Under the pieces are notes generated by a model. The model made no database searches. It was not told where the DNA came from and saw only the letters and a list, made by a program, of their open reading frames with translations. A stretch of 64,000 nt of DNA from a virus: the IMG/VR virus record IMGVR_UViG_3300034072_000373, positions 12,030 to 76,029 of that record; one strand, 5' to 3'. Within the stretch, counting starts at the first letter, position 1, and every line of letters begins with the position of its first letter. Both the position numbers and the translations under genes were made by a program. Of the stretch, positions 1 through 64,000 are shown one piece after another.

Positions 1-1
1 A

Positions 2-70
2 ACCCTTAAAGCATTTGCTGAGGAACTCGTTGCTATTAAAGCTCGACTCACAGCACTGGAAAATGGTTAA
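2..70 (+). CDS. 3' end of an upstream gene (partial, ...TLKAFAEELVAIKARLTALENG*)
   Basis: Open frame from the window edge to TAA at 68-70, which overlaps the AGGAG RBS of the next gene. Confidence 0.6.
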   Translation, partial: TLKAFAEELVAIKARLTALENG

Positions 71-81
71 GGAGAAGTGTT

Positions 82-420
82 GTGACCACATCTGTAGAAG
101 TGCAGCTTGCGCGTATGGAAGAACGAATGGAAATCATCCTCGCTGATTTAGCTGAAGCTAAGGAGCGTAGGAGAGAGCAATACGTCTGGAATGAAACCAT
201 CAAAGGTTCATTGGCTGTTTTGAATGGTCGTCTTGCTAACGTAGAAAGCAGCATGTCTGAGGCTAAACCAACTCTAGCTGAATTCACCAGAATGAAGCAT
301 GAAGTGAATGGCGCAGGTAAGTTGGGTAAATGGGTGTGGGCAATTGCTGGTGCAGTAATCGGTGCCATTGCTACATCAAGAGGATTCATTTTGCATATGT
401 TAGGATACAATCCATCATGA
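82..420 (+). CDS. Coiled-coil protein with C-terminal TM helix, putative holin/lysis accessory
   Basis: AGGAG RBS; hydrophobic C-terminus WVWAIAGAVIGAIA; ATGA overlap with the endolysin. Confidence 0.55.
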   Translation: MTTSVEVQLARMEERMEIILADLAEAKERRREQYVWNETIKGSLAVLNGRLANVESSMSEAKPTLAEFTRMKHEVNGAGKLGKWVWAIAGAVIGAIATSRGFILHMLGYNPS

Positions 421-986
421 CCGATCTACTAACTGTGAAGGTGGCAGCAGAACTCATTGAGCATGAGGCCATCGTTCTGGAAAGTTATTACGATAATGCC
501 AATCCCCCAAGGCTAACTTGGGGGATCGGTGTAACTGATGCCTCTGGCCATAAGGTTGGACGGTATAAGGATAATCCCCAGACGATTCAGCGTGTGCTTG
601 AAATTTATCTCTGGCTCCTGAGAACTGTCTATGTTCCTGATGTCCTCAAGGCTTTTCAGGGTTACAATCTCACTGAAGCTGAATTCGGTGCTGCTCTCTC
701 ATTCCACTATAATACTGGTGCAATCCTAAAGACGGATTGGGTTAAGCTGGTTAAAGCTGGGAAGCGTAAGGAAGCACGGGAATTTCTAGAGACTCACTAT
801 CTTAATGGTGGTTCTCTCACTAAGCGTCGTAAGCTGGAGGCTTCACTCTTCTTCGATGGACGTTGGACTACGGATTTCCGTGCCACTGTCTTCAGTGTGA
901 AGAAGCCAAGCTATACTCCTAATTGGAGCAGTGCTAAGACGGTCGATATTCTCGAACCTCTGAAGAAGGCTATGCTTGCAAAATGA
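417..986 (+). CDS. Endolysin, GH24/T4-lysozyme-like muramidase
   Basis: HEAIVLESYYD...TWGIGVT (E-D-T catalytic spacing), ALSFHYNTG, L.KRRKLE; start moved to ATG 417. Confidence 0.85.
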   Translation: MTDLLTVKVAAELIEHEAIVLESYYDNANPPRLTWGIGVTDASGHKVGRYKDNPQTIQRVLEIYLWLLRTVYVPDVLKAFQGYNLTEAEFGAALSFHYNTGAILKTDWVKLVKAGKRKEAREFLETHYLNGGSLTKRRKLEASLFFDGRWTTDFRATVFSVKKPSYTPNWSSAKTVDILEPLKKAMLAK

Positions 987-1243
987 ATAAGCTTCTAGGC
1001 GCACTGAAAAGTGCTGATGGTGATTATGAAATTCAGCGAACTCTCGGTGCGCTTGGAACCATCACATATATTGTCACAGTCCCTCTCCTGATCTGGCTCG
1101 ATAAGATTACAGTAACTCTCACTGAATTCTGTTTAGCCTACCCATCAGGATTGGGTGCTTGTGTTTTGACCACTGCTGGTTCTATCGCCCTAAAGGATAG
1201 ACAGATTGCTAAGGCAAAGAAGGAGGAACTACCCGGTGGCTGA
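983..1243 (+). CDS. Small two-TM membrane protein, putative holin
   Basis: Two hydrophobic segments, basic C-terminus, ATGA-coupled to the endolysin. Confidence 0.55.
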
Positions 1244-3533
1244 ACCAGAATCATCAGGGTTTCGACCAACAGAGAGTCAATCTCAGAAGCTGACAGAGTG
1301 GGAGAATGAACCCTCTCTGTTGGACCTGAAGAGTGATTTCGATGTGTCGAAAGATACTCACAATAAGCAGATGGTGAAGATTGACCACTGGAACGATCTT
1401 ATGTTCGTTCGTGGTAGGGCTAAACCTAATGCACCAAAGAATCGCTCTCAGGTGCAGCCAAAGCTCATTCGTCGTCAGGCTGAATGGCGTTACTCTGCAC
1501 TGACTGAACCATTCCTTGGTTCAAATAAGCTGTTCAAGGTTTCTCCAGTTACATGGGAAGACGAAGAGGCAGCAAAGCAGAATGAGCTACTTCTGAACCA
1601 TCAGTTCAGAGTAAAGCTGAATCGTGTCAAATTCATTGACGATTTCGTCCGTTCTACGGTCGATGAAGGGACTGCCATTCTTCGGTATGGTTGGCTCCGT
1701 AATGTCACGACTGTTAAGGAAACAGTTCCTACCTTCCAGCATTTTGCAATGACTACGGAAGAAGAGGCACAGGCTCTACAGCAGGCACTCCAACTTCGCG
1801 AAGAGAATCCCAGAGGATATGAAGATCAGGTTCCTCCTGAACTGAAAGCTGCTGTCGATTATTTTGATCAGACTCAGCAGCCTACTGTTGCTGTCCAGAA
1901 TGGTGTGCAGGAAATTGATGTAGAGAAGATTCTACAGAATGAGCCTACTGTTGAAGTGCTCAATCCTAAGAATGTGTATCTTGATCCCACCTGCAATGGG
2001 GACATGAATAAAGCACTGTTTACGGTTGTTGCTTTTGAAACCAACAAGGCTGAATTGCTGAAGAATCCAGAAACCTACAAGAATCTTGATAAGGTCAACT
2101 GGTCTACCAACACTCCAATTTCGGATGCTGAATATGAAACCCAGACACCAAATGTCTTCGAGTTCAAAGACGACTTGCGTAAGAAAGTCGTGGCGTATGA
2201 ATATTGGGGATTCTACGACATTCACGGTAACGGTGAACTTGTTCCCATTGTCGCTACGTGGATTGGTGACACCATCATTCGACTGGAAGAAAGTCCCTTC
2301 TCAAATAAGAAGCTTCCTTTCATCGTGGTTCCCTACCTCCCCGTTAAGCGTGAGCTATACGGTGAACCAGATGCCGAACTCCTAGAAGATAACCAGAAGA
2401 TTCAGGGTGCCCTAACTCGCGGTATCATTGATCTCTTGGGTCGATCTGCCAATAGCCAGATTGGTTTGGCTAAGGGTCTATTGGACCCTATGAATCGCAA
2501 TCGGTATGATCGTGGTGAGGATTATGAATTTAATCCCAGCATGAATCCTACTTCCCATATTATTGAGCATAAATACCCTGAACTACCTCAGTCAGCTATG
2601 ATTATGCTGAACTCTCAGAACCAAGAAGCTGAAGCACTGACTGGTGTGAAGAGCTTTGGTGGAGGTATGTCAGGTGAAGCTTATGGTGAAGTTGCTGCCG
2701 GTATTCGTGGTGTTCTGGATGCTGCTTCCAAGCGGGAAATGGCGATTCTCCGTAGGCTTGCTAAAGGCGTTACTGAATTGGGTCAGGCAATCATTTCGAT
2801 GAATGCCGATTTCCTGTCTGAACAGGAAGTGATTCGTGTAACCAATACTCAGTTTGCTGTAATCAAACGTGAAGAGATTCAGGGTCAGTTTGATCTTGAA
2901 GTGGATATCTCCACGGCAGAAGTCGATAATCAGAAGTCTCAAGATTTGAGCTTCATGCTTCAGACCATTGGTAACTCAATGGACTTTGGTATGACCAAGA
3001 TCATTCTGTCTGAAATTGCTGAACTGAAGCGTATGCCTGCCTTGGCTTATACGATTAAGACATTTGAGCCACAGCCTTCACCTGCACAACAGCGTCTAGA
3101 AGAACTGGCTATTCAGAAGGCTGAACTGGAGAATGAAGAACTCCAGTCACAGATTGAACTGAATAGGGCTAAAGCTCGTCAGGCAGAAGCTCAGGCTGAT
3201 AAGACTGATCTTGATTATGTTGAGCAGGAAACTGGCACAACTCATGCCAGAAACATGCAGAAGCAGAAAGCTCAGAGCGAAGGTAATCAGAATCTACAGG
3301 TTACTAAGGCTCTCACTACTCCAAAGAAGGAAGGTGAAGCCAAGCCTGACATTGATGCTGCTGTTGGTTTCAACGAACTAAGTAAGCGTCTAAGTAACGA
3401 TGGTATCCCTGATCGTGTTGACAACAGTTTTGAAAGGGACCAACAAGCAGAAAGTGATCCAAGGTTTAGCATCTATAGTAGGTTCTATCAGCCAAGCCTT
3501 GATCCAGCGTCTAACCCAAATATGAGTATTTAA
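1236..3533 (+). CDS. Portal protein (N4 gp59-like)
   Basis: [37 protein letters not shown] motifs typical of N4-like portals; GTG at 1236 after GGAGG RBS. Confidence 0.9.
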
Positions 3534-3534
3534 G

Positions 3535-3864
3535 ATGTCCCGACTAATTGAACTAGAAATGCAGAAGCGTGGTCTTGAAGAGCGTCTTGCGTATAAGGAC
3601 AAGTTTGATCGTCTTTTCGCAAATCCCGATTTTCAGGACGTGGTTCAGAAGCTGTTCTGTGAACAGGAAGCACTGGCTTATCTTGGCCGATATGTTGATT
3701 CCAATCTCAGTGACGATGCTCGTGCTGAAGGTCTGGAAATGGCAAAGGCAGCAGCAAGTCTGAAGCTTTGGTTCCAGATTCAGGGTCAGCTACTGGATCG
3801 GACCCCCGGTGATCTCCAGAAGGTCAAAGATGAAATTGAATGGACTCGTCAGGAAGGGAATTAA
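3535..3864 (+). CDS. Hypothetical protein (N4 gp58-like position)
   Basis: RLFANPDFQDVV motif; synteny between portal and gp57-like gene. Confidence 0.65.
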   Translation: MSRLIELEMQKRGLEERLAYKDKFDRLFANPDFQDVVQKLFCEQEALAYLGRYVDSNLSDDARAEGLEMAKAAASLKLWFQIQGQLLDRTPGDLQKVKDEIEWTRQEGN

Positions 3865-3868
3865 TTAA

Positions 3869-5065
3869 ATGAGTGGTATGACCCAGCAGACCTCGGATAC
3901 TCTTTCGAGCATGTCTGATGAGGACTTCCTAAAGGCTCTTCCATCAGCGGTGGAAGAGTCTACTCAGACGGAAGAATCTTCACAGCAGGCTCCAGCAGAG
4001 GAACAGACTGAGGAAGTCGAAACCCAGACTGAAGTTCAGACGCCTACTGAGGAATCTCAGGAACAGGCGGAAGAACAGCCTGAAGAGAAGGTTGAAGGTG
4101 AAGAAGCACCTACTCCTGATGAACAGGTTCAGACTGAAGAACAGCCTCAGCAGCAGCCAAAGGTTGAAGAACCTAATGCTCTGAAGGAAGGGGAAGAAGC
4201 CCCTAAGCAGGAAGAACAGCCTAAACCAGAGGCTAAATCACCTACTGATCTTCAGGCTTTCCATGATAAGATTCTGGCTCCATTCAAAGCGAATGGTAAA
4301 ATGCTTCAGGCAAAGGATGCCGATGAAGCAATTCAGCTTATGCAGATGGGTGCTAACTACACCCGTAAGATGCAGGAACTTCAGCCAGCCCGTAAGACCA
4401 TTATGCTCCTAGAAAAGCACGGTCTTCTGGATGAAGAAAAGTTGTCCTATCTGATTGATCTTCACGAGAAGAATCCAGAGGCAATTAAAAAGTTGGTTCA
4501 AGAGTCTGGTATTGAACCAATGGATATTGATCCAAATGAAAAATCAAACTATGTAAGTGCTAATCATCAACTCTCTAACGAGGAATTTGCGTTCAGAGCC
4601 GCTGTTGAGGAAGTATCTACTTCGACCAACGGGCATGAGACGATCAAAGCTGTTAGTGGTTGGGATCAGACTAGCCAAGACTTCATCTGGGAAAACCCAA
4701 GCGTTCTATCAATTATTCACGAACAAAAAGAGAGCGGTGTTTACGATCTCATTGTTGCTGAAGTTGATCGACGCAAGACCATGGGTCAAATCCCAGTTAA
4801 CGCTCCATTTATCGCTGCTTACGAAACTGTAGGTAAGGAAATGGCTGAAGCAGAATTGGCAGCTAAGAAGGTGACAGAGCAGCCCAATGTGGTTGTTGAA
4901 CCTAAACCAGTAGTAGCCACTACTGTTGCAGCCCCTAAGCCAACAGCCGCTAATGGTGATAAGGCTAAAGCCGCAAGTCCAACCAGAACCAATGGAGCCA
5001 AGGCTCCTGTAGTCGATTTCTCCAAGCTTTCAGATGATGAATTCTTGAAGACATTCAAAGCATAA
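3869..5065 (+). CDS. N4 gp57-like protein (acidic N-terminus; scaffold-like, often annotated tape measure)
   Basis: MSDEDFL...PFKANGK...LMQMGANYTRKMQ; E/Q/P-rich region; directly upstream of the capsid gene. Confidence 0.8.
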   Translation: MSGMTQQTSDTLSSMSDEDFLKALPSAVEESTQTEESSQQAPAEEQTEEVETQTEVQTPTEESQEQAEEQPEEKVEGEEAPTPDEQVQTEEQPQQQPKVEEPNALKEGEEAPKQEEQPKPEAKSPTDLQAFHDKILAPFKANGKMLQAKDADEAIQLMQMGANYTRKMQELQPARKTIMLLEKHGLLDEEKLSYLIDLHEKNPEAIKKLVQESGIEPMDIDPNEKSNYVSANHQLSNEEFAFRAAVEEVSTSTNGHETIKAVSGWDQTSQDFIWENPSVLSIIHEQKESGVYDLIVAEVDRRKTMGQIPVNAPFIAAYETVGKEMAEAELAAKKVTEQPNVVVEPKPVVATTVAAPKPTAANGDKAKAASPTRTNGAKAPVVDFSKLSDDEFLKTFKA

Positions 5066-5077
5066 GGATCGTAATTC

Positions 5078-6289
5078 ATGCTAAATTATAACGCCCCTAT
5101 TGATGGTGCTAAGTCCACCATCGACAATGCTCCCGGCAATAGCTCGGATCAGATGAACAGCTACCACTGGCTGCGTAAGAGCATCATCACTGCTCGTAAG
5201 CTTCAGTTCTTCACGCCTCTGGCTCGCACTGAGAATATGCCAAAGAACTATGGTAAGACCATGAAGCTCTATGAGTATGTTCCCATTCTCGATGACCGCA
5301 ACGTCAACGATCAGGGTATTGATGCTGCTGGTGCTACCATTGCCAATGGTAATCTGTATGGCTCAAGCAAGGATATCGGCACCATTACTGCCAAGCTCCC
5401 TGTCCTTCAGGAAGGTGGCGGTCGAGTGAACCGTGTTGGCTTTACTCGTATCCAGCGTGAAGGTTCGCTAGTTGAATTCGGTGAATTCTATGAATTCACT
5501 AAGGATTCGCTGATGTTCGATTCAGACCCTGAGCTTATGAGCCATCTGAGCCGTGAACTGGTGAACTCAGCCGTTCAGATTTCAGAAGCTGTTCTACAGC
5601 GTGATATTCTGGCCGCTGCTGGTGTTACCGTGTTTGCTGGTGCAGCTACCTCAAACGGCACTGTGACTGCTGAAGGTGCAACTCCTTCAATCGTGGATCA
5701 TGATGATCTGGTTCGTCTGGATCAGATTCTGACTGATAACCGGACCCCAATGCAGACCACTGTTATCAGCGGTTCGCTCTACACTGATACCCGCACCATT
5801 CCTGCTGCTCGTATCATGTTTGTTGGTTCCGAACTGGTCCCAATGCTGAAGAAGATGCAGGACTCATTCGGTAATCCTGCCTTCATTGCAGTCCAGCACT
5901 ACACTGATGCTGGCACCGCTCTGAATGGTGAGATTGGCTGCATTGACAGCTTCCGTCTGATTCAGGTTCCTGAAATGCTGCATTGGGCTGGTGTCGGTGC
6001 AACTGTAGGCACCAATCCCGGTTATCGTGCATCGAATGTCGGTAACGGTAATCGTTACAACGTCTATCCAATGGTCGTTGTGGGTGAGGACAGCTTTGCC
6101 ACTATCGGTTTCCAGACCGATGGTAAGTCAGCGAAGATGAACGTCCTGACCAAGATGCCCGGTCGTGAAACTGCTGATCGCAATGATCCATACGGTAAGA
6201 CTGGTTTCAGTTCTATCTCTTGGTTCTATGGCTTCCTTGCCAAGCGTCCAGAACGTATCGGTCTGATCAAGACTGTTGCACCCATCTAA
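5078..6289 (+). CDS. Major capsid protein (N4 gp56-like)
   Basis: [45 protein letters not shown]; followed by a terminator. Confidence 0.92.
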
Positions 6290-6313
6290 TAGATGGTGCT
6301 AACTCCACAAAAG

Positions 6314-6347
6314 AGGGAGGGGGATTAACTTCCTCCTCCCTTTTTTT
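6314..6347 (+). terminator. Rho-independent terminator after MCP
   Basis: AGGGAGGGGGA-TTAACT-TCCTCCTCCCT followed by a T run. Confidence 0.85.
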
Positions 6348-6372
6348 ATTCCCTACATAAAGGTGTGTTATC

Positions 6373-6990
6373 ATGAATCTTGAACCAAATGCTCTAGATC
6401 AGAGTGATGCCGAAATGGAAGTTATCCCTGCTGCTGAAGCAAAGGATGAACTGACTGTTCTCAAAGAACGTGCTCGTAAGATGAACATCACGTTCTCAAA
6501 CAACATCAAGGTCGATGCTCTTCGTGAGAAGATCGAAGCTGTGATGAATGGTAATAAGACTACCAAGGCTGAGCCAGAGACGGATGAAGGTGGCAACTCA
6601 GTTGCCGACATTCGTAACAAGGTTTACCTCGAAGCAATGAAGCTGGTCCGTATTCGTATTACGAATATGAACCCTGCCAAGGGTTCTCTGTTTGGTGAAT
6701 TCTTCACTGTGGCAAATCGCTATATCGGCACTGTCACAAAGTATGTCCCATACAATGAAGCCTCCCAAGAAGGCTATCATGTTCCTCACTGCATCTATGA
6801 AGCGCTGAAGGAAAAGGAATATCTTCATGTCCGCACCAAGACCAATCCTCGGACTGGTGCTGCAATTCCTGAAACCAAGTATGTGAAGGAATTTGCTATC
6901 GAAGTTCTGCCTCCCCTGAGTGAGAAAGAACTGAAGGATTTGGCACTGGCTCAGGCTGCTGCCGGTTCAATTGAACCAACCAACACTTAA
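6373..6990 (+). CDS. N4 gp55-like protein
   Basis: LKERARKMNITFS...KLVRIRITNMNPAK...EFAIEVLPPL; synteny. Confidence 0.75.
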   Translation: MNLEPNALDQSDAEMEVIPAAEAKDELTVLKERARKMNITFSNNIKVDALREKIEAVMNGNKTTKAEPETDEGGNSVADIRNKVYLEAMKLVRIRITNMNPAKGSLFGEFFTVANRYIGTVTKYVPYNEASQEGYHVPHCIYEALKEKEYLHVRTKTNPRTGAAIPETKYVKEFAIEVLPPLSEKELKDLALAQAAAGSIEPTNT

Positions 6991-7005
6991 TAAGGATGAT
7001 GCGTC

Positions 7006-8565
7006 ATGAGTTGTGGTGCTGAAGTAACAGCCAAGAGATTGTATGATGCCCTCAAAGCAGACGCATCATTTGATTTCCCTGAACTGGATTGGGATGATCC
7101 AGATTTGCAATTTCCCCCTACAACGGGGGAATTGTATGAGCCAATTGAGAAGCTGAAGGATGAAGACCTAACCACTGGACTAATCAACGGTGATGGCACA
7201 TTCGATAAGCTGATGGCTTCAATCAAACATCACCTTCGTGGTGAATTTGAAGATGGCCGAATCACTGGTCGGGAATTCTCAGAAGCATATACCCAGAGCA
7301 CAGTTGCTGCTCTGGGAACTGCTGTTCAGTATCTTCTGGGTAAAGATCAGGCTAACTGGCAGGCAATCCTTCTACAGCTTCAGGCTAGAGAAGCTGCTAT
7401 TGCTGCAATCAATGCTAAGGTCACACTACGGACTTCAATGCTTCAGTATGAAGTTGTCCGTATGCAGGCTGAAATGTCAGTTATTGATTATGCCAATAAG
7501 AAGATTCAGTTGGCTATCGCTGATGAAGATTACTGCCTGAAGATTCAGCAAGGTGAACTGAATGAGATTGAAAAATCAACTCGTCAGTATAATCTTGATA
7601 CGATTCTCCCACTCCAGTCTCAGATGCTGACTGAACAGATTGCTGGGCAGGTTCTGGATAATACCGGACAGGGTATTCAGAATGATACTGCAACATATAA
7701 TCTAGATGAGATTCTGCCTAAGCAGGCTGCACAGCTTACAGTTCAGACTGATAATCTGACCAAGCAAGGTTTGGGCATCGTGGCTCAGACTGCAAATGTT
7801 GAATCTGACACTGCCATTAAGGGTTATCAGCTTTCGGATATGCTTCCTGCTGAACTGGCTCAGACAGAGGCTCAGACTACGAATCTTGGTAAGCAGGGTA
7901 TCATTCTGGATGATGAGCATGATCTCAATCTGCTGCGTGCTACAGGTCTTGGTATTGATAATAATACAAAGACTTACAATCTGAACACCATGCTTCCTGC
8001 ACAGATGGCAGGGGTTGTGGCACAGACTGATATGGTCACTGCACAGATCGTCAATGAAAGTAAGCGTGGTCTGGTTTTGGATCAGAATGTCCTTCAGCTT
8101 CAGGCTGAGATTCTGGGCATTGGTCTGGATAACGATACCAAGACTTACAATCTGGCCAACATTCTGCCTAAGAATCTTGAGCTACTGACGGCACAGGTTG
8201 CAGGTGTTGAAGCAGATACTGACGGTAAGATTTATAATGTTACCTATGTTCTGCCTAAGCAGCTTGAACTGGTTAGTGAACAGGTTGAGTCAACCAGAGC
8301 GCAAACCATGGATACCAGAACTGACGGCACCACTGTCATTACTGGTCTGCTTGGTAAACAGAAGGCACTCTATGAACAGCAGATCACCAGCTATCAGCGT
8401 GATAGTGAAGTGAAGGCTGCAAAGATGTTCATTGATGCTTGGATCACACAGAAGACCATTGATGAAGGTCTGCTCCCACCAGAGGGCTTCGAGAATGACA
8501 ATCTCGATTTGATTCTGGCGAAGCTGATCTCTAACAACGGTTTCGGAACAATGATTGCGGATTAA
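7006..8565 (+). CDS. Virion structural protein (N4 gp54-like) with internal repeats
   Basis: GDGTFDKLM N-terminal and GLLGKQKALY..QITSYQRD C-terminal motifs; six YNL..LP repeats in between. Confidence 0.75.
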   Translation: MSCGAEVTAKRLYDALKADASFDFPELDWDDPDLQFPPTTGELYEPIEKLKDEDLTTGLINGDGTFDKLMASIKHHLRGEFEDGRITGREFSEAYTQSTVAALGTAVQYLLGKDQANWQAILLQLQAREAAIAAINAKVTLRTSMLQYEVVRMQAEMSVIDYANKKIQLAIADEDYCLKIQQGELNEIEKSTRQYNLDTILPLQSQMLTEQIAGQVLDNTGQGIQNDTATYNLDEILPKQAAQLTVQTDNLTKQGLGIVAQTANVESDTAIKGYQLSDMLPAELAQTEAQTTNLGKQGIILDDEHDLNLLRATGLGIDNNTKTYNLNTMLPAQMAGVVAQTDMVTAQIVNESKRGLVLDQNVLQLQAEILGIGLDNDTKTYNLANILPKNLELLTAQVAGVEADTDGKIYNVTYVLPKQLELVSEQVESTRAQTMDTRTDGTTVITGLLGKQKALYEQQITSYQRDSEVKAAKMFIDAWITQKTIDEGLLPPEGFENDNLDLILAKLISNNGFGTMIAD

Positions 8566-8569
8566 GTCG

Positions 8570-11254
8570 ATGGGTTTGTTTTCGTCTAAGAAGAAGATTT
8601 TCGTAGCCACCTCCGTCTATAATATGGCGGGGGATGAGCTAGAGAGACGTAACTACCTCAAAGACATGATTATCAACAATGTCTTAGCCCCCCAGCCAGC
8701 AAGCTGGGGGGATTTGATCAATCAGAACTACCTCTATGGACCCGGCATGAAATTACGCCGTTGGTTCAAATGGGTAACTAAGCCCGGTAACTATAATCAT
8801 GTAGGGCTGCCTACTGGTGTCCTCTACGGCTCACTCTCACTAGATAATGATCTAGTTATCCCTCAGCTTCCTGAAGACCCTAGCGCTACCATTCTGGTGC
8901 AGGAGTCTCATGTTGGTGGGGGTGATTTCTCATGGTGGGCAGATCAGTGGATTCTCCAGAATGAGCCAGACCTGATCGACACGGAATTTAAAATTGACTA
9001 TGACGATACAACTTCTCAGATCGTTATCACTCGTCCAGATGCTTCTACAGTGTCTTTTGCTCCAGTGGGATATAATCAGAACCAGAACTATATCTTCGTC
9101 AATTATGTTGTGGCAGAAGATTTGGCAGATGAAAGTGTGGTCACAGGCACACCTACAAACAGTGATCCACTCCCTTCAGAGTCTGGATGGGATTTGGTAT
9201 CTACTAACACAACCAATGTTCCTGTTACGCTGAAGACGTATGAGAAGGTTGATATCACCTATAGTGATGCCACACCTCCGTCTTCATCTGGACCCAATGA
9301 GACTGGTTCTACAGATACAAATTATGACCTCATTGAGCGTCATCTACGTAAAGAAGAATACACTGGTAGCTCATCTACTGGTGATGAAACTGCATCTGTA
9401 AAAACAGAGCGATATACCAATGATGGTAAGAAAGTAGTGGCCGTAGAAGATGTGGATGTTGTTAATGAAGACATTGGGGGTGGTGTCACTAAGACAACTA
9501 CTACAACTACTTATACCGATACTTTGGTTAATGATCGTTGGTATCGTGATGACACGCAACGTGTGAATATCCGTAGCTGGTCTACGGCTAAGATTTTCAT
9601 TTATCAGATTGGTTCAGGCAATGCTGCACTGGATGCTTTGATTGATGAATCTGCCATGAGTGGGACTCAGTTCTTCCCACACATTCCAGTCCGTATCGAC
9701 AATAAGATGATTAGCGAAATGGGTCCAACCTATGACGCTGCATTTGCTCAAGCTGATAAAGCCTATAAGCGTGCTGTCGGGGATCATATTGATACCCTGA
9801 TTGAGAAGGTAGCTGAGAATGAAAGTCTGAAAGATATTGACTACACCATGGTTGTCTTTGGTGTTCAGGCCAATGTCATTGAGAACGCATGTCGGAAATA
9901 CATGTTCAGATTCTTCCAGAAGCTGTCCGAATCTCAGTTTGCTGACCAATCTGATTATGTCACTTGGGAAACCAAGAAGACCGGATTTGAGGCAGCAATG
10001 CAAGCATGGCTAGATTGGAAAGCTGCTCAGAGCAATGAGTCTGATCCAGACTTTGGCACTCCTGAACCGACGATTCCTGACTATAGCTATCTGCCCAGCA
10101 ATCTAATGCGGGTAGCTACTACAGGTGACTATGGTTCAGAATTCAATATGGAAATCTCATGGGCTGCTATTGAGCATGAGGAATTCACTGGTGAGGCTAA
10201 GCCTAATGTAAAAGTTGGGGAGGTTTGGTTCCAGCAGATTGGGTTCGAGGACACTCTCTACAATATGTATGCTAAGAGAGGTAAGCTGGGTGAGTATGAA
10301 TCACGGGTCAATGTTGTCCGTGGATATTACCAGACAAGTGCCAATACGTATGAACGTCTGACCATCATCAACATGATTCATAAGAATTATGTGTATAAGG
10401 GTAAATCTGTCGAGACTGACTTTGCATTTGGTCTGACTGATCCAGAAGAGTCAGAATTCATTGTGCCACTGCATTACCCTACTTTCAGGGAAATGAGTCT
10501 GGTGGATTCTACCCAGATGGCAACAGCATGTATCTTGCTGGCATTTAATTGCTACAAGGTAAAGAAGATCAAATGGTATCAGCGGGGCATCTTCAAGATT
10601 GTTCTGGTGGTAGCAGTGATTGCTGTTTCCATTGCCTTGGCTCCAACCACTGGTGGTGCTTCACTTGGTATTCTTGGAACTAATATTGCTGTGGGATCAG
10701 CCATTGGTTTGACTGGTCTAGCTGCTGCTATTGCTGGGGCCATTGCAAATGCAATCGTTGCTGCAATCATCATGCAGGCAGTGAGTATGATTGCTACCGG
10801 AATCTTTGGTGCAAAGATTGGTCTGATCCTCACAGCTATTGCTGCTGTCGTTGTCATGAATGTTGGGTCTATGTTTGGTCCCAATGGTTCCATGGCTTTG
10901 AATTGGGACAGCCTTATGAGGGCAGATAATCTTCTCAAGATGACTAGCTCTGTAGGCAATGCCTATCAGGCATATGTCGGCGGGAAGATTATGGATTATC
11001 AGGAGAAGACTGCTGACCTCATGAAAGAGTATCAGTCTAACCTGAAGGATATTCGACAGAGCTATATTGACCAAGGGTTGTATGGTAATGCAACGATTGA
11101 CCCAATGCAGTTTGTCCAAAACAACTTTGCATTGGAAAACTCTGATACGTTTTTGGCTAGGACACTTTTGACGGGGACAGATATTGCAGAGATGAGCCAG
11201 AATCTCTTGACTGATTTCTCGACTTTAACCCTCAGCACTGAACTCCCAATATAA
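8570..11254 (+). CDS. Virion protein (N4 gp53-like) with hydrophobic C-terminal region
   Basis: MGLFSSKKKIFVATSVYNMAG start, KWYQRGIFK followed by long Ala/Gly/Ile TM-like stretches. Confidence 0.78.
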   Translation: MGLFSSKKKIFVATSVYNMAGDELERRNYLKDMIINNVLAPQPASWGDLINQNYLYGPGMKLRRWFKWVTKPGNYNHVGLPTGVLYGSLSLDNDLVIPQLPEDPSATILVQESHVGGGDFSWWADQWILQNEPDLIDTEFKIDYDDTTSQIVITRPDASTVSFAPVGYNQNQNYIFVNYVVAEDLADESVVTGTPTNSDPLPSESGWDLVSTNTTNVPVTLKTYEKVDITYSDATPPSSSGPNETGSTDTNYDLIERHLRKEEYTGSSSTGDETASVKTERYTNDGKKVVAVEDVDVVNEDIGGGVTKTTTTTTYTDTLVNDRWYRDDTQRVNIRSWSTAKIFIYQIGSGNAALDALIDESAMSGTQFFPHIPVRIDNKMISEMGPTYDAAFAQADKAYKRAVGDHIDTLIEKVAENESLKDIDYTMVVFGVQANVIENACRKYMFRFFQKLSESQFADQSDYVTWETKKTGFEAAMQAWLDWKAAQSNESDPDFGTPEPTIPDYSYLPSNLMRVATTGDYGSEFNMEISWAAIEHEEFTGEAKPNVKVGEVWFQQIGFEDTLYNMYAKRGKLGEYESRVNVVRGYYQTSANTYERLTIINMIHKNYVYKGKSVETDFAFGLTDPEESEFIVPLHYPTFREMSLVDSTQMATACILLAFNCYKVKKIKWYQRGIFKIVLVVAVIAVSIALAPTTGGASLGILGTNIAVGSAIGLTGLAAAIAGAIANAIVAAIIMQAVSMIATGIFGAKIGLILTAIAAVVVMNVGSMFGPNGSMALNWDSLMRADNLLKMTSSVGNAYQAYVGGKIMDYQEKTADLMKEYQSNLKDIRQSYIDQGLYGNATIDPMQFVQNNFALENSDTFLARTLLTGTDIAEMSQNLLTDFSTLTLSTELPI

Positions 11255-11265
11255 AGGATTATGAA

Positions 11266-11757
11266 ATGGGACAACCAACTCCTGATAACCCTCTGGGTCT
11301 AGATTACACTGGTGGCAATGGGTTCGGTGCGTCAACACTGCTCAGCCCCGGACAGATTACATCAAAAGCAATTCCAACCCTTGGGTATGATACAAGTGGA
11401 TTTTGGGGAGGCTCAAGTGATGTTCTCACTAATGGTTCCTCAACTATTCCAGTTGGTTCTGGTGGGCAGGGTGGTGGATTCTTCGGTGGCATGAATGGGA
11501 TGCAATCCGTTGGTGCTGTTCTGGGTGGTCTACAGTCACTCAGTAACATGTTCCTCGGATTCCAAGCTCTGAGCCAAGCAAAGAAGCAGTTTAAGACACA
11601 GCGTGCATTCTCAAACGCAAATCTTGAGAATCAGGTTAAGAGCTACAATACTGCTTTGGAAGATAGGGCTAGAAGCAGGGCTGCTGTTGAAGATCAGTCT
11701 GCATCCCAAGCTCAGGGTTACATTGATAAGAACCGTCTGAACTTCTCTAGAATCTAA
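11266..11757 (+). CDS. Internal virion/ejection protein (N4 gp52-like)
   Basis: Gly-rich, Cys-free; NLENQVKSYNTALEDRARSR motif; position. Confidence 0.7.
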   Translation: MGQPTPDNPLGLDYTGGNGFGASTLLSPGQITSKAIPTLGYDTSGFWGGSSDVLTNGSSTIPVGSGGQGGGFFGGMNGMQSVGAVLGGLQSLSNMFLGFQALSQAKKQFKTQRAFSNANLENQVKSYNTALEDRARSRAAVEDQSASQAQGYIDKNRLNFSRI

Positions 11758-11768
11758 GGAATATTAAT

Positions 11769-13844
11769 ATGGCTGCACTAACTTGGAGAAACGTTGCTGC
11801 CCCTGATTTCTCAGGAGTTCAGGGGGGCATCAGCAATGCTGGTGAATTCTTTAATCGTGCTTTCTCCGGTGGTCAGAAGACTGTGGAGAATATTCAGAAT
11901 ATCCGTGAGGATAATGCTGTAAAGGAAGTCTTGGGCAGAGCCTTGGCTTCCAATGATCCTGCTGCAATTCAGGCAATGGCTGCTGAAGCTGCTCAGAATC
12001 CTAATTTCACTCTTCGTGGTTTGGATACTCTGAACCGTCAGGTGGATACCCTTCAGCGTAGGAATCTTACTGAAGAACAGATTCTTGGTGCCAGACAGGG
12101 TAGAGAACAGGGAGCTACTCTGTTTAATCGTGGTGAGCAGGAATATAGCGCAAGAGAAGCTGCCAGAGGTGAAATCCTGAAACTATATGGTTCAGGTATG
12201 ACACCTGATAAGATTGCTCAAGCTGCTGCATCCAATCCAATTCTGGCTGCATTGCCTACCAAGGATTTGATGGGAATTATTGATGACTCCTACAATCGTA
12301 GGGATCGCAATCTAAATTATGATATTCGCTCAACTGAATTTGCAAACAGTCAGGCAGATCGTAATGACGCATTTGTGGTAGCAGACGCTCTATCCACCAT
12401 TGACCAATCTTCATTGACTGATGAAGAAAGATTCTCCGCACTTGAGAGAATGCGGGGTAATCTCACCCCTAGACAATATACACTTGCCCGTAATCGTCTT
12501 ATGGGTGGTGGAACAGGTGGTGCTGGCGGAGGTGAATTTGCTGCTCCTGCATCTGGCTCATTTTCTGCTGGTGGTTCCAATTATGCTTTTGGAGCGCCAC
12601 AGAAAGCATATGCAGATGTCTTCTCCAGTGCTGGTGTCAGTAACAATGTTGTCGCTGGTCTACTAGGTAATGCCCACGTTGAGGGTGGTTGGACTGGTAA
12701 AGAAGGTGACGGTGGTGCTGCTGGTGGTATTGTCCAGTGGAGGGATGGAAGACGGGATGCTTTCATTCAGCGTAATGGTGTTGACCCAACAAAAGCATCA
12801 CCTGAAGTTCAGGCAAGACATGTGATGTGGGAACTTTCTACTCCTGAAGGTAGAAAGGTTGCTGGTATTACGGAACAGCAAGCCAATGCCATTTTGAATG
12901 CTAAGTCACCTGAAGAAGCTGCTGAATATATTGACCGTTTTTATGAGCGTTCATCTGGTCAGCATCGTCAACAGCGTATTGCTGCTGCGGCTGCATATGG
13001 TCAATTGACTCGTCCCGGTGATCCTGTTGCTAATGGGCTTCAGGGAATTGCAAACAGTGTGGACACTGATCGTGCAAGAGCACAACAGGGCGGTTCAGTT
13101 GGTGCCAGAATTCTCCGTGAGAATGCTGGTTCAAAGAAGGATCGTGCTGATGTTATCAGTGATGTGATGACTTCTCTTGGAGCCTCTGACAGAGGAACAG
13201 TTGAGAATATCTTCAATGATATGCGTAACCGTTTCCTTGCCAATGGTTGGGAAGCTCCAAATGATGCAATCATTGGTGCCGCTCTAAAGACTGGTTCAAC
13301 CTATGATCGTAGACTTGGTGATCGTATCTGGGATTGGACAGGTAATCTTTTTGGAGCCACGGATGCTGTATCAGGCGGACTTCAGGTAGATAGAGATAAT
13401 CTCTATAATCGTCTGAAGGATATTGTGCAGAGTCCTCAAGCTTCAAATGTGGCTGTTGTGGAAGCTCAGAGAAATGCTGGGGAACAAGCTGCATCTGTTG
13501 CAGATGCACAGTATCAGCAGGCAAGAGCACAACGTGAATATGCAGAGAATGAGGTTAGATCAGGCCGTAGACCTAACATCAATCTCAAACCATATTATGA
13601 TCGTGAGAACCAAGCACTAGCAACTTCACAGGCTGCAAATGCTGCTGTTAGGAATTCAGGTTTGACTAATCCCGGTGTTCAGCCTGTTGGTTCCTCAACA
13701 GGTAAACCTACTCAGGGAACACCTAAGTCAACTGATGACTTTGTGCGTAATGCTGCTGATCGACGTAGGCAAACTGCACCGCCTCCAAGAGCATCCAATG
13801 GATGGCAATTGCTCAAAGATACGGTAACTGGTATCTTCGACTAA
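11769..13844 (+). CDS. Ejection protein (N4 gp51-like) with a phage tail lysozyme-like domain
   Basis: LTWRNVAAPDF start; AGLLGNAHVE..GGIVQW..FYER..R motifs; Cys-free. Confidence 0.75.
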   Translation: MAALTWRNVAAPDFSGVQGGISNAGEFFNRAFSGGQKTVENIQNIREDNAVKEVLGRALASNDPAAIQAMAAEAAQNPNFTLRGLDTLNRQVDTLQRRNLTEEQILGARQGREQGATLFNRGEQEYSAREAARGEILKLYGSGMTPDKIAQAAASNPILAALPTKDLMGIIDDSYNRRDRNLNYDIRSTEFANSQADRNDAFVVADALSTIDQSSLTDEERFSALERMRGNLTPRQYTLARNRLMGGGTGGAGGGEFAAPASGSFSAGGSNYAFGAPQKAYADVFSSAGVSNNVVAGLLGNAHVEGGWTGKEGDGGAAGGIVQWRDGRRDAFIQRNGVDPTKASPEVQARHVMWELSTPEGRKVAGITEQQANAILNAKSPEEAAEYIDRFYERSSGQHRQQRIAAAAAYGQLTRPGDPVANGLQGIANSVDTDRARAQQGGSVGARILRENAGSKKDRADVISDVMTSLGASDRGTVENIFNDMRNRFLANGWEAPNDAIIGAALKTGSTYDRRLGDRIWDWTGNLFGATDAVSGGLQVDRDNLYNRLKDIVQSPQASNVAVVEAQRNAGEQAASVADAQYQQARAQREYAENEVRSGRRPNINLKPYYDRENQALATSQAANAAVRNSGLTNPGVQPVGSSTGKPTQGTPKSTDDFVRNAADRRRQTAPPPRASNGWQLLKDTVTGIFD

Positions 13845-13850
13845 ATAAGA

Positions 13851-13876
13851 AAGCCCTCTTAACGGAGGGCTTTTTT
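13851..13876 (+). terminator. Rho-independent terminator
   Basis: AAGCCCTC-TTAACG-GAGGGCTT-TTTT. Confidence 0.85.
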
Positions 13877-13914
13877 ATGCTATGTGAGGTCAAAATCACC
13901 TAAAGGTATTGTGT

Positions 13915-16900
13915 ATGGCAAACCCCTCTTCCACCATTATGAATGAGTATCTGTCTAAGGCTAAGCAAACAGGTGTTGCTAATGCCACTGCACAGAAGAA
14001 GCAGACTATGGCTGCTCAAGCATCTGTAAATGATGATGCTCTTTACCGTATTGCTTCTGCTCAAAGTAATGGCACTGGCAATTCCATGGAAGGTTACGAA
14101 CGTGACCTTAGAACCATGGGAACCTTTGATCTAATCGGTAAGTATGGTTCGGGGATTGTTGGTGATCTGTCACGGCTAGAAAATGCTAGAGAGCGTTATC
14201 GTGGTGATGAGTCATCCCAGCGTGGTTTTGGTGATGTAGTTGGGGATGCTGCTATTGGTGTGCCCACTGCATTTGCATCTGGTATCCATTCAATTGCAAA
14301 TTTGATCGAAGCCCCATTTGCTCCAGAGACTGCTGCAAGAGATGCGTTGGCAAATGCTAAGTTTGGTGAATGGGCTAACTCATTCCAGAGTGATGCACTC
14401 AATCAGCGTAGACGTGCTGCTGGTGCCGATCTCCAAAATACTCAAGCAGATAATAAGGCTGCACAGGAAAGAGGTGAGATTAACTCGCTAGAGCGTATGG
14501 GCAGAGATGCCTATGATGCTGCTGCACGTTATCTGGATGATGGTGCGCTTACATCAGACGTTGTTGCTCAGGGTGTTGGTTCACTCTTTATTGGTGGTCC
14601 AATGATTAAGGGCTTCAGTAAGGTTGGTCAGGGTATCCTGAAAGCTGCTGGCCGTGGTGAATCTGTCCTAGCTGGTAGGGTTGTTAATGCTGCTGCTGGT
14701 TCACTAGGTGTAGGCACACAGGAAGCTGGTGGTGCTTACGATCAGACTGTTCAGGCTGCTATGGAAAGAATGGCAGATAGAACTGATCTCACTGAAGAAC
14801 AGAAGCTGGAACTAGCTAATAAGGCTGGTCTGGAAGCTGCTGCTATTCAGGGAACTGTTGCTGCTGGGATTGGTCTAATTCCCGGCATGACTAACCTTGA
14901 ACGTGCTCCACTTGCTCTTCGTGGTTCAGTCCGCAATTCAGTCAAAGCTATTCTGGGTGAGACTCTTGAAGAAGCTACTCAATCAACTTCAGGTCAGTTG
15001 GCTCAGAATCGTGCTATCCGTGATGTGGTTGATCCAAATCAGGATATGCTTGAAGGTGTGGGTGAACAGACTGCTCTCGGTGCAATTGGTGGCTTTGGTT
15101 CTGCTGGTATGGTTCAGGCTCCAAGCCTTGCAGCTAATACTGCAATGGCTCCTGTCCGTGCTATCATGGCTAAGGGTGCTGAAATCAATTCACGTAGGGA
15201 AGCTGCACAGGTTCAGGAATTCTCCAATAATGTAGAAACTGTTCGTGCTGCTGGTCCTGTGAATATGGATGCAGTTAACACTGCCATTGATAACTCTGAT
15301 CTTGATCCAGAGATTAAGAACACTGCTCGTGCTCAGATTGATGGGATGATGCAGCGTGCTTCATACACCCCTGAACAAACACGCAATTATTCTCCAGAAC
15401 TTCAATCATATCTGGAAGATTCAATTGATAAGTTTGATGCTCTCGACACTGCTATGGCAATTGTGGAAGATTCTGACTTCACAAATGCACAGCGTCTGGA
15501 AGCAGGTGCTTATATCGCACAAACTGTTCTTCAGAATAATTCTCAGATCAAAGCTGATCTAGATGAAGCAATTGCTGCTATTCATGAGGATGACCCTGAA
15601 TTTGATAAGCTCATTGAATACAATGATCTTATGGATAAGATGGGTAGCCATCCTATTGTTCAGCGCATGGTTCAGCAGTTTAGGGAACAGGTTGCGGCAG
15701 TCACCCCTGAACAGGTGAATGCTGAAGCTATGGCAACTCCTGAAGGTAAGCAGACTGCTAGTGCAGTAGCTACTGCTGTGGCTTCTGATCCTGAAGCTGT
15801 AAGCCCAGAGGTTATCTCAACCATTTTGGAACATGATGAATCTGATCCTGAATTCTCACCAGTGAATCGTAAGATTCTGGAAGGTGCTCAGGCATATCAT
15901 GATATGAAGGAAACTCTGCGTAAGAATGCAGAGCAGATTGCCATTCAGAATATCAATGCTGTCACTGACAACATGATTAAGTCACGCTTTGAGGATAACC
16001 CACAGGAAGGTTCTCCTTTGGCTCTATCACTGCGTGACCATTACACCCGTTTCTATAATGCACTGATGGCCAATGATGATGTCTCTGCAAAGGATTACCT
16101 AGATAATCTAGGTTTCTTTGCTGCACACATGCAGAACAAGTTGGCCACTGTGAACTCAGCTATTGAGGACAATGCTTATAGTGAAAAGCTGGCTAAGCCT
16201 TATATGGCAGTGGTTCCAGCCAGAACTGCTGCACAGCGTAAGTGGGTTCCATCCAATCTCAAGATTTGGATGAATGGCAGAGCAAAGGACAGTGTGCGTC
16301 TGGCTAAGCGTATCCAGCTAGAAGCTCAGGCAATCACCAATACCTATAACAACCTTGTGGAGCAGAATCCTGAATTCAATCTTCCTACGATTGATGTAGG
16401 CACACTGAACCCTCTCTTTGATGGTTCAATTGATGAAGTCGTAAATCGGTATAAGGGTCAAAAGAATGTTCAAACGTCTACTTCTGACAGTAGCGGAAAC
16501 GCTAATCCTCAGCGGACTCAACAGTCTGAAGGAACGTCAGTCACGCAAAGCAGCCGAGAAGGCACTGAAGAAAGCGGAAGCGAAACTTCAGGAACAGAAT
16601 CCCGTGGTTCCAGAGTAACTCCTGAACAGGCACGGGGTATCTCTGACAGAGCACTACAGTCACGAATCACCAGTCTCGAATCAATGATCGAAGACAATAA
16701 GGCGACTGTGCAAGACAGAGCTACCCTTGCCGTTCTCCGTAAGGAGAATGCCAATCGTAATGCTGAAGCAATGCAGCGTGAACGAGAGGAACAGGAAGCT
16801 GAAGCTAAGGCTAGAGCGACTGAATCAAATCAGGATCAAAAGCCTAAAACTCCAGAAGTCACTGATTCTTCAGAAGATAATTCTGAGGAAAGCACTGATG

Positions 16901-19900
16901 CGTCTGAAGAATCAAATGTGGATGAAGAAGTTGAGGAGCCAAATGCTCCTACCCTTCAGTCAGTTTACACTGATCTTCATGAAGGCTCTAACTTCCTGAC
17001 TATGTTCAAGGCTAAGTTTAAGAAGAGCCGTATTGCAACGAACACTTCACCGCAGGCTTTTGTAGGTGATGCACTATTCGATAAGGAAAGTCTGAAGAAG
17101 GTTTCTGGAACCAATGCAAATGGTTATACCAAGAAGGTAGCTCAGGCTTATCACAATCTATTCCGTTCAATGGGTGTTGTTCAGGATGCTCTGAACAGGC
17201 AGCTTGCTGCTGCCATGAAACAGAATCCCAACATGTTTAAGCGGGATGATAGATTCAACTTGGTTCAGGGTAAGGTTCTGAACTTCGTTGGTCCTGATGG
17301 TAAGTGGAATCCTCAGATCATTGAGAAGGCAATCATGGCTGCAATGCAGTTTGTGATTACCGGCAACAGTGTCCACTACAACAAGGATAAGGAAGATATT
17401 GCCAAGGCATTTGGTATGGACCCTTCCAATGTAACTCCTTGGATTGAAGGCGTAGTCAACAACACCATCATGTATAATGATGCGGTCTATCAGCTATCAC
17501 GTAAGATTGCTGATTACCTTGGTGTGTCTGTTGATCCTAATGCCCCAATGGGCATTGCCAACGGCATGATGGATGGTCTGGCTATTGAAGTGCTGAGAGC
17601 CTTTGAGACTGCTGGCTATATTGAATCTGGTATTCTCAAGACTGGTAAGAGCCAGCATGGTTATCTCGATTTCCGTGGCTTCACTCCCGGTAAGAAGACT
17701 AAGCTACAGAATGAGGCACGCCAGAGAATTAAGGATGTGTCTTCATATCCCAATGCAATGGATGACATTGTTCTGACTGAGAGAGACAATCCAGTCTCGA
17801 TTGGTGAGCAGTTGGATCGTATGCCTAAGACTCGTCTGCGTCAGGATACTCCCCTTACTCGTGATGAGCAGCGGGCTGTTAGACTGATCCAGAATACTCC
17901 ACTGTATGCCAATACAACTATGGCTAATCTGTATCAGAAGCTGGGCAAGGATAATCTTGTTCGTCTGTTTGGTTCACCAATTGCTGATCCAGCTAAGTTG
18001 AACAGGGAAGACCTACTCTCAAAGGAAGGCAAGAACCTCACTGTGATTTCTGCCTTTGATGCCTTTGAGAAGTATTTCTCCATGCTTCAGGAATATGCCA
18101 ATGACACCAAGGATGCTCTGGGCAATGTTCCAATGTATTTTGGTTCAGAGATTACCTCAGTCGGTCGTCTGATGATGATCGGTGAGCAGAACCCTGTTGC
18201 TGCTAAGATCATTCGTGAATTCCTCCTACCTACTAAGGCAACGGTGGATATGAATGATCCAGTCAATGAGCATAATTACTATCTCATGATGGCTCAGGCT
18301 TTGGGTAAGAAGCTGGACAAGATGACTCCAGAACAGGCTGTTCAACAGGCTAAGGATACCCTGTTCTCTGAGGACATGGGTAATCTGCTGGAGACTCTTG
18401 AAACTCTGATGGGTGATGGTGAAGTCACTGTAGAGGCAATGAATGTCCTACAGGATAATATCAAATCGCCATTCATGCTTCATGCTCTGACTGATTTCAT
18501 TCGTTACAATCAGGCTAAGGCTGAAGGCAATCTTCAGAGATTCACCACCTCACTGTATCTGGAAGCTGATGGTAGAACCAATGGTCCTGCTGGTGCCCTG
18601 TTCCTGTATGGAACTGGTGCATTCACTTTGAACCAGCTTCGTGATTTCCAGAGAGTAGGTGTGTTCCCCGGTGATGCTGCTGGGACTGAAGCTGAGCCTA
18701 ACTTCTCAGGTAAGCAGAAGATTGCTGATCTTTATGAACTAACTGCTGATCGCTTTACTAAGCGTCTTGGTTCACTGGTCGATGATATTCTGAATACTGC
18801 ACGGGCTGCTAATCGTAAGGGTCAGATCACCGATAGATATGAGAACCAAATCCGTAACATGTTTGGTGCGGTGACTACGCTTATCCACGATACAGGTAAT
18901 GGCATTGTCACCAATGCAAAAGGTAAGCTGGAGACTACTCGTGGTTCTGTGAAGAATCCTCTGACCAAGTTTATCTATGGTGCAGGTGAAGCCTCAATCT
19001 CTGCTGGCATCACTCAGGATATTCTGGCCAGCTTCTATGAGGCAGTTTCAGAACATCTGACCACAGGCAGCAATCCAGTAGCTTTTGCTAACATGCAGAA
19101 TCTCATTGGACACTTGGTTCATAATAAGCTGGGGACTCGTAAGTCTGATGGTGTGAGCTTTGTTTTTGACAAGCAGAACACCGATTTCTCATTCCCTGCT
19201 GATGAAGCTGGTTGGAGAAACTTCAAGTTTACTTCTGAACAGGTCAACACAATCAATGCCAATGTCAGAGCAATGTATGTGAATCCTATGGTTCGTTCCA
19301 TCAATTCAGTGATGGTCGATACTCTGGGAACCACTGGTCTGCTTATCGCAGCTTCCAACATGCAGAATGAACTGTATGCAAAGCTGATGGATGAAGCGAT
19401 CAAGAATGCTTTGAAGGAAAAGAAGCGTGCTGATCCTAAATTCCAGAACCATCACTTCCTGTCAGAGAATGAACTGAAGAAGATCAAGAATTCACTCAAT
19501 TGGGTTAAGCCCCAGATTGATGAGAATCTCCAGTCATTGAATCTCAGCCCTACTGAGGCTGGTCTGACTATGGACAGTGGTAGTGAACTGAAGTTTGTGA
19601 GCAGCCTTGATGGCAATCACAATGTTCCCGGTCAGGTCAATCTTCCCGGAGCCATGGGTGTTAGAGCAGTGCCTCTGACCACCATTAACTTTGGTGATGC
19701 CAGAATGGTAATCAATGCTTTCATGAAGGGTATTGAAAAGGTTCTGGCTGTCTATGACGGTATGCACATGTCACTGGATCGTATCCCTGTGGATTCGGTC
19801 AAGTATAATGAAGCTGTCAGTGAAGCATGGGACTTCAATGCTCTGAAGGTTTTCACTGAGCAGTTTGAAGGTATGGTTAAGAACCTGTCACCTGAAATGC

Positions 19901-22900
19901 TGGCTGATATGGCATCAGATGAAAATACTCCTGAAAGCATTCTGCGTGATTTGCAGAGAGCTTCACGGGAGATTGATGCTCGTCAGTATGCACTTAATCA
20001 GGTTGCACTATCTGTAGACCAGATGGCTGCTACTGGTTCATCATTCACCAAGAACATGGATAAGACCGCTGTTGATGAACAGCAGACTTTTCAGATGCTG
20101 AATGATGCCTATGATGAATTCATGGCAAAGCAGGAGCCAAAGGAAGTATCTAACTTTGAGCTTCCTTCACGTATGAAGGGTCTTGCTGTTGTCCATAAGG
20201 AATCTGGTGCATATGTAATTCGTGCTAATAAGCTGATTGAGAACATTGCAGCATTGACCACCGATAAGAATCTTATCTCATTGGTTCAGTCACTGAAGCT
20301 GCCTAATAGCGAAGATGTAAAGATCATCTTTGGCTCAGCAGAAGCTCGTAGAAAATATGCTCCTGACCTAATGGCTAAGAGCAAATCAACTACTCGTGGT
20401 CTGTCTGATCCAGCTACCAATCGTATTCTATTGAACACGCAGTCAATGGAAACACTGGTGCATGAACTTATTCATGCTGCCACTTTCAATACTGTTTACA
20501 ATAGCTTGAATGGTTCTGCTTCAGAAGAACAGATGGATGCTGTTGAACGTATTGAAGCTTTGATGGACCAGTTCATTAACATGGATTATGATACGACTGG
20601 TTGGTCAGATAAGGCTAAGACTGCATATCGTCGTCTAACCAACGTCATTAATAATGCACTGTCTCAGAATGAGAATGATCTCTTTGTTGATGAGATTCTC
20701 AATCGAGCAATTGCTGTTAATGAATTTATGGCTTGGACACTTTCCAATCAGGAGTTGGGATATGTTGCATCGAAGACGCAGGCTTCACCAGAGATTGTCC
20801 GCTGGACTCAAAAGGCTTGGAGAGCGGTTCAGCAATTCTTCCGTGCTGTTAAGTTCTGGGAACCCAGACATGATATCCTTAGCAATCTGCGGTTTAACAC
20901 TCAGATTCTGACTACAGAGACTGAGGCACCTTCGGTTGCTGATATCGCCAATGGTATCTCACTGGCTCATGAAGAGGCAGAAAGCCCTGTGCTGCGTAAG
21001 CTGTTCTCTCAGTTGAGCACTGCTCTTCAGGGTAGAAGAGAAGAAGCCAATGGCACTGCTAACGTAGAGAGCATTGGTATCGGTGGTAGGGTAGCAAATG
21101 ACTTCAGTGCTGCATTCCCAATGGATGCTGAACAGAAGAATCAGTTTGCTGTAATGGTTACTGCTATGTCTCAGGGTATGGGCCTTGAAGGCAATGCCTT
21201 CGCTCGTATCGCTGATATCTATCAGACTGTTCTGGAGAAGCTGGATGTCACTGACTTCCTAGCAAATCCTGAATCAACCAACCCTGCTGAGATTGCTACG
21301 GCTACTGCAAAGTATAATGCTGTTATGGGTAACACCACTGCACTCACTGGTGCAGATGGAGTGTCAACCCGTATCCCAGCATTCTTGGCTCTGTCACTAA
21401 TTGATCCAGAATTCAGAAAGGTTCTTGAGAAGCTCAAGACTCCTAAGAATAAGGATTGGAAGTTTGAAGGTGTTGGAGCCACTCTGAATGATCTTGGCTC
21501 AAGAGCTATGCAGGGTCTGAACAACTATGTTGCTCCTACCGGCAAAGCTACCAATGCTAAGGAAGCAGTGGACAATCTCATTGGGCATATGACTCGTGAT
21601 CTGTCCAAGGCACAGACTGCTGCTGAAATGGCATCACGTAAGGGTCATGGTTATCTGGACAAGGCGAATGATTTCTTTGTCGAGAACATGGAACGTCTGA
21701 GCAAGATTGCTGATGAGAAGCTCTCACGGGTAATGGATACTACCCAGAATAAGTATGTGAATATCGCTGCTGGTGTCGGTAAGATGCTGACAGGCGTTAT
21801 CAATGCTGAAGTGGGTGAAGCCAACTCAGAAAGCATGATGCAGATGATTAACCGTCTGAAAGGTTGGGATACTATCCGTGCAGCCTATTCAGATATCGTT
21901 GGTAGAACCAAAACCAATGCTGGCGTCTATGATCTTATCAAGCTTGTGAAGTCAGTGGTTTCACAGGGCCGTGAGAAGTATCGTGAGCAGTTGCCCAAGA
22001 TTATCAAGGGTAAGTTCAAGAAGGCTCCTACGGCTGCACAGTGGACTTCACTGTTCCGTGGTATTGCCAAGACTGACATTGCTGCTCTTCGGAACCATAT
22101 GACCCAGAGTGAAATGCTTGAGGTCATTGGTTCAGATGCAAATGTCCGTGCAGAGATTGCTAGACTGGAAGGTATCCTGCCTGACAATGTTCTGAAGGCT
22201 GACAGAATTGCTAAGGCTAAGCAGCTTGCCAATTTCATGAACACAGGTGTTTATGGCGATATGCTTCTGCGTAATGCAAAGGCTGTTGCTGATCTGAGAG
22301 GCATGAACAATCAGGCGAATTCAACTGTTGATGAAGTTCAGACAATTGATTCACTGATTTCCCTTTATGCTTTCCAGAGCATGGATGCTGCACATCGGAA
22401 CACCATTCGTGAACTGATGACCAATGAGCCAGATGCTATGAAGTATCTGATTGCTCAGGTGCAGGGTGCTAGACAGGATGAATTGGCCAAGGTCACTGAT
22501 GATGTCGCCTACAATGTTTATAAGGGCTATACCCCTTCTGAACAGCGTGAAGGCATCAGCTTGATCGTTGCTGAAGATACCGACCGTGCAAGACTGGAAC
22601 GTCTGGGTTATGTCCGTAAGGGTGACTACAATGGCTCAAACAAGGAGACTCGTGCGAGCTTCAATACCAAGGGCTATTACTATTCACCTGTGACTGGTAA
22701 CAACCCATTCACTCAGGGCATTTCACAGAATGTGAATGAGACTGTCGGCGGTGTTGATCCTATCCGTGGTTTCAGCTTTGGTGTTCGCCATGCTGGTATC
22801 ATTATGGACCCACGTAAGGTTCAGCGGATTGCTAATAGCCCACGGACTGATCGTGGTAATGAGAGCCTGTCACCCATCTTCAACAAGGATGGGGATATCA

Positions 22901-24282
22901 TTGCCTTTGAGCGGACTATTGATCCTGCAATGGATGCACTGCTGGATCGTAGCACTGATCTTGCTGATATGCTGGGTGCATGGAGAGGTCGTCAGTTTGA
23001 GGAAGAGAATGCAATCGTCTTCAATACTGAGCTTCTGGGTGCTCTGAAGGATATGCACGATAGACGCCCTGCTAATAGCAACGGTGACTATATCAATATT
23101 CTGGATGATGCTGAGTTGGCTCGTGATCCAGTGTTGGCTGATGCTGTGAAGCTGCTGTCTCCTAGAATGAAGGCAGAAGCTGCTGAACTGTTCGGTGAGA
23201 ACAATTTCATTCCTGTCCGTAAGGATATGCTGAATGATGTTGTTGGTTATCGTGCTGCATCTGTAGGTGACTCATGGACTGGTGTTACCCGGTTCAATGA
23301 GAACACACAGAATGCAATCGTTAATCTGGCAACTGGTTTTCTGGGGAGGGATGCCTTCAAGAAACTGGTTCAGGCTGAACGGTTCGTGGAAGGTGTAGTG
23401 GGCGATATTCGTAAGACCATTGTGGTTCGGTCAGTGATCGTCCCATGGGGCAACTTTATCTCTAACATGGGTCAGCTACTTACCCGTGGTGTTCCACTAC
23501 ATGCTTTGATCTCTGGTGTTCCAAAGAAGCTGAATGAAATTCAGACCTACGCTAAGAGCCAGAGAGATCATATTCGTTATGAGTCTGATCTGCTGGCAGC
23601 TAAGGGTGCTAACGATACTAGAGGAATTGCTCAGGCTGAAGCTAAGCTAAAGACAATTGAGGATATGCAGAAGCGTCTAAGCATCTGGCCTCTAATTGCT
23701 GCTGGTGAGTTCAGTTCAATTGCTGAAGATTTGGATAAGGCTGATAATCCACTTGCCACTGGTAGATGGATGGATTGGATTGAATCCAAGATTCCTCAGT
23801 CTGGTATGTTGAAGGAGCCACTGAAATACTATTGGCTGGCTTCAGATACCCCTCTGTTCAAAGCACTACAGACTTCAGTGAACTATGGTGACTTTGTTGC
23901 AAAGGCTGTCCTGTATGACCATATGACCAAGACTAAGAAGATTTCAAAGGAAGATGCTCTTCCCAAGATTTCTGAAGAGTATGTCAATTACGATAAGGTT
24001 CGTGGTCGGGTTAGACAGAAGCTGGAGAATGTTGGCTTGCTCTGGTTCTGGAACTTCAAGCTTAGATCAACAAAGGTTGCGCTAAGTATGATCCGAGAGA
24101 ATCCAGTCCATGCCCTGTTCTATTCCTTGGTTCCAACTCCAGATATTCTTGGTGATATTGATTCACCACTTCTGGATAACATCTTCTATCAGGCAACCGA
24201 TGGTTCGCTAGGATATTCGATTGGACCGGGGATGGCAGTTCAGGGATTCAATATGAATCCATGGAACAGTTTGATCTTCTAA
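13915..24282 (+). CDS. Virion-encapsidated RNA polymerase (vRNAP, N4 gp50-like)
   Basis: ~3455 aa; T7-superfamily motifs ITSVGRL, LYLEADGRTNGP (A), RGSVKNPLTKFIYG (B), VYDG (C); no Cys seen when started at ATG 13915 (AAGGT RBS). Confidence 0.95.
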   Translation: MANPSSTIMNEYLSKAKQTGVANATAQKKQTMAAQASVNDDALYRIASAQSNGTGNSMEGYERDLRTMGTFDLIGKYGSGIVGDLSRLENARERYRGDESSQRGFGDVVGDAAIGVPTAFASGIHSIANLIEAPFAPETAARDALANAKFGEWANSFQSDALNQRRRAAGADLQNTQADNKAAQERGEINSLERMGRDAYDAAARYLDDGALTSDVVAQGVGSLFIGGPMIKGFSKVGQGILKAAGRGESVLAGRVVNAAAGSLGVGTQEAGGAYDQTVQAAMERMADRTDLTEEQKLELANKAGLEAAAIQGTVAAGIGLIPGMTNLERAPLALRGSVRNSVKAILGETLEEATQSTSGQLAQNRAIRDVVDPNQDMLEGVGEQTALGAIGGFGSAGMVQAPSLAANTAMAPVRAIMAKGAEINSRREAAQVQEFSNNVETVRAAGPVNMDAVNTAIDNSDLDPEIKNTARAQIDGMMQRASYTPEQTRNYSPELQSYLEDSIDKFDALDTAMAIVEDSDFTNAQRLEAGAYIAQTVLQNNSQIKADLDEAIAAIHEDDPEFDKLIEYNDLMDKMGSHPIVQRMVQQFREQVAAVTPEQVNAEAMATPEGKQTASAVATAVASDPEAVSPEVISTILEHDESDPEFSPVNRKILEGAQAYHDMKETLRKNAEQIAIQNINAVTDNMIKSRFEDNPQEGSPLALSLRDHYTRFYNALMANDDVSAKDYLDNLGFFAAHMQNKLATVNSAIEDNAYSEKLAKPYMAVVPARTAAQRKWVPSNLKIWMNGRAKDSVRLAKRIQLEAQAITNTYNNLVEQNPEFNLPTIDVGTLNPLFDGSIDEVVNRYKGQKNVQTSTSDSSGNANPQRTQQSEGTSVTQSSREGTEESGSETSGTESRGSRVTPEQARGISDRALQSRITSLESMIEDNKATVQDRATLAVLRKENANRNAEAMQREREEQEAEAKARATESNQDQKPKTPEVTDSSEDNSEESTDASEESNVDEEVEEPNAPTLQSVYTDLHEGSNFLTMFKAKFKKSRIATNTSPQAFVGDALFDKESLKKVSGTNANGYTKKVAQAYHNLFRSMGVVQDALNRQLAAAMKQNPNMFKRDDRFNLVQGKVLNFVGPDGKWNPQIIEKAIMAAMQFVITGNSVHYNKDKEDIAKAFGMDPSNVTPWIEGVVNNTIMYNDAVYQLSRKIADYLGVSVDPNAPMGIANGMMDGLAIEVLRAFETAGYIESGILKTGKSQHGYLDFRGFTPGKKTKLQNEARQRIKDVSSYPNAMDDIVLTERDNPVSIGEQLDRMPKTRLRQDTPLTRDEQRAVRLIQNTPLYANTTMANLYQKLGKDNLVRLFGSPIADPAKLNREDLLSKEGKNLTVISAFDAFEKYFSMLQEYANDTKDALGNVPMYFGSEITSVGRLMMIGEQNPVAAKIIREFLLPTKATVDMNDPVNEHNYYLMMAQALGKKLDKMTPEQAVQQAKDTLFSEDMGNLLETLETLMGDGEVTVEAMNVLQDNIKSPFMLHALTDFIRYNQAKAEGNLQRFTTSLYLEADGRTNGPAGALFLYGTGAFTLNQLRDFQRVGVFPGDAAGTEAEPNFSGKQKIADLYELTADRFTKRLGSLVDDILNTARAANRKGQITDRYENQIRNMFGAVTTLIHDTGNGIVTNAKGKLETTRGSVKNPLTKFIYGAGEASISAGITQDILASFYEAVSEHLTTGSNPVAFANMQNLIGHLVHNKLGTRKSDGVSFVFDKQNTDFSFPADEAGWRNFKFTSEQVNTINANVRAMYVNPMVRSINSVMVDTLGTTGLLIAASNMQNELYAKLMDEAIKNALKEKKRADPKFQNHHFLSENELKKIKNSLNWVKPQIDENLQSLNLSPTEAGLTMDSGSELKFVSSLDGNHNVPGQVNLPGAMGVRAVPLTTINFGDARMVINAFMKGIEKVLAVYDGMHMSLDRIPVDSVKYNEAVSEAWDFNALKVFTEQFEGMVKNLSPEMLADMASDENTPESILRDLQRASREIDARQYALNQVALSVDQMAATGSSFTKNMDKTAVDEQQTFQMLNDAYDEFMAKQEPKEVSNFELPSRMKGLAVVHKESGAYVIRANKLIENIAALTTDKNLISLVQSLKLPNSEDVKIIFGSAEARRKYAPDLMAKSKSTTRGLSDPATNRILLNTQSMETLVHELIHAATFNTVYNSLNGSASEEQMDAVERIEALMDQFINMDYDTTGWSDKAKTAYRRLTNVINNALSQNENDLFVDEILNRAIAVNEFMAWTLSNQELGYVASKTQASPEIVRWTQKAWRAVQQFFRAVKFWEPRHDILSNLRFNTQILTTETEAPSVADIANGISLAHEEAESPVLRKLFSQLSTALQGRREEANGTANVESIGIGGRVANDFSAAFPMDAEQKNQFAVMVTAMSQGMGLEGNAFARIADIYQTVLEKLDVTDFLANPESTNPAEIATATAKYNAVMGNTTALTGADGVSTRIPAFLALSLIDPEFRKVLEKLKTPKNKDWKFEGVGATLNDLGSRAMQGLNNYVAPTGKATNAKEAVDNLIGHMTRDLSKAQTAAEMASRKGHGYLDKANDFFVENMERLSKIADEKLSRVMDTTQNKYVNIAAGVGKMLTGVINAEVGEANSESMMQMINRLKGWDTIRAAYSDIVGRTKTNAGVYDLIKLVKSVVSQGREKYREQLPKIIKGKFKKAPTAAQWTSLFRGIAKTDIAALRNHMTQSEMLEVIGSDANVRAEIARLEGILPDNVLKADRIAKAKQLANFMNTGVYGDMLLRNAKAVADLRGMNNQANSTVDEVQTIDSLISLYAFQSMDAAHRNTIRELMTNEPDAMKYLIAQVQGARQDELAKVTDDVAYNVYKGYTPSEQREGISLIVAEDTDRARLERLGYVRKGDYNGSNKETRASFNTKGYYYSPVTGNNPFTQGISQNVNETVGGVDPIRGFSFGVRHAGIIMDPRKVQRIANSPRTDRGNESLSPIFNKDGDIIAFERTIDPAMDALLDRSTDLADMLGAWRGRQFEEENAIVFNTELLGALKDMHDRRPANSNGDYINILDDAELARDPVLADAVKLLSPRMKAEAAELFGENNFIPVRKDMLNDVVGYRAASVGDSWTGVTRFNENTQNAIVNLATGFLGRDAFKKLVQAERFVEGVVGDIRKTIVVRSVIVPWGNFISNMGQLLTRGVPLHALISGVPKKLNEIQTYAKSQRDHIRYESDLLAAKGANDTRGIAQAEAKLKTIEDMQKRLSIWPLIAAGEFSSIAEDLDKADNPLATGRWMDWIESKIPQSGMLKEPLKYYWLASDTPLFKALQTSVNYGDFVAKAVLYDHMTKTKKISKEDALPKISEEYVNYDKVRGRVRQKLENVGLLWFWNFKLRSTKVALSMIRENPVHALFYSLVPTPDILGDIDSPLLDNIFYQATDGSLGYSIGPGMAVQGFNMNPWNSLIF
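16466..16618 (+). CDS. Putative overprinted 50-aa ORF nested in vRNAP (+1 frame)
   Basis: AAGGGT RBS, ATG, MFKRLLLTVAETLILSGLNSLKERQSRKAAEKALKKAEAKLQEQNPVVPE*; the vRNAP frame becomes S/T/G/E low-complexity over this span. Confidence 0.55.
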   Translation: MFKRLLLTVAETLILSGLNSLKERQSRKAAEKALKKAEAKLQEQNPVVPE

Positions 24283-24287
24283 AAACA

Positions 24288-24321
24288 AAATACCCCCAGA
24301 GAGAAATCTCCGGGGGTATTT
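24288..24321. terminator. Probably bidirectional terminator between convergent late and middle blocks
   Basis: AAATACCCCC..GAGA-AA-TCTC..GGGGGTATTT inverted repeat with A-rich left flank. Confidence 0.8.
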
Positions 24322-24323
24322 CA

Positions 24324-24488
24324 TTACGTGGTAGCAGGCGGATCATCGTCATGGAGTATGACCCATCCGATAAGACAGATCACAACGAATGCCGCTATGT
24401 AGGGGGCCGCAACTACAATGGCTGTCGAGAGAACCATGAATAGTCCCAGAGCCACTAATCCTAATAGCAGCTTACCGGCCACACCCAT
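24324..24488 (-). CDS. 54-aa two-TM membrane protein (not in ORF track)
   Basis: MGVAGKLLLGLVALGLFMVLSTAIVVAAPYIAAFVVICLIGWVILHDDDPPATT*; TAATG coupling to the upstream gene. Confidence 0.7.
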   Translation of the reverse strand: MGVAGKLLLGLVALGLFMVLSTAIVVAAPYIAAFVVICLIGWVILHDDDPPATT

Positions 24489-24982
24489 TAGTTGTTAACT
24501 GGCTTCTTCAAACCAGAGAACAGTCCACGCTTTGGTGCTGATGGAGGTGCTTCCTCCACAACGGCTGGAGCCTTGTCTTCCTGATATTCAGGGGCAAGCT
24601 CTTCGCCAACAGGAGTTTCTTCTTCGACTGAGACGGGTTCACCATCTGGCTCGAATGGAAGTTCTGCCTGTCCCTCATCGGCTGGTGTTGGTTCTGATTC
24701 TGGCTCAGGAGCCTTCTCAGCAACCTCGACAGTCCGACGAGTATATTTACGCTTCGGCTTCTCTTCAGCCTCAGCGGGTTCCGCAGGGGCGCTGGTGACA
24801 GTGTTTGCAGGGATGATGTTTTCCGCAGTGGGAACAACGTCGCTTGCATTGACAATTGCCACAGTCACGCCCTCTTCACTGAATGAGATATCCAGTGATG
24901 CGTTGGGGTTGATTGTGATCAGGGCTGAAACGTGGTCCTGCACCAGTGATGCAATGACCGACTTTTCGATGGTAAATTTCAT
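24488..24982 (-). CDS. Hypothetical protein with acidic, Pro-rich C-terminal half
   Basis: ORF with RBS, in the middle-gene operon. Confidence 0.7.
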   Translation of the reverse strand: MKFTIEKSVIASLVQDHVSALITINPNASLDISFSEEGVTVAIVNASDVVPTAENIIPANTVTSAPAEPAEAEEKPKRKYTRRTVEVAEKAPEPESEPTPADEGQAELPFEPDGEPVSVEEETPVGEELAPEYQEDKAPAVVEEAPPSAPKRGLFSGLKKPVNN

Positions 24983-24983
24983 T

Positions 24984-25550
24984 TCACACCTTTTCCAAAA
25001 GCCGCATTAGGGTCTGGAATGCCGGAGTGTGGACTCCAGCATGAATTGCAGCGATAGCGTCTGCGGCATGTTCTGCCTTGCTGGTAATCTCAACCTTGCC
25101 CTTTAATTTCCGAGTAGGCCAATTTGAGTTGGGATACAACTTGACCGCCTCATCAATCATATTCTGCTTAGTGGCATTCTTGTTTCCGGTCAGATGGTAT
25201 TTCACTTCTGATGCGGTCACTTCAATTATTTGGTGTCCCATGGACCTAAGCATTCCAAGGATACCGACGCACACCCCATATGAGGTCATAGCTCTTGCTG
25301 ACTGTGAGCCAACAGGAACTTCCACAAACATGACCTTACAGGATTGGGCGACTCTCAGAACCTCCTCAGCTAACTGCTCTGATCTGAACATGTCAGAACT
25401 ATTAACCCTTACTTGCTTTGTGTTAAGCTTTTCTGGTTCAATAACAGTCAACTGAGGGGTGCTGAGTTCGCCAGAGTCAAGGCAAAGATTAGCCTTGGCA
25501 ATACCCCAATGTGTGAAGCTGGGGTCCATTCCGGCGACTGGAATGATCAC
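24984..25550 (-). CDS. RuvC-like Holliday junction resolvase
   Basis: AGMDPSFTHWG, FVEVP, ATKQNMI, HAADAIAA catalytic pattern. Confidence 0.8.
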   Translation of the reverse strand: MIIPVAGMDPSFTHWGIAKANLCLDSGELSTPQLTVIEPEKLNTKQVRVNSSDMFRSEQLAEEVLRVAQSCKVMFVEVPVGSQSARAMTSYGVCVGILGMLRSMGHQIIEVTASEVKYHLTGNKNATKQNMIDEAVKLYPNSNWPTRKLKGKVEITSKAEHAADAIAAIHAGVHTPAFQTLMRLLEKV

Positions 25551-26305
25551 TTCTTCTGGAACAGACCAGACTTCTTGCGTTCACCACCTTCCTGTGGAGG
25601 TGAACCGGGCTTACCGGACTTGCCGCCGCCCTTTGCACCAGCAGTCTTGTCGATGCACTGGCCCTTGTTCTTTTCGAGCCACTTGTCCCAGAAGACGCCT
25701 TCGACTTCTGAAACGTCACCGTCAGGATTGTCCTTCAGGAACTTGGTGATTTCGCTGACAGTAGCCTTGGCTTCTGGATGCAGAACCTTGGCAATGTTGT
25801 TCCGCTTCACGGTCTTGCCGGTGGGAACATATTCACCGTTCTGAAGCTCAGTCTTGTCTTCCAGAGTTTCCAGAATGGCCAGTGCCACTTCACCACCTAG
25901 CAGAGCAGTGATGACAGGAACGCTCTTGGGCAGTTCCTTCTTCTCGTCTGGATCGTATATGTTGACCTTCTTCTCTTCGACATACTGGTCCATCTCTTCC
26001 AGAGCTTCGCCAGTGATCAGGATGCAGAGATCGTTCACGGTATAGAAACCGGGAAGACCATAGTTCTTACCATCCTTCTCGTAGAAGTTGTCACCCTTTG
26101 CATTGGTGAAGTAGACCTGTTCCTTGTGGGTCTTACCACCATGCTCGAATTCCAGACCGAGGAACTGAGCACCCTTCTTCGATTCGCCTACATAGGCCAT
26201 CTTGATGGTGCCGGTATAAATGTCTGAGGGAACTGTGAAGCCACCACCAACAAAGTCGGTGTTTTCTTCCAGATTGTCAGTTCCCATTTTCTTGAAAAGT
26301 GCCAT
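25547..26305 (-). CDS. Single-stranded DNA-binding protein (N4 gp45-like)
   Basis: SDIYTGTIKMAY, LPGFYTVNDLC, basic C-terminal tail; synteny. Confidence 0.8.
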   Translation of the reverse strand: MALFKKMGTDNLEENTDFVGGGFTVPSDIYTGTIKMAYVGESKKGAQFLGLEFEHGGKTHKEQVYFTNAKGDNFYEKDGKNYGLPGFYTVNDLCILITGEALEEMDQYVEEKKVNIYDPDEKKELPKSVPVITALLGGEVALAILETLEDKTELQNGEYVPTGKTVKRNNIAKVLHPEAKATVSEITKFLKDNPDGDVSEVEGVFWDKWLEKNKGQCIDKTAGAKGGGKSGKPGSPPQEGGERKKSGLFQKK

Positions 26306-26317
26306 TATATTCTAACC

Positions 26318-27058
26318 TCAGTTGTAAAAGTCGTTAAGACGATCCAGAAGAAGCTGTGCATCGTTGTTGATGTAAGTTTCTTCCCTGCTGAACAGACCCA
26401 TTGGTGAGCGGATACGTTCGTGTATTGTTGCCTTCGTCAGACGAGTCTGGAAGACATGCTTGTAGCCGAGAATCTCATCATCTTCCGTGATGGTGAGTAG
26501 ATCATTCTCATATGGCTCAAGGTCTTTGAGAGTCATCTTCTTCGTGGAAACCACGGTGGAGAAATATGACTCAATGCCATTATTGGCCAATGCACCCTTA
26601 ACGGGAACACATGTTACGTTGGCCAGAAGTTCCTTGTCATAGCTGGTCTTGGTATGAGCCAAGATGATGACAGGTTTCTCGAACAGAACCACCTTCGTCT
26701 GAAGGAGATTCTTCCAATACTGAGCATAGTCAGACCATGCTTTCTGGCCGTTCGATGATGGGAGAACATACTGAGACTCATACATATCCATTAGATATGT
26801 TGAAGTATCAATGATGATCCCCTTGGTTTCATCTGCAATTTCACCGTCTCCGGTAGCAGCATCGAACCCTTCATAAACCTGATAAGGATCGCTGATACGA
26901 ATATCGTTGAACTTGTTTCTGAATGGTAGTCGCTTACCAGCCTCACACCCAAGATACAGCCAATCAGGCTGATCTCGGATGTTCATGAGGCTTGTCGACT
27001 TGCCTGACGCAGATTCACCACTAATTAGAACGAGTTGATTGTTTACATCTTCGGACAT
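26318..27058 (-). CDS. P-loop ATPase, Sak4/AAA_24-like (N4 gp44-like)
   Basis: GESASGKST Walker A, IIIDT Walker B, ILAH, ESYFSTVV; start at MSEDV. Confidence 0.8.
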   Translation of the reverse strand: MSEDVNNQLVLISGESASGKSTSLMNIRDQPDWLYLGCEAGKRLPFRNKFNDIRISDPYQVYEGFDAATGDGEIADETKGIIIDTSTYLMDMYESQYVLPSSNGQKAWSDYAQYWKNLLQTKVVLFEKPVIILAHTKTSYDKELLANVTCVPVKGALANNGIESYFSTVVSTKKMTLKDLEPYENDLLTITEDDEILGYKHVFQTRLTKATIHERIRSPMGLFSREETYINNDAQLLLDRLNDFYN

Positions 27059-27059
27059 G

Positions 27060-29207
27060 TTACGCCTTATATTTTTGGGCAACAGAACGAAGAATGGTAG
27101 AATCAATCTCGTCCGTTGGTAGTGGGGAATCTAGCTTCTTATTGAAGCTATGGACTGCGTTTGAAACATCAATGAAATCCATTCCACTATCTACAAGAGC
27201 TAGTGCGAACTTAATCATATGATTGTTTCTGCTGCCTGATACCATTCGAGCAGCAAACCACCGTTCCAGATTATCGAGACTGGACAGACTCTTCATGCTG
27301 TTTTTGTATTGTTCATGGCGTGAAGTCTTAGGGATGAATGGCAACACATCCAGAAGATCACCTTCCATGTTCAGTGTGAACTCACCATTATGGTAGGTTT
27401 CCCACTTCTTACTTCGTTGGTTCGCTGCTTCGTCAGTGGGGAAAGGCAACCATTCCATCACTGCATTCATGAATTCCTTATATTCATCGGAATCCAGTTC
27501 AAGGTGATAATTTGTTGGAAGCATCAACCTGAAACGATTTTCCTCTTCGGTATGTCGTTTCGTTGTGTAGGTAATGAACTTGTAGTCTTTCAACAGTTCA
27601 TGAACCAACGACAATGATGTTCCACCATCCACATCAATCGTAATGAGGTTGAATCCCGGAATGGTATTCTCTTCCTTACGATGCTCACCTTTGAAGTGAT
27701 GGTTCGACCAGTGAAGACCTTCTGCCTGAGTGAGAATGTCTAGGTTCTCAAATGGAACCATTTCTGGTTCATAATGATAAGCCCAATTGTCACTGTGGGA
27801 TAGAATGATTTCCTGAAGGTTAGTTTCCTTCAGAGTTTCACCTCTGAAGAATTCGATACCTTCAACGAAAGTCTTCTTAATGATGATGTGCTTCTTATAG
27901 CCCCATGCTGTGGCCAGAGACATCATTTCATTTCTACGGCTACTGGTAGAGCTATAGAATGGTAGGGCTTCGAGAAGATCAGCATGTGTGACTTCAGTGT
28001 CAACGTCAGCGATATACTTCGCCAACTTCACATATGCTTTCTCACGATCCAAGATAACTTGGAAAGCCTTACCTGATTCCTCAACAAGCAGGATAGCACG
28101 ATGGAGATTTTCCATCGAGATATACTGAAGTTGATCCACGAAGGAATAAGCACCAGCCAGCTTGAGTGCTTTGAAATAACGATGAGAGATTTCCGCTTTA
28201 CGGATATCTTCATGTTCTTTCATTTTGTCAGCTTCACGCTCACAAGCAATCTTATACTGGATCAGTTCAATTGCCACATCATCAGGCATTTGCATCTTCC
28301 ATCCATGGATCGTAGCATCTGCCAGCTTCATGAAATGGGAATACCATTTGTTAACGGTATCAGATTGATCCCTGCTGATTAGGGCATTGAAGATTTCTTC
28401 TGGTGTCATGGAATCGGATGCACGAATTGTGTGCTGGCCAAAGCCAAACAAACAACGTCTTGCATATCCTGTCTCAAGGAATGAGTAGAATTGATCTTCA
28501 GTCTGACCACCATCCAACAGCTTGCTTGGAGTGCCAAACAGCAGTGCATTGGTTGGAGTCTTACCGGTGATCTCTTCACCTCGTTTGTTTTCCTGAGTGT
28601 TCTTGGTCAGCTTGTTCTTCACCATCCCTTGGTCATACAACTCAAGGAATAGATTCAGCACATCGACTGAGCCAATGAGGTTGGAACCGATTTCGTCAAT
28701 CTGAAGATTGAGACTGCCAGCCTTTGCCATCAGCAACTTATTACGAAGTTGCTTAACGGCTGGAGGAGTAGCACTATCAAAGGTGAACGCATAAGCACCA
28801 CCTGAGTTATACTCCTTCAGAGCCTGATCGTATTCCTCCTGTTGATCGGTGCCATTTCTGACAGCACGATCATCAGCAATTTCCCACAAATGCTTTTCAG
28901 CAATGATGGGCATTGTTTCTTCGATAAAGCGTTTCTCGAAGCCTTGGAGGAATTCCTGTTCAACGATGTTGACGGAATATCCCTTACCAAAGCCAGAGGT
29001 AGCTAGAGCCAGTGCATAGATATTTACCGGCACTTCCCCACGATCTTTCGTGACAATGACAGCCCTCTGACAGCTTGCCATCTTAGCAAGGAAATAGGCC
29101 ACCTCTGTTCTAAAAAATCCTTTATCTTTGTTTTGGGTCTTTGCACATAAGACCTCGACTATTTCTTCAATGGCGGGATGATGGCCCGTATCCATTAGCT
29201 CAATCAT
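27060..29207 (-). CDS. DNA primase (N4 gp43-like)
   Basis: SGFGKG, IDEIGSNL, IDVDGG, RFRL, GSRNNHMIKFA (PriCT-like) motifs. Confidence 0.85.
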   Translation of the reverse strand: MIELMDTGHHPAIEEIVEVLCAKTQNKDKGFFRTEVAYFLAKMASCQRAVIVTKDRGEVPVNIYALALATSGFGKGYSVNIVEQEFLQGFEKRFIEETMPIIAEKHLWEIADDRAVRNGTDQQEEYDQALKEYNSGGAYAFTFDSATPPAVKQLRNKLLMAKAGSLNLQIDEIGSNLIGSVDVLNLFLELYDQGMVKNKLTKNTQENKRGEEITGKTPTNALLFGTPSKLLDGGQTEDQFYSFLETGYARRCLFGFGQHTIRASDSMTPEEIFNALISRDQSDTVNKWYSHFMKLADATIHGWKMQMPDDVAIELIQYKIACEREADKMKEHEDIRKAEISHRYFKALKLAGAYSFVDQLQYISMENLHRAILLVEESGKAFQVILDREKAYVKLAKYIADVDTEVTHADLLEALPFYSSTSSRRNEMMSLATAWGYKKHIIIKKTFVEGIEFFRGETLKETNLQEIILSHSDNWAYHYEPEMVPFENLDILTQAEGLHWSNHHFKGEHRKEENTIPGFNLITIDVDGGTSLSLVHELLKDYKFITYTTKRHTEEENRFRLMLPTNYHLELDSDEYKEFMNAVMEWLPFPTDEAANQRSKKWETYHNGEFTLNMEGDLLDVLPFIPKTSRHEQYKNSMKSLSSLDNLERWFAARMVSGSRNNHMIKFALALVDSGMDFIDVSNAVHSFNKKLDSPLPTDEIDSTILRSVAQKYKA

Positions 29208-30189
29208 CGGGGAAATACTCTCTACGCTGGTTGCAGATATCGTAAGCGGGACAGAATGGACACCGCTTCACTTCACCGGGGACAGTGACGACAACGCCTT
29301 TTCCCTTTTCAGCTTTGAAAGCAGCAGCGTCAGCTAGTGTCTCAAAGTTCTTTGTGGATCGAGCAGTTGGGTCTTTGGCTTTCTCTGGATCGCTATAGTA
29401 TTTGAACTTAGGATCAGACCGCCAAAGGTCTTCATCGGAACATGGTGGAAGCTGATCTTGAGGAGTCTTAGAATACTTCTCAAGTTGTTCCAGCTTATGA
29501 GTTACCCATTTTTCAGTGTCACTCAAGGAATTAAGCTCATGATCCTTATGTAGAACCCGTTGCTGAGGATATGCGGGATTTGTTTTGGCTGACATTTTCT
29601 GCCAGTCAGTGAACACATAGTTCACCCGCATGAAACCTTCAGTAATTATCGGGGTCTCGGATACCGAGTCGATCCATCGGTAAAGAGATGTCTGAAGTAT
29701 ATGTTCTTCATCTCTTGTTCCGTATAACCAGTTAAAAGCGGAAGTAGACTTATTGTCTTCGACATGGCCTTCCGCCACCAGATCGAACTTGCCACCAATA
29801 GTATATCCATTGAACTCTCTAAAGATGCGTTGTTCGATGTAGACTGGAATGTCATCATCGGTGACTGTCGATGGATCAGGATTGATCTTGATCCGGTCAA
29901 TGGTCTTTGGACCATAACCTAGCTTTTCAAGATTAGTCCGATAGTTTGTGACCCAAGCTTTCTCAATGCTATCGTGAACTGCATTCCCTAATGCACGATT
30001 CACATAATCAAGCACATCTGATTTCTGCTCATCATATTTCACTCTGCGTGACATGATGAGTTGCTTCAGCGGCTTCATCAATGTGGTAACACTGATATAG
30101 TTTGGCTGATAAACGTAATCGTAATCATCGTTTACCAGCCAGACTGCTAGGGACAGGGAAATGTTATTAAAATTCGTGATCATTCCCAT
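29200..30189 (-). CDS. PD-(D/E)XK nuclease (N4 gp42-like)
   Basis: ISVTTL, GNAVH, GGKFD...EDNKST, C-terminal CxxCxxxxxC. Confidence 0.8.
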   Translation of the reverse strand: MGMITNFNNISLSLAVWLVNDDYDYVYQPNYISVTTLMKPLKQLIMSRRVKYDEQKSDVLDYVNRALGNAVHDSIEKAWVTNYRTNLEKLGYGPKTIDRIKINPDPSTVTDDDIPVYIEQRIFREFNGYTIGGKFDLVAEGHVEDNKSTSAFNWLYGTRDEEHILQTSLYRWIDSVSETPIITEGFMRVNYVFTDWQKMSAKTNPAYPQQRVLHKDHELNSLSDTEKWVTHKLEQLEKYSKTPQDQLPPCSDEDLWRSDPKFKYYSDPEKAKDPTARSTKNFETLADAAAFKAEKGKGVVVTVPGEVKRCPFCPAYDICNQRREYFPDD

Positions 30190-30198
30190 GGCTCCAGA

Positions 30199-30669
30199 TT
30201 AGGAAGTTCTTGAGATTCTTCTCAAGATGCGTCCAGCATAATGGACGATCTTCTGCGCTCCATAGAGAGCAGTGTGACCGGGTTTACCATTGTGCTTTCG
30301 GGCATTGGCTCCACGCCAAATTTCCTTGAAGATATTAGCCTCATCTGGATTCAGTTCAAGTGCTTCGATGATGTCTTCACACTCTGCCTGATAAGGTTCC
30401 TGATCTTCCCTTTGTGGGTGATCCACATGAACTAGATAGTAGTTCACACGGCCACCCTTAACTTCAGTTTCCTGAGCGAGCTTAGCTGGTAAGCCCTTCG
30501 CTAGTTCCTGCTTCGCCAGCTTCTGCACTATCTCCGCCATCGACTGATTCTCCGGTGGTGGATTCAGCTTCTCCAGCGCTTCCCGAAACTCCTGTTCCTG
30601 TCTCGACGCTCCCATCATTTCCTCCTGTATCGCTTGAAAGAACTTCGGATGCCTTGCTGCGAGTCCCAT
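30199..30669 (-). CDS. Hypothetical protein (ECEDIIEAL..EANIFK family)
   Basis: GAGGGAG RBS inside the upstream ORF; GGRVNYY motif. Confidence 0.7.
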   Translation of the reverse strand: MGLAARHPKFFQAIQEEMMGASRQEQEFREALEKLNPPPENQSMAEIVQKLAKQELAKGLPAKLAQETEVKGGRVNYYLVHVDHPQREDQEPYQAECEDIIEALELNPDEANIFKEIWRGANARKHNGKPGHTALYGAQKIVHYAGRILRRISRTS

Positions 30670-30991
30670 TGAATGCTCCCTCAGCCTGTGCCTTCAGTTC
30701 TGCTTCTTCGGTGCCAGCACGGAAATCTTCTTCCGACATACGGCCCAGAGGAACCAGATTGGTGATGATCACATCCATGATCTTTGGGTTGTTTGGGTTG
30801 CCCTGCATCTTCTGAAGGAACTGCACCTGAAGTGCCTGTTGGATACGGCCAACTGCCTTGAGATTGAAAACAGGATCATCATTGATGATGAGTGCATTGC
30901 TGTCCACTCGCTGAGCGAAGGTAGCCTCATCATCCACAAAGATGATGATGCCAGCAGCAATGAAATAGTTGTGTAGCTTCGTGTCGGTCAT
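30482..30991 (-). CDS. Hypothetical protein
   Basis: GGAG RBS; last ~62 codons overlap the next gene. Confidence 0.7.
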   Translation of the reverse strand: MTDTKLHNYFIAAGIIIFVDDEATFAQRVDSNALIINDDPVFNLKAVGRIQQALQVQFLQKMQGNPNNPKIMDVIITNLVPLGRMSEEDFRAGTEEAELKAQAEGAFNGTRSKASEVLSSDTGGNDGSVETGTGVSGSAGEAESTTGESVDGGDSAEAGEAGTSEGLTS

Positions 30992-31002
30992 TTAGATTCT
31001 CC

Positions 31003-31042
31003 AAAAGAAAAGGAACCAAGAGACATAATCCCTTGGTTCCTT
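31003..31042 (-). terminator. Terminator after the fibre genes
   Basis: AAGGAACCAAG...CTTGGTTCCTT plus T-rich tail on the - strand. Confidence 0.8.
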
Positions 31043-31061
31043 ACTTTCACTCTAATGTCTA

Positions 31062-34000
31062 TTAGAGCGGGTTTGCTAGGGTTTGTGATGAAGTCTGGGA
31101 ATAGATGAACCAAGTTGAGCCAGCAGCCCTACCTAGTGCTTCTTGTTCAGCCAGCTTCGTTGCAAACGCATTGTCTGCGATCACCTTAGCGTTCTGCATT
31201 TGTGTATCAGTGTAGCCCATACGAATGAGCGTATCTGGTGCAGCCAGAAGCAAGTCAGTTCCCTGACCGTCTCTGGAGTTTGACGTTGAACTGCCGGGAA
31301 GAGTGTATCTATCCCATGTAGCTGTATAACCGTCAGTCAACATGCGTGCTCTTGAGGCAGCATATGAATGTGGCAAGGCAGCTACGTCTGACATGTCATT
31401 AAGATTAGTCATCCAGTTCTGACGCCATACTGAAATGCTGTAATACTGATTATCAGCAGGTGGGATATCAAACCCATTGTTGATTCTCTGTCTTACACGC
31501 TCTGCATGTGCATCACACATGAAGTCGAACACTTCACCAGCAATAGAGCTTCTGGCTCTGATAGCTGCATCCATGCCATAGAACTTCATGGTGAACAGTG
31601 ATGCCAGCCAATAGCCAGCTTGGAATTCGGAGTAGCCTACGTCCTGATATGCTGCACCTGAAGTTTCATACTTCACTGCCATGCCAAAGACATTGCAGAC
31701 ATATGAGTCCAGCTTCAGAATATCAATTTCACCTTCAGTAAAGATATCTGAGGGTGGATTGAAATAGACATCACCATAGTTAGCTGCCCAACCTTCATAG
31801 TCAGCAACCAACCAATCCAAGATTTCACTACGGCTGTAGAGACGATCACTATTCTGTGAACCATAATGCCAAGCCAATGCAGCATGTTGGTGAACCCAAG
31901 CTGCTGATCGACCAGCCCATTCGGACTGATTGACATTGATGATTGCACTGGAACCGCCTGAATAGAGTCTGGTCTGATCGGTAAACTGATTACCCATCAT
32001 CGCAAATTCAGGAGTCTTGAACAGTGAACTACCCCAATATGGGAACTGATGCCCATGGAGTGAGTCGATACCAAACCCACCAAAATATGGATGAGTTGGA
32101 TCAACAGCCCAACGAATACCGTAAGTGTCAGGGGTTGCCCTCCAACGCATTGGGTATTCTTGGGTAATCCAGTCAGCACGATTATCCAACGATGCCATTG
32201 CATACCATGCACGTTCTGGTGGGGTGTATGATTCACCAGCACCATAATAGTGATAGCGCATTGAGATTGGTCGGGTTGGATTCCCCTTATACAGAGGCTT
32301 ACAACGACCATTCTCCACTGAGTGATATGGCTCAGAAGCATATGAAGTCAGATAGTCTAGTGCAATGTTAAGCAGAGGAGTCTGATCAACATGACGGACA
32401 CCATTCACATCCTGACAGTAGATTGCCACTGGTTCAGGAATTGCCTGACGCTCATTACGAGTGCCACCATTACCTGTCAGTGGTGATTTACCACAGATAT
32501 TGAATGGGGTGTATTTGAGCCAAAGCCCAGCATTAGGCTTAGTTGAATTACTGGTATAAGGACCAGTGACGGTATTACCGTATGGGTCAGTATTGTTGGG
32601 TGAATTAGCCCATTCAGTAATTGAACTGTAGCCTACCTCGAATGGCTCCCATGGCATGTTAAGCCAGTTACCATAACCATTCTGCTGGAAAGTCCCCATG
32701 ACTCTCGCATCACCACCATTCACTGAGAAACCAGTGTATGAGTTAAATGGGATACGAGCCTCAAACACAGGCATATTTTCATACACTTGGTTCTGAGTAT
32801 AGATTTGGGGATTACGATTTCTCCAAATGATAGAGCAACGAGCAGTGCCTTGTGGATACCACCAGTTACCTGTGTCTACCATTGGATTGGCTCGACCATC
32901 ATAGTCACCTTCCCAGACATTAGGAATGTCTAGGCCATTGAGTGGGCCACCATCTGGACGTTCGATAGTATCCAAGAGGTTATTATCTTTGTCGTAGATT
33001 TTCCACTTATGAGGAACCATGTAGGTATTCTTGCCCTGTGGATCACCAAATGGTGATTCAGGGACATTGATCCAGTAGACGAACTGGAAGACTGAGTATG
33101 TGCCCATACGGATACATTCACAGCCATAAGCCAGATCGCCAATGATTGGGACCGGACCCTTTGGAATACACTCAAACCATTTATAGTTCAGGCTATCGGC
33201 CTCAAACCGACAGTTCTGAGCTTGCGGTAGAGTCATGACCAATTCGTTTGGATGAGGAATCCCTACGCCAGTAGACCAGTCTTCGAGGACTGCCTTATAA
33301 GCGTCACCGGGTTCCACATCATACTCATCCACAATGACGGTGATGATCTTGTCTTCAACGTCTGTGGTATTGGTGATTGTCACAGGTGATGGGGCACGGA
33401 CAACATTGTCTGTAGCATCCACAACAAGGCGTGAAATTACCAATGGAGTGATTGAGCCTTCAGGAACAGTTTCATAGGTGTAGTCGATACCGGGGGTATC
33501 ATAGTCCACCTTCAGAGACTTGAACTTACAGACCCGTGCATCACTGAGATTGCCGATAGAACCATTGACCCAGATAGCCATGCTTGGCGTGATCTTTGGC
33601 CTATCATATGCTGTGACATCAACAGTGTTGATAAGCACATCATCAATAGTCAGTGTTACAGTTCTCGTGGTTCCATTGTCCGCATATTCCACGACATACT
33701 TATGAATGTCAGGGAGGAATGGGGCAAAGGTTGCGGGATCACAAAGCTGGATGCTTGTAAAATCAGCAGCAGTTTTGTTTCGTCCCATTTCTAGGACGAG
33801 AGTGTCACCTGTGCCACCAGCCCAACGATACTGAATGTTGAAACGATCTGAGGGATACTCATACATTTCAAACAGACGAACACCGTAGTTGATAATGGCA
33901 CCTGTCCACTCAACCCTGAACCTTGAAGGTGCAAAGGTAGTTGCTGGATCAGAGGTTTCCTGAAGCAAAATTCCAACCACATTTGCAAACATGGCAACAT

Positions 34001-35504
34001 CAGTATCCAGATTCACACACTGGTTTACTGAATCCCATGAAGCATTTGCAGCAGCAGCTTCACCCTGAACTGAGTTCGAGGTGTAATAGCCCAAAGGCAA
34101 GCTGTTACCGAAACCTTCAGTCATTGAATCAGGAACATGGCCTGTCCCAATAACCCCACCATCATTGGCCAGATTCCACAGACAGTTACGAGATAGAGTA
34201 ACGTCGAATGGGCGCTTCTCTCTCAAGTTAAATGCAGTGTCATCATAGGCAATGCTGTAGGACTTCCCTACTTCGGTGATAGCACCGAGAGGTAGGATAA
34301 GACCGGGAGCAACGTAGAGTGTATCAGGAGTATCAGCGTCTGCTGGATTCAGAACAACACTTGCACCCTGAGCCACTGTCCAAGCAGACCAACCTGCTGA
34401 ATTACCAGCCCGAACCTCACAACCGATTACATAATCGGTATCACCCTGAATGGGTGTGTAAGTGTTCTGATCAGCATTCAGAATAGGATTGGATGCTCTT
34501 GTCCAACGATACTCATACATAGTTGGGATTACATCCCATGAGCCATTGTTTACAGAGAGTTCTTCCCCATAAATAAATGAGCCTGAGATAGTTGGTGCAG
34601 TGACATTGACGGGGAAATCATCCGAAGGAATCTCTTCACCATCAACAACACCACCGCCTGTAGCAGCGACATAAGCACTGTTACCTGAAGCGTTAGTAGC
34701 TCTTACCTTGGCTCCAATTGTAGTGCCTTCATCAATTGCTAGAAGGTTATATGTGTTTCCGTTGGCTCCGGGAATATCAATCCCATTTCGAGTCCACTGA
34801 CGTGAGAACGAAGTAGGAGAGTTAGTCCATGTGCCTGTGGATACACTGATCGTCTGACCCACAACAAGTGAGCCAGAGATAGCAGGGGCAGAGAGATTTG
34901 CTGGAGCTTGAGGAACCGTCTCTGGATTGACGACACCCCCACCTGTGGCATTGACCCAGATGGATTCACCAGCAGCGTTTTCTGCACGAACCTTGGCACC
35001 AATCACACTGTCTACATCACTGTCGAGCAGTGTGTAGATCGTGGATGTTGCACCAATGATATCAACGCCACCAAGGGTCCACTGATAGTCGTAATCAGTG
35101 GGATTGCCTGTCCATGAACCAGTGGACACTGAGAGGGTAACACCCTCTGTCAGTGTGCCTGTGATTGCTGGAGCAGATACGAGAGTTGGAACCTGAGTGA
35201 CAGGGGGAAGCCCATCACTAGCAACACCAATGACGAGGTTTACACCTGCGTCATCAGTGGTTGCATACAGACCAATTCTCTTCTCTGGATCAGAGAATGG
35301 AAGCTGAATATCAACTTCATCCCCCAATTCAGAAGCTGGTGCATCAGTGATGACGGGAACCATCAGATAGGTTCCCGTCCCAATAGCTTCTGGACCCTCA
35401 ATTGCTGAGAGGTCCACAAGATGGAGTTTGCCTCCATCACCATCATTACCCTTGGGTCCGGGCGGACCCTGAATAGGTGTGCCAACAAGATCGACTTTGA
35501 TCAT
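31062..35504 (-). CDS. Large fibre/adhesin protein (1480 aa) with three Ig-like repeats
   Basis: Short GPPGPKG collagen motif; 3 repeats of P.I.G...LSV..G.W...PT...QWT...I.GA...Y...D...IG..VRA.N; large aromatic-rich C-terminal domain. Confidence 0.7.
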   Translation of the reverse strand: MIKVDLVGTPIQGPPGPKGNDGDGGKLHLVDLSAIEGPEAIGTGTYLMVPVITDAPASELGDEVDIQLPFSDPEKRIGLYATTDDAGVNLVIGVASDGLPPVTQVPTLVSAPAITGTLTEGVTLSVSTGSWTGNPTDYDYQWTLGGVDIIGATSTIYTLLDSDVDSVIGAKVRAENAAGESIWVNATGGGVVNPETVPQAPANLSAPAISGSLVVGQTISVSTGTWTNSPTSFSRQWTRNGIDIPGANGNTYNLLAIDEGTTIGAKVRATNASGNSAYVAATGGGVVDGEEIPSDDFPVNVTAPTISGSFIYGEELSVNNGSWDVIPTMYEYRWTRASNPILNADQNTYTPIQGDTDYVIGCEVRAGNSAGWSAWTVAQGASVVLNPADADTPDTLYVAPGLILPLGAITEVGKSYSIAYDDTAFNLREKRPFDVTLSRNCLWNLANDGGVIGTGHVPDSMTEGFGNSLPLGYYTSNSVQGEAAAANASWDSVNQCVNLDTDVAMFANVVGILLQETSDPATTFAPSRFRVEWTGAIINYGVRLFEMYEYPSDRFNIQYRWAGGTGDTLVLEMGRNKTAADFTSIQLCDPATFAPFLPDIHKYVVEYADNGTTRTVTLTIDDVLINTVDVTAYDRPKITPSMAIWVNGSIGNLSDARVCKFKSLKVDYDTPGIDYTYETVPEGSITPLVISRLVVDATDNVVRAPSPVTITNTTDVEDKIITVIVDEYDVEPGDAYKAVLEDWSTGVGIPHPNELVMTLPQAQNCRFEADSLNYKWFECIPKGPVPIIGDLAYGCECIRMGTYSVFQFVYWINVPESPFGDPQGKNTYMVPHKWKIYDKDNNLLDTIERPDGGPLNGLDIPNVWEGDYDGRANPMVDTGNWWYPQGTARCSIIWRNRNPQIYTQNQVYENMPVFEARIPFNSYTGFSVNGGDARVMGTFQQNGYGNWLNMPWEPFEVGYSSITEWANSPNNTDPYGNTVTGPYTSNSTKPNAGLWLKYTPFNICGKSPLTGNGGTRNERQAIPEPVAIYCQDVNGVRHVDQTPLLNIALDYLTSYASEPYHSVENGRCKPLYKGNPTRPISMRYHYYGAGESYTPPERAWYAMASLDNRADWITQEYPMRWRATPDTYGIRWAVDPTHPYFGGFGIDSLHGHQFPYWGSSLFKTPEFAMMGNQFTDQTRLYSGGSSAIINVNQSEWAGRSAAWVHQHAALAWHYGSQNSDRLYSRSEILDWLVADYEGWAANYGDVYFNPPSDIFTEGEIDILKLDSYVCNVFGMAVKYETSGAAYQDVGYSEFQAGYWLASLFTMKFYGMDAAIRARSSIAGEVFDFMCDAHAERVRQRINNGFDIPPADNQYYSISVWRQNWMTNLNDMSDVAALPHSYAASRARMLTDGYTATWDRYTLPGSSTSNSRDGQGTDLLLAAPDTLIRMGYTDTQMQNAKVIADNAFATKLAEQEALGRAAGSTWFIYSQTSSQTLANPL

Positions 35505-35516
35505 TTTCGTTATCCC

Positions 35517-37949
35517 TTACGCAGTTGCACGATTTGCGAAATTATCCACATACGGAGTGAAACCAGCTTCGATAGTGTTATTCGACAGAGTAACATCATC
35601 TACATACCAGTTTGTCACAAAGTTTGTGGGGAATGACCAACCGACAGGGTAATTCGCAAAGGATACCGTGTTGTCGCTAATCACCAGACCATCAGCCGAC
35701 CAGAGTTGGCCTTCAGGACTGATTGTGATTACAGTCAGAGCATTGTCCTTATAACGTCCTTGGATCAGGATGTTATTATCAATTACCCCTGTTGCACCAT
35801 TCGACAAGTCGATCAGATAGTTCACACCCTGACCGAACGTATCGTCAATGGAGCAATTCCGCATATTGATAGCTCTTGCACGGCACTTCACATAGTGACC
35901 ACCAGTGCCACGATCAAACTGGCAATTATCCAGTGTGAACGTGTTAATCTGCCCAATGTAAACACTATGAGCAGGACCACCTTCTGTGTAACCACAGCGG
36001 GTGAATCGGGTATTCTTGATTGTGATAAAGCTGTTGGCTCGATCACCACCAATGATTAGACCATTGTAACTATCTCTGAAGATGCAGTTCTCAACGAGCA
36101 GAGCATCAGATTCATGTCTGATACCAGCTTCATTGGTTTCATCACCCTTCATGTTGCGGAATTCGATATTGCGGACAACAGACTCTACACCACGAAGAAC
36201 GAGTGCAGCTTTCTGTTCAGCAATACCACCATCAAAGATGACAGGACCAAGGGTTGAACCTTGGTAAGTAATGGAGCCACCATTCTGAACCACGGAATCA
36301 CCATAGACACCGGGTTGAATTTCAATGGTTCCAGTCCCGTTACCAATTGCCCAAACAGCATCTGCGAGTGTGGCATATGAAGTGCCAGTCTCAAGGACAG
36401 TGAATGGGTTAGCTGGAGGGGGTGAGCCTTTGACACCATCAGGAACAATCAGAAGATAATTGGCTACACCGTCGATGGTGTAATCCAATCTCTGGTTCCC
36501 TCTATCTGTGGTCAGAGTTCTGGTATCGACATACAAGCTCTCAAAGGTAGCCTTCGAGATTGTCCCATTTGACACGGGAGCATAGCTGATTACTGGATCA
36601 AGCCGCTTATATGAAAGGCGAAGGTAATTGATTTCCAGATTGTCTACGGAAGTCAGATAGCTACCCAACACATTGTTTGAGTAAAGTGTGCTATTTGCGG
36701 TTACGTAAACTTTGGTTGCAGTAAGTTCAGTAATACCGAACTTCACACCATTCACATAGAATTCAACATGACCACCATCGCTTTCTGGATCATTGACCCA
36801 TTCAGCTTCGAGTAGCATTTCCCCTGTATGGGGATTGAATTGATTGATGAGGGTGGAAGGGGTATAAACAGTTTGTGTTACACCATTGGCGCTTAGTCTG
36901 AAGAACAGAGCCTTCGACCAGTGGATACCAAAGGTAGCTTCACAAACACCACTTTCACCAATGCCAAGAAGAATCGTAGTGCTATCTTGCTGATGGGCAT
37001 AGACCATAGCAGAGAAGCGGATTCTGGCTGGCATATCTGGTTGTGATGCTCCTGAGAATGCTAGTCCAGCAGCAGCGGATACAAGCCCTGAAGTCTTGGA
37101 GAGCACAACCTTATTCCCATTGTAGGTGGCTCCAGTGCCATCCACAGTGAGGGGAACAGATACCTCACCACCACTTGCAGCAAAGCTACCGCCAATGACG
37201 GAATTCCACTGAGTGGTGTAGGTGGGCTGTGACGTATCAACAACACGCTGAGCCAGAGTTACCCCTGACTCAAATGCAGTTGTGATGTTGATTGTGGGAT
37301 TGGCTGCCAAGACTGTCAGATTCAGCGGAGTGAGTTCACCACGATAAACATACAGAAATGGTAGATAGTCCCATTCAGGAAAGATGGAGGCAGGGTCTTG
37401 AAGGACACCACCACCAGTTGCAGCAACGGCTGGGCTTTCGCCTTCATCGTTGGTTGCATAAACATTCAGGCCAATGACCTTCAGTTTATCGTCTGTTGAT
37501 GTAGCATATGAAACACCAACAGCACCGGGAATTGCCACACCATCCAAAGTCCATTCATATCTGAATGATGTTGGATTATTGAGCCAAGTGCCATCGGTTG
37601 CTTTAAGGAGAGTCTCCCCAGCAATTAGCTGACCTTGGATCGTTGGTGGCACGGTATTGATAGGGGTGAGGACATCTCCATCAGAGATGCCTACCACCAC
37701 ATCAACCCCTTCAGTATTGGCATAGGCATACATAGCAATCCGCTTATTCAGATTGTTGTATGGAAGCTGTAGATCGACTTGATCGACCATGGCTTCATTT
37801 GGCACTGACCGAACTACTGGAACCAACAGATAAGACCCGGAGCCAATAGACCCCGGACCTGAAATGTCGGATAGATCGACCAGATGCACATATCCATCTT
37901 TGCCCTTTGGACCCTCTAGAGGAGTCCCCACTAGATCAAACTCAATCAT
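35517..37949 (-). CDS. Tail spike/fibre with Ig-like, lectin-like and right-handed beta-helix domains
   Basis: N-terminus paralogous to the 1480-aa protein; C-terminal VRNIEF, LVENCIF, IKNTRF, LDNCQF beta-helix rungs. Confidence 0.75.
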   Translation of the reverse strand: MIEFDLVGTPLEGPKGKDGYVHLVDLSDISGPGSIGSGSYLLVPVVRSVPNEAMVDQVDLQLPYNNLNKRIAMYAYANTEGVDVVVGISDGDVLTPINTVPPTIQGQLIAGETLLKATDGTWLNNPTSFRYEWTLDGVAIPGAVGVSYATSTDDKLKVIGLNVYATNDEGESPAVAATGGGVLQDPASIFPEWDYLPFLYVYRGELTPLNLTVLAANPTINITTAFESGVTLAQRVVDTSQPTYTTQWNSVIGGSFAASGGEVSVPLTVDGTGATYNGNKVVLSKTSGLVSAAAGLAFSGASQPDMPARIRFSAMVYAHQQDSTTILLGIGESGVCEATFGIHWSKALFFRLSANGVTQTVYTPSTLINQFNPHTGEMLLEAEWVNDPESDGGHVEFYVNGVKFGITELTATKVYVTANSTLYSNNVLGSYLTSVDNLEINYLRLSYKRLDPVISYAPVSNGTISKATFESLYVDTRTLTTDRGNQRLDYTIDGVANYLLIVPDGVKGSPPPANPFTVLETGTSYATLADAVWAIGNGTGTIEIQPGVYGDSVVQNGGSITYQGSTLGPVIFDGGIAEQKAALVLRGVESVVRNIEFRNMKGDETNEAGIRHESDALLVENCIFRDSYNGLIIGGDRANSFITIKNTRFTRCGYTEGGPAHSVYIGQINTFTLDNCQFDRGTGGHYVKCRARAINMRNCSIDDTFGQGVNYLIDLSNGATGVIDNNILIQGRYKDNALTVITISPEGQLWSADGLVISDNTVSFANYPVGWSFPTNFVTNWYVDDVTLSNNTIEAGFTPYVDNFANRATA

Positions 37950-38280
37950 GAGTTACCTCCGTTCTGAAGATGAAAGGGATGGTCTGAGTTCGAGTCTCAT
38001 ATCCACCCGGAGCAGTCAGAAGAATATCTAGATCGTTACGACCTAGAGGCCAGTCACCAGTTAGGTTGTGGTAAACCAATAGTGCTGTGTAATCTTCATT
38101 GACCCAATAGCAGGAGATATCTGCAATTGGTGGAGCACAGCCCCTGCTACGTTCTTTCCTCAGTTGAGCAGTGGGAACCCAATGCTCGAAGAATTTCGGA
38201 GAGAATCCCTCCGGCAATTCTAGAGAGAAAATGTATGCGAACGTATTCCCTCGTTTGAAAGTGATTGGTTTGGTGATCAA
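37942..38280 (-). CDS. Fibre adaptor/BppU-like small protein
   Basis: ITFKRGNTF...W..TAQLR..T..WP.G..DI pattern; TTG start after GGAGGT; precedes the fibre genes. Confidence 0.55.
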   Translation of the reverse strand: MITKPITFKRGNTFAYIFSLELPEGFSPKFFEHWVPTAQLRKERSRGCAPPIADISCYWVNEDYTALLVYHNLTGDWPLGRNDLDILLTAPGGYETRTQTIPFIFRTEVTHD

Positions 38281-38281
38281 C

Positions 38282-40876
38282 CTAACCTCCTGTGGCTTCT
38301 GATACGATTTCAACTATCTCTTCTTCTGATGCTCCATTGGGTATGGTGACTTCCTTTGACCAGTCTGGAAAACAGACAAAGAAGGTTCCACCCAGCTTCA
38401 CATCAGGATGATATATATCAGGATGGTTCTGCCACCTAGCTGCATTAACCAAATGCTCATTGGTGAACATAACCGCTTCAATATCATCTGGAATTAGGAA
38501 ATAGTTTGCATCATGAATTTGAGCACAAATCTTGATCTTATGTTTCCACTTGGACTTTCGCACTTTACCCATAAATTCTGAGCCAGCACGAGAGTTTAGT
38601 AGACACCAAGATTGTCCCAAAGCATTGCCTGCTGTTCTTCCTTCAGCTTGGGCTTGATAAGGTGTCTTGGAGGTTCCCCGTATTACCTGATGGAGCAACG
38701 GAGTTCTGACACGCAAACCAAATGCAGCAGTGATATAGCCCACCTTAGAGGCTTTATCTAGCTGAGTATCGACCCATGTATCACTAACCACATATAGTTC
38801 GTGATAACGCTGTTCGATCAGCTTTGCTTTCTCTTCAGTAAAACCACAATTCGCCATGAGGGTAACGTATGTGCCTGCATATGTCAGAGCAAAGGTAGGA
38901 ACCTTAGATTCCTGCCTCAAATGCTTATAAACATCTGCAATGCTATTGATGGACTTGACACAGTTTGGATCAATGCCAGTCATCTGATCCTTGAAGTAGG
39001 CATATGCACGGAGGCAATGGCCATCATACCCATCGGTATAGACCTTCAGCTTCATTGGGTCTTTGGTAGTCAGGGCAGAGATTCGATCCTCAAGAGAGTC
39101 GAAATCCAAGCCACAGAACAGCCAGCCCGGTGGAGCTTTGAAGCACTTCTTTAGAATCTTCGCATACTTGGTTCCTGTAGACGGTAGATTCTGTAGGTTA
39201 GGCTTACTGGAAGATAGTCTGCCTGATACAGTTCCACCGAGGTTGAAATTGCCGAATAGGTAATGCCAACCGTCTTTGCCTTTCTGAGCACCTTCCAATG
39301 CTGGAATGAATGTAGAGAGAATCTTCTCCACATCCTTATATGCTAACAGAGCATCAAGGAAATCTAGGATATCCTGATTGTCTGTATGCTTCTTCAGAGA
39401 CTTCAGGGTGTCAGCATCACAGCTTGGCGCTTTGCTATCTGTGTATGCAATGACAGGCAGTTGCAGGAACTCATAGAGAATTTCCTGAATCTGTGGCCCT
39501 GAATTGGGATTGAATGTCTCATTGAAGTCAGAGGCATAAACACGTTTCTTAACGTATTTCTTATTGGCCTTATAGGCCAAGTTATGATTGAGAATGTCCC
39601 TGTATTCTTTGATGATAAGGGAATTCTGAATCTTGGTAAGAGCTTCGTCGTAGTCTTTAGTCAAGGCTACCTTAGCTCTCTTCACTTCTTCCATATCGAC
39701 AGGCAGACCAGTCAACTGCATCTGAATAATGTCCACCATCGCTGGTTTGAAGACAGTATTGTAGATGTCGTTTTGCTGGTCATAGACCATGATGGGATGG
39801 TTCTTATTGAACACATACCATGTCGCTAGGCCGTCAGTGAGATTGTATGTGAGTAGTTGTCTCTTTGGTATCTTTGTAATGTCATTGATTTCGTCTTGTG
39901 CGTAATTTCCTGCATATTCATGAGCCAATGTCTTCAGAGACAGATCATTCCCTGCACAGCTATTGGTTGCAAGATAGCTGATTAGCTTCGTGCAATCCCA
40001 ATAGGTGAGTAGAATTTTCAGACCTTCATGCAGACCTTCTTGGTCAAGTAGGTCATCCATGAATAACTGATAGATCAAAGCATAAGCATCGTAAGCGATG
40101 TTATGATAGATGATCGTCCGTTTCTGCTTATACATTGCTATAAGGAAGTCTTTTAGATACTTCCTGATGATGAGGTTCTTACGATTTACACCGTAATCAT
40201 CATCACCCTTCGCATGGTAATCAACAGGAAAGGCAATTCCTTCATGTTGGTTCCAGCAAAGAGTTACGGTTCCAATCCCACAAGACCAATGCTTCAGTGA
40301 GAAGCCTTCAATGTCCAGTGTGATAGCACCTTTCATAGCTAGGATATTATCCAGCCATGCTTTGATCTCCTTTGGAGAATCAGGATATGCAGCAACCTTA
40401 ATGATGTCACTGCCCAAGGCTTTGTAATTACTTTCCATGGTTCCCTGAAGGGCATCCATGGCAACCTTGATCTGGTGAGTCACCTTTTCAGGATTGTAAA
40501 ACATAGCTTGGTAATTGGGGATGTAGAACACCTTTTGCTTACCAAACTGACTATCCACAGGATAACCAATAAATGGTTCTGCTTTGGACTGTTTGGTATA
40601 TGCTTTGAAGTATTCCGAATCCCCACAGAGAATATACTCTACACCGCAATCATCTAATACATCTTGGAGTTCTTGCGTGATATACTCACGCATTTCCGCC
40701 ATTGGTGTCTTCTTCTTGCCGGGGGCTTGGAACAGGTCAATGACTACGAAGTCTGACCTGTCCAGAGTTCGATTAACAAAATATGCTTTTGCTATTTCCT
40801 CTGTTTTGATTTTGGGAACCAAGATGGCAACTTTGTATTTGCCATCCTCTACATCAGAGAAAATATCATATCTCAT
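38282..40876 (-). CDS. DNA polymerase, family A (N4 gp39-like)
   Basis: Exonuclease LDIEG, YHN..YD, YN.TD; polymerase GTVSGRLSSSKPNLQN, DFDSLE, RQESK..TFALTY, QIHDA. Confidence 0.95.
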   Translation of the reverse strand: MRYDIFSDVEDGKYKVAILVPKIKTEEIAKAYFVNRTLDRSDFVVIDLFQAPGKKKTPMAEMREYITQELQDVLDDCGVEYILCGDSEYFKAYTKQSKAEPFIGYPVDSQFGKQKVFYIPNYQAMFYNPEKVTHQIKVAMDALQGTMESNYKALGSDIIKVAAYPDSPKEIKAWLDNILAMKGAITLDIEGFSLKHWSCGIGTVTLCWNQHEGIAFPVDYHAKGDDDYGVNRKNLIIRKYLKDFLIAMYKQKRTIIYHNIAYDAYALIYQLFMDDLLDQEGLHEGLKILLTYWDCTKLISYLATNSCAGNDLSLKTLAHEYAGNYAQDEINDITKIPKRQLLTYNLTDGLATWYVFNKNHPIMVYDQQNDIYNTVFKPAMVDIIQMQLTGLPVDMEEVKRAKVALTKDYDEALTKIQNSLIIKEYRDILNHNLAYKANKKYVKKRVYASDFNETFNPNSGPQIQEILYEFLQLPVIAYTDSKAPSCDADTLKSLKKHTDNQDILDFLDALLAYKDVEKILSTFIPALEGAQKGKDGWHYLFGNFNLGGTVSGRLSSSKPNLQNLPSTGTKYAKILKKCFKAPPGWLFCGLDFDSLEDRISALTTKDPMKLKVYTDGYDGHCLRAYAYFKDQMTGIDPNCVKSINSIADVYKHLRQESKVPTFALTYAGTYVTLMANCGFTEEKAKLIEQRYHELYVVSDTWVDTQLDKASKVGYITAAFGLRVRTPLLHQVIRGTSKTPYQAQAEGRTAGNALGQSWCLLNSRAGSEFMGKVRKSKWKHKIKICAQIHDANYFLIPDDIEAVMFTNEHLVNAARWQNHPDIYHPDVKLGGTFFVCFPDWSKEVTIPNGASEEEIVEIVSEATGG

Positions 40877-41364
40877 ACAATCAACCTCAATGCCGAGTAA
40901 TATTCGATTAGCTCCATTCCTTGGACAATATCGTCAGGTATCGGTGGCTCAACGATAGAGCGTGATAGAGACGATATTTCCTTGGGGAAGCAATCCACTA
41001 TACAGTCAGGAGAGTAATCACGGAAGGCTTGATAATTCCCACAGTGTTTCAATCTGATGGATAGGGTCTGTTTGCAGACTTGATAATCTGCATCCAATCT
41101 CTCTTCTTTTTTGACGAGAAAGTGGAATTTTTCCGCCATTTCCTCTGGAACATGATGGAAAACTCTTTTACCTCTAGGCATATTCTTGAGGGTATATCTA
41201 TGACCCTCTGCAAAAATGGCACTGCACTCTAGTCCCAGATACCTCTTAGCTTCTGAGACATATCTGTCTGCATCGTCCTTCAGCCCTTGCTGTTGGACGG
41301 AGAATAGCTTCTCTAATGCAGACAGAATGAATGCAGTGGACCATTGAGTTCTGATGACCTTCAT
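40873..41364 (-). CDS. Hypothetical protein
   Basis: ORF between helicase and polymerase with ATGA overlap. Confidence 0.65.
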   Translation of the reverse strand: MKVIRTQWSTAFILSALEKLFSVQQQGLKDDADRYVSEAKRYLGLECSAIFAEGHRYTLKNMPRGKRVFHHVPEEMAEKFHFLVKKEERLDADYQVCKQTLSIRLKHCGNYQAFRDYSPDCIVDCFPKEISSLSRSIVEPPIPDDIVQGMELIEYYSALRLIV

Positions 41365-41371
41365 GGTTCAC

Positions 41372-42667
41372 CTATCGGACAAGACCGCCATATTTTTCTG
41401 TCAGGGAGCCATGGAAGCATACACGCTTCCTTGCACGAGAGCAGGCCACATACAATGCACGGGCTGCTTCATCAGGCTTATTCATCTTGCTAAGGTTCGT
41501 AGCGTCGATGTAGACAGTCTGATAGGAGCTACCCTGAGACTTATGGAACGTGGAAGCATCACGTTGGCGAAGATCAGGATAACCTTCCTTTAGGCCAAAC
41601 AATGTTGTCCAATCCTTCTGACGACCAGCATATTTGATGAGGTCTTGGAAGTGGTTTCGATCCAATGGAGCTTTCATCACAGGATAGCGAACGCCATACA
41701 TGGATTCAAATTCCACAGGAACACAAGTCATCTGAGCGTCTCTGCCTACTTGAACAAGTTCCGTAGTATCTCCGACCCCAACAATAAGGACTTCCTGTTC
41801 GATAGATAGGCGGCCAGAGCTACCGATCTTGATTGCTGAGTTGGAGACGAGAGTTTCCCCAATGACGTAAGGCTGTGTATTTCCTCGTAGATCATGGATA
41901 TGGTCATTAAAATCGAGGACACGCTCATTGGTGTAGGCAAGAATTCTGGACTCATGCCTTGGGTCTTGGAAGTTGTTGGCAATTTCATCCTCGAACTCCT
42001 CATCACTGAGCCAGTCAATGATGCCGGGAACTATCTTAATCGGATTGAACACTAGCGATTCAACGCTGGTTCGAAGCTGATTGTTTAGTCCCATGAGGTG
42101 TGGACAGGTTGTCCGCATTGGTTGCTTCAGTTCTAGCATCCGTAGATTACGGCGATAGATTGGGCTGAGTGATTCCATAACTGGAGCCAACTGACAGTGA
42201 TCCCCGACATACACGATCTTACATTCGTGAGTCCCTTGCAGGATATACTTCAGAAGATCGGAGTCGATGTAGGAACATTCATCAATGAAGATGATGACGT
42301 TCTGATGCACACGCCAGTTACCAGATGGACGAACTGATGAACGACCAGTTGAATAGTCATTCTTCACCACCAGATTCAGGAATGAATAAATGGTGGAAGT
42401 TGGACGTTTTGTAGCTTCACCAAGCACAGCAGCAGCTTTGTTGGTGGTAGCTGTCATTTCAACATCTGTATATCTTGGCTCAATGTCCATGAGCTTACAG
42501 GTGCTGAGATATTGGGGGATGATGTTGTCGATGAGATAGCCCATTAGGACTGTCTTACCTACACCACCGGGACCAGAGATAATGATCTCTGGTTCATCAT
42601 CATTGAGCAGGAACTCAAAGAAGGCATCAGCAGCAGCTTGCTGATCGGAATTCAGGGTTACACTCAT
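41372..42667 (-). CDS. SF1 DNA helicase (Dda/RecD-like)
   Basis: GPGGVGKT, IDECS, GDHCQLAPV, TFHKSQGS, LYVACSRAR. Confidence 0.92.
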   Translation of the reverse strand: MSVTLNSDQQAAADAFFEFLLNDDEPEIIISGPGGVGKTVLMGYLIDNIIPQYLSTCKLMDIEPRYTDVEMTATTNKAAAVLGEATKRPTSTIYSFLNLVVKNDYSTGRSSVRPSGNWRVHQNVIIFIDECSYIDSDLLKYILQGTHECKIVYVGDHCQLAPVMESLSPIYRRNLRMLELKQPMRTTCPHLMGLNNQLRTSVESLVFNPIKIVPGIIDWLSDEEFEDEIANNFQDPRHESRILAYTNERVLDFNDHIHDLRGNTQPYVIGETLVSNSAIKIGSSGRLSIEQEVLIVGVGDTTELVQVGRDAQMTCVPVEFESMYGVRYPVMKAPLDRNHFQDLIKYAGRQKDWTTLFGLKEGYPDLRQRDASTFHKSQGSSYQTVYIDATNLSKMNKPDEAARALYVACSRARKRVCFHGSLTEKYGGLVR

Positions 42668-42681
42668 AGATACCTCTAGCG

Positions 42682-42713
42682 AAAAAATAAGCCCCCATTA
42701 CTGGAGGCTTATT
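42682..42713 (-). terminator. Rho-independent terminator
   Basis: AATAAGCCTCCA-GTAA-TGGGGGCTTATT-TTTT on the - strand. Confidence 0.8.
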
Positions 42714-42715
42714 GT

Positions 42716-43162
42716 TCAAATGAATGGGTAAAGCTGTGGGGGCTTGTAATTTGGCCCCTTCATGATTTTACCAACTTCATTCAGAATTGGTTCCCCATCG
42801 ACAAACTTGGACCAGTTAGAAGCATCGACTTCTTCCGTGGCACCTACAATGTCGGTTTGAACCATATGAGCACAACCAATGTTGGTCACAATCTGATCGC
42901 ATAGAGCGTCCAGATAGTTCAGACGATTAGGAATCGAGAAGACTCCTTCACTCTGATAGCAATAGTCTTTCAGACCCATCAGGGCCAGCTTGGCTTTTGC
43001 TAGGACAACTTCACCTTCTGGTGAGTTTGATTGGATTTCCTGAACCATTTCAAGAACTTCCTCAAAGTGAGCACCCAATTGGGTGTGGAAGTCCTTGTTT
43101 GATACAGGCTGCTTCTTTCCTTTCTGAAACCATGAAAGGATACTGGCAATAGTGTTGGTCAT
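42716..43162 (-). CDS. MazG-like NTP pyrophosphohydrolase
   Basis: HFEEVLE, LDALCDQIV, EVDASNWSKF, GKIMKGPNY. Confidence 0.85.
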   Translation of the reverse strand: MTNTIASILSWFQKGKKQPVSNKDFHTQLGAHFEEVLEMVQEIQSNSPEGEVVLAKAKLALMGLKDYCYQSEGVFSIPNRLNYLDALCDQIVTNIGCAHMVQTDIVGATEEVDASNWSKFVDGEPILNEVGKIMKGPNYKPPQLYPFI

Positions 43163-43485
43163 GAATGTCTCGTGTTATATGCCTCGACAATCAGGTTGGT
43201 CAGCCACTTTTTAATGTGGATAGTTTCTACCTGATCGGCAAGCCATTCTTGCTGATCTTCGGTTAATGTGAGGAATATATCCTCAAAGAACGAACGGCGG
43301 GTATCACATGGCTGGATACCAATATCGACCATTCGTGCTTTCACGGAGGTTTGATGGACGCCCAGAGCTTGTCCAATTGTCTTCAGAGATAGACCAACAT
43401 TATTCAGTTTGATTAGATCAGCATCTGTAAATTTACGAGATTTTCTTTCGGTCTTGGCTCTCTTACGAACGGTATTTGTGGTCAT
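43159..43485 (-). CDS. HTH DNA-binding protein
   Basis: LIKLNNVGLSLKTIGQALGVHQTSV HTH, DTRRSF motif; start MTTNT after GGAG. Confidence 0.7.
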   Translation of the reverse strand: MTTNTVRKRAKTERKSRKFTDADLIKLNNVGLSLKTIGQALGVHQTSVKARMVDIGIQPCDTRRSFFEDIFLTLTEDQQEWLADQVETIHIKKWLTNLIVEAYNTRHS

Positions 43486-43495
43486 GTCTAACTCC

Positions 43496-43527
43496 AAAGA
43501 AGACTCCCCCATTTCTGGGGGAGCCTT
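43496..43527 (-). terminator. Terminator-like hairpin after rIIB
   Basis: CTCCCCCA-GAAA-TGGGGGAG followed by TCTTCTTT on the - strand. Confidence 0.65.
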
Positions 43528-43531
43528 TCAT

Positions 43532-44971
43532 TTATGCTGGCTTGGAAGCCACAATGATTTCCTCTTCGGAAGGACTGAAGCCCAGCTTATGCCAGCCGAC
43601 CTTCTTTTCCTTCTTGAAGGCGTAGAGCTTCGCCCACTCTTCATTGTCGAACATTGCACGAGCAATGCCATTACGGCTCATGGATTTGGCCGCTGTCACT
43701 TCAGCAACAGCAGTCTTAACGTCCAGTGCCTGAGACTTATCAAGAGTCACGTTGTCCGTGTCCTTGACGATAGCAGCCGATTCCACCGTCTCTTCAGTGG
43801 TCTTTTCGATCACTTCCTGAGCGTTGGTTTCGGCATCCAGATCGGTGATAACCAGACCGCCGCCGTAGCCTTGGGTGATTTCCACCAACTGGACAGGTGC
43901 AGGATAGTTACCTGCCACTGCTGCTGCCAATGTCCGGGTGATGACATGATCGGCAGGGAACGAGACGTTGTTGGTCAGGTCAGTGTAGGTATCCTTGGGG
44001 ATTTCTGCAATGATCTGATAACCACAGACTCGAACCTTGTCTGGCTCACCATGGGGAACCGCAAGAATATCCTCTGGTCGAATGACACAGAGAACAATCA
44101 CATCATTGCCGTGGAAGAAGCCACGAATATACTTCTTCCGAGCAATGTGCAGGCCGTTGGAACAGCTTGCATTGCGATTCAGGTCAACAAGGCTATGAGC
44201 CATGAAGACCTTGGAACCGACCTTCTGGAAGACCTTGCCGGTGTGCTTATCAGCAAACCGACCGTCATTAAGGCGACGAAGCACCTTATATGCCAGAATG
44301 TCACCAGCATTGGTGAAGGGCAGATCGTTCTTCTGAACGAACGTCAGACAGTCCTGAACGGAATGCTTACGTGAATCAATCACTGCACTGAGTCGTGCAA
44401 TGAAATTGTTCAGCCCTTCTGGGTTATCGGTCTTGGCAGCATGAGCCACATGATCCTTCAGCTTTTCCATTTCTGGAACGACCTTATCACCCACAACAGC
44501 AATGATGGTTTCATCGCTATTGATCTTGGATGAAGTTGCAGGAGTTGCGTGCTTCATGATGTCTGCCACAGCATTGTCGATCTTGTCCGACTTTGCCTTG
44601 TCAGCCGTCACTGGAACGGTGACAACTTGTTCCACCTTCTTAGGAGGAACTTGACCGACTCGACCCTTTGGAGTCTCATCGTCTCCACCGAAGATAGCCT
44701 TGACGGCACTCTTCAGAACGCGGAAGAACTTGACCATGCCCTTGCCTTCAGTCTTTTCAGCATAGGTAGCGAATGGATCAGAATCCTCCCGGATTTCAAT
44801 ATCGGCATAGCCGTTATTGATGATGGGGTCTTTGCACTGAGCATAGACACCCTTCAAACGCTCATCCCCTTGGAGGATGACCATCTCTTCGATTGTTTCA
44901 CTGCCTTCCTTGGCGTAAAACAACTGGAGCCTCGTTGTGTTGAGGTCCAACGCATATACACGGATTTTCAT
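43532..44971 (-). CDS. rIIB: rIIB-like protein
   Basis: GDILAYK, CSNGLH, PEDILAVP..DKVRVCGY. Confidence 0.85.
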   Translation of the reverse strand: MKIRVYALDLNTTRLQLFYAKEGSETIEEMVILQGDERLKGVYAQCKDPIINNGYADIEIREDSDPFATYAEKTEGKGMVKFFRVLKSAVKAIFGGDDETPKGRVGQVPPKKVEQVVTVPVTADKAKSDKIDNAVADIMKHATPATSSKINSDETIIAVVGDKVVPEMEKLKDHVAHAAKTDNPEGLNNFIARLSAVIDSRKHSVQDCLTFVQKNDLPFTNAGDILAYKVLRRLNDGRFADKHTGKVFQKVGSKVFMAHSLVDLNRNASCSNGLHIARKKYIRGFFHGNDVIVLCVIRPEDILAVPHGEPDKVRVCGYQIIAEIPKDTYTDLTNNVSFPADHVITRTLAAAVAGNYPAPVQLVEITQGYGGGLVITDLDAETNAQEVIEKTTEETVESAAIVKDTDNVTLDKSQALDVKTAVAEVTAAKSMSRNGIARAMFDNEEWAKLYAFKKEKKVGWHKLGFSPSEEEIIVASKPA

Positions 44972-44974
44972 GGG

Positions 44975-47494
44975 TTAAATACTTTCGATGAAAGTGGTGA
45001 TGAGTTTCACACCCTGTGGTGCTAAGTCACCGGAGAAAATATCCTGATAGCCGTATTCGTCTATCTTATTGAGGACTTCATGCTTCCTAAAAGCCTGCAT
45101 GAATGCGATCATACGTTCGCAAGGTTTGATCTTGGCGAACTTAGCTTCGACAGCTTGAATCTCATCGACATACTCTTTCGAGTAGCGATGAATGTGCTGC
45201 TTCTTCATATATTTCCAAAGCTCGTAGTAGACTACATCTAGTTCGTTCTTTGGAGTATGAAGACGATACTTCTTCTGGATATCTTCATGTTGCAGCATAG
45301 GCAGAACCATGTCTGCTACATTTTCAGCAACATAGCCGGTTACACCCAGACTAACTGGCACCATTGGATGGTGTGGGTGGGTGGCATGAACAGCACAGAT
45401 AGTCTTGCTGTTCAGGATGTGATCGAACATCTTCTTAGCAAGATAGCTGTTCAAGTTCATGGCTCCCTTTTGCATGTATTTGTCACGCTGAGTCGTAGTC
45501 ACAGCGATACCGATTACATCACCAAACTCCTTGATGACGAAATCATGCAGCTTTGTGGGCATACGAATCATATCATCACACTGACCATCACCCTTACGGA
45601 TGAGAGTCACTGCTTCAGGCTTGGAAACTCGATTAGCTGTTTGAACAGCAATAATCGTTTCATATTGTGCCCTTGGCAGATATGCCTTCATTGAAGTCAG
45701 CGTTGGAATGCCGATCTTCTTTGGGACAGCCTTGGTTGGATCACCAGCAGCTACAACAGGACGTTCTACTTCGCGGCAGTTGTCGATGACCTGATAGCCC
45801 AAGTCCTTGAAGAACTGAACAATCTCATCCTTCTTCTTCGTATTCCGAGGAATGACGTAGGTAAGGAAGTCACCTGACTGATGATGCTTCTTCAGTTCTG
45901 GCTCATAGATGGCGTCAGTGATGTCGCTGGTATTGTGACCAATGACGATGAACCTCCGAAGGAAGTTCAACTGAGCATCAATGTTGAATGAAGTATAATA
46001 CTTCAGTTCCACCAGACCAGAACGGTGACGACTCCGCCAACCATTCTTCTCAAGCTCATAGATAGTATGAGCATAGACCTTCAGATGCTTCAGGTTCACC
46101 TTGGGGTTTGCCTGAGCAGCCTTTATGATAGGCCAGAAGTGGTGACGAACGATCCAGTTATTGTGTGAATATATCTGGTTGTAGCCATGATAATAAACAC
46201 GAGAGGTGTTGTTATCCGTGGTGGTAAGCTGATTACGGAAAGCCGTAGCCAACTTACGATCCAAGAGCTTACCCCGAATGGCTCGATTGATTCGCCACTT
46301 ATATTCTTTCAGAATAATGTTGGGGTAAAAGGATTCGCTGAGACTGCCCAACAACATTGCACGATTCAAGGTATAGTTATCCTCGATTCGTTCACGGTTG
46401 GTGAAGGCATCATCATTCCGCATACGGGCAATATGACCCGGCGTCATTGCCAAGATGGCAATGGGATTCATGTGAGCGAACACTTCCTTATGAAGCTCAG
46501 TAATCACTGGAGCAGCGAATTCAGGCTTCAGCTTGGAATAGAAGTTCTCACAGAAATCCTTCAGAATCTTATTGACCGTATTAACAGTCAATTCTGACAT
46601 GCTCAGACCTTCACGGGAAGGCATGATAGACAGTGAATCTGGTTCAGCCATAACCACAAGGCGATATGCCCGTGAGCCATAACGATTGCCCTGTGCAGGA
46701 ATGTCACGGACAAAACGAACTGCCTTTTGAAGCATTTCGTTTGTCGATTCGTGAGATTCCAGAGGATACACCACATTGCCATAACGAACAAAGATTGTGT
46801 TATTAGCATTGTCAATCGACAGTGGCTCAGTGGTGATGAAGAATCCATGCTTCGATTGGCTAAGTGGCAGAGTCGGGAGCAGTTCATCATTCAGGGTAGC
46901 TGAGATTTCACCATTGAAGACTACCGAACGGATAGCAGCCATGATGTATGATTCATCATGTGGCTTGATTTCGATCTTCACTTCCAGACCTGATTCATCC
47001 CCACATGGCATGGAAATGATAGGCAGCATTGAAGGCTTACCATTGACCTCAGCAGAGGACTTGGAAGCCTTGTAGATCGTCTTGGTTCCTTCGTGGTATG
47101 ACGACACCTGAAAACTATCTACATAGGCCCATGGGCTTTTACAGCCCAATCCGAAGCCGCCTGTGACACCAGAGTCATTGGTCTTGGTGGAACCACCATA
47201 GACGCAATAAATCTTCTGAATCTTGTCAGGGTGAATACCCTTACCAAAGTCACGGATAATGAGAACATTATCCCGAAGAGTGATTGAACCGGGGGTATCC
47301 GTCTTACCTGCATCAATATGGGCATCCCACATATTACAGATAGTTTCACGGATCATTGCCAGACGAGGATTGCTGTAGAGGGCAGTGGACAGGATGTGAG
47401 CCAAGTGGGCTGAATCATCGAACGAGAAGTCCATAGCCTTATTCTTCGATACCGTAACATGGGTTACGTGATCGGCAGACTGAGATACTTGCAT
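44975..47494 (-). CDS. rIIA: rIIA-like protein (N-terminal GHKL ATPase)
   Basis: LYSN..AMIRETICNMWDAH, IRDFGKGI, GGFGLGCKSPWAY; upstream of rIIB. Confidence 0.88.
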   Translation of the reverse strand: MQVSQSADHVTHVTVSKNKAMDFSFDDSAHLAHILSTALYSNPRLAMIRETICNMWDAHIDAGKTDTPGSITLRDNVLIIRDFGKGIHPDKIQKIYCVYGGSTKTNDSGVTGGFGLGCKSPWAYVDSFQVSSYHEGTKTIYKASKSSAEVNGKPSMLPIISMPCGDESGLEVKIEIKPHDESYIMAAIRSVVFNGEISATLNDELLPTLPLSQSKHGFFITTEPLSIDNANNTIFVRYGNVVYPLESHESTNEMLQKAVRFVRDIPAQGNRYGSRAYRLVVMAEPDSLSIMPSREGLSMSELTVNTVNKILKDFCENFYSKLKPEFAAPVITELHKEVFAHMNPIAILAMTPGHIARMRNDDAFTNRERIEDNYTLNRAMLLGSLSESFYPNIILKEYKWRINRAIRGKLLDRKLATAFRNQLTTTDNNTSRVYYHGYNQIYSHNNWIVRHHFWPIIKAAQANPKVNLKHLKVYAHTIYELEKNGWRSRHRSGLVELKYYTSFNIDAQLNFLRRFIVIGHNTSDITDAIYEPELKKHHQSGDFLTYVIPRNTKKKDEIVQFFKDLGYQVIDNCREVERPVVAAGDPTKAVPKKIGIPTLTSMKAYLPRAQYETIIAVQTANRVSKPEAVTLIRKGDGQCDDMIRMPTKLHDFVIKEFGDVIGIAVTTTQRDKYMQKGAMNLNSYLAKKMFDHILNSKTICAVHATHPHHPMVPVSLGVTGYVAENVADMVLPMLQHEDIQKKYRLHTPKNELDVVYYELWKYMKKQHIHRYSKEYVDEIQAVEAKFAKIKPCERMIAFMQAFRKHEVLNKIDEYGYQDIFSGDLAPQGVKLITTFIESI

Positions 47495-47503
47495 TGTCTT
47501 TCC

Positions 47504-47857
47504 TTAGCAGGAGCAACTGAAGAAGTGACGATGAGTTGATTCATCATCCACATCCTTATCGAGCAGGACGTTCATGGCTCGGAAGAAGCCCTGATCTACG
47601 CCCACACCTTCAAAGGCACCGCCACGAGTGATGTAGTCACCACCCCAACGTGTATTAGGGTCCATATGGCTCAGGTGAGTGTCGATGAGTTCATCGGAAG
47701 TTACGGGATGGTTCCCATATTCTTCGTCCTCACACATGTCGGACAGGTTCTTGGCATAACCCTCAATCCACTTGAGGGCTTCAGCCTTGGAATCACCCAG
47801 CAGAAGTCGAGCAGTATGCTCTTCCTCTGGGTATCCAGCGATAGGATGGTAGCTCAT
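47504..47857 (-). CDS. Hypothetical protein
   Basis: ORF ending FFSCSC, ATGA-coupled. Confidence 0.65.
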   Translation of the reverse strand: MSYHPIAGYPEEEHTARLLLGDSKAEALKWIEGYAKNLSDMCEDEEYGNHPVTSDELIDTHLSHMDPNTRWGGDYITRGGAFEGVGVDQGFFRAMNVLLDKDVDDESTHRHFFSCSC

Positions 47858-48189
47858 TCAGCCTCCGGGAAATCTGGATGGGACCAGACATGGCGAAGTG
47901 AAGTGATACGGCGTGGATAAACCACCAGCCAGAATTCTTCACCACGGGGAACACCGCTCTTTGGTAGGAACGGATCAACGATGCCGACATAAGCAGGGCT
48001 ACCCCTGAGTCGAGTATGGAAAGCCTGACCACTTTCAGCGATATAAATATCCTGTCCGGGTTTCAGGTCTTCACCGGCTGTGATTGGCTCTACTGCCAAA
48101 TGAATTGCGTCACGATATTCCTTACGGAAATGGACCATGCCCAATGTTTCAAGGGCGTCAGTTGACACTGACCGATTATCACCGCTCAT
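47854..48189 (-). CDS. Hypothetical protein (RDAIH..GIVDPFL..TSLRHVWSHPDF family)
   Basis: AAGGA RBS; start MSGDN. Confidence 0.7.
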   Translation of the reverse strand: MSGDNRSVSTDALETLGMVHFRKEYRDAIHLAVEPITAGEDLKPGQDIYIAESGQAFHTRLRGSPAYVGIVDPFLPKSGVPRGEEFWLVVYPRRITSLRHVWSHPDFPEAE

Positions 48190-48323
48190 TTCTTTTTCCT
48201 TTAATTTAGAGTTTTTTATCTGTGCTGGACTATCCAATTCTGACCAGCAGATCGGACCAGTGTTTCATAGTTTCGGCTGGACCCCGTGAGTCAACGGCAC
48301 GTTTAGAGAGTGTGACTCTATAG

Positions 48324-48400
48324 TGGCGCTCCCTGAAGGACTCGAACCCTCAACCAACCGACTAGAACTCGGTTGCTCTATCCATTTGAGCTAAGGGAGC
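48324..48400 (-). tRNA. tRNA-Arg(UCU)
   Basis: GCTCCCT/AGGGAGC acceptor + G + CCA; D arm GCTC/GAGC with A20; anticodon stem ACCGA/TCGGT, loop GT-TCT-AG; T arm GAGGG-TTCGAGT-CCTTC. Confidence 0.92.
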
Positions 48401-48407
48401 GTAACAC

Positions 48408-48629
48408 TTATTCATCCACTACAGGAGGTGTAGGGATGAACATGAACTTTTCGAGGAACTCAGGAACAGCCCGGTAAAATACCAGACCGTTATTGGGTTC
48501 AGTGGTGTAACGAACAGTGGGGAACCACTCATCGTTATACTGGCTCAGATTCTTTTCCAGAACCGAGTTAACCCGATATACCTTGCCCTTGTAGGTCCAG
48601 ATACTATCAGGAGGGATTAACTGTGACAT
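48408..48629 (-). CDS. DUF1653-like small protein
   Basis: WTYKGKVYRV...VRY...FYRAVPEFLEKF pattern. Confidence 0.55.
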   Translation of the reverse strand: MSQLIPPDSIWTYKGKVYRVNSVLEKNLSQYNDEWFPTVRYTTEPNNGLVFYRAVPEFLEKFMFIPTPPVVDE

Positions 48630-48861
48630 CTGCCGATTCCAGTTCTTCGAGCGTAATTCTGATAGCAGAGCCATCAGCGAATTTAACATCCCGTTCAACA
48701 CGTTTGGTTCCTGATTCCATAACCAGATCAGCACATAGTGCTAGATAAACATGTTGTGTGATGTTGGCGACACGTTTGATTGGCTGACGGTATTTTTCTT
48801 CCGTCAGCCAGAGATCACCCGTTTCTGTGTCCATACGGACAGACAGCTTGTTTGGGTTCAT
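48607..48861 (-). CDS. Hypothetical protein
   Basis: ATGA overlap with thyX. Confidence 0.6.
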   Translation of the reverse strand: MNPNKLSVRMDTETGDLWLTEEKYRQPIKRVANITQHVYLALCADLVMESGTKRVERDVKFADGSAIRITLEELESADVTVNPS

Positions 48862-49736
48862 AGTCCAAGAATCTTTCGATGCTGGATAAACCCAACAAAA
48901 TTACCCCATTTGGAAGTATCATCAGAATTGAGGACACCCTTTGGATCAGGGGTAGCCTGATGCTCACAAGGTGAAGCATGAGCAGGCTTTGCCACGATCA
49001 GCTTAGCATACAGCTTGATATCGTCACTGATGGTGGTGGGCTTACCTTCATGAGTAAAGTAAGACACACGAGCACATCGAGCCACGGAAACCTGAAGCAG
49101 TAGAAGCTGCACTTCAGTCTTGGAGACTGGATAGTTTTCATGGTGACATGCCTTAATGTAGTCATGGGCAGCCAGTTCATCCTCAGCGGTGACATATGGT
49201 AGATGCCATTCACCAACCTTCAGATACTTTGGCTTGGATGCTTCCATGGCTGCTTTCATCTGAATAGCAAGCTCATGAATCTCAGGCTGTGCATCTTTAT
49301 GAGCACGAAGCTCAAAGAAGTTATCCCATTCGGTCGAGGTAACGACCACACGGATATGTGCCCATGGTTCCAGAATACGATTGGCAATCTGCTTATGCAG
49401 ACCATGCTTAATCATATTCTCAGCAACCAGAATGTTTAGGTTCATAGCTTGGAGCCAATGAGCCTTAACACTTTCCAGTGCATCGCCTTCCAATTCAGGA
49501 CCAGCCTGCATACCGGGTTGATGACTGCCCCAATAGATTGGCCATGCTGGTTCACGCTTCAGATCAGCGATCATACGAGCAATGGGAATTGCACGACTGG
49601 ATGAGGCATTACGACTCATACAACGATGAGTCATAAATTCAGAGTGGATGAACCGTGGATACAGCAGTTCCATGGTTGTGATTCGCTTACCGTCTGGGGA
49701 GACGGAATCAGCGATAATCTTTGCAGAAATCGTCAT
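48858..49736 (-). CDS. thyX: FAD-dependent thymidylate synthase
   Basis: IHSEFMTHR.MSRNASSSRA, HKQIANRILEP, NFFELR...AQPEI, HASPCEH. Confidence 0.88.
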   Translation of the reverse strand: MTISAKIIADSVSPDGKRITTMELLYPRFIHSEFMTHRCMSRNASSSRAIPIARMIADLKREPAWPIYWGSHQPGMQAGPELEGDALESVKAHWLQAMNLNILVAENMIKHGLHKQIANRILEPWAHIRVVVTSTEWDNFFELRAHKDAQPEIHELAIQMKAAMEASKPKYLKVGEWHLPYVTAEDELAAHDYIKACHHENYPVSKTEVQLLLLQVSVARCARVSYFTHEGKPTTISDDIKLYAKLIVAKPAHASPCEHQATPDPKGVLNSDDTSKWGNFVGFIQHRKILGL

Positions 49737-50233
49737 TTACGGTTCCTTCGGAGATAGTTTGTGTAGGCTTCCACCTTTGCAAGTTCTGGATGATTATGAA
49801 TCCAGACACCTGTTGATGGATCGAATTCTTTTCTGAAGAAGTCATCCAGATCAGGACGACTGGTGGGAATTGAAACATCCACCATTTTACATGCTTCATC
49901 GAATTCACCATCAGAACACAATGGTTCCTCATTTGGTTGTAATTCGTAAGCAAATGCTGCCGCTGACAGCATGATACGGAGCTTAGTCTGTATCTCTGAG
50001 GGGTTTCCCCACGAAGCCATATCAATATAGCTCCCGAATAATTGAATCATTCGCTTACGGTGTAGATACCGTGTGATTTGATAATCCCACTCACCGGACC
50101 ATGCGAATTCTGCCGTGTCTCTTGCTTCTGGAGATTCCATGGCTCGAATGTTGCATAGAGTTCGCCTTAACGATCCCATTTTCCAGTTATGGTCACGAGC
50201 AAGAATCTCTAAGGGAGTCTGCGTTCTAGCCAT
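49733..50233 (-). CDS. Hypothetical protein, C-terminal half resembling the NAD-ligase Ia-like helical domain
   Basis: AFAYE....PLCSDGEFD motif. Confidence 0.5.
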   Translation of the reverse strand: MARTQTPLEILARDHNWKMGSLRRTLCNIRAMESPEARDTAEFAWSGEWDYQITRYLHRKRMIQLFGSYIDMASWGNPSEIQTKLRIMLSAAAFAYELQPNEEPLCSDGEFDEACKMVDVSIPTSRPDLDDFFRKEFDPSTGVWIHNHPELAKVEAYTNYLRRNRK

Positions 50234-50249
50234 GGATCACCTAACAAAT

Positions 50250-50283
50250 AAAAAAAGGGAGCGGATTTCTCCACTCCCTTTTC
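50250..50283 (-). terminator. Rho-independent terminator
   Basis: AAGGGAGTGGA-GAAA-TCCGCTCCCTT plus T run on the - strand. Confidence 0.85.
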
Positions 50284-50302
50284 TTGTTGCTCTAAACAGA
50301 GT

Positions 50303-50686
50303 TTAGATCAGAGTCAGGTGCTCCGCAGCACGTTCGAGCAGGAAATCCTGTTCATCGGCATCCAGAAATTCCCAACGGACACCGTGGGAATGGAATGCCA
50401 GTGCCTTGGCGTAACCCTGAATCTCACCCTGAAGGAAGCAGCCACATGGGCCTTCTTCTTCTTCAGGAGCTTCTTCGACTTCGGCTGGATATTCACCAGC
50501 CTGATCGACAGGAGCGGTAGCATATGCCGAATCAGTGTCAGGACCGCTGCCGATGATAGCAGCACCAAGCCCACCAAGGGCAGCATCACCGAACAGTTCC
50601 GAGATTGGAATGTGTCGCACGGTGATATTCTGATCGGCTGCAAGTTCGTTCAGCAGGGCTGCAATGAAATCTTCAGGCTTTTGCAT
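50303..50686 (-). CDS. Acidic hypothetical protein
   Basis: Start reassigned to MQKPEDF; the upstream extension overlaps another gene. Confidence 0.6.
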   Translation of the reverse strand: MQKPEDFIAALLNELAADQNITVRHIPISELFGDAALGGLGAAIIGSGPDTDSAYATAPVDQAGEYPAEVEEAPEEEEGPCGCFLQGEIQGYAKALAFHSHGVRWEFLDADEQDFLLERAAEHLTLI

Positions 50687-50723
50687 TTGAGTTCTCTCTG
50701 TTTGAGTTCCGAAGGACTGGGGA

Positions 50724-50921
50724 TCAGTCTTCGGTCTGTGCTTCGCCAGCCTTTGCGATGGCTGAACGGACGGCACGATTGGTTTCCGCCACTTCGACCG
50801 CACCACCATTGGTGAGGTTGATACGGCTGCCACCGGCTTCAGTTGGGATGAAACCGACGATCTTGTCAACAGCCAGATTGACTTCTGCGCCGTTGTTCTT
50901 GAGACGAATGAATGCTGACAT
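50724..50921 (-). CDS. Small FlbD-like protein
   Basis: FIRL...VNL..DKIV......SRINLTNG..VEVAET pattern. Confidence 0.5.
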   Translation of the reverse strand: MSAFIRLKNNGAEVNLAVDKIVGFIPTEAGGSRINLTNGGAVEVAETNRAVRSAIAKAGEAQTED

Positions 50922-50968
50922 TGTTTGCACTTTCTATCAAAGGGTATGAAACACCCGAAAAACAAACG

Positions 50969-51292
50969 CTAGACGAAAATGAATTTCCGCCTGTCGTTAT
51001 CACCGATGAGGTTATGCAATTCATTTGCTTCCCTCAATCGTTGTTTGGCATCGTCACCATGAGCTTTATTCAAGTTCGTGATGACAACACCTAGCGCACT
51101 CTGAATCAGATTACGCTGGGAAACAGTGAGAACAACCGGGGTTGGACCTTCACTTGCTCCCACATGGTTCAATTCAAAGCAGGCTTCACAGGCATCCGCA
51201 AAGGGAGGCGCTGGATAGACCTTCTTCTTATCGAAACCGATTTCGGCTCCACACCTGTCACAGTAGTGGACCACCACATTCTTTGCAGCCAT
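50969..51292 (-). CDS. Zinc-finger hypothetical protein
   Basis: CDRC...CEAC. Confidence 0.65.
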   Translation of the reverse strand: MAAKNVVVHYCDRCGAEIGFDKKKVYPAPPFADACEACFELNHVGASEGPTPVVLTVSQRNLIQSALGVVITNLNKAHGDDAKQRLREANELHNLIGDNDRRKFIFV

Positions 51293-51807
51293 CAGTGAGT
51301 TACCTCCATGATAGCTTCTACAGGACGATCAGCTTGATTCTGATACTTGCCTGAGTAGTGGGCTGGAATAGCCAGTTCATGGAACAAGACTTGTGCAATG
51401 CCTGAACCAGCAGGAATATGCACACCTTCTGAACCATGGAAAACCAGTTCCAAGGTGAGGAAGCCTTTCCAACCTGGTTCGATTACCGTGTTGAAAACAC
51501 TCAGACCCTTACGAGCCAAGGTGGATTTGTCATGGACAATTCCAACCAGATTCTCAGGCATCTGAAATTCTTCGATAGCTGAAGCTAGACAGAACCGACC
51601 GTAGATACGTTCACTATCCACCATGAGATATGGTGTAGGCGGGTATCCTCGATCATATTCCACAAAGCGGAATCGAATGTCCTGCTTCAGTCGAATGTCG
51701 TAACCAGCTTCGGTCAAGCCGTAGCTAGTTCCATGTGCAACACGCTTGCACTCTTCCATATTCTTGATTGGCTCAAGAGCTAGAAGCTGTGACCCATTGA
51801 TAATCAT
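51292..51807 (-). CDS. dcd: dCTP deaminase
   Basis: SYGLTEAGYDIRL, DKSTLARKGL, TVIEPGWKGFLTLEL, YSGKYQNQ; ATG 51807. Confidence 0.92.
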   Translation of the reverse strand: MIINGSQLLALEPIKNMEECKRVAHGTSYGLTEAGYDIRLKQDIRFRFVEYDRGYPPTPYLMVDSERIYGRFCLASAIEEFQMPENLVGIVHDKSTLARKGLSVFNTVIEPGWKGFLTLELVFHGSEGVHIPAGSGIAQVLFHELAIPAHYSGKYQNQADRPVEAIMEVTH

Positions 51808-51908
51808 TACTGACAACCTTTATCGTGCTTAAAGAGCCAGCAGAATCCAATGTAGACTATCAGAAGAATTCCTATGTGAATTAGGAAATCAATAAGATCA
51901 GGAGACAT
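51807..51908 (-). CDS. 33-aa single-TM peptide (not in ORF track)
   Basis: MSPDLIDFLIHIGILLIVYIGFCWLFKHDKGCQ*; GAGG RBS; TAATG coupling to dcd. Confidence 0.6.
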   Translation of the reverse strand: MSPDLIDFLIHIGILLIVYIGFCWLFKHDKGCQ

Positions 51909-52206
51909 TTTCCTCTACCCATTTTCTGAAAGCAGATGGGAGGAATGGGCCAGCATATTTTGCAACTCCATCACCTTGGATGAGTGCAAGCATTGGAACC
52001 TTCGTGACAGTGAAGTATGAAGCCAATAGATCGTTGTCTTCAATGTTCGCTTCCACAAACTCAATGTCTAAACGCTCTTTCGAGTATTCAGCAAAGATAG
52101 GTGCAAATGCTTTGCATGGCGCACACCATGGAGCACTGAACTTAATCAGCACTGGCTTGTCTGACTTCAAGATAGTCTCGAAATCAGAATTGGTAATCTC
52201 ACGCAT
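51898..52206 (-). CDS. trxA: Thioredoxin
   Basis: FSAPWCAPCK active site, cis-Pro VP motif. Confidence 0.88.
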   Translation of the reverse strand: MREITNSDFETILKSDKPVLIKFSAPWCAPCKAFAPIFAEYSKERLDIEFVEANIEDNDLLASYFTVTKVPMLALIQGDGVAKYAGPFLPSAFRKWVEENVS

Positions 52207-52384
52207 CGACTGTCTCCATAAGAGCCAAGACATTCACCCCCAACGGGAATGCCTTAAACGCAGCTTTCTCTAAACGAATTAGTTCTGCGTAAGAATAGCC
52301 CTTGGGGTTGGATTTATGCGTGATGATTACCCTACCATCACGGAGTTTCCCCCGGATGGTAATCTTTTTGAACCTATGCAGCAC
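52199..52384 (-). CDS. Hypothetical protein
   Basis: Overlap-coupled small ORF. Confidence 0.55.
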   Translation of the reverse strand: MLHRFKKITIRGKLRDGRVIITHKSNPKGYSYAELIRLEKAAFKAFPLGVNVLALMETVDA

Positions 52385-52559
52385 GGAGTCGATTGATCCT
52401 GCGTTGCTTACGAGCCACTTTGTTGGCTTTCCGACGCTTCAGATGAGCACGGAATTTGTTGATCAGACGATCATATTCATGCTGAGGAAGCTGATACTTC
52501 CATGAAATGATTCCCTGTGCCTTCAAGATGCGGTTCAGTCGTTCGTGAATCTGTGCCAT
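52374..52559 (-). CDS. Basic hypothetical protein
   Basis: K/R-rich C-terminus; AGGA RBS. Confidence 0.6.
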   Translation of the reverse strand: MAQIHERLNRILKAQGIISWKYQLPQHEYDRLINKFRAHLKRRKANKVARKQRRINRLRAA

Positions 52560-52567
52560 TAGTTTTC

Positions 52568-53734
52568 CTACTGTATTGATGATGATTTTACGTGAACCTT
52601 GGTTCCAAATGGAACCGTGGCAGTGGGATTGTCCAGAACCACCCAGATCAGGGGGACTTCGTAAGACAGTGGTTGCATTTCAGGAACGTGCATATCTGAG
52701 AAGATAATGACGCCTGTGGGTTTGGTGTCCTCAATCCTTGCATGGACTGGAACCAGAGACGTTCCGCCTCCACCGTGGATTTCATATTCTGAAATATCGG
52801 TGTTTCGATCAATCACCTCAGTGTGGGTGATACGAGTATCGAATTGACTGAAGGTCATCTTGTCAGGCTTATATTGCTCTTTGAGATATACAAGCTCAGA
52901 GAGAATACGCTGGATTTGGCTTCGAGAGATTGAGCCAGACACATCAATGTAAACATCAATGTGGGCCAGCTTTCCCTTATCCTTGGCTCGATGGGGAAGA
53001 TACATATTGGTGTATCGTCTATTGGGACGAGTCCACTTGTATTTGATATGACAGAGTTCCGTGAGGAACTTCTGAATATGCCTTTCCCATGGGACAGCAG
53101 GATTGAGATAGGCATTCACTGTCTCGGTTACTTCACCGGGAAGTGTGCCTGCCTCTCCAGCTTGTTCAGCAGCATGGATAGAACGGATGATATTATTTAC
53201 CGTCTTCTGTGGTGTGGGACATTCTTGCATGTCCCCACCATCTTCAGCATTGCCCCATGAACCGGGAGCAAGCCCTCCAAGCAGTGGAACAATCTCATAG
53301 ATTTCCTCTTCAGTTTTGCCGAAGAGACTCTGATCTTTCCAACAATTCTCAAACCCTTTGAATGAGTAACCATCCCGTTCAAGATTGTTGTTGATGACGA
53401 TATCGCAGGCGACATTCCATTGATATGGATCACGATCACCACGACGCTGCATGTGCATTCTGGCTGGGTGCCAGACTTCGTGCATCAGAACAGTCGGCCT
53501 ACACTCAACGTCAAGTTCTAGGAACCACTGAGGATTCCAAGCATAGAACTCACCATTGGTGCAGGCCGTCTGGATACCAGTCGTCCAAAAGAAATTCATG
53601 CCACAGAGCATTGAGCCAAAGAATGCTGAATTCTTGCCTAAATAGATTCTTGATCGGGTGATATCCAGAAGACGATTTAGCTCACGCACATCTAGGCTTT
53701 GAAAGTCTTCAAGTGGTTGGACTGGTTGTTCCAT
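52568..53734 (-). CDS. Metallopeptidase + vWA domain protein (N4 gp25-like)
   Basis: TACTNG, HEVWH (HExxH), WNVACD..IN, IDVSGSI (MIDAS), GGGGT, FSD. Confidence 0.88.
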   Translation of the reverse strand: MEQPVQPLEDFQSLDVRELNRLLDITRSRIYLGKNSAFFGSMLCGMNFFWTTGIQTACTNGEFYAWNPQWFLELDVECRPTVLMHEVWHPARMHMQRRGDRDPYQWNVACDIVINNNLERDGYSFKGFENCWKDQSLFGKTEEEIYEIVPLLGGLAPGSWGNAEDGGDMQECPTPQKTVNNIIRSIHAAEQAGEAGTLPGEVTETVNAYLNPAVPWERHIQKFLTELCHIKYKWTRPNRRYTNMYLPHRAKDKGKLAHIDVYIDVSGSISRSQIQRILSELVYLKEQYKPDKMTFSQFDTRITHTEVIDRNTDISEYEIHGGGGTSLVPVHARIEDTKPTGVIIFSDMHVPEMQPLSYEVPLIWVVLDNPTATVPFGTKVHVKSSSIQ

Positions 53735-54770
53735 TGAGATACCTCGCAAGGTTGATGAAAGCCTTCTTGAATGCTGGATGTTCTTCCAGCGCAGGCTGAC
53801 GAATCTTCACACCCCGATAGAACAGGATGCGGAAATCGAGAGACATACGGTCGATATATTTTGCCATGGTTCCGAAATTCTTTTCGTCCACATTGCTCAT
53901 GAGCATACCGACAGTAGCCCAATTTATGTCGTTGGAATGTGAGATTTCAAGGGTTTCTGCTTCACGCAGAATACGGGCAAGGGTTGGAACCTTGTGAGAT
54001 ACCTTGGTGTATTGCACGAAAGATGCTGCCACGCCTGAAGTGATAGTCCCACCGAACAGGGTAGCATCCAGATCAGTAAGCTCTGGCTTGTTCTTCAGGA
54101 ACCTGTTGATGAATGACCATGTGCGAGGACAGCAGAATGTCCTATCCTGATGCTCAGGACGGAAATCATGCAGTTCCTCTCCCTTGGTTCGAGCCAGATA
54201 TGTGACAAGGCGATTGTCATAATTCTGAGCCAAAGCAACATCTTCCAGCCATTCCTGCCAGTCGATACGTAGGTTGATGTGAATCACACGAGACTGCATT
54301 GCAGTGCTGAGATCATTCACAATTGCGTTTGAGGTGGTAAGATTACCAGCAGCAGTGATGACACAGCGTTCATGCAGAGGATGCTGACCAACAAAGTGGT
54401 CCAGAACTGGCTTATATGCAGCAGCCTGAACATCCCGCTCACATGAGTTGAACTCATCCAAGAAGAGCATAAAGCCCTCCTTACCATCAGGAATGGGAGT
54501 ATCCTGCATGGGGAAGATTTCATCGAATGGAGCAAAGCGAGCTTTACCATCTTCAGTGAATCGGGGAAGACCGCTGAAGTCTTCTGGAATTGATGTGGAC
54601 ATTCGGTGATCGACCATGTGAAGGCCATAGTCATCACATACATTGTGCATGATGGCTGACTTGCCCATACCGGGATCACTGGTGACGAATGGAACCAGAC
54701 CTACCTCGATACAGTCTGATACCAGAGTTTTCATCTGCCGTGGTGTGGCAGAAAACATATCTATGCTCAT
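53709..54770 (-). CDS. MoxR-like AAA+ ATPase (N4 gp24-like)
   Basis: SDPGMGKS, LFLDEFN, AAGN, CPRTW; paired with the vWA gene. Confidence 0.88.
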   Translation of the reverse strand: MSIDMFSATPRQMKTLVSDCIEVGLVPFVTSDPGMGKSAIMHNVCDDYGLHMVDHRMSTSIPEDFSGLPRFTEDGKARFAPFDEIFPMQDTPIPDGKEGFMLFLDEFNSCERDVQAAAYKPVLDHFVGQHPLHERCVITAAGNLTTSNAIVNDLSTAMQSRVIHINLRIDWQEWLEDVALAQNYDNRLVTYLARTKGEELHDFRPEHQDRTFCCPRTWSFINRFLKNKPELTDLDATLFGGTITSGVAASFVQYTKVSHKVPTLARILREAETLEISHSNDINWATVGMLMSNVDEKNFGTMAKYIDRMSLDFRILFYRGVKIRQPALEEHPAFKKAFINLARYLNGTTSPTT

Positions 54771-54786
54771 GGATTTCCTTACAAAT

Positions 54787-54819
54787 AAAAAAGCCCCCTA
54801 GATTTCTCTAGAGGGCTTT
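54787..54819 (-). terminator. Rho-independent terminator
   Basis: AAAGCCCTCTAGA-GAAA-TCTAGGGGGCTTT plus T run on the - strand. Confidence 0.85.
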
Positions 54820-54823
54820 AATT

Positions 54824-55249
54824 TCAGAACGTTCGGATTTCGCCGGAAAGCTCAATAGTAGTTTCCCTATTAGGCTTAGTGCGAATCCTGCCGATAGATA
54901 CGACCTTATTTGGATCATATCCGTTAGCCTTGAGGCGGGAACGAATAGCTCGTGCAGATTCCTTCATGACATAACCCACATGGGTCCAATCATATCCGGT
55001 CTCTATTTCACCAAATTGGACTTTGGGAATTGCTGCATAGACAGCAATTGCATTATCCTTGTCGTATGGGTTTCCGGGTTCAGGAACAAGTTGAACCATG
55101 TTCCCTATATTCTTCTTCTGCCACTTGTCGAAGTCTTTCCGATGGTGAGCACCAACAGCAGAGACTTTTATGAACGCAATTTCATTTGCGTATCTTTCCG
55201 ACCAAGTGCCGAGTTCGAGTTTACGGATACCCCACAGATCACCAGACAT
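54824..55249 (-). CDS. HIRAN-like domain ORF, probably expressed as a -1 frameshift extension of the upstream gene
   Basis: LVPEPGNPYDKDNAIAVY...HVGYV motif; no SD before ATG 55249; frame open and protein-like for 42 codons upstream. Confidence 0.7.
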   Translation of the reverse strand: MSGDLWGIRKLELGTWSERYANEIAFIKVSAVGAHHRKDFDKWQKKNIGNMVQLVPEPGNPYDKDNAIAVYAAIPKVQFGEIETGYDWTHVGYVMKESARAIRSRLKANGYDPNKVVSIGRIRTKPNRETTIELSGEIRTF

Positions 55250-55308
55250 TACATCTGTAATCAGTGCATTATCGTCCGGGATTTCTCCCGTCTCTGGGTC
55301 AAATGATT

Positions 55309-55375
55309 CCCCTGAATCATAGAGTTGAAAGATACTTTCCTTCTTCCCTTTTGGTTCAGGGGTTACTTGAAAGGG
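55309..55375 (-). promoter_or_regulatory. Putative -1 programmed ribosomal frameshift signal
   Basis: C CCT TTC heptamer (55375-55369), 6-nt spacer, 8-bp stem CCCCTGAA/TTCAGGGG. Confidence 0.7.
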
Positions 55376-55983
55376 TTCTTGAAACCGCCATCCCCCATGA
55401 GCATCATCAGCATCATGGGATTGGAGAACAGACCTCCGGCATTACCACCGCTCATCATGAGCAGAGGCAGCATGGAGGACATATCCTTGTCACCACTCAT
55501 CAGCATGAGAGGCAGGAGGCTATTCATGTCCATGGTTCCAGAGTTACCTTCACCACCGAACATCGAACCGAATGAACGAACGACAGTCAGACCGTCCTTA
55601 ACGCCCAGCATGGAAACACGCTTGGGACGGAAACGGCTGATATGGCCCTGAACATTGATCGTCTGAATCGAAGCCTTTGCAGCTTCTTCGTCGGAAACCG
55701 ACTTTTTGTCGCCGTCTTCCAACAGGAAACCATATGCCCTGCCATCGGATACAAGAATGTCCCCACGCTTCACTTCGGTAGCAGGCGTCAGCATTGCAAA
55801 TGCTGGGATTTCCATCGAGAAGAAATCCAATGGATTCTGGTCCAGAACATCATCCTTGCCCAGAGTCACCAGACCAGCATTGGTCTTGATGCCTGAAGTG
55901 CCGGATGCAAGATCGTAGCTCACATTGTCGATGGGACGAAACATCGTCTGCATCGCCTTATTCATCGTGCTTTTCATATCCAT
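55363..55983 (-). CDS. Hypothetical protein with Met-rich repeated C-terminus
   Basis: AAGGA RBS; LLPLMLMSG / MLPLLMMSG / NPMMLMMLMG repeats. Confidence 0.75.
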   Translation of the reverse strand: MDMKSTMNKAMQTMFRPIDNVSYDLASGTSGIKTNAGLVTLGKDDVLDQNPLDFFSMEIPAFAMLTPATEVKRGDILVSDGRAYGFLLEDGDKKSVSDEEAAKASIQTINVQGHISRFRPKRVSMLGVKDGLTVVRSFGSMFGGEGNSGTMDMNSLLPLMLMSGDKDMSSMLPLLMMSGGNAGGLFSNPMMLMMLMGDGGFKNPFK

Positions 55984-56068
55984 TTTCAGTCTTCCTTCTT
56001 TGTAGGGTTCGGTCGTGGTCTTATGCTATCACCGTTCTAGCGCTCAAAATCAGATACCACTTCAGTCT

Positions 56069-56445
56069 ATCAGCGCCTAACCACACCAATAGAATACAAT
56101 CCGCATTTCCTATCGTTACCGAATAGGAAGCCGTAGCGGAGGTTAGCTGATGAAATTTTAGAGGCCACATCCCCCGATGTGATTAAGCATTAAGCACCTC
56201 TGCCCTGATCCAAGTGAGACACACCACATAACGCCGGGGAGAATTTCGGCAGATGGTAGTCATCTTCTTGGTTCGGGAAACTAAGTGGGTATCATCGTGG
56301 ATCATGACTCCATCACATCAGCCTACCCAAGCTATCCCGCTGCTATATCCGACTACATGGCCCATTGGGATTGAGCGTCATTAAACCATGCAGAAGCATT
56401 CCATTCTCAGAGAGCTACTCCGATTCCAAAGCCCGTTGCAACAGG
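56069..56445 (-). ncRNA. Cluster of putative structured RNA modules 3' of the hammerhead
   Basis: No plausible ORF; abutting closed stems at 56353-56393, 56275-56338, 56210-56271, 56160-56201 and 56069-56151. Confidence 0.55.
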
Positions 56446-56462
56446 TCTATGTATTTAGGAAT

Positions 56463-56510
56463 GTATGTGACACCTAAGTGTTTCGGCTCATTAAGCCTCA
56501 TCAGACATAC
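56463..56510 (-). ncRNA. Type I hammerhead ribozyme
   Basis: GTATGT-CTGATGA-GGCT(TAATG)AGCC-GAAA-CAC(TTAG)GTG-TC^ACATAC: complete core, three stems, GUC cleavage site. Confidence 0.9.
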
Positions 56511-56515
56511 TTGTA

Positions 56516-56848
56516 TTGGCACTTCTGTTGTCAGGCAGTTCCCGCCCCTGTGCTTTTACGCAGCCATGCGGTAGTCGGAGACTACATCGTTGTCGTTGAC
56601 ATTTAAGTTTCAACTGTCAGCTTAGGGCTGCCAATCCGATAGCGTTCTGAATCAATCCACATAGTCGATCCTAGTTCACCCCCATCAACTACATTGGTTC
56701 GAAGTGTTCATACCACGTATTCGGGCGTCTCCGGGTTTCCAACCCTAGTATGGCGGATACCATACCGAACCAATGCAGATGGTGGAGGTGACGGGTGCTG
56801 CCCCCGTGTCCTCATGCTTCAATCATCATTCCGAATTACTATCATCGC
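56516..56848 (-). ncRNA. ssrA: Circularly permuted (two-piece) tmRNA, alphaproteobacterial type
   Basis: Acceptor piece ...GACACGGG-GGCAGCA-CCCGT-CACCTCC-A-CCA (ends 56780), intervening hairpin, then GGGGGTGAACTAGGATCGAC (starts 56683); G3.U70; tag VNDNDVVSDYRMAA* at 56600-56556; outer ends approximate. Confidence 0.92.
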
Positions 56849-56898
56849 TTTAAGGTAGTCCATCCTCTGGAACGTGTCCAGAGGAACGATAACGAGAA

Positions 56899-57147
56899 CT
56901 ACCCTAACCAAATATTCCTGCCGATGATGTAGCCACACATAATGAGGGCTATAATAATGATTCCATTTAGGAACCAATTGAAGATACGACCAATCCATGT
57001 TGGGATTTCGAGTCGCTTGATCTTCACTGAAGCGAATGTGTCATAGAGCCATGCCAGTCCAGCAAAGATGCTGACCATCGCTACAACAGCCATAATCATG
57101 GCACATATACCAGTGAGAATGAGGCCAAGGCCAATCAGATATTCCAT
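56899..57147 (-). CDS. Small membrane protein inside the RNA island
   Basis: GGAAGG RBS; two long hydrophobic segments. Confidence 0.65.
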   Translation of the reverse strand: MEYLIGLGLILTGICAMIMAVVAMVSIFAGLAWLYDTFASVKIKRLEIPTWIGRIFNWFLNGIIIIALIMCGYIIGRNIWLG

Positions 57148-57708
57148 GGTTCTTCCTTCCATAATTTATGAGGACCGTGAACAAGCTCTCTGGCTCTGGT
57201 ATTGCTTACAGCATTGTCACATTCCAACGGTGGCCTACCGTGGTTATTCACGGCCCGCATAAAATATGCTTTGGTGCCTATCAGGGCGTTAGTCCTAATA
57301 AATTAGGTAACACTCCTGATAGGACACGCTCTAAAACCCGCTGCGTAGGCGAAGTGTTAACCCGCATAGGGATTACTCCCATTAGTGCTTTGTTTCGTCT
57401 TCATGTTACTACCGTTGGGTTGGCGAATTTAGCGGATGACAGTCTGTCTCGCCACTAGACAGACCTCCTGCTCAGATTGGCGGGAATGCTAAACCGATAG
57501 TCCTCATTAAGTCTGGCTCACAGACACCAAAATCTTTGAATGAATAGCGCCCAGATGAGTAGCGTTATCTCTCATCCTATATATCTTGCAGGATATACTA
57601 ATCTCCTGCTGCAACAGGAAATGGGCACGACAGCATTGCATGGTATCCTCCCTGATTACGGGAACCATGGAAAGGATTGACCATCCTTCAATGCTGTAAT
57701 TTAATTTT

Positions 57709-57807
57709 GAACCAGACGCTCTCGCTAATTGATTAGAATCAATTATTTGAATTGAGCTACTCCGACTGATGCCGGAGACAGGAATTACACCTGTAACCTT
57801 CTGGTTC
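57709..57807 (-). ncRNA. Permuted tRNA-like element with closed acceptor stem (Y RNA/YrlA-like topology)
   Basis: GAACCAGA-AGGTT-ACAGG(TGTAATT)CCTGT-CTCCGGC(ATCA)GTCGGAG-TA-GCTC(..)GAGC-G-TCTGGTTC. Confidence 0.75.
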
Positions 57808-57981
57808 CGGTTTTCCCTCATCTAACAGGTCATGACTCCGTTAGGTCGTCACAAATGAGATAAAACCAATTCTAATAAGGCAGGTAGGCAGGCTACAGGC
57901 CAATTAAGTATCGCTCTACTGAAAGGTTCTTTGCGATACACCCTTTACAGATTCAGTTCTAACCGCCTTTGAATCTCGTAG

Positions 57982-58015
57982 AAAAGCCCACCAGCCATGA
58001 AGCGACTAGTGGGCT
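57982..58015 (-). terminator. Terminator-like hairpin inside the RNA island
   Basis: AGCCCACTAGTCG...TGGCTGGTGGGCT-TTT; short U tract. Confidence 0.45.
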
Positions 58016-58337
58016 AACTCAGAATCTCAACAGGAAGATTGTGCGGCTATAAGCCATCCTGTTAACCGGCTCTGATACCGGATCGGGTAACGGGGGTTTC
58101 CATTTCCATCCCATTGGCTCTTACGAACCAAACGAAACAAATATTTCTACCTAAGTTACATTGGGCTTCTCACCCCTTTGCTCCGTTCTCGGAGCATCTG
58201 AAATGAGTCCGGGGACTCGAAGACTCAGATGCTTCAATTGGTCGAGGACACCAATTCGCTTGACGGACCAGCCCGGTCAGACTTTGGGCCTGTCCTAGTT
58301 CACTCATTGTGAGCGAACCCAAAAAACATACGGCTGA

Positions 58338-58880
58338 TTACGCAGTAACGTTGATCGTAACGGAATCAGTCATACCGGAATCAAGCACGGTAATTTCAAC
58401 CGTGGTGGTTCCAATCTTCTTTGGCACGATTGCACCAGTCTTATCGACTTCAGCAATAAGTGAATCTGCACTGACCAGCTTCACATCCTTCTTCGTGGCT
58501 CCAGCAGGGGAGACAGTGAAGACAGGGTGGAATGCACCAGTTGCAAGGGAGATATCGTATGAGGTGGCACCAAATTCAACACCAGTGCTACGCACATAGG
58601 TTTCATCAATGATAGTCACCTTCGCCATATCGGTGATATTATCAGGCCACTGAAGATCACTGGTGGCAACTGAACCATCGACATTGGATACCTTATAGAG
58701 AATATCCCGGACATGCTGATAAAGCACATGGCTCAGATCAGCATGATAACCGAACTCTTCATCAGTGGGACCATGAGAGAACTTACCGATGATTTCAGAA
58801 CCACCGGGAGCAATAGCACCGTCAACCTGAACAGTTGCAGTGCGTGTATCGAAATTGAAGGCTACCTGAAAATCTGCCAT
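58338..58880 (-). CDS. Ig-like (Big_2) capsid decoration protein (N4 gp17-like position)
   Basis: TVSPAGATKKDV...S....AEVD..G.I.....GTTTVEIT..D; start MADFQ after AAGGA; follows RNAP2. Confidence 0.78.
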   Translation of the reverse strand: MADFQVAFNFDTRTATVQVDGAIAPGGSEIIGKFSHGPTDEEFGYHADLSHVLYQHVRDILYKVSNVDGSVATSDLQWPDNITDMAKVTIIDETYVRSTGVEFGATSYDISLATGAFHPVFTVSPAGATKKDVKLVSADSLIAEVDKTGAIVPKKIGTTTVEITVLDSGMTDSVTINVTA

Positions 58881-58893
58881 CTTGACTATCCTT

Positions 58894-58930
58894 AAAAAAA
58901 TACGGCCAACAGGGGAATACCCTGTTGGCC
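58894..58930 (-). terminator. Terminator after RNAP2
   Basis: GGCCAACAGGG-TATTC-CCCTGTTGGCC-GTA-TTTTTTT. Confidence 0.85.
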
Positions 58931-58945
58931 ACATATATAGAATAA

Positions 58946-60172
58946 TTAACTTAAAGCATACTCTGCATTCAGAATCTCATCAGCCATGGTGGGATCAAGC
59001 TTTTCAGTCTTGATTTCCCGACCAGTGATCTGGCTGAGAATGTAATCGAGCATCTTGCTCTTGCCGATGAGGTGAAGCTGCATATTGTATTGACGACGAA
59101 TCTCGTTACCATAATTGGGATGGACACGGAAACAGTCATGCACAGCGATCACCTTGAATGGCTTCTTAGCGAAGCTGTTAAGCAACTCCCTAATGACCGC
59201 AACATCCACCAGATGGATATTATCGGCATTCAGATGATCAACGATCCGGGCAGAGAGATACCCGGATTGCTCGTAATGGTTCCAGAGGGTAGCAACGAGC
59301 TTGTCGTTATAAGTGAGGCTACGCTCTACGGTCTGCCCCTTAACGGGTAGTTCCAGCAGTCCCTTAACGAACAGCAGTCGAGCAGGATCATAGTCACAAC
59401 GACGAGTGATTTCACGAACCACCATGCCGTCAATGCTATGAACCATGTTGGGTCCAAGTGAACGGCCAGTTTCAGTCGGTGCATTCTCCTTGAAGAACAC
59501 ATCGAAAGGCTCATTCAAGAAGTGAACCTTCTCAGTGAAAGTGTTCATGACCTTGCACTTCACATGGAAGTTATCAGGCAGAACCCAATCATTGGAGAGA
59601 GCTTCAGGATTCCAGAAGTTCACCATAGCTTCGTTCAAGTCCCATGCTGCGGGGGCAACATACTGCATAATCTCATAGAAGAGATCAAGCAGCGGACCTT
59701 CACCGAAGATTTCCTTGGGTTGAGCCTGTGAGCCGTAGAGAGCAGTCATGATTGCTTTCTTGACATCATCACGCTTGATCTTGGACTTTTCACCCAAGAC
59801 ACTAAGCATGAGATTGTAGATGACAGTATAGCCATCCATACGTTGTGCTACAGCTTTGTCGCTGAAGTCGAGGATGACATTGCAGAGCTTTGCAGCAGAA
59901 CGATCACCAGTGAGACAGGCGAGCAATTGCATACCTGAAGCAGTAGCGTCCAAGCTGATCATATAACCGCTTGGACGCTTTGCGAGGTAGTCTTCATATG
60001 CTTTGATACCAGCATAGAAGAGTGCAGGCTCATCAGCTTCTTGAACCAGATTGTGAAGATTGTTCTTATTGTCATTGAACCAATCGAGACGCTCATTCCA
60101 AGTCAGTTTGTCCAGACCGAAATTGTTAGCAATGTCGATCATGAGATACTGAGAAGCGGTGAATTCCTGCAT
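58946..60172 (-). CDS. RNA polymerase II subunit 2 (N4 gp16-like)
   Basis: SLDATASGMQ (A), RDDVKKAIMTALYGS (B), PNMVHSIDG and VHDCF (C). Confidence 0.92.
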   Translation of the reverse strand: MQEFTASQYLMIDIANNFGLDKLTWNERLDWFNDNKNNLHNLVQEADEPALFYAGIKAYEDYLAKRPSGYMISLDATASGMQLLACLTGDRSAAKLCNVILDFSDKAVAQRMDGYTVIYNLMLSVLGEKSKIKRDDVKKAIMTALYGSQAQPKEIFGEGPLLDLFYEIMQYVAPAAWDLNEAMVNFWNPEALSNDWVLPDNFHVKCKVMNTFTEKVHFLNEPFDVFFKENAPTETGRSLGPNMVHSIDGMVVREITRRCDYDPARLLFVKGLLELPVKGQTVERSLTYNDKLVATLWNHYEQSGYLSARIVDHLNADNIHLVDVAVIRELLNSFAKKPFKVIAVHDCFRVHPNYGNEIRRQYNMQLHLIGKSKMLDYILSQITGREIKTEKLDPTMADEILNAEYALS

Positions 60173-60182
60173 TTTGGTTCCC

Positions 60183-60371
60183 TTACTTTATGAGTTCTCG
60201 AAGCTTCAGGATTACATCCTGTGGCTGGCCAAGCTTTACGACAGAACGAGGCACACCATTTGCATTGGTGTTCACTGCATACAGTGTGTTGTCACGTTCC
60301 AGATGGAGTTCCTCAAACTTTGCAAGCTTGAGCACCTTGGTTCCATCTTCTCTAAATGTGATATCCGTCAT
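60183..60371 (-). CDS. Hypothetical protein
   Basis: GGAG RBS, small ORF. Confidence 0.6.
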   Translation of the reverse strand: MTDITFREDGTKVLKLAKFEELHLERDNTLYAVNTNANGVPRSVVKLGQPQDVILKLRELIK

Positions 60372-60741
60372 AATAATTCTCCGTCCAATGCACGTTCTTT
60401 ATTCCAAAGGCCGTTATGGCCCGGAAACACCCATTACAGGGTTTGGCTAACATAGGTAAGCCTGAACGATTTACTCTTGCAATGAACATCGACATGCCTT
60501 CGACAGATTGTCGGGCATTTACTATGGCAGCTATTTCAGCGTGAATCTTCAGAGCATGAACATTCTTCTGAAACTGTTTGGCTAGAGGATGGGTCTTGTG
60601 ACTGTTCAAGCCAATCGAAATGAGTCTGTTGCGATCATAAATGACCGCTGCCATCTTGGACAGACCCTCAATCGGATTGGCTTGTGCAGCTTTGATTGCT
60701 GTGAGCAGCTTAGGCGAGATTACCACTTTTCGTGGTTCCAT
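60352..60741 (-). CDS. Zn-dependent cytidine/dCMP deaminase-fold protein
   Basis: IHAEIAAI and AKPCNGC motifs. Confidence 0.8.
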   Translation of the reverse strand: MEPRKVVISPKLLTAIKAAQANPIEGLSKMAAVIYDRNRLISIGLNSHKTHPLAKQFQKNVHALKIHAEIAAIVNARQSVEGMSMFIARVNRSGLPMLAKPCNGCFRAITAFGIKNVHWTENYYDGYHI

Positions 60742-60916
60742 TACCGACAGGCAGATCGGACTTGTCCATATCCTTGTAGTCGGTGATCAGTTTGGAATAT
60801 GCCAATGCCTGAGCATAGTCATCGAATTGTTCGATGCCAGTTTGTATCTTGTTGTCATCAAAGTAGATGATCGACCAGATGCCGAAGACAAGTCGGAGAC
60901 GAAAATAGCCCTTCAT
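60710..60916 (-). CDS. Hypothetical protein
   Basis: AAGGA RBS, TAATG coupling. Confidence 0.55.
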   Translation of the reverse strand: MKGYFRLRLVFGIWSIIYFDDNKIQTGIEQFDDYAQALAYSKLITDYKDMDKSDLPVGNGTTKSGNLA

Positions 60917-61050
60917 TATGATTTCCTTGCATCGGAGAGAAGTTTTTCTGCTTCAGCACATGCTTCAGCAAATTCTTCGGTGTAATAAGGATCATTCACC
61001 AAAGATTCGAGAACCTTATAAGGAACTGCAATATATCGCTCTTCTTCCAT
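60916..61050 (-). CDS. 44-aa acidic protein (not in ORF track)
   Basis: MEEERYIAVPYKVLESLVNDPYYTEEFAEACAEAEKLLSDARKS*; AGGGTG RBS. Confidence 0.55.
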   Translation of the reverse strand: MEEERYIAVPYKVLESLVNDPYYTEEFAEACAEAEKLLSDARKS

Positions 61051-61097
61051 GGTTCACCCTACCGTAAATTGAGCCAGAGTAACGAGATTGACGCTCT

Positions 61098-61292
61098 TCA
61101 TAGCATTATCCCATACATACGCTGCTTTTCATTAAAGCGCTCAGGTAGATAGGTTTTGGGATCAGTTGCATCACAGTAACCAATATCCACATCTTGCTCA
61201 GGAGTTTCTCCGAGAAGAACCAAGCGATTATCGCCAGTCACAGCAAGTTTACAAAAAGGAATGACGTAAGCGCATTGAATGTCAATCTTCAA
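61098..61292 (-). CDS. Hypothetical protein
   Basis: GGAGG RBS. Confidence 0.55.
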   Translation of the reverse strand: MKIDIQCAYVIPFCKLAVTGDNRLVLLGETPEQDVDIGYCDATDPKTYLPERFNEKQRMYGIML

Positions 61293-61491
61293 AGCCAGTC
61301 CTCCTTATAGTCTGACTGTTGTAGTTGACCCATGCACTGATGCCGCAGACTGGACAGTCAACATACTGGACAGCAAACATGGTGGTTGATGGTTCAAAAG
61401 GTTTGTGACCACAAGGAGGTGTGACCCTCCAACGATTGGTTCTATAGTCTGAAGACAGACCAAGATGTTGAAGAGTCCATTCTCTCGTCAT
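61282..61491 (-). CDS. Zinc-ribbon hypothetical protein
   Basis: CGH...CPVC; ATGA overlap with RNAP1. Confidence 0.6.
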   Translation of the reverse strand: MTREWTLQHLGLSSDYRTNRWRVTPPCGHKPFEPSTTMFAVQYVDCPVCGISAWVNYNSQTIRRTGFED

Positions 61492-62306
61492 TCGATGATC
61501 TCCTTATCAGCAAGCTCAACGACTGCCTTATTCCATGCTGTGCCTTGATAGTTCACATGATAGCCCTGACAGTAGATACGACCACGCTTGTCATACTTAT
61601 GGGTGAGATAGAACTCATTCCCACATGTATCCAAGGTGTCGATGACCTCCTTAGAGACTCGGTTATACTTATCGAATGCACGCTTACGAGCATCGAAAGA
61701 TTCCACCGATTCACCGGGCTTAGCCTTATCAAGATTACGCCACTCATTCTTAATCATGGAGGCAGTATCTTGATTGATGGTCAGCTTGATCTTGTTCATG
61801 CGATTCAAGTGATCGAGACACACATCACCATCATGATGGTTATTCCGAAGAATAACACTACCTTGGTTTGTGATATAACCAGTGTCACGATTGGACTTGA
61901 TCTTCCTTGGTTCAACCACCATCGGGAGCGGATATTGATAGGTATCAATCTCACGCTGCACATCTTTCGATATGGTGTAGCGAACAATGAACAGACGATA
62001 CTGAGGATTCCAATCCAGCACATCATGCTGTGCAGCCTTGAGAATCATATCGACAGTCTGCTGACTGTCTTTGAAATGATGGCGAAGAAGACCAACCAAT
62101 GTTGGTAGGTTGGTCCTCTTATAGATTGCCATCTGAGTGAGAATGTCGAAGCCAAATGCTACAGGAATCTCAATCTCATTGAACCAGTCAATGAAGTTGA
62201 ACTCCTTGCAGTTAATGAACTCCGACTTCACACGAGGGATAAGTTGATTCTTGTTGAAGAGCTTTTCCAAGTCGATCTGGGTATTAATATCCACACGCTC
62301 ATTCAT
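61488..62306 (-). CDS. RNA polymerase II subunit 1 (N4 gp15-like)
   Basis: YQYPLPMVVEP, FYLTHKYDKRGRIYCQGYHVNYQG (DxRGR motif). Confidence 0.92.
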   Translation of the reverse strand: MNERVDINTQIDLEKLFNKNQLIPRVKSEFINCKEFNFIDWFNEIEIPVAFGFDILTQMAIYKRTNLPTLVGLLRHHFKDSQQTVDMILKAAQHDVLDWNPQYRLFIVRYTISKDVQREIDTYQYPLPMVVEPRKIKSNRDTGYITNQGSVILRNNHHDGDVCLDHLNRMNKIKLTINQDTASMIKNEWRNLDKAKPGESVESFDARKRAFDKYNRVSKEVIDTLDTCGNEFYLTHKYDKRGRIYCQGYHVNYQGTAWNKAVVELADKEIIE

Positions 62307-62332
62307 GAATCTTATCCTTCTTATTTATTGGT

Positions 62333-62446
62333 TCAATCTTCAAAAATAATCTTACACAGTATGACTGTGAGGATTATTATAATGATTGTGAATATTACCG
62401 CGAAGACGGGTAGATAACCGGGAGTATAAAATACCTGTTCTTCCAT
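62333..62446 (-). CDS. 37-aa single-TM peptide (not in ORF track)
   Basis: MEEQVFYTPGYLPVFAVIFTIIIIILTVILCKIIFED*; TAAGGA RBS. Confidence 0.55.
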   Translation of the reverse strand: MEEQVFYTPGYLPVFAVIFTIIIIILTVILCKIIFED

Positions 62447-62457
62447 ATACCCAATCC

Positions 62458-62547
62458 TTATCTACTGATTACCAAGCCGAATACGAGAACGCATACGGCT
62501 ATGAGGAATGTGATACATTCCATTGCAGTGGTGATGATCTCAACCAT
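62458..62547 (-). CDS. 29-aa single-TM peptide (not in ORF track)
   Basis: MVEIITTAMECITFLIAVCVLVFGLVISR*; fills the gap between neighbours. Confidence 0.5.
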   Translation of the reverse strand: MVEIITTAMECITFLIAVCVLVFGLVISR

Positions 62548-62550
62548 TTG

Positions 62551-62724
62551 TTAAGTCTTCCATGGAAGCAGTTGATGCTCCACTTGCCATTCGGCTAACT
62601 TTCTGTTGACCTCATTAATCTCTGCAAGAGTCATAGGCACAGTCACCATGATTTGAGTAATCATGTCGACTTTAATGCGCCTACCACTATCGAGTGTCAC
62701 GAAGACTGTTCCAAGCTCAACCAT
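62551..62724 (-). CDS. 57-aa hypothetical protein (not in ORF track)
   Basis: MVELGTVFVTLDSGRRIKVDM...; TGATG coupling. Confidence 0.55.
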   Translation of the reverse strand: MVELGTVFVTLDSGRRIKVDMITQIMVTVPMTLAEINEVNRKLAEWQVEHQLLPWKT

Positions 62725-62969
62725 CAGTCATTGATCCTAGGACCACGTTCCACACGATTCATCATGATGAGGCGTGCTACATGATTGTTATCACTGAAAT
62801 TCAGAGTGTCTGTGATTTCCTCATTGGTCTTGCCCAGCTTTGCCATGCACTTGATGGCATACATCCGTGCAGTGAGGAACTGTGACCACCAGTTGTAGGA
62901 CTCTGCCTCTTCCATGGTGACTTGGCGAAGACGTTCTTCCTCTTCTGCCCTACGCTTTGCTTCACCCAT
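62724..62969 (-). CDS. Small HTH-like protein
   Basis: MGEAKRR start; LGKTNEEITDTLNF; AAGGA RBS. Confidence 0.6.
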   Translation of the reverse strand: MGEAKRRAEEEERLRQVTMEEAESYNWWSQFLTARMYAIKCMAKLGKTNEEITDTLNFSDNNHVARLIMMNRVERGPRIND

Positions 62970-63014
62970 GTCTTATTCCTTCCACTATTGTATATATGAG
63001 GATGTGAAACACCA

Positions 63015-63031
63015 CACAGCCGAAGGCTGTG
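63015..63031. promoter_or_regulatory. Intergenic hairpin: candidate vRNAP promoter (template C-GAA-G triloop) or UUCG RNA hairpin
   Basis: CACAGCC-GAA-GGCTGTG on the + (template) strand. Confidence 0.4.
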
Positions 63032-63041
63032 AGGGATGATC

Positions 63042-63452
63042 TTATCCCTCACCCCAATACTGACGCTTTTCGCCTATATCAGTCATGTTGCCCAACCAAT
63101 GTTGCCACTTCAAATCGAAGTAGCAATTGAATGGTGCTGCATGGAATAGATTTGCCATGTCCTCATGTTTCAGTCCTGCCAGACCACAACCGATACATGT
63201 CACCTGAAAGTTAAGATGACTGTTCTCGATTGCATACTGGATGAACCTATCGACATAGCGTTTGATATCGCCCATAGCGAGCGTGTGACGTATCTGACGA
63301 TCCTTGGTAGGGATTGCATAGCATTGGCCCATTGGGCCTTCAGATTGTCCCCAGACGGCTCCACGATGAAGACGTGCAAATGCTGCTGCACCTGCACCGT
63401 GGATACCACCTTCATTCGATCCGAACACAAACACCATTGCGTTAGTATTCAT
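63042..63452 (-). CDS. Macrodomain-like phage protein (FVFGSN..G.HG.GAA family)
   Basis: VFVFGSNEGGIHGAGAA, YAIPTK, VTCIGCGLAG. Confidence 0.75.
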   Translation of the reverse strand: MNTNAMVFVFGSNEGGIHGAGAAAFARLHRGAVWGQSEGPMGQCYAIPTKDRQIRHTLAMGDIKRYVDRFIQYAIENSHLNFQVTCIGCGLAGLKHEDMANLFHAAPFNCYFDLKWQHWLGNMTDIGEKRQYWGEG

Positions 63453-63643
63453 CAGAACCACCTGTAAATGAAATCAACCGTCCAGCCGATAGCTGCACCG
63501 ATGATTGCCCAGAAGATCAGGCGGTAGATCACTGCTTCCCAGATGATTCCGTTGCCACGCTTACGGATAGCAGTCATCTGAGCGAGTAGGAACATCACGT
63601 TGAGTAGGGTGATAATCCCTACAGAGATAAGAATGGTATTCAT
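63452..63643 (-). CDS. Two-TM membrane protein
   Basis: Two hydrophobic helices; coupled overlaps. Confidence 0.6.
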   Translation of the reverse strand: MNTILISVGIITLLNVMFLLAQMTAIRKRGNGIIWEAVIYRLIFWAIIGAAIGWTVDFIYRWF

Positions 63644-63849
63644 GCTGATTGTGGTCCCTCTGTTGGTTTGAATGGTTTGCGATATTCTCGCTGGAGCCGT
63701 GCTTGAGTAGCACGGTGTTCAAAGAACTTACGCCCATCGAGAACATTAGGAGCCGAGGCAATTGAATCATTACGCTCTTTCCTATCGAGGCTCTTCATAG
63801 CCTTGGCTCTCTCAATACGAGAGGCCATTGGCACTGGTTCATCAGACAT
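63640..63849 (-). CDS. Hypothetical protein
   Basis: Start MSDEP via TAATG coupling. Confidence 0.55.
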   Translation of the reverse strand: MSDEPVPMASRIERAKAMKSLDRKERNDSIASAPNVLDGRKFFEHRATQARLQREYRKPFKPTEGPQSA

Positions 63850-63944
63850 TAGCCTATCCAATATGCTAAAGAGAAGAATGCGACGAGAACCAAGAAGGTG
63901 AAACACCCATCAGGTTCTGGATCGTAATCAGTGGTCAGTGCCAT
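63849..63944 (-). CDS. 31-aa single-TM peptide (not in ORF track)
   Basis: MALTTDYDPEPDGCFTFLVLVAFFSLAYWIG*; GAGGGA RBS. Confidence 0.5.
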   Translation of the reverse strand: MALTTDYDPEPDGCFTFLVLVAFFSLAYWIG

Positions 63945-64000
63945 TGGCAATTCCCTCAATGATTCTCATGCAAGCATGAGCATGTGTGATCCAAGGATCA

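Follow-up and report, generated by a model that had tools for sequence, protein, structure and literature searches.

A gene for a methionine-rich protein (gene 1) and the HIRAN-containing reading frame that follows it are very probably a single gene, decoded by a programmed −1 ribosomal frameshift into a 206-aa protein and a 386-aa HIRAN fusion. They lie on the minus strand of a 64,000-nucleotide stretch of the IMG/VR virus record IMGVR_UViG_3300034072_000373 (positions 12,030 to 76,029; the whole stretch is hereafter called the window). The frameshift was first proposed from the letters of the window (the sequence-only reading), and a comparison across 11 lineages supported it. This assignment is based on the conserved frame relation, a U_UUY slip site, the structure behind it, protein coding of the linker, and lineages in which the downstream frame has no start codon before its domain.

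Organization of the two reading frames in the window

The features of the region are as follows.

55363–55983, minus strand: gene 1, zero-frame ORF of 206 aa, ending ..NPFK
55369–55375, minus strand: slippery heptamer C CCT TTC, X XXY YYZ in the zero-frame register, one codon before the stop
55363–55365, minus strand: TAA stop of gene 1, met by non-shifting ribosomes
55309–55362, minus strand: 54-nt hairpin, putative frameshift stimulator (RNAfold; 8+2+4+6 base pairs)
55250–55369, minus strand: linker of 40 codons read only in the −1 frame (QVTPEPK...), predicted disordered
54824–55249, minus strand: ORF of 141 aa from the first −1-frame ATG, which holds the HIRAN domain
54896–55171, minus strand: HIRAN domain, residues 67–158 of the 181-aa −1 segment (Pfam PF08797)
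54790–54819, minus strand: terminator-like hairpin and T-run directly 3' of the HIRAN ORF

The 3' end of gene 1 reads AAC CCT TTC AAG TAA on the minus strand. The hairpin begins 6 nt 3' of the heptamer (at +7), where an 8-nt arm at 55362–55355 pairs with 55316–55309; RNAfold extends the pairing to the 54-nt hairpin with a free energy of −23.1 kcal/mol. The gene end, the heptamer at 55375–55369, and the 8-bp stem after a 6-nt spacer were all recovered where the sequence-only reading had placed them. The hairpin had a z-score of −2.2 against dinucleotide shuffles; against mononucleotide shuffles of 90 nt, the value was larger, about −5. In E. coli, the hierarchy of slippery tetramers is A_AAG >> U_UUC > U_UUU, heptamers of the type H_HH.U_UU.Y rank with the most efficient, and C_CC.U_UU.C directs frameshifting at a high level (PMC4066793).

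A Shine–Dalgarno (SD)-like GGCGGT, which had been put forward as an additional stimulator, is indeed present at 55389–55384, about 8–9 nt 5' of the heptamer, but the stimulatory role found no support. Such an element, sought 6–17 nt 5' of the motif, was not conserved. We therefore rejected it as a general feature, since it is weak in the window (GGCGG) and missing in most relatives. A second SD-like motif, AAGGAA, is located within the 5' half of the hairpin (55331–55345, minus strand), 4 nt upstream of an ATC that is in frame as linker codon 13; this could be a weak non-canonical start or could have arisen by chance.

The −1 frame, open from 55441 to 54824, runs through ...NPF/QVTPEPK... to the ATG at 55249. 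No ATG, GTG, or TTG occurs between the −1-frame stop and this position, and no SD-like motif precedes the ATG. Products of 206 aa and 386 aa (205+181) are predicted. The open frame, the ATG without SD, and both sizes agree with the sequence-only reading. The chance of an open start-less −1 stretch of 40 codons in the window alone is about 0.18; the significance therefore comes from the comparison with relatives.

The linker was modeled with a pLDDT below 40, and the first 31 residues of the −1 segment were predicted to be disordered. The domain behind it, previously described only as HIRAN-like, was confirmed by a PF08797 match with E=1e-7 and 32.1 bits (gathering cut-off 24.7). Its profile matched PDB 3k2y at E=3.5e-7. 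The model of the HIRAN core had a pLDDT of about 75, and its top 13 Foldseek matches in PDB were all HIRAN domains (HLTF, lp_0118) with a probability of 1.00 and E-values from 5e-3 to 1.4e-2. The terminator-like hairpin at 54790–54819 probably marks the end of the two-ORF unit.

Gene 1 has an SD-like AAGGA 9 nt 5' of its ATG. The protein is composed of an N-terminal helix, a beta-rich domain (approximately residues 15–135), and a Met/Gly-rich repeat tail (approximately 140–200). The AF2 model had a pLDDT of 69, falling below 50 in the tail, and the Met-rich part was predicted at low confidence with short helices. No match for gene 1 was found in Pfam, PHROG, or NCBIfam, and Foldseek searches of the model against PDB and the ESM Atlas returned nothing named. 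Only residues 64–137 resembled solved structures (VIA-align, Z 6), namely the small beta-barrel of EF-P domain I/KOW/Tudor type, which is a common fold. BFVD matches were confined to uncharacterised phage proteins, including gp39 of Bacillus phage G. A metagenomic protein of 461 aa (P0070) consists almost wholly of the Met-rich repeat (..LLPLMMMGG..DPMMLMMLMGD..). The N-terminal domain of gene 1 is missing from P0070, so the repeat is a separate module. Identification of the pair as the tail assembly chaperones G/GT was considered and rejected: no chaperone match was obtained with PHROG or Pfam, and the neighbouring genes encode an ATPase (phrog_1297) and a DUF2201 VWA protein.

Conservation of the frame relation, slip site, and structure

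Homologues of gene 1 were found by tblastn in isolate phages at 25–43% identity. The sources were Roseobacter phage RDJL3, Ralstonia phage RP13, two Acinetobacter phages, ten records of T4-like Rhizobium phages, and six records of Vibrio phages; blastn of the region against isolate phages gave no match. Protein searches yielded 65 relatives of near-complete length, and a profile search yielded 1523 cluster representatives of the gene 1 family at E<=1e-3. A profile scan of metagenomes added five loci, and a scan of genome contigs found no relative. The comparison rests on 50 DNA loci (L numbers below) drawn from phage records, viral contigs, and metagenome contigs. Distant large-phage loci (L004, L023–L050), which have different C-termini and no −1 HIRAN ORF, were left out of the family evidence. 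Thirteen non-redundant loci with a HIRAN or HIRAN-like downstream ORF represent 11 lineages with 25–68% identity to the window protein, including N4-like contigs, RDJL3, RP13, the Acinetobacter phages, and the T4-like Rhizobium phages.

The downstream ORF was in the −1 frame relative to gene 1 in all 13 non-redundant loci and all 11 lineages. In the relatives, the −1 ORF is open from 3–25 codons before the stop of gene 1 and continues for 140–330 codons, and the +1 frame closes quickly. In L010, L011, and L016, it opens only 3–4 codons before the stop and thus brackets the slip site. The linker was open in all 11 lineages; in-frame stops, which would have spoken against a fusion, were encountered in none of them. 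Pfam HIRAN was detected in the downstream ORF in 9 of 11 lineages (L001, L003, L005, L006, L011, L014, L015, L016, L018, L019, and L020). Ten of these 11 matches scored above the cut-off and that of L005 below it. The −1 ORFs of the two Acinetobacter phages were HIRAN-like in appearance and gave no Pfam match.

A U_UUY slip site was present 0–4 codons before the stop in each of the 11 lineages, with strict X XXY YYZ heptamers in seven; U_UUY is the common core of the following sites.

C CCT TTC: window, L012, L005, L018, L014, L020
C CCT TTT: L006
G GGT TTT: RDJL3
G GGT TTC: RP13
T TTT TTC: Rhizobium phage, with a −1-frame TAG directly before
N CTT TTC: L013, L015, L016
N CCT TTT directly before TAA: Acinetobacter phages
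G GAT TTT: L019, L022

The G GGU UUY and N CUU UUC / N CCU UUU sites are outside the top heptamer class for E. coli. The codon before Phe ended in U in all 11 lineage representatives, and the share of such codon choices in the same genes ranged from 0.10 to 0.71. The product of the expected shares is 5.6e-7, which is optimistic, as the lineages are not fully independent. Conservation of the heptamer and of the frame relation, which the sequence-only reading had proposed as a check, was thus found at the level of the −1 relation, the open linker, and the U_UUY site.

Loci used as controls, L007 and L008 (tails ..SLRQTR) and Vibrio phage Va1 (..NYFDD), had neither a U_UUY site nor a −1 ORF, and no Pfam HIRAN was found in the tested downstream ORFs of Va1 and L007. 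Among 215 family members, 133 (about 60%) had Phe within the last five residues, the tail that accompanies the slip site, and another class had a PPLxRL-like C-terminal motif. Longer matches to the family were gene 1 proteins with N-terminal extensions or extra Met-rich repeats. The gene 1 proteins of L007 (2351–3247) and L008 (2480–3259), together with P0058, P0073–P0077, and others, form a second class of the family, in which the Phe tail is replaced by a conserved C-terminal sequence of the type (V/P)P(S/P)L(T/R)R that may be a different partner-binding motif.

RNA structure was assessed over the 90 nt following the slip site in 14 loci and in 112 random windows of the same loci, using z-scores from mononucleotide shuffles. 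The mean fold z-score was −4.37 after the slip site vs. −1.01 in the controls (Mann–Whitney p=1.2e-7), and the first paired base was located at +1 to +10 after the site in the 14 loci. The downstream structures share no sequence between lineages, as expected for independently maintained stimulators. The hairpin of the window was kept in L012 (98% protein identity) with one G-U to G-C change.

Linker coding, proposed mechanism, and rival explanations

According to the proposed mechanism, gene 1 and the HIRAN ORF would be one recoded gene. Most ribosomes would terminate at the TAA, which yields the 206-aa Met-rich protein. A fraction would pause on the 54-nt hairpin 6 nt after C CCU UUC, and the P-site tRNA-Pro (CCU to CCC) and A-site tRNA-Phe (UUC to UUU) would re-pair one base back. 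Translation in the −1 frame would then cross the disordered linker of 40 codons into HIRAN and produce the 386-aa fusion with the junction NPF/QVTPEPK. The ATG at 55249 may also be used for initiation to some extent. The analysis shows the anatomy of the signal, its conservation, coding selection on the linker, and the identity of the HIRAN domain; that ribosomes slip there, and with what efficiency, we infer.

The main alternative is that of two separate genes: a HIRAN protein of 141 aa would start at the ATG at 55249, or at the ATC behind AAGGAA, and the heptamer and the open frame would be incidental. Initiation at this ATG leaves the HIRAN domain whole and could add to frameshifting or, in the lineage of the window, replace it. 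The open stretch of the window is not improbable by itself (the p of about 0.18 given above), and an ATG with a good SD was present inside the −1 ORF of RDJL3 and RP13. All six GenBank records examined annotate two genes, and none annotates a frameshift. Against separate genes stand, besides the lack of an SD before the ATG at 55249, the substitutions in the linker. Between the window and L012, linker codons 16–40, all of which precede the ATG, contain eight synonymous and two non-synonymous codon changes; codons 1–15 are identical in both and hence uninformative. Between L013 and L015, eight synonymous and four non-synonymous changes were counted, beginning from the fifth codon after the slip. 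Judged by these substitutions, the linker is evolving as protein in the −1 frame, and purifying selection in that frame acts on linker codons 25–40, upstream of the ATG. Moreover, in L006 and L011 the −1 frame contains no canonical start codon (ATG, GTG, or TTG) upstream of the HIRAN domain. Open linkers lacking starts would arise jointly by chance with a probability of about 1e-10.5 if the lineages were independent, an optimistic value because they are not fully so. Independent initiation at 55249 as the only route to the HIRAN protein, named beforehand as a finding that would refute the frameshift, is therefore contradicted both by selection on the protein level upstream of the ATG and by the lineages without a start codon. 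Separate genes would also leave unexplained the constant −1 frame, the fixed wobble U of the U_UUY site, and the strong structure after it. We consider this alternative improbable.

In two GenBank records, those of Ab1-TPeters and RHph_TM30, the annotated starts of the downstream gene fall within the HIRAN domain. For the GenBank genes at L002 (4960–5478; PP763253.1 CDS0057) and L011 (3376–3693; MN988521.1 EVB93_017), the first HIRAN strand already contains or precedes the annotated start. The L002 and L011 proteins as deposited are therefore probably N-terminally truncated artefacts of an unannotated frameshift. In the RDJL3-like clade (L001, 4660–4800; L019, 2660–2800), a DnaJ-type CXXCXGXG zinc-finger-like segment lies between the slip site and HIRAN; it matched PF00684 with E=1.8e-5, below the cut-off.

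Transcriptional slippage, in which stuttering of the polymerase on the T/C run would add one base to some mRNAs and so fuse the ORFs, appears very improbable. The site is a pyrimidine run, with five to six consecutive T in L002, L010, and L011, but that of the window comprises no more than three T and three C. Known transcriptional slippage sites need runs of about seven or more identical bases. A hairpin 5–9 nt downstream and an exact X XXY YYZ register belong to ribosomal frameshifting and not to slippage of the polymerase. An assembly or sequencing error is hardly credible, as is a recent frameshift mutation in a single in-frame gene: a change of one base in a short homopolymer would be enough to join the ORFs, but 11 lineages, from independently obtained isolates and metagenomes, share this break of frame, and a single-base error cannot recur in all of them, no in-frame fusion of gene 1 and HIRAN was found among the 215 family members, and L012, which comes from another sample, has a junction identical to that of the window.

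Relation to known systems, genomic context, and possible function

In tailed phages, tail chaperone and capsid genes are the main known cases of conserved programmed frameshifting. As in lambda G/GT, the gene in the window ends just after a slippery heptamer, and a minority −1 shift would add a C-terminal extension; in lambda and its equivalents in most tailed phages, too, the two products share the N-terminus and the frame relation outlasts sequence similarity. Unlike G/GT, the gene of the window is not a tail gene and is located among early genes of DNA-metabolism type. The slip site is built on U_UUY instead of G GGA AAG, HIRAN is the part added, and a strong hairpin follows. The OrfAB proteins of IS3/IS911 are likewise produced by a −1 shift on X XXY YYZ near the end of the first ORF, which fuses a second functional domain and is stimulated by a downstream stem-loop or pseudoknot. 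Stimulators of the IS3 family span 17–131 nt (PMC4066793), and the 54-nt hairpin of the window is within this range. The IS3/IS911 motif is A AAA AAG, often with an upstream SD, whereas the window family has no consistent SD and its proteins are unrelated.

E. coli dnaX (tau/gamma) is a −1 frameshift of bacterial type in a gene related to DNA replication and sets a ratio of two isoforms, as is proposed for the window; its shift, which relies on A AAA AAG, an SD, and a hairpin, shortens the protein, whereas the predicted shift in the window lengthens it. The NS1' frameshift of West Nile and Japanese encephalitis viruses uses the motif Y CCU UUU and a downstream structure. This slippery sequence is almost the same as C CCU UUU in L006, N CCU UUU in the Acinetobacter phages, and C CCU UUC in the window. 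NS1' is decoded by eukaryotic ribosomes from an RNA virus with unrelated proteins, and the likeness concerns the signal only. The HIRAN domain of the window is similar to those of human HLTF and bacterial lp_0118 (PDB 4xzf, 4s0n, and 3k2y) by Pfam, profile, and structural matches. By analogy with these domains, it may bind DNA 3' ends. The HIRAN domain of HLTF is fused to an SNF2 helicase, whereas that of the window is reached by the predicted frameshift behind the Met-rich protein.

Directly downstream of the pair, the window carries the ATPase gene (phrog_1297; 53709–54770) and the DUF2201 VWA gene (52568–53749), and in the N4-like relatives the pair is again followed by ATPase and VWA genes. 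Elsewhere, DNA polymerase (RDJL3) and NAD-salvage genes (Rhizobium phage) are found beside the pair. A partnership of the protein with the RNA island next to it in the window, suggested by the sequence-only reading, gained no support, since quite different genes surround the pair in other phages. In the large-phage contigs L040–L050, a VWA-type gene (DETGSMG motif) comes after distant gene-1-like ORFs whose C-termini differ; it has an ATG of its own and overlaps the stop of the gene-1-like ORF. The Met-rich family may be functionally linked to VWA/ATPase modules. At 56514–56884 (minus strand), in non-coding DNA upstream of gene 1, Rfam gave a match to the permuted tmRNA of alphaproteobacterial type (RF04321, 90.8 bits; RF01849, 76.9 bits), and ARAGORN called nothing there; the tmRNA type suggests an alphaproteobacterial host. 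The length of a 3457-aa ORF at 13909–24282 (plus strand) is that expected for an N4-type virion RNA polymerase; this ORF and the occurrence of relatives on 73–78 kb contigs fit an N4-like phage.

We found no paper combining HIRAN, bacteriophage, and programmed frameshifting, and HIRAN is mentioned neither in PMC4066793 nor in the part of PMC5009743 that was searched. The mechanism is already known and the gene family is new to it; no paper describing this frameshift was found. The frameshift is placed here in a gene family that is non-structural and comprises at least 1523 sequence clusters, and the design spans N4-like, T4-like, and large-genome phages.

The function of the frameshift may be to set a fixed ratio between the plain Met-rich protein and a form predicted to bind DNA 3' ends, for use in DNA replication or repair. 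An oligomer with sub-stoichiometric HIRAN domains, as envisaged in the sequence-only reading, is conjectural. As a tentative and rather doubtful extension, the Met-rich protein might form a higher-order assembly at replication or repair sites, either an oligomeric scaffold or a condensate held by its Met/Gly-rich repeats. The frameshift would then fix the share of HIRAN-bearing subunits, so that DNA 3' ends (stalled forks, genome termini, nicks) would be tethered at a set density. If this were true, it would represent a widespread, so far undescribed phage system for handling DNA ends, with a stoichiometry set by recoding.

If confirmed, the frameshift would correct the annotation of genomes in which the assigned starts of the HIRAN ORF truncate the domain. 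Its U_UUY sites, with their varied stimulatory hairpins, would also offer natural material for research on bacterial frameshifting. The two-isoform, putatively DNA 3'-end-binding protein would then be a common, unstudied part of phage DNA metabolism.

Follow-up and report, generated by a model that had tools for sequence, protein, structure and literature searches.

A probable stable-RNA gene island at a fixed position in the genome of an uncultivated N4-like phage

The window analyzed here is a stretch of 64,000 nucleotides from the 76-kb record of an uncultivated phage, and it contains a gene-poor region of 2.3 kb that we think is probably a stable-RNA gene island. As read from the sequence, this island is held in a fixed slot and comprises a tmRNA, a hammerhead ribozyme with a linked RNA, a cassette with a permuted tRNA-like element, and spacers, which would be processed as proposed below. 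An initial annotation had already described the region as an RNA island, and its existence as a real minus-strand RNA-gene island is supported, namely by the tmRNA, the hammerhead with its conserved RNA, and the permuted tRNA-like element. In minus-strand order, the features are the following.

55984-58337, minus strand: the RNA island as a whole, 2.3 kb, gene-poor
58190-58323, minus strand: two hairpins, 58236-58323 (z = -3.3) and 58190-58233 (z = -4.8), just 3' of the Ig-like decoration gene
57982-58014, minus strand: hairpin of 11-13 bp with UUUUCU behind it, terminator-like (fold 57975-58045, z = -3.0; RNALfold z = -4.7)
57630-57876, minus strand: cassette of three modules, 247 nt, missing from a ~95% identical wastewater relative
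57809-57867, minus strand: nested hairpin module with inner loop AGUCAUGA (z = -2.2)
57709-57807, minus strand: circularly permuted tRNA-like element (z = -6.5 with the boundaries of the initial annotation)
57630-57697, minus strand: Y-shaped module with a 9-bp closing stem (z = -3.9; RNALfold z = -4.9)
57332-57629, minus strand: fast-evolving, indel-rich stretch with a four-way junction at 57549-57626 (z = -4.3) and an unsupported "module" at 57382-57530 (z = 0.0)
57274-57327, minus strand: long near-perfect hairpin of ~23 bp (z = -6.9; RNALfold z = -7.4)
56899-57147, minus strand: 82-aa protein gene among the RNA genes, two membrane helices predicted (coding score 0.10; Shine-Dalgarno-like GGAAGGAAGA upstream)
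56514-56884, minus strand: complete two-piece (permuted) tmRNA gene of the alphaproteobacterial type, found by Rfam covariance models
56463-56510, minus strand: type I hammerhead with an open stem I of 6 bp, CUGAUGA, stem II of 5 bp, GAAA, a stem III hairpin of 4-5 bp, and GUC
56278-56468, minus strand: hammerhead-linked conserved RNA of ~190 nt, immediately behind the cut site; it would start with a 5'-OH at 56468
55984-56277, minus strand: lineage-specific island tail with one GUAA-capped hairpin near 56116

The assignment of the phage to the N4-like group (Schitoviridae), made in the initial annotation, was corroborated by the presence of both vRNAP and RNAP2 in the record. An identical copy of RNAP2 lies on a second contig, there are further relatives of 62% identity, and a single-protein scan of viral contigs with RNAP2 did not find relatives. 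On one side of the island lies the Ig-like decoration gene and on the other a conserved gene for a 206-aa protein, which starts at 55983. This slot is kept in related phages, where it holds tRNA genes, tRNA look-alikes or a tmRNA. The 206-aa gene is found beside the island in the related loci L005 and L354, and the L005 island has orthologues on both flanks (40% and 52% identity). The island itself lacks a canonical tRNA: neither ARAGORN nor RF00005 (at E <= 10) reported one in 55800-58500, and the sole tRNA of the phage is located 8 kb away. A U-rich leader motif at 58316-58327, the only match in such an island context in the window, recurs as the opening motif of the island in both L005 and L009. 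A promoter candidate that L005 and L009 have in common upstream of the decoration gene is absent in this phage. When the island and those of L005 and L009 were searched as DNA against cultured phages, the only match was the tRNA-like domain of the tmRNA, in an Erythrobacter phage.

The initial annotation had counted a single ORF of 82 aa in the island, and this is borne out by the coding scores and by the substitution pattern in a relative. The 95th percentile of the per-codon score is no higher than -0.01 among spurious ORFs, real genes reach ~0.41, and 56899-57147 is the only ORF of 55984-58337 with a coding signal. Relative to its ~95% identical counterpart it carries 14 substitutions, seven of them synonymous and seven conservative, and no indels. 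A Pfam or PHROG family was not found for the 82-aa protein.

Well supported is the tmRNA, which had been claimed from the letters alone and which scores above the gathering thresholds of two Rfam models (RF04321, 90.8 bits, gathering 47; RF01849, 76.9 bits, gathering 50). Its acceptor piece has the CCA end at 56780 and is separated by an intervening segment (56684-56779) from the coding piece, which begins with G1 at 56683. The acceptor stem is formed by GGGGGUG (56683-56677) and CACCUCC (56790-56784), includes a G3.U70 pair and is followed by the discriminator A and then CCA. The tag frame at 56600-56556 reads VNDNDVVSDYRMAA and a stop, and thus ends in AA-stop. L038 and L009 carry homologues in this slot. 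ARAGORN calls the one in L038, with the tag VNDNDESVPVLRLAA, but reports no tmRNA in the window. With known two-piece tmRNAs (RF01849/RF04321) the gene shares the permuted order, the encoded CCA, the G3.U70 pair and the alphaproteobacterial NDN...AA type of tag, whereas its resume codon is Val (GUC) and its tag ends in MAA. A two-piece tmRNA has been described in a phage before, in the OM43 phage Melnitz (PMC9004378). An exact 28-mer search of bacterial genomes gave no match, a degenerate 20-mer matched in Alphaproteobacteria only, which had just the conserved segments in common, and bacterial tmRNAs did not match beyond the conserved segments of the tRNA-like domain. The 3' end of the gene differs among the relatives: the hammerhead abuts it here, whereas an intrinsic terminator is found in L009 and a tRNA in L038. 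We propose that host RNase P would cut at G1 of the coding piece and that host nucleases would trim the acceptor piece to the encoded CCA. The two-piece tmRNA would be charged with alanine via G3.U70, rescue stalled ribosomes and add the tag VNDNDVVSDYRMAA. As no SmpB gene was found in the phage, the SmpB of the host would be needed as its partner.

The hammerhead of the initial annotation was likewise recovered, and its core is intact, with CUGAUGA, GAAA and GUC followed by A at 56504-56468 and a predicted cut between 56469 and 56468. Its Rfam scores lie below gathering (RF03152, 27.5 bits versus 56.3; RF00008, 26.8 bits versus 48.5). A hammerhead descriptor gave five matches in 1.5 Mb, versus none in reversed and 0.2 in shuffled sequence, and stems I and II covary, both pairing partners having changed between the window, L005 and L009. 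Type I hammerheads are known from phages and prophages (Perreault et al. 2011, PMC3088659; reviewed in PMC6155905), and the present one resembles them in its canonical core, its three helices and its intergenic phage context. It differs in the sub-gathering Rfam score, in having a specific downstream RNA partner in three phages, and in adjoining a tmRNA. A further unannotated type I hammerhead heads the seven-tRNA island of Xanthomonas phage RiverRider. Hammerhead cleavage is established to leave a 5'-OH end, and what the ribozyme does in bacteria and phages is still being debated (PMC6155905). In the mechanism that we model, self-cleavage at 56469|56468 would define the 3' end of the tmRNA precursor and leave a 2',3'-cyclic phosphate on it. 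The product behind the cut would be a conserved structured RNA, ~190 nt or longer, that starts with a 5'-OH. A search for an RtcB gene in the phage found none.

The RNA downstream of the cut site has a core domain at 56278-56386, in which an invariant GGC(A/U)GAUGUGAU is followed by a 13-nt hairpin and then by ACGAUGA. In comparison with L005 and L009, its 22 pairs are 93.9% paired and 11 of them have changed on both sides; none of 500 shuffles was as good, and slid controls gave at most two such changes. These values come from two or three sequences only, as in all covariation tests here, and the structures tested were derived from the same alignments (A2, A3 and A6 for this RNA). The hammerhead and the RNA behind it are kept as a block in three phages, although the gene that precedes the block differs: it is the tmRNA here, a tRNA in L005 and, directly upstream, a protein gene in L009. 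This RNA has no Rfam family, and no Rfam match is common to the window, L005 and L009. A covariance model of it (R2) found just the three known members in 1.5 Mb of N4-like loci. A loose pattern scan returned chance matches only, and a stricter 19-base pattern matched L005 and L009 alone in viral contigs, whereas its 17 matches in metagenome contigs were all due to chance. Two readings by eye were rejected: the invariant GAUGUGAU...ACGAUGA motif gives no clean fit to a k-turn, and the short frames after AUGA, considered as a tmRNA-style tag, are not conserved. We regard the hammerhead-linked RNA as a small candidate new RNA family. The tail behind it (55984-56277) is either its 3' part or the leader of the 206-aa gene. 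Folds of the tail (z = -0.6 to -1.9) are no better than shuffles, and 55984-56534 shows at least two differences to the relative in sequencing run X4.

The second candidate lies in the 247-nt cassette. In run X4, a contig of 806 nt joins 57629 directly to 57877 and so lacks the cassette, and run X7, which belongs to another study, has nearly the same joint (57628|57880). The tRNA mimic that had been claimed at 57709-57807 has a homologue in L005 and folds in a circularly permuted order. It begins with the 3' strand of an anticodon-type stem (8 nt), a 5-nt variable loop and a T arm (5 bp, 7-nt loop), continues with a 7-bp acceptor stem closed by the loop AUCA and then UA, and ends with a D stem (GCUC/GAGC) with a 32-nt D loop, a G and the 5' strand of the anticodon-type stem. 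The T loop is non-canonical (UGUAAUU), the D loop lacks GG, and there is neither an anticodon loop nor a free acceptor end. Compared with L005:13177-13252, the 24 pairs are 91.7% paired and seven of them have changed on both sides, versus at most two in slid controls, so that four helices are kept between phages whose RNAP2 is only 60% identical. A covariance model of the element (R1) found the window and L005 only in 1.5 Mb of N4-like loci.

The Y RNA known as YrlA, found in bacteria and phages, includes a tRNA-like domain (Chen et al. 2014, PMC4201824), and the phage element resembles it in the T arm, the loop-closed acceptor-type stem, the D arm, the chain ends at the position of the anticodon stem, and the tRNA-like helices and spacing. 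The 7-bp acceptor stem is also that of the M. smegmatis form of YrlA, which is cleaved by RNase P. Identity with YrlA (RF02553) was nevertheless rejected, as the element scores 19.3 bits here and 22.1 in L005, versus a gathering score of 69, and lacks a TROVE partner. Matches of such strength are common at tandem tRNAs and were present in 13 of 14 control genomes. The element differs from YrlA also in its T loop; a Ro60/TROVE gene was not found in the whole 76-kb phage record, and the GNCGAA motif of YrlA was not found by eye in its flanks. By analogy to the mycobacterial YrlA, RNase P may open the closed acceptor stem of the element, which is part of a dispensable cassette. The element may be a dispensable relic; it is also a candidate for a second small RNA family. 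Its neighbors in the cassette are less well defined. A 10-mer containing the AGUCAUGA loop occurs three times in 3 Mb, each time on the sense strand of an RNA island, and L009:9112-9182 adopts the same fold (z = -3.1), the folds having been compared separately. For the Y-shaped module at 57630-57697, whose 3' end is exactly the cassette boundary, a homologue was sought and not found.

The rest of the island would consist of fast-evolving spacers and hairpins, to which we assign no functional role. The hairpins at 58190-58323, for which no homologue was found, are possibly the 3' UTR of the decoration gene. The contig of one relative diverges at 58011, within the terminator-like hairpin, which a consensus terminator scan did not list. 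In comparison with the X4 relative, 57332-57629 shows 31 substitutions and six gaps over 298 nt (~12% divergence), and many indels of 1-2 nt separate 57482-57519 and 58100-58139 from the ~95% identical relative. The hairpin at 57274-57327 has a G.U to A-U change at 57287 and one inserted loop base in the X4 variant; the partners of two further changes fall outside the contigs. Altogether, divergence amounts to 6-12% plus indels in the upstream half, which evolves about tenfold more rapidly than the half with the tmRNA and the hammerhead. The low divergence of the latter (~0.5%) could reflect recent recombination instead of selection. These comparisons with sequencing runs used assembled contigs; those of compost run X17 span just 55865-56051, 56517-56674 and 58153-58303, and the wastewater "RNA-Seq" runs are probably DNA.

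The initial annotation had gone further and divided the island into about 15 abutting functional RNAs of one operon, cut by the ribozyme and RNase P and acting as decoys or scaffolds that protect translation, the decoy role being pure conjecture. The tmRNA, the tRNA mimic and the hammerhead are indeed all present, several of the proposed modules have z-scores of -3.3 to -6.9, and three adjacent ones form the cassette, whose deletion boundaries match module ends. As real RNAs, the modules without a known family hold up in the case of the hammerhead-linked RNA and the AGUCAUGA-loop hairpin. About half of the 15 folds have any support and the rest none, with energy and GNRA loops at genome background. 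Homologues were found for only three or four modules besides the tmRNA, and the covariation expected among homologues is present for the hammerhead, its linked RNA and the tRNA-like element, in two or three sequences. With Rfam covariance models, the tmRNA is above gathering and the other parts are below gathering or unmatched. Four of 13 tested upstream modules are close to shuffles even with the proposed boundaries (57382-57530, z = 0.0; 57328-57381, +1.1; 57868-57975, -0.35; 58060-58189, -1.4), and 57332-57629 and 58100-58139 are the indel-rich, fast-evolving parts. In unbiased 120-nt windows the island (mean z -1.46) is no more structured than its coding flanks (-1.48, p = 0.52) and has no strand asymmetry, and 45% of random 2354-nt genome windows match its RNALfold coverage at z <= -4. 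GNRA-capped hairpins are not enriched (three observed versus 2.35 expected, p = 0.42), and the GUAA-capped ones number two versus 0.48 expected (p = 0.08). A single operon is also unsupported, as the U-tract hairpin at 57982-58014 would split the transcript. We therefore regard the 15-module model as quite unlikely and propose transcription of the minus strand together with the neighboring genes, probably in at least two units divided by this hairpin.

Opposite to this stands the view that the island is a largely decayed tRNA/tmRNA island, in which the tmRNA and perhaps the hammerhead function and the rest are relics under neutral spacer turnover. True tRNA arrays or sub-threshold tRNA-like genes occupy the slot in relatives, the permuted topology is the expected remnant when a deletion spans two tandem copies of the same tRNA, and junctions of tandem tRNAs match the same covariance models. 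The rapid divergence of the upstream half and the dispensable cassette point in the same direction. We still find this doubtful: the tRNA-like element has held its four helices through seven double-sided changes, the hammerhead-linked RNA is kept with 11 compensatory pairs, and since the remainder of the genome is tightly packed with genes, retention of 1 kb of junk is unlikely. For the RNA behind the hammerhead, it could be argued that the mRNA of the 206-aa gene and later genes begins with it as a long structured leader, whose stability or translation would be affected by the 5'-OH that the ribozyme makes, the established product of such cleavage (PMC6155905). No terminator was found by the terminator scan between 56468 and the start codon at 55983, and the 206-aa gene stays beside the island in L005 and L354. 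In L009, however, ~1.1 kb more RNA and a tmRNA lie between the hammerhead unit and the next gene, and in L005 the unit is followed by ~1.6 kb of tRNA-like RNA. The conserved 190 nt are thus not next to a conserved coding gene, which makes the leader improbable. By far the least credible proposal is that several hidden small protein genes, typical of N4-like early regions, fill the island instead of RNA genes. Related phages do have annotated hypothetical genes of 50-100 aa between the decoration and ATPase genes, and one real small gene, that of 82 aa, exists here. All other island ORFs of at least 40 aa score like spurious ones, however, including one of 104 aa (-0.21) that overlaps the tRNA-like element and for which no family match was found, and indels of 1-2 nt are dispersed across the stretch in a close relative.

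Against these readings, we prefer the stable-RNA gene island in its fixed slot. The tRNA cluster of T4 carries extra stable RNAs as well. In phage tRNA clusters such as that of RiverRider (MG983743.2, 17.6-20.3 kb), small RNA genes of one orientation likewise form a gene-free array at a fixed place in the genome, and host RNase P presumably processes their transcripts. Unlike them, the present island has no canonical tRNA, and it carries a tmRNA together with a permuted tRNA-like element, the new conserved RNA behind the hammerhead and a single protein gene. GOLLD and ROOL, the large ornate RNAs near phage tRNA genes to which the initial annotation had pointed, gave no Rfam match at E <= 10. 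They are likewise phage non-coding RNAs near translation-related RNA genes, but the island is not one large conserved fold; it is pieced together from small cassettes that relatives have gained, lost or reshuffled. A more far-reaching proposal, which we consider a long shot, is that the hammerhead and its ~190-nt RNA are a new mobile class of phage ncRNA with functional 5'-OH and 2',3'-cyclic phosphate ends (e.g. in stability, RtcB-type ligation or ribosome rescue), and that the permuted element is a second new class, a Y-RNA-like tRNA mimic without a phage Ro60. Along with the tmRNA, both would form an RNA-only toolkit acting on host translation or RNA repair.

As a caution on method, the hairpin-rich folds picked out by eye here did not rise above the background of the phage genome. 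The hammerhead has a fixed partner RNA in three phages, in one of which it adjoins a tmRNA, and a further phage has a hammerhead at the start of its tRNA island; these contexts suggest a concrete role for it in defining RNA ends within phage stable-RNA transcripts. The hammerhead-linked RNA and the permuted tRNA-like element, both with covariation, add two small candidate RNA families, and the island as a whole shows that phage RNA islands evolve by the exchange of cassettes inside a fixed genomic slot.

The window covers bases 12030-76029 of an IMG/VR record of 76,029 bp and belongs to an N4-like phage, as seen from a virion RNA polymerase ORF of 3457 aa and an RNAP2 gene (408 aa, 58946-60172, minus strand) that matches phrog_2051 at E = 7e-160. 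This RNAP2 is at most 58% identical to those of cultured Schitoviridae and at most 62% identical to any among 5.8 billion proteins; the nearest relatives of the phage are distant. Public sequencing runs contain the same phage (subsurface, soil) together with a wastewater relative of about 95% identity (two studies). RNAP2 is directly followed by a strong intrinsic terminator (58882-58934, minus strand) with a 15-bp stem and a U7 tract, and the gene-poor island at 55984-58337 is bounded by an Ig-like decoration gene and a 206-aa gene (55363-55983). The true start of the decoration gene is 58880, just past the RNAP2 terminator (58900-58934), which yields a 180-aa protein; the listed ATG at 58934 sits inside the terminator hairpin, and the 180-aa version aligns from residue 1 with the orthologue in L005, the closest IMG/VR relative (RNAP2 60% identical). 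Two genes downstream of the island, a 141-aa protein (54824-55249, minus strand) carries a HIRAN domain (Pfam E = 6e-8).

The island is non-coding with the single exception of an 82-aa gene. Codon log-odds scores, from a model built on 22 long window genes, were compared with a null of 222 spurious nested ORFs (95th percentile -0.01). The flanking genes scored 0.43-0.46 and the 82-aa ORF (56899-57147), which is preceded by a Shine-Dalgarno sequence, scored 0.10; all remaining island ORFs of at least 40 aa reached 0.06 or less, near the spurious-ORF range, with -0.21 for a 104-aa ORF. The 82-aa ORF differs from the wastewater relative by 14 substitutions, 7 of them synonymous and 7 conservative, and by no indel, and is therefore a real small-membrane-protein gene. 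Many 1-2-nt indels, of a kind not tolerable in coding sequence, separate the two phages in 57482-57519 and 58100-58139.

The slot itself is shared. Among 80 N4-like loci fetched via RNAP2 alignment, several hold RNA genes 1-3 kb downstream of RNAP2:

L010: seven tRNAs
L033 and L034: four tRNAs each
L038: a tRNA-like gene, a tmRNA and two tRNAs
L009: a tmRNA
L005: a tRNA-Arg

In a third relative, L354, this slot measures only about 0.84 kb and has one 114-nt tRNA (L354:5349-5462) with a long insertion.

The L005 island (12314-14634) is likewise 2.3 kb long and ORF-poor, and since its flanking genes are orthologous on both sides (decoration protein 40%, 206-aa protein 52% identity), it is the positional homologue of the window island. 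At the level of sequence and structure the two islands share only two elements, a hammerhead unit and a permuted tRNA-like element. Two sub-threshold tRNA-like genes in L005 (14282-14351 and 13631-13700; 25.2 and 23.7 bits) could not decode, one having a GGAA tetraloop in place of the anticodon loop and the other a 10-bp anticodon arm with a 5-nt loop. ARAGORN predicts a tRNA with anticodon UUA, which would read the UAA stop, at L010:12708-12780, and tRNAs with the 4-base anticodon AGAA at L033:12348-12431 and L034:12367-12450; they might act in stop suppression or frameshifting. A weak group I intron match (L354:2426-3205; 22.7 bits, E = 0.015) overlaps a 202-aa ORF. Three islands open, immediately behind the upstream stop codon, with a similar U-rich leader, GUUUUYUUGGKUU (window 58316-58327, minus strand; L005:12317-12330; L009:8529-8545). 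CGCUC comes next; in L005 it overlaps the start of the tRNA-Arg, and in the window and L009 it starts a hairpin. The leader could serve as a promoter or processing signal, or be what is left of a tRNA 5' end.

The hammerhead at 56464-56534 matches RF03152 (27.5 bits) and RF00008 (26.8 bits) at E-value thresholds, with both scores under the gathering scores. Read directly, it is of type I, with an open 6-bp stem I, CUGAUGA, a 5-bp stem II, GAAA, a short closed stem III, and GUC followed by A, and the predicted cut site is 56469/56468. The type I descriptor found five instances in 1.5 Mb of N4-like loci, compared with none in reversed controls and about 0.2 in shuffled ones. From the ribozyme to about 200 nt downstream, the window can be aligned with L005 (12766-13013) and L009 (8588-8830), with covariation in stems I and II. 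A 110-nt core of the downstream RNA (56278-56386, minus strand) has 22 consensus pairs with 93.9% of cells paired and 11 double-sided changes, a covariation that comes from three sequences and a structure derived from the tested alignment; none of 500 shuffles was as good and slid controls gave at most 2. The invariant core motif is GGC(A/U)GAUGUGAU, a 13-nt hairpin with a covarying stem, and then ACGAUGA. No Rfam family is common to the three copies, a covariance model of the RNA (R2) found no further copy in the 1.5 Mb of N4-like loci, and a 19-base pattern recovered nothing but these phages in IMG/VR and nothing but chance matches in 241 million metagenome records; the RNA was not found in cultured phages.

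The unit lies after the tmRNA in the window, after a tRNA and 360 nt in L005, and directly 3' of a protein gene, 1.1 kb upstream of the tmRNA, in L009. As the upstream neighbour differs in all three, the downstream RNA is the constant partner of the ribozyme, and both move as one block. The ribozyme would free a downstream RNA with a 5'-OH end, and in the window phage the same cut would also end the tmRNA precursor; elsewhere the tmRNA is followed by an intrinsic terminator (L009) or an abutting tRNA (L038). An unannotated type I hammerhead motif is also present in Xanthomonas phage RiverRider (MG983743.2, 17809-17858), within a gene-free stretch of 2.7 kb with seven tRNAs; 220 nt separate it from the last CDS, and the first tRNA follows 350 nt further on. 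As it heads this tRNA island, a hammerhead at the boundary of an RNA island recurs in the virus family. A further hammerhead motif with a 12-bp stem III lies in the early region of an N4-like contig (L048:2231-2294, plus strand), with RNAP2 about 8 kb downstream and no tRNA anywhere near.

The initial annotation had also named a tRNA mimic in the island, and one does lie at 57709-57807. Its helices are spaced as in a tRNA whose chain has been opened at the anticodon stem and whose acceptor stem has been closed:

57807-57709, minus strand: permuted tRNA-like element, beginning (5' to 3') with an 8-nt strand and a 5-nt variable-type loop
within it, minus strand: T-arm geometry, 5-bp stem and 7-nt loop
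within it, minus strand: acceptor position, 7-bp stem closed by AUCA, then UA
within it, minus strand: D-arm position, stem GCUC/GAGC with a 32-nt loop, then G
within it, minus strand: 3' end, complement of the first 8-nt strand

The L005 homologue (13177-13252) aligns column for column, with 24 pairs, 91.7% of cells paired and seven double-sided changes (slid controls at most 2), and a UACG tetraloop caps its acceptor stem. A covariance model of the element (R1) found only these two copies, its weaker matches being tandem-tRNA junctions. YrlA Y RNAs have a tRNA-like domain of this topology (PMC4201824). Membership in that family was rejected, as the scores of 19-22 bits fall short of the gathering score (69); such scores are common at tandem tRNAs and present in 13 of 14 control genomes, and no TROVE gene was found in the phage. 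The canonical elbow nucleotides are missing from both the T loop (UGUAAUU) and the D loop.

The element lies inside a 247-nt block (57630-57876) that comprises exactly three of the initially delimited modules and is absent from the wastewater relative, with the joint at 57629/57877. Because L005 has the element, the absence looks like a loss, so at least one lineage can do without the element. An analogue of the block's first module (57809-57867) lies at L009:9112-9182; in both, the stems are nested and the inner loop reads AGUCAUGA. The 10-mer holding this loop occurs only three times in 3 Mb, every time in an island.

A permuted tmRNA at 56514-56884 (minus strand) exceeds the Rfam gathering thresholds (RF04321, 90.8 bits; RF01849, 76.9 bits). 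No other island module reaches such a threshold, the sole further match in the window being a tRNA-Arg 8 kb away. From its sequence, the gene reads as a complete two-piece form:

minus strand, CCA end at 56780: acceptor piece
minus strand, after the acceptor piece: intervening segment of 96 nt
minus strand, from G 56683: coding piece
minus strand: acceptor stem, including G3.U70
56600-56556, minus strand: tag frame encoding VNDNDVVSDYRMAA, then stop

Phage tmRNAs are already known, with 53 two-piece forms on record and a tmRNA in about 2.3% of phage genomes (PMC9004378; see also PMC4131195). An SmpB gene was not found in the phage, and host SmpB would be used. A contig of very high depth (up to 416) in wastewater run X7 matches both tmRNA halves within 56573-56863 and skips 56691-56773, part of the intervening segment. 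This contig probably represents a two-piece tmRNA of an abundant bacterium, related to that of the phage, and may thereby point to the host. The gene 5' of the L009 island (L009:7986-8522) encodes a protein whose C-terminus resembles, by eye, Ros/MucR-type regulators, which are typical of Alphaproteobacteria, and this would fit the tmRNAs, which are of alphaproteobacterial type.

The initial annotation divided the island into about 15 abutting folds, and here the energetic evidence is divided. Five modules fold well below shuffles (57709-57807, z = -6.5; 57274-57327, z = -6.9; 58190-58233, z = -4.8; 57549-57626, z = -4.3; 57630-57697, z = -3.9), whereas four do not (57382-57530, z = 0.0; 57328-57381, z = +1.1; 57868-57975, z = -0.35; 58060-58189, z = -1.4). 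Since these boundaries had been picked to close stems, unbiased tests were run. In sliding 120-nt windows the mean z was -1.46 for the island and -1.48 for the coding flanks (Mann-Whitney p = 0.52), with -1.40 on the plus strand. In RNALfold scans of the whole 64 kb, the island's coverage at z <= -4 was equalled by 45%, and at z <= -6 by 14%, of random 2354-nt windows. GNRA-capped hairpins of at least 4 bp, which had been cited as an argument, were not enriched (3 seen, 2.35 expected, p = 0.42); GUAA-capped hairpins numbered 2 against 0.48 expected (p = 0.08). By energy the island is thus not unusually structured, and neither the thermodynamic nor the tetraloop argument carries the claim. As the known tmRNA also scores poorly, these energy tests have low power in both directions. 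Coding sequence in 53500-60500 had a mean z of -1.48 against dinucleotide shuffles on the sense (minus) strand and -0.75 antisense, and the extreme windows were 58900-59019 (z = -7.9, the terminator) and 59920-60039 (z = -6.2, within RNAP2).

Divergence from the wastewater relative is very uneven:

tmRNA, hammerhead and downstream RNA: about 0.5%
neighbouring coding genes: 0.8-1.8%
82-aa ORF: 5.6%
57877-58375: about 6%, with indels
57332-57629: about 12%, with indels

The 6-12% divergence with indels in the upstream half argues against the view that all modules are functional; this half either is weakly constrained or has been swapped by recombination. At 57982-58014, a hairpin and its U tract point to two or more transcription units. 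The island would be transcribed from the minus strand, with its RNAs released by hammerhead self-cleavage and RNase P processing, and it may have a role in protecting translation. We think that it is best read as an island of stable-RNA genes, built from exchangeable cassettes within a conserved slot; only two of its parts, the hammerhead-linked RNA and the tRNA-like element of permuted order, are really novel.

What the first reader, a model, noticed from the sequence alone, without database searches (positions are those of the whole stretch)
56463..56510. Canonical hammerhead ribozyme immediately 3' of the tmRNA coding piece
Seen: stem I GTATGT/ACATAC, CTGATGA, stem II GGCT/AGCC, GAAA, stem III CAC/GTG and a GUC site, predicting cleavage between 56469 and 56468. 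The ribozyme begins within ~10 nt of the tmRNA terminal GCAC...CAACAGAA-GTGC element. Established: hammerhead cleavage leaves a 2',3'-cyclic phosphate and a 5'-OH. Inference: it releases and end-protects the tmRNA coding piece without host nucleases and gives the downstream modules a decay-resistant 5'-OH. I am not aware of a described hammerhead-tmRNA coupling.
Basis: partly seen in the sequence, partly recalled or inferred. Interest (0 to 1): 0.87.

Follow-up and report, generated by a model that had tools for sequence, protein, structure and literature searches.

The report
Phage hammerhead ribozyme beside tmRNA gene
A genuine self-cutting hammerhead RNA sits four bases after a phage-borne ribosome-rescue RNA (tmRNA) gene, but related phages show that it travels with the folded RNA downstream of it, not with the tmRNA, so it is an ordinary phage hammerhead in an unusual neighbourhood.

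Summary
On the minus strand at 56510-56463 lies a complete type I hammerhead: 6-bp stem I, CUGAUGA, stem II, GAAA, stem III, and a GUC site that cuts between 56469 and 56468. It starts 4 nt after a two-piece alpha-type tmRNA (56884-56514).

It is not a chance motif. A model built from 76 other phage hammerheads scores it at 61 bits. It is the only one in the 76-kb N4-like phage genome, and no shuffled genome gave an equal.

It belongs to a large, already known kind: short type I hammerheads between phage genes. Of 86 found here, 76 lie within 40 nt upstream of a gene start.

The proposed tmRNA coupling is not conserved. One syntenic relative (L051) has the hammerhead 1.35 kb upstream of its tmRNA, which ends in an ordinary terminator. 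Another (L015) has the hammerhead and no tmRNA.

What is conserved is the hammerhead plus about 200 nt of structured RNA directly downstream of it.

Most likely, the ribozyme cuts the RNA-island transcript to give that downstream RNA a clean 5'-OH end. In this phage the same cut also ends the tmRNA transcript, leaving a 45-nt ribozyme tail. Cleavage itself is untested.

Earlier notes from this scan report hammerheads beside tmRNA-like RNAs in other phages; I did not test those.

The parts
56463..56510 (-). Type I hammerhead ribozyme: stem I GUAUGU/ACAUAC, core CUGAUGA, stem II GGCUU-AAU-GAGCC, GAAA, stem III ACAC-UUAG-GUGU, C17
   Evidence: Sequence; MFE fold equals the hammerhead fold; 61.3 bits, E 1e-12 against class model R1 built without it; no equal in 300 genome shuffles
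56468..56469 (-). Predicted self-cleavage site: after C17 (56469), before A1.1 (56468). Expected products are an upstream RNA ending in a 2',3'-cyclic phosphate and a downstream RNA starting with 5'-OH ACAUAC
   Evidence: Position follows from the core alignment; the end chemistry is established hammerhead knowledge; not tested here
56514..56884 (-). Phage-encoded circularly permuted (two-piece) alpha-type tmRNA: acceptor piece first, then the coding piece with tag frame VNDNDVVSDYRMAA*
   Evidence: Rfam RF04321 90.8 bits and RF01849 76.9 bits, both above gathering; ARAGORN misses it
56260..56462 (-). Conserved structured RNA block immediately 3' of the cut (CUAAAU, small hairpin, long hairpin UCAAUCCCAAUGGGCC..., then the GAUGUGAU/CGAUGA hairpin), shared with L051 and L015
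   Evidence: Alignment A2; consensus fold with 19 of 40 pairs keeping pairing through double changes among three sequences
56292..56319 (-). k-turn-like hairpin GAUGUGAU-hairpin-CGAUGA, 160 nt after the ribozyme's CGAAAC
   Evidence: Same motif at 157, 160 and 162 nt in L051, the window and L015. In 1.6 Mb of fetched loci it otherwise gave one match, inside L075 and not near a hammerhead, and it is absent from the hammerhead-less relatives L014 and L016-L019
55984..56259 (-). Rest of the gene-free RNA island, between the conserved block and the next gene
   Evidence: No ORF of 50 aa or more on the minus strand; no Rfam match better than E 0.7; no terminator-like site on the minus strand
55363..55983 (-). 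First protein gene after the island (206 aa, Met-rich, no family), used to find related phages
   Evidence: 65 homologues, several on 72-78 kb contigs; loci L014-L019

Best explanation
This is a working-type, type I hammerhead ribozyme of the short-stem class that is common between genes in phage transcripts. It lies inside a 2.35-kb non-coding RNA island of an N4-like phage that is read on the minus strand. As the island is transcribed, the ribozyme folds and cuts between 56469 and 56468. The cut gives the conserved folded RNA downstream a defined 5'-OH end carrying only six leftover ribozyme bases. That downstream RNA is the ribozyme's conserved partner in related phages. Because a tmRNA gene has come to lie directly upstream in this phage, the same cut also ends the tmRNA transcript. 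It takes the place of the intrinsic terminator that follows the tmRNA in the relative L051, while letting transcription run on. The tmRNA coding piece would keep a tail of about 45 nt (4-nt linker plus 42 nt of ribozyme) ending in the stem III hairpin and a cyclic phosphate. Shown: the motif, its class membership, its significance, the synteny and the lack of conserved tmRNA linkage. Inferred: cleavage in vivo, co-transcription, and any effect on RNA stability.
For: All core positions and three stems are present. The class model built without this sequence scores it 61.3 bits, E 1e-12. No equal appeared in 300 shuffles. The class is real: a pattern covering only the core and stem II hit 52 IMG/VR contigs. 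In 51 of them, stems I and III, which were not part of the pattern, also pair. On 76 sequences the stems show 96% pairing and 384 double-change cells, against about 100 in shuffles. 76 of 86 class members sit 40 nt or less upstream of an ORF start, which is a position for defining a downstream 5' end. L051 and L078/L015 are syntenic N4-like relatives: RNAP2 57-60% identical, then the decoration protein, then the island. Each has one hammerhead, scoring 56.0 and 55.6 bits. In each it is followed by homologous RNA, with GAUGUGA..CGAUGA at 157-162 nt. Relatives without the hammerhead also lack that module. The L051 tmRNA (106 bits) lies 1.35 kb after the hammerhead and ends in a terminator hairpin with a U run. 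Active hammerheads flanking genes in phage-related polycistronic RNAs are published (PMC3088659).
Against: Only three phages carry the hammerhead-plus-block unit, so the covariation rests on three sequences. The function of the downstream block is unknown. Promoters of N4-like phages are not covered by the promoter scan, so co-transcription of the tmRNA, ribozyme and block is assumed from shared strand, the 4-nt spacing and the absence of a terminator. In a 201-nt context the MFE fold replaces stem I with other pairings, though the centroid keeps stems II and III. The tertiary contact needed for fast cleavage was not established.
Confidence: 0.65

Rival explanations
1. One reading: the hammerhead is a dedicated tmRNA maturation device. 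It evolved to release the tmRNA coding piece and to protect its 3' end with a cyclic phosphate, independently of host nucleases.
For: The spacing is 4 nt and there is no terminator after the tmRNA. The cut would leave a terminal hairpin plus cyclic phosphate where L051 has a terminator hairpin. Phage ribozymes that trim a translation RNA are known for tRNAs (theta ribozymes, PMC10879173). Earlier scan notes report hammerheads beside tmRNA-like RNAs in other phages (not tested here).
Against: The adjacency is seen once. L051 has both elements 1.35 kb apart and in the opposite order, and L015 has the hammerhead without a tmRNA. A type I hammerhead leaves about 45 nt of itself on the upstream product, unlike HDV-like ribozymes, which leave none. 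Pattern scans of IMG/VR and of 185,579 species genomes found no second case. These scans required exact CAACAGAA, CUGAUGAG and CGAAAC, so divergent cases would be missed.
Confidence: 0.15
2. It is an ordinary intercistronic mRNA cutter for the next protein gene (206 aa, 55983-55363). Like most members of its class, it separates that gene's message from upstream RNA, and the 480 nt in between form a long structured leader.
For: 88% of class members lie 40 nt or less before an ORF start. The 206-aa gene is the next gene on the same strand, with no predicted terminator in between.
Against: The gene starts about 485 nt after the cut here and about 1.8 kb after it in L015. In L051 the conserved block is followed by more RNA modules and a tmRNA, and the contig was not returned by the homologue search. 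The RNA right after the cut is conserved in structure, not in coding.
Confidence: 0.12
3. It is a chance match or an inactive relic that no longer cleaves.
For: Rfam models stay below their gathering scores. The fold z-score of the isolated motif is only -1.0. The 3' flank of stem I is AUU rather than the class-typical AAA/AAC.
Against: There were 0 equal hits in 300 shuffled genomes. It gets the highest score of any sequence tested against the class model. Every core base is intact. Orthologous hammerheads in L051 and L015 keep the stems through compensatory changes.
Confidence: 0.05

Closest known systems
Type I hammerhead ribozymes in intergenic regions of phages and prophages (Perreault et al. 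2011, PMC3088659; Rfam clan CL00010)
   Same: Identical catalytic core, three-way junction and open stem I. It lies in a phage transcript between functional units. Several per genome, flanking genes, is common in the class and was published with in vitro and in vivo cleavage.
   Different: Here it is a single copy per genome. It is flanked on both sides by non-coding RNAs (tmRNA upstream, structured RNA downstream) rather than by a gene. It falls below Rfam gathering scores.
Theta (minimal HDV-like) ribozymes next to phage tRNA genes (Kienbeck et al. 2024, PMC10879173)
   Same: A phage self-cleaving ribozyme placed directly 3' of a translation-related RNA and proposed to make its 3' end without host RNases.
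   Different: It is a different ribozyme class. HDV-like ribozymes cut at their own 5' edge and leave the tRNA free of ribozyme, whereas this hammerhead would leave about 45 nt on the tmRNA. The theta-tRNA link recurs in hundreds of phages; this tmRNA link is seen once.
Phage-encoded two-piece tmRNAs, e.g. methylophage Melnitz, with a glnA riboswitch in the ssrA 3' domain (Buchholz et al. 2022, PMC9004378)
   Same: An alpha-type permuted tmRNA carried by a phage, with another functional RNA element attached at its 3' side.
   Different: The attached element there is a riboswitch, not a ribozyme, and the host phage is a myovirus of marine bacteria, not an N4-like podovirus.
RAGATH-1 hammerhead (Rfam RF03152)
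   Same: It is the only Rfam model that aligns the motif in the correct type I register, including an upstream hairpin matched to the tmRNA tail (27.5 bits).
   Different: The score is about half the gathering score. RAGATH-1 has a minimal stem II, whereas this class has a 4-5 bp stem II with a conserved U-N-A loop.

Membership tests
Hammerhead ribozyme | Conserved core C3 U4 G5 A6 N7 G8 A9 and G12 A13 A14 | tested here: met
   CUGAUGA and GAA are present in the right places
Hammerhead ribozyme | Three helices around the core, with G10.1-C11.1 opening stem II and A15.1-U16.1 opening stem III | tested here: met
   Stem I 6 bp, stem II 4-5 bp starting G-C, stem III 4 bp starting A-U; the MFE fold agrees
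Hammerhead ribozyme | Cleavage-site triplet N-U-H (H17 not G) | tested here: met
   GUC, with C17 = 56469
Hammerhead ribozyme | Helices supported by covariation in homologues | tested here: met
   Class alignment: 13 of 16 pairs have double changes and 96% of cells are paired, against 33-37% when the partners are slid. These sequences were chosen by a pairing descriptor. The independent check is that 51 of 52 contigs found by a core-plus-stem-II pattern alone also pair stems I and III. The orthologues L051 and L015 differ in all three stems yet keep the pairing
Hammerhead ribozyme | Tertiary contact between the stem I region and loop II for fast cleavage at cellular Mg | tested here: inconclusive
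   The class has an invariant 6-bp stem I flanked by A (5') and mostly AA (3'), and a conserved loop II. The window has A and AUU. No structural test was possible
Hammerhead ribozyme | Site-specific self-cleavage | not testable with these tools
Rfam hammerhead families (RF00008, RF00163, RF03152 and clan) | Score at or above the family's gathering threshold | tested here: not met
   Best scores are 26.8 bits (threshold 48.5) and 27.5 bits (threshold 56.3). The class-specific model R1 gives 61.3 bits
Ribozyme dedicated to maturing an adjacent translation RNA (as theta ribozymes are for tRNA) | Adjacency to that RNA conserved across homologues | tested here: not met
   In L051 the two elements are separated by 1.35 kb and in reverse order; L015 has no tmRNA; pattern scans found no second adjacent case
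Ribozyme dedicated to maturing an adjacent translation RNA (as theta ribozymes are for tRNA) | The cut falls at or next to the mature end of the served RNA | tested here: not met
   The cut lies 45 nt beyond the end of the Rfam tmRNA model (56514 against 56469)
Two-piece (permuted) alpha-type tmRNA | Match to RF04321 / RF01849 above gathering, with acceptor piece before coding piece and a tag frame | tested here: met
   90.8 and 76.9 bits; the CCA end comes before GGGGGUGAA; the tag ends in MAA plus a stop codon

The most novel reading that the evidence does not exclude
The hammerhead is the built-in 5' processing element of an undescribed structured non-coding RNA: ribozyme, about 160 nt of conserved hairpins, then a k-turn-like GAUGUGAU/CGAUGA hairpin. 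This unit forms the conserved core of the RNA islands in a clade of N4-like phages. In this phage the same cut has also been taken over as a terminator-free 3'-end maker for a phage tmRNA. That would be the first case of a hammerhead shaping a tmRNA transcript.
Probability: 0.4. Interest if true: 0.6.

Novelty: new member of a known kind. Interest (0 to 1): 0.4.

Why it matters
Few natural hammerheads have a known job. This one has clear neighbours on both sides in a compact phage RNA island. It therefore offers a simple test of what a phage gains from ribozyme cutting: a defined 5'-OH end on a conserved folded RNA, and a terminator-free end for a tmRNA. The comparative result also warns against reading function from adjacency in a single genome. 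The broader class recovered here has a fixed 6-bp stem I, sits mostly just before gene starts, and is missed by Rfam thresholds. It may be useful for annotating phage genomes.

Tried and rejected
3. The window's RNAP2 as a single-protein query in IMG/VR found nothing. Cultured relatives (Rhizobium phage RHph_I1_6, Erwinia phage phiEaP8; at most 58% RNAP2 identity) have no RNA island at this position.
4. blastn of the island against GenBank phages gave no match.
5. The pattern CAACAGAA + CUGAUGAG + CGAAAC gave 10 loci in IMG/VR. Some hold true hammerheads, but none has a tmRNA. The weak alpha_tmRNA hit in L005 and the GGCAACAGAA in L011 lie in coding sequence.
6. The same pattern gave 60 loci in 185,579 species genomes, about the number expected by chance. 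None had a tmRNA or a hammerhead fold.
7. A metagenome scan for hammerhead + GATGTGAT gave 30 loci, none related.
8. A scan with the tmRNA acceptor-arm pattern found only L051 and one other tmRNA, identical in seven short contigs, with no hammerhead within 400 nt after its acceptor arm.
9. ARAGORN misses this tmRNA, so it was not a usable screen.
10. L068, another N4-like contig, has a class hammerhead preceded by CCACAGAAAAUCC. No tmRNA was detected there, and it lies in a different genome position, next to the giant virion RNA polymerase gene.
11. A possible alternative pairing between the tmRNA tail and the 5' strand of stem I appears in the 201-nt MFE fold. It is weak and not significant, so I did not build on it.

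Full report
**What is there**

The window is the last 64 kb of a 76,029-base IMG/VR virus record that CheckV rates complete. Its genes mark it as an N4-like podovirus. They include RNA polymerase 2 (phrog_2051, E 7e-160), an ATPase and an HNH endonuclease. RNAP2 is at most 58% identical to any GenBank phage.

On the minus strand, a gene-free island runs from 58337 to 55984. It lies between the capsid-decoration gene and a 206-aa gene. Within it, Rfam finds a circularly permuted alpha-type tmRNA at 56884-56514 (RF04321 90.8 bits, RF01849 76.9 bits).

Four bases later the minus strand reads GUAUGU CUGAUGA GGCUUAAUGAGCC GAAA CACUUAGGUG UC ACAUAC, at 56510-56463. This is a textbook type I hammerhead:
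- a 6-bp open stem I;
- the full core;
- G10.1-C11.1 and A15.1-U16.1;
- C17 at 56469.

The isolated sequence folds into exactly this shape.

**Is it more than chance?**

Yes, on three counts.
- A descriptor scan finds a single hammerhead in the whole genome. Across 300 dinucleotide-preserving shuffles there were no hits of equal quality and nine lax hits in total.
- A pattern covering only the core and stem II (CTGATGAGNCTTNATGAGNCGAAAC) hit 52 IMG/VR contigs. In 51 of them, stems I and III, which the pattern did not specify, also pair.
- From these loci I collected 76 distinct hammerheads without the window's. They show heavy covariation: 96% of cells pair, against 33-37% when partners are slid, and there are 384 double-change cells against about 100 in shuffles. 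The model built from them scores the window's motif 61.3 bits, E about 1e-12. That was the best of all sequences searched and the only hit in the window.

Rfam's own hammerhead models stay below threshold (26.8 and 27.5 bits). This explains why the motif would go unannotated.

**What the class usually does**

Members have a strikingly constant 6-bp stem I with A-rich flanks. They often occur several times per contig, 300-1000 nt apart. Of 86 instances with unique context, 76 have an ORF start within 40 nt after the ribozyme, typically 13-35 nt.

This is the published picture of phage and prophage hammerheads that flank genes in polycistronic RNAs and cleave in vitro and in vivo (PMC3088659). 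A type I hammerhead leaves nearly all of itself on the upstream product and only six bases on the downstream one. That design suits making a clean downstream 5' end.

**Is it coupled to the tmRNA?**

I found three phages that share the synteny RNAP2, decoration protein, RNA island: the window, L051 (62-kb contig) and L015/L078 (73-kb contig). RNAP2 is 57-60% identical and the decoration protein 37-39% identical. Each has exactly one hammerhead (56.0 and 55.6 bits in the two relatives).

The upstream neighbour differs in each:
- In the window the hammerhead follows the tmRNA by 4 nt.
- In L051 it sits about 66 nt after the decoration gene, at the very start of the island. The L051 tmRNA (106 bits) lies 1.35 kb further downstream and is followed by an intrinsic terminator: a CCCACG...CGUGGG hairpin plus a U run.
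- In L015 it lies 360 nt after a tRNA-Arg, and no tmRNA is detected.

What is constant is the RNA after the cut:
- a CUAAAU stretch, a small hairpin and a long hairpin;
- a k-turn-like GAUGUGAU-hairpin-CGAUGA element whose distance from CGAAAC is 157, 160 and 162 nt in the three phages;
- a consensus fold in which 19 of 40 pairs survive double changes.

That element gave only one other match in 1.6 Mb of fetched loci, inside L075 and not near a hammerhead. It is missing from the related islands that lack a hammerhead, L014 and L016-L019.

Pattern scans for a tmRNA tail followed by a hammerhead core found no second case in IMG/VR or in 185,579 species genomes. The caveat is that these scans required exact CAACAGAA, CUGAUGAG and CGAAAC. 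The ribozyme's conserved partner is therefore the downstream RNA. The tmRNA adjacency is a single-genome arrangement.

**Most likely mechanism**

The island is transcribed on the minus strand together with its flanking genes. This is inferred from three things: shared strand, the 4-nt spacing, and no terminator-like site between 56884 and 55984 on that strand. N4-type promoters could not be scanned.

The hammerhead cuts co-transcriptionally. The downstream structured RNA then starts with 5'-OH ACAUAC. The upstream product ends in the stem III hairpin with a 2',3'-cyclic phosphate.

For the tmRNA this means a coding piece with about 45 extra nucleotides, not a precisely released molecule. The ribozyme stands where L051 has a terminator. 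It can thus be read as a terminator substitute that allows read-through into the downstream RNA. Whether the tail is trimmed, tolerated or protective is unknown.

**Comparison with known systems and novelty**

- The ribozyme is a new member of a known kind.
- Phage-encoded two-piece tmRNAs are known; Melnitz even carries a riboswitch in the 3' domain of its ssrA (PMC9004378).
- Ribozyme-assisted 3' processing of phage tRNAs is known for HDV-like theta ribozymes (PMC10879173).
- Among the 20 listed of the 53 library papers that mention both hammerhead ribozymes and tmRNA, none is, by title or abstract, about a coupling. The exact juxtaposition therefore appears unreported.
- Earlier notes from this scan describe hammerheads beside tmRNA-like modules in lambdoid and Klebsiella phages, and hammerhead-led structured RNAs in jumbo phages. 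I did not test them. They fit the general theme that phage RNA islands use hammerheads as punctuation.

**Limits**

- Cleavage is untested.
- The conserved unit rests on three phages.
- The function of the downstream RNA is unknown.

**Verdict**

Interest is moderate: a real ribozyme in an interesting RNA island, but an ordinary class member whose link to the tmRNA is not conserved.

Noticed in passing
The tRNA mimic may be a YrlA-type Y RNA module.
   Followed up: no
window 58900-58934 (-): A strong terminator-like hairpin (15 pairs, then UUUUUUU) lies right after the RNAP2 gene. It overlaps the ATG that the ORF list gives as the start of the 198-aa decoration gene, so that gene probably starts further in.
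   Followed up: no
L051 2348-4231 (-): A related N4-like phage has a 1.9-kb RNA island ordered hammerhead, conserved block, further modules, two-piece tmRNA (tag ANDNSPVMALRLAA), intrinsic terminator. The same parts as in the window appear in a different order.
   Followed up: partly
L091 2780-4753; L081 7153-11098; L076 55-1273; L072 1308-2949; L056 5407-7710: Arrays of four or five class hammerheads, 300-1300 nt apart on one strand of a single phage contig, each just before a gene start. Stem I sequences are often near-identical within an array.
   Followed up: partly
L004, L006-L010, L013 (contigs of 1.8-4.8 kb): Seven short IMG/VR contigs from related samples carry an identical type I hammerhead (AACAC-CUGAUGA-GGCC..., cleavage triplet GUU) near a contig end. 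This may be a small replicon or a repeated element.
   Followed up: no
L014 3349-3462 (+) and 426-1205 (+): In a related N4-like island there is a tRNA match spanning 114 nt (42.9 bits), which suggests an interrupted or intron-bearing tRNA. There is also a faint group I intron match (22.7 bits, below threshold).
   Followed up: no
L018 1814-6924 (+): Another relative (87-kb contig) fills the equivalent island with at least ten tRNA genes and no hammerhead. The island is a variable cargo site for translation-related RNAs.
   Followed up: no
L068 1940-2460 (+): An N4-like contig with a class hammerhead in a different genome position, next to the giant virion RNA polymerase gene. It is preceded by about 470 nt of gene-free, GC-rich sequence ending in CCACAGAAAAUCC, which recalls the tmRNA tail, but no tmRNA was detected.
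   Followed up: partly

Follow-up and report, generated by a model that had tools for sequence, protein, structure and literature searches.

Identification and anatomy of the gene

Does a lytic phage supply a working ribosome-rescue RNA of its own, and how would such an RNA be released from a long phage transcript? The question is raised by a minus-strand locus in an uncultured viral genome (IMG/VR record IMGVR_UViG_3300034072_000373), where a reading made from the letters alone, hereafter the sequence-only reading, had recognized a two-piece, circularly permuted transfer-messenger RNA (tmRNA). The record, of 76,029 bp, is given 100% completeness by CheckV. The window analyzed here is the whole stretch of 64,000 nucleotides corresponding to its bases 12030-76029, and all coordinates below are those of the window.

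Window positions 56514-56884 on the minus strand are a phage-encoded, circularly permuted tmRNA gene of the alpha type. The region matches the Rfam models RF04321 (tmRNA_permuted) with 90.8 bits (cut-off 47, E 3.6e-16) and RF01849 (alpha_tmRNA) with 76.9 bits (cut-off 50, E 3.9e-19). The second of these is the model the sequence-only reading had named as a check, and its curated cut-off is clearly exceeded. ARAGORN, named alongside it, gave a divided answer. Thus, a default run rejects the gene, its sole call in the window being a tRNA-Arg at another place, whereas with the threshold lowered to 90% (-ps90) the program recognizes a tmRNA, labeled 'Permuted', whose tag, VNDNDVVSDYRMAA, is identical to the one read earlier. 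The gene does lie at the previously assigned positions 56516-56848, but it extends slightly further, the alpha model spanning 56514-56884. Relatives among deposited phages are scarce: BLASTN with the tmRNA region found no match in 50,697 phage records, and a 36-nt query from the tRNA-like domain retrieved from phage records only Erythrobacter phage vB_EliS-L02 and chance matches. The features of the locus and its surroundings, in the direction of transcription, are as follows.

58900-58934, minus strand: terminator-like hairpin of the strong intrinsic type, a 15-bp stem followed by a T run, directly after RNAP2
56864-56884, minus strand: hairpin CCUCUGGA-CACGU-UCCAGAGG, read from the sequence and lying inside the RF01849 match
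56780-56843, minus strand: acceptor piece, from the RF04321 and RF01849 alignments, ARAGORN -ps90, and pair conservation and covariation
56684-56779, minus strand: 96-nt spacer separating CCA from G1, with a 13-bp stem (CUGCAUUGGUUCG/CGAACCAAUGUAG) that closes it
56518-56683, minus strand: coding piece, from sequence reading, Rfam and ARAGORN -ps90
56556-56600, minus strand: tag reading frame, from ARAGORN -ps90 and the Rfam alignment
56463-56510, minus strand: candidate type I hammerhead, from core pattern, descriptor and fold, below the Rfam cut-offs

The permuted layout is as had been described, with the CCA end (56780) preceding G1 (56683) on the minus strand, and the T arm, the acceptor strands, the G3.U70 pair, the discriminator A, CCA and the tag frame are all in place. 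The acceptor piece contributes the strands GAUAG, UUCGGAAU and GCAU to helix P2, the T arm ACGGG-GGCAGCA-CCCGU (56807-56791), the 3' acceptor strand CACCUCC (56790-56784), the discriminator A73 (56783) and an encoded CCA (56782-56780). The coding piece opens with GGGGGUGAACUAGGAUCGAC, which includes the 5' acceptor strand GGGGGUG (56683-56677) with G3, so that the acceptor stem GGGGGUG/CACCUCC has 7 bp; a D-arm analogue (GAACUAGGAUCGAC) and the P2 strands AUGU, AUUCAGAA and CUAUC also belong to this piece. P2 consists of three segments, namely GAUAG/CUAUC (5 bp), UUCGGAAU/AUUCAGAA (seven of eight pairs) and GCAU/AUGU. Both segments that the sequence-only reading had proposed can form, although the UUCGGAAU/AUUCAGAA segment does so with one G.A mismatch.

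In the pseudoknot-1 region there is a hairpin, GGCAGC/GCUGAC, which is kept in a related viral contig (L252); drawing by hand gave no sterically sound pseudoknot in this region. The 3' pseudoknot CAGGGGCGGGAACUGCCUGACAACAGAAGUGCC occupies 56550-56518 and is made of stem 1 (CAGG/CCUG), stem 2 (GGAAC/GUGCC, with one A.G mismatch) and the A-rich loop CAACAGAA.

The spacer between the two pieces folds with -36.9 kcal/mol (z -3.7), and none of 200 shuffled sequences folds as well. Relatives carry stem-closed spacers of 14-131 nt at the same place. Judging from this anatomy, the spacer is presumably excised during maturation. The hairpin at 56864-56884, which lies 15 nt past the stop codon of an upstream 87-aa ORF and 20 nt ahead of the acceptor piece, may be a processing or protective hairpin. 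No promoter-like site was found between the 87-aa ORF and the tmRNA.

Tag and resume codon

The tag has 14 codons (VNDNDVVSDYRMAA), from the resume codon GUC (56600-56598) to the stop codon UAA (56558-56556). After UUAAAU, the frame reads GUC AAC GAC AAC GAU GUA GUC UCC GAC UAC CGC AUG GCU GCG UAA and thus ends with a hydrophobic residue and two alanines before the stop. In the Rfam alignment GUC is placed on the consensus GCA resume codon, and its context, UAAAU directly followed by GUC, keeps U at -5 and A at -4.

The sequence-only reading had regarded the valine resume codon as marking a variant tag. GUC does stand where the consensus has GCA, but 'variant' overstates the case. The SsrA of Helicobacter pylori resumes naturally at GUA (Val), and GUA or GUC works in Escherichia coli (PMC2862035). 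Moreover, a VNDN tag is found on the sole permuted tmRNA detected in a Phreatobacter metagenome-assembled genome (MAG), and further VNDN tags occur in 'Alphaproteobacteria bacterium 43-37' and in about 20 viral contigs. Since H. pylori, the Phreatobacter MAG and these viral contigs also have valine, the resume codon is not special. What sets the tag apart is its middle, which is unlike that of every other tag compared, and its ending, MAA as opposed to the common LAA or VAA. Nevertheless, the pattern VNDND...R-(L/M)-A-A is kept among relatives, and a VNDND...R-x-AA frame is open in the two closest ones (G449 and L252).

The phage and the genomic setting

The genome encodes the hallmark genes of the Schitoviridae, i.e. 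the giant virion RNA polymerase (vRNAP, 3457 aa; phrog_2206, 2105 bits) and both subunits of RNAPII (RNAP2, phrog_2051, 533 bits; RNAP1, phrog_2166, 335 bits), together with rIIA, a DNA polymerase and an N4-type portal. When 50,697 deposited phages were compared, the top matches of RNAP2 came from Schitoviridae that infect Erwinia, Xanthomonas, Rhizobium and other hosts. Because RNAP2 is only 54-58% identical to these, we assign the phage, from its gene content, to a distant, uncultured N4-like (Schitoviridae) lineage of the lytic type.

The tmRNA gene lies about 2 kb downstream of RNAP2 and on the same strand as all the genes around it. By its sequence, the hairpin at 58900-58934 is the upstream boundary of a block that holds an RNA-rich stretch and the tmRNA. 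The absence of smpB, noted previously for the window, holds for the complete 76,029-bp record, in which a search for SmpB (PF01668) gave no match at E <= 1. An assembly chimera is unlikely, because the same arrangement is seen in a second metagenome: a 1561-bp contig (L266) from a separate JGI metagenome is 97.9% identical to 55227-56765. Across the tmRNA and hammerhead stretch this contig differs by a single base, in P2, where U.G stands for the U-A pair of the present phage and the pairing is kept; the hammerhead is identical. Neighbor proteins 99% to 53% identical (P0001-P0054) are also encoded on Logan and ENA contigs.

Selection on the RNA

To judge whether the gene is intact by chance or by selection, we compared it with permuted tmRNAs that a pattern search had turned up in viral and bacterial contigs. 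Because MAFFT aligned the coding pieces poorly, RNAalifold run on 103 diverse tmRNAs found no more than the acceptor stem, the T arm and portions of P2 and the 3' pseudoknot; a closer clade of 14 related tmRNAs was therefore used. In this clade G3.U70 is invariant (14/14), the acceptor-stem pair at position 6 covaries (A-U/G-C), and stem 2 of the 3' pseudoknot also covaries, its sequence differing in most lineages with the pairing kept.

All of the closest tmRNAs come from contigs with a viral classification. One is G449, described below, which matches the acceptor piece at 86% identity and 175 nt of the coding piece at 74%. L252/L249, a 53-kb phage of another type with 64% G+C, is about as close, the coding piece being 76.6% identical over 171 nt. 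When 37 pairs of P1, the T arm, P2 and the 3' pseudoknot were scored against G449, 23 were identical, two showed a one-sided change, eight a compensatory double change, and four were unclear owing to alignment shifts. Four of the compensated pairs are in P2, three of them in GAUAG/CUAUC, where G449 has GGCCG/CGGCC, and one in GCAU/AUGU. The compensatory changes, the invariant G3.U70 and the kept tag pattern indicate that the helices are under selection; by this comparison the tmRNA looks like a working RNA and not a decaying passenger.

Distribution among N4-like phages and origin

The sequence-only reading had called for a survey of the Schitoviridae for ssrA. As a single RNAP2 protein found no close relatives, an alignment query was used, which yielded 79 other IMG/VR contigs encoding an N4-type RNAP2. 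Three of these 79 uncultured contigs (G449, G426 and G430) have a permuted tmRNA above the Rfam cut-off, and none was found in seven isolated Schitoviridae, including three Rhizobium phages and two roseophages. Thus, about 4% of uncultured N4-like contigs bear a permuted tmRNA, mostly in one genomic slot. G449 (72 kb, 56% G+C, tag VNDNDESVPVLRLAA), the nearest of the three, has the order RNAP2, Ig-like gene, tmRNA and, further downstream, an ATPase, which is also observed in the present window. In G426 (62 kb, tag ANDNSPVMALRLAA) the tmRNA likewise follows RNAP2 and an Ig-like gene. The slot, 2-3 kb downstream of RNAP2 in these two contigs, is the same as that after the Ig-like gene in the present phage. 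G430 (74 kb, with direct terminal repeats) differs in having a beta-type tmRNA (RF01850, 104 bits) in another slot, beside a tRNA-Pro. Since most close N4-like relatives are without a tmRNA, any benefit of the gene must be conditional.

Beyond these phages, five contigs with VNDN-tag tmRNAs (G417-G421) showed no N4-like RNAP2 match, and a contig in which the tmRNA lies near a homologue of the 206-aa neighbor protein (G409) gave no vRNAP match with the query used.

Where, then, did the gene come from? A 31-nt module of the 3' pseudoknot, two of whose positions were allowed to vary, is present in 10 viral contigs that range from 38 to 65% G+C, and it is absent from 185,579 GTDB representative bacterial and archaeal genomes. 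Because the module is near-identical across different phages while stem 2 varies in most lineages, the comparison suggests shared descent, with the gene passing between phages and not being taken up repeatedly from hosts. When the gene was compared by BLAST with 401 sampled alphaproteobacterial genomes, only the tRNA-like core of about 33 nt aligned. The sequence-only reading had considered the host probably alphaproteobacterial. We regard such a host as plausible on sequence grounds; however, it is unsafe to deduce it from the alpha type, because phage Melnitz carries an alpha-type ssrA and infects a gammaproteobacterium (PMC9004378).

A candidate hammerhead at the 3' end

Seven nucleotides past the 3' pseudoknot starts a candidate type I hammerhead ribozyme, GUAUGU-CUGAUGA-GGCUUAAUGAGCC-GAAA-CACUUAGGUG-UC/ACAUAC (56510-56463, the slash marking the predicted cut). 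Its stems are I (GUAUGU/ACAUAC, 6 bp), II (GGCU/AGCC, 4 bp) and III (CAC/GUG, 3 bp), the minimum-energy fold is a three-way junction, and all core positions are canonical (C3 U4 G5 A6 U7 G8 A9, G12 A13 A14, A15.1-U16.1 and C17). The cut is predicted after GUC, between 56469 and 56468. This is the sole hammerhead core in the window, and the full descriptor, which matches once here, has no match in 300 shuffled windows. Short-stemmed minimal hammerheads often score low. In this case the Rfam scores are under the cut-offs for both RF00008 (26.8 vs 48.5, E 0.011) and RF03152 (27.5 vs 56.3). The RF00008 alignment implies a type III reading, which we rejected, since it would place C at 16.1 and disrupt the A15.1-U16.1 pair; read as type I, the element is canonical throughout.

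What stands at this position in relatives says most about the possible role of the hammerhead. The conserved pseudoknot is followed by a tRNA-Met in G449 and L252, by a tRNA gene in L010 and by a hairpin with a T run, i.e. an intrinsic terminator, in G426, whereas the present phage has the hammerhead there. A tRNA gene would serve as a 3'-end device by being cut by RNase P. Because relatives have a tRNA gene or a terminator at that position, we tentatively propose, with somewhat less than even confidence, that the hammerhead forms the 3' end of the coding piece in place of these devices, in a tmRNA lineage exchanged among phages. The predicted cut would leave a tail of 49 nt on the coding piece unless it is trimmed.

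Two further contigs bear on how general such an arrangement might be. In a T4-like contig (L027), a hammerhead lies about 50 nt past the tmRNA and directly ahead of the next ORF. G426 has a hammerhead core that is 82% identical, but it is located 1.4 kb upstream of the tmRNA; the pairing of hammerhead and tmRNA is thus not fixed, and hammerheads belong to the RNA-rich slot generally. A search of viral contigs with a pattern combining the tmRNA 3' end and the hammerhead returned a sole match (L129), a coincidental one: it falls in coding DNA, and no tmRNA is there.

Proposed function

The element is, in our judgment, probably a functional ssrA gene of a lytic N4-like phage. We infer that the RNA is expressed, processed, charged and used for tagging, in the following way. 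The tmRNA would be transcribed with its neighbors, within the block of genes that follows the phage RNAPII genes; the middle genes are presumably read by the phage's own T7-like RNAPII. The precursor would fold, pairing the two halves of the tRNA-like domain with each other, and host enzymes would remove the 96-nt spacer, with RNase P cutting at G1 (56683) and 3' trimming down to CCA, by analogy with the two-piece tmRNA of Caulobacter. Judging from anatomy and comparison, the hammerhead would cleave itself after C56469, thereby detaching the coding piece from the mRNA that follows and giving it a defined 3' end. P1 and P2 would hold the two pieces together, and the host alanyl-tRNA synthetase (AlaRS) would charge the RNA through G3.U70 and A73. 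Since the phage is without smpB, the SmpB that binds the phage tmRNA would be that of the host. Lack of smpB is usual for phage tmRNAs, and host SmpB is required.

The charged RNA would then enter stalled ribosomes, where translation would resume at GUC and (A)VNDNDVVSDYRMAA would be added, so that non-stop products would be expected to carry the C-terminal tag AVNDNDVVSDYRMAA. An NDN motif and a C-terminal AA are the usual signals for the adaptor SspB and the protease ClpXP. The likely benefit is extra ribosome rescue and recycling of amino acids during an infection in which many mRNAs are broken.

Several other roles were weighed against this one. The distinctive middle of the tag and its MAA end could mean that the phage reprograms tagging, the phage tmRNA competing for SmpB and stalled ribosomes so that a tag ending in ...DYRMAA alters the rate of degradation or the protease. 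Buchholz et al. have suggested selective tagging as a possible role (PMC9004378), and phage growth in E. coli depends on tag identity (PMC2862035). However, NDN near the N-terminus and AA at the C-terminus are kept, which gives the tag the look of an ordinary degron, and the RLAA, RVAA and RIAA ends of relatives suggest drift within one functional class; we therefore find such reprogramming unlikely, while noting that it overlaps the rescue function and is not exclusive of it. It is also known that phage-borne tRNAs replace host tRNAs that have been cleaved. By the same logic, a host tmRNA cleaved by a defense system or toxin could be restored by a phage copy divergent enough in sequence, as had been suggested in the sequence-only reading, and the lack of BLAST alignment outside the tRNA-like core in the 401 alphaproteobacterial genomes would fit such divergence. 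Yet no tmRNA-targeting defense system was identified and no anti-defense genes were recognized adjoining the tmRNA, and counter-defense seems to us quite improbable.

Even less credit is given to two readings in which the RNA would rescue no ribosome. A decoy that binds SmpB and blocks host trans-translation has a precedent of sorts, in that a molecule consisting of the tRNA-like domain only strongly inhibits tmRNA and such a role was proposed for an RNA of this kind, from mycobacteriophage DS6A (PMC4131195); a phage without its own smpB would suit it. A decoy, however, has no need of the tag frame, the resume context and the 3' pseudoknot, all of which are kept, with the tag open also in G449 and L252, and we hold this to be very improbable. 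That the gene is a non-functional passenger, be it a recent capture of a host ssrA, the remnant of an attachment site or an assembly chimera, is the least probable of all. It is true that tmRNA genes are common sites of prophage integration and that fragments of them occur in phage genomes (PMC9004378), but this gene is complete, its phage is N4-like and of the lytic type, and the arrangement recurs in the second metagenome. In addition, compensatory changes have accumulated since the divergence from the syntenic copy in G449, and the exact 3' module is missing from the 185,579 representative genomes. A functional ssrA gene thus remains the reading we prefer.

Comparison with known systems

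A two-piece tmRNA in a phage is an already known kind of element. In a survey of 18,146 phage genomes, Buchholz et al. (2022; PMC9004378) counted 402 with tmRNA, 53 of them two-piece and mostly in aquatic phages, and discussed the same ideas on function; Hudson et al. (2014) described phage tmRNAs in mycobacteriophages and Bacillus phage G. The 133 phages in Table S1 of the former study are of myo-, sipho-, crAss-like or other types, with no N4-like phage among them. With the present genome, N4-like phages (Schitoviridae) join the phage groups known to carry a ribosome-rescue RNA, and it becomes apparent that ARAGORN with its defaults, as used in the 2022 survey (PMC9004378), misses such a gene. 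The N4-like carriers offer a tractable system for studying what a lytic phage gains from extra trans-translation. The understanding of tmRNA function itself is unchanged.

The closest bacterial counterpart is the two-piece tmRNA of alphaproteobacteria, such as the ssrA of Caulobacter crescentus (RF01849; Keiler, Shapiro and Williams 2000, via PMC9004378), with which the phage gene shares the order of acceptor piece, spacer and coding piece, a T loop of the form GGCnGnA, G3.U70, P2, an xNDN...AA tag and a 3' pseudoknot with the CAACAGAA loop. It differs in belonging to a lytic phage without smpB, in resuming at GUC, not GCA, and in having a candidate hammerhead in place of the terminator at the 3' end. 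The SsrA of H. pylori has the valine resume codon in common with the phage gene, but it is one-piece and bacterial and has an unrelated tag.

For the hammerhead, the nearest comparison is with the type I hammerheads of phages and prophages (PMC3088659; RF00163, RF03152), which are alike in the consensus core, the three stems and the intergenic position within a long transcript. For phage hammerheads, Perreault et al. (2011; PMC3088659) put forward a role in dividing polycistronic RNA into units; tmRNA goes unmentioned there. Unlike those cases, the present candidate directly abuts a stable RNA gene, the tmRNA. In the literature searched, we found neither a tmRNA that matures through a ribozyme in its own transcript nor a hammerhead beside a tmRNA gene, and the hammerhead at the tmRNA 3' end appears, from the sequence, to be the sole feature that goes beyond that literature. 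The three interchangeable 3'-end devices at one position, namely tRNA, terminator and hammerhead, may offer a small natural experiment in the release of stable RNAs from polycistronic phage transcripts.

Two-piece tmRNAs have been published for the OM43 phage Melnitz, the pelagimyophages HTVC008M and Mosig, phiCbK-like phages (of Caulobacter), the roseophages DSS3P8 and DSS3_MAL1, and cyanophages (PMC9004378). They share with the present case a complete permuted ssrA in a virulent phage without smpB, host factors being presumed to complete the system. In contrast to published phage cases, no glutamine riboswitch was found at the tmRNA described here; its phage is N4-like, and the tmRNA is followed by a candidate hammerhead.

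Shared 3′ module of the phage tmRNAs

A 31-nt 3′ pseudoknot module, GGGGCGGGNACUGCCUGNCAACAGAAGUGCC, which forms the end of the tmRNA coding piece, is common to the tmRNAs of the viral contigs L258-L265, L249 and L252, the last two being from a phage of non-N4 type. The phages carrying it range in G+C from 38-65%, and their tmRNAs differ in tag, with ANANTSPEMALAA, ANDNFEPEMALAA-like and VNDNDEGTALRLAA versions. Searched with two positions left free, the module was not found in 185,579 representative genomes. In L264, the tag end and the module, located behind an ORF, are all that is left of the tmRNA; this arrangement looks like a tmRNA remnant. The intervening spacer of the tmRNAs in L259 and L262 is long and appears to hold a small hydrophobic ORF.

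Alpha-type permuted tmRNAs with a VNDN tag were also found in two bacterial bins, namely, a 'Lysobacterales' MAG (gammaproteobacterial; L130/L148, JADKCY010000012.1) and a 'Solirubrobacterales' MAG (actinobacterial; L160). These contigs are probably phage or mis-binned.

tmRNAs in other N4-like contigs

The complete N4-like contig G430 (74 kb, with direct terminal repeats) encodes a tmRNA of another type:

L358 (G430:C1:17000-22000), locus 2109-2623, + strand: beta-type two-piece tmRNA (RF01850, 104 bits; cut-off 84)

Its tag is ANDDAFAPQLRLAA. Unlike in the window phage, where the gene sits in the RNAP2-to-ATPase slot, the G430 tmRNA adjoins tRNA-Pro, and homologues of the window genes at 48858-49736 and of rIIA lie nearby. 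Two further N4-like contigs of 41% G+C (G439 and G440; loci L350/L351) carry a non-permuted tmRNA-like gene with the tag ANDNVVLMAA, as detected by ARAGORN at a lowered threshold. RF04321, the permuted model, scores only 29 bits on this gene, which may be a tmRNA of one-piece or reduced form carried by additional N4-like phages.

Surroundings of the window tmRNA

Window 57163-57510, - strand: folded stretch (z -4.4; 0/100 shuffles as good)
Window 57822-58340, - strand: folded stretch (z -4.2; 0/100 shuffles as good)
Window 48324-48400, - strand: tRNA-Arg(UCU) (ARAGORN; Rfam 58.1 bits)
Window 54824-55249, - strand: 141-aa protein with HIRAN domain (PF08797, E 5.6e-8)

Both folded stretches are placed upstream of the tmRNA, with the Ig-like gene on one side and the 87-aa ORF on the other, and neither has an Rfam match at E <= 1. 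Downstream of the hammerhead, the folding of 55984-56468 is not significant against shuffles (z -1.6). The tRNA-Arg(UCU) is the sole tRNA gene of the window phage by ARAGORN and Rfam. The HIRAN-domain gene is flanked by genes for a 206-aa conserved protein and the ATPase.

The equivalent slot was inspected in the N4-like Erwinia phage phiEaP8, using the depositors' annotation:

MH160392.1 (L123), locus 8122-12868: RNAP2-to-ATPase slot of phiEaP8

The genes annotated there are for a serine protease, a ClpX-like ATPase and an FtsH-like metalloprotease. It may be that cargo connected with proteolysis recurs in the slot where the window phage has its tmRNA.
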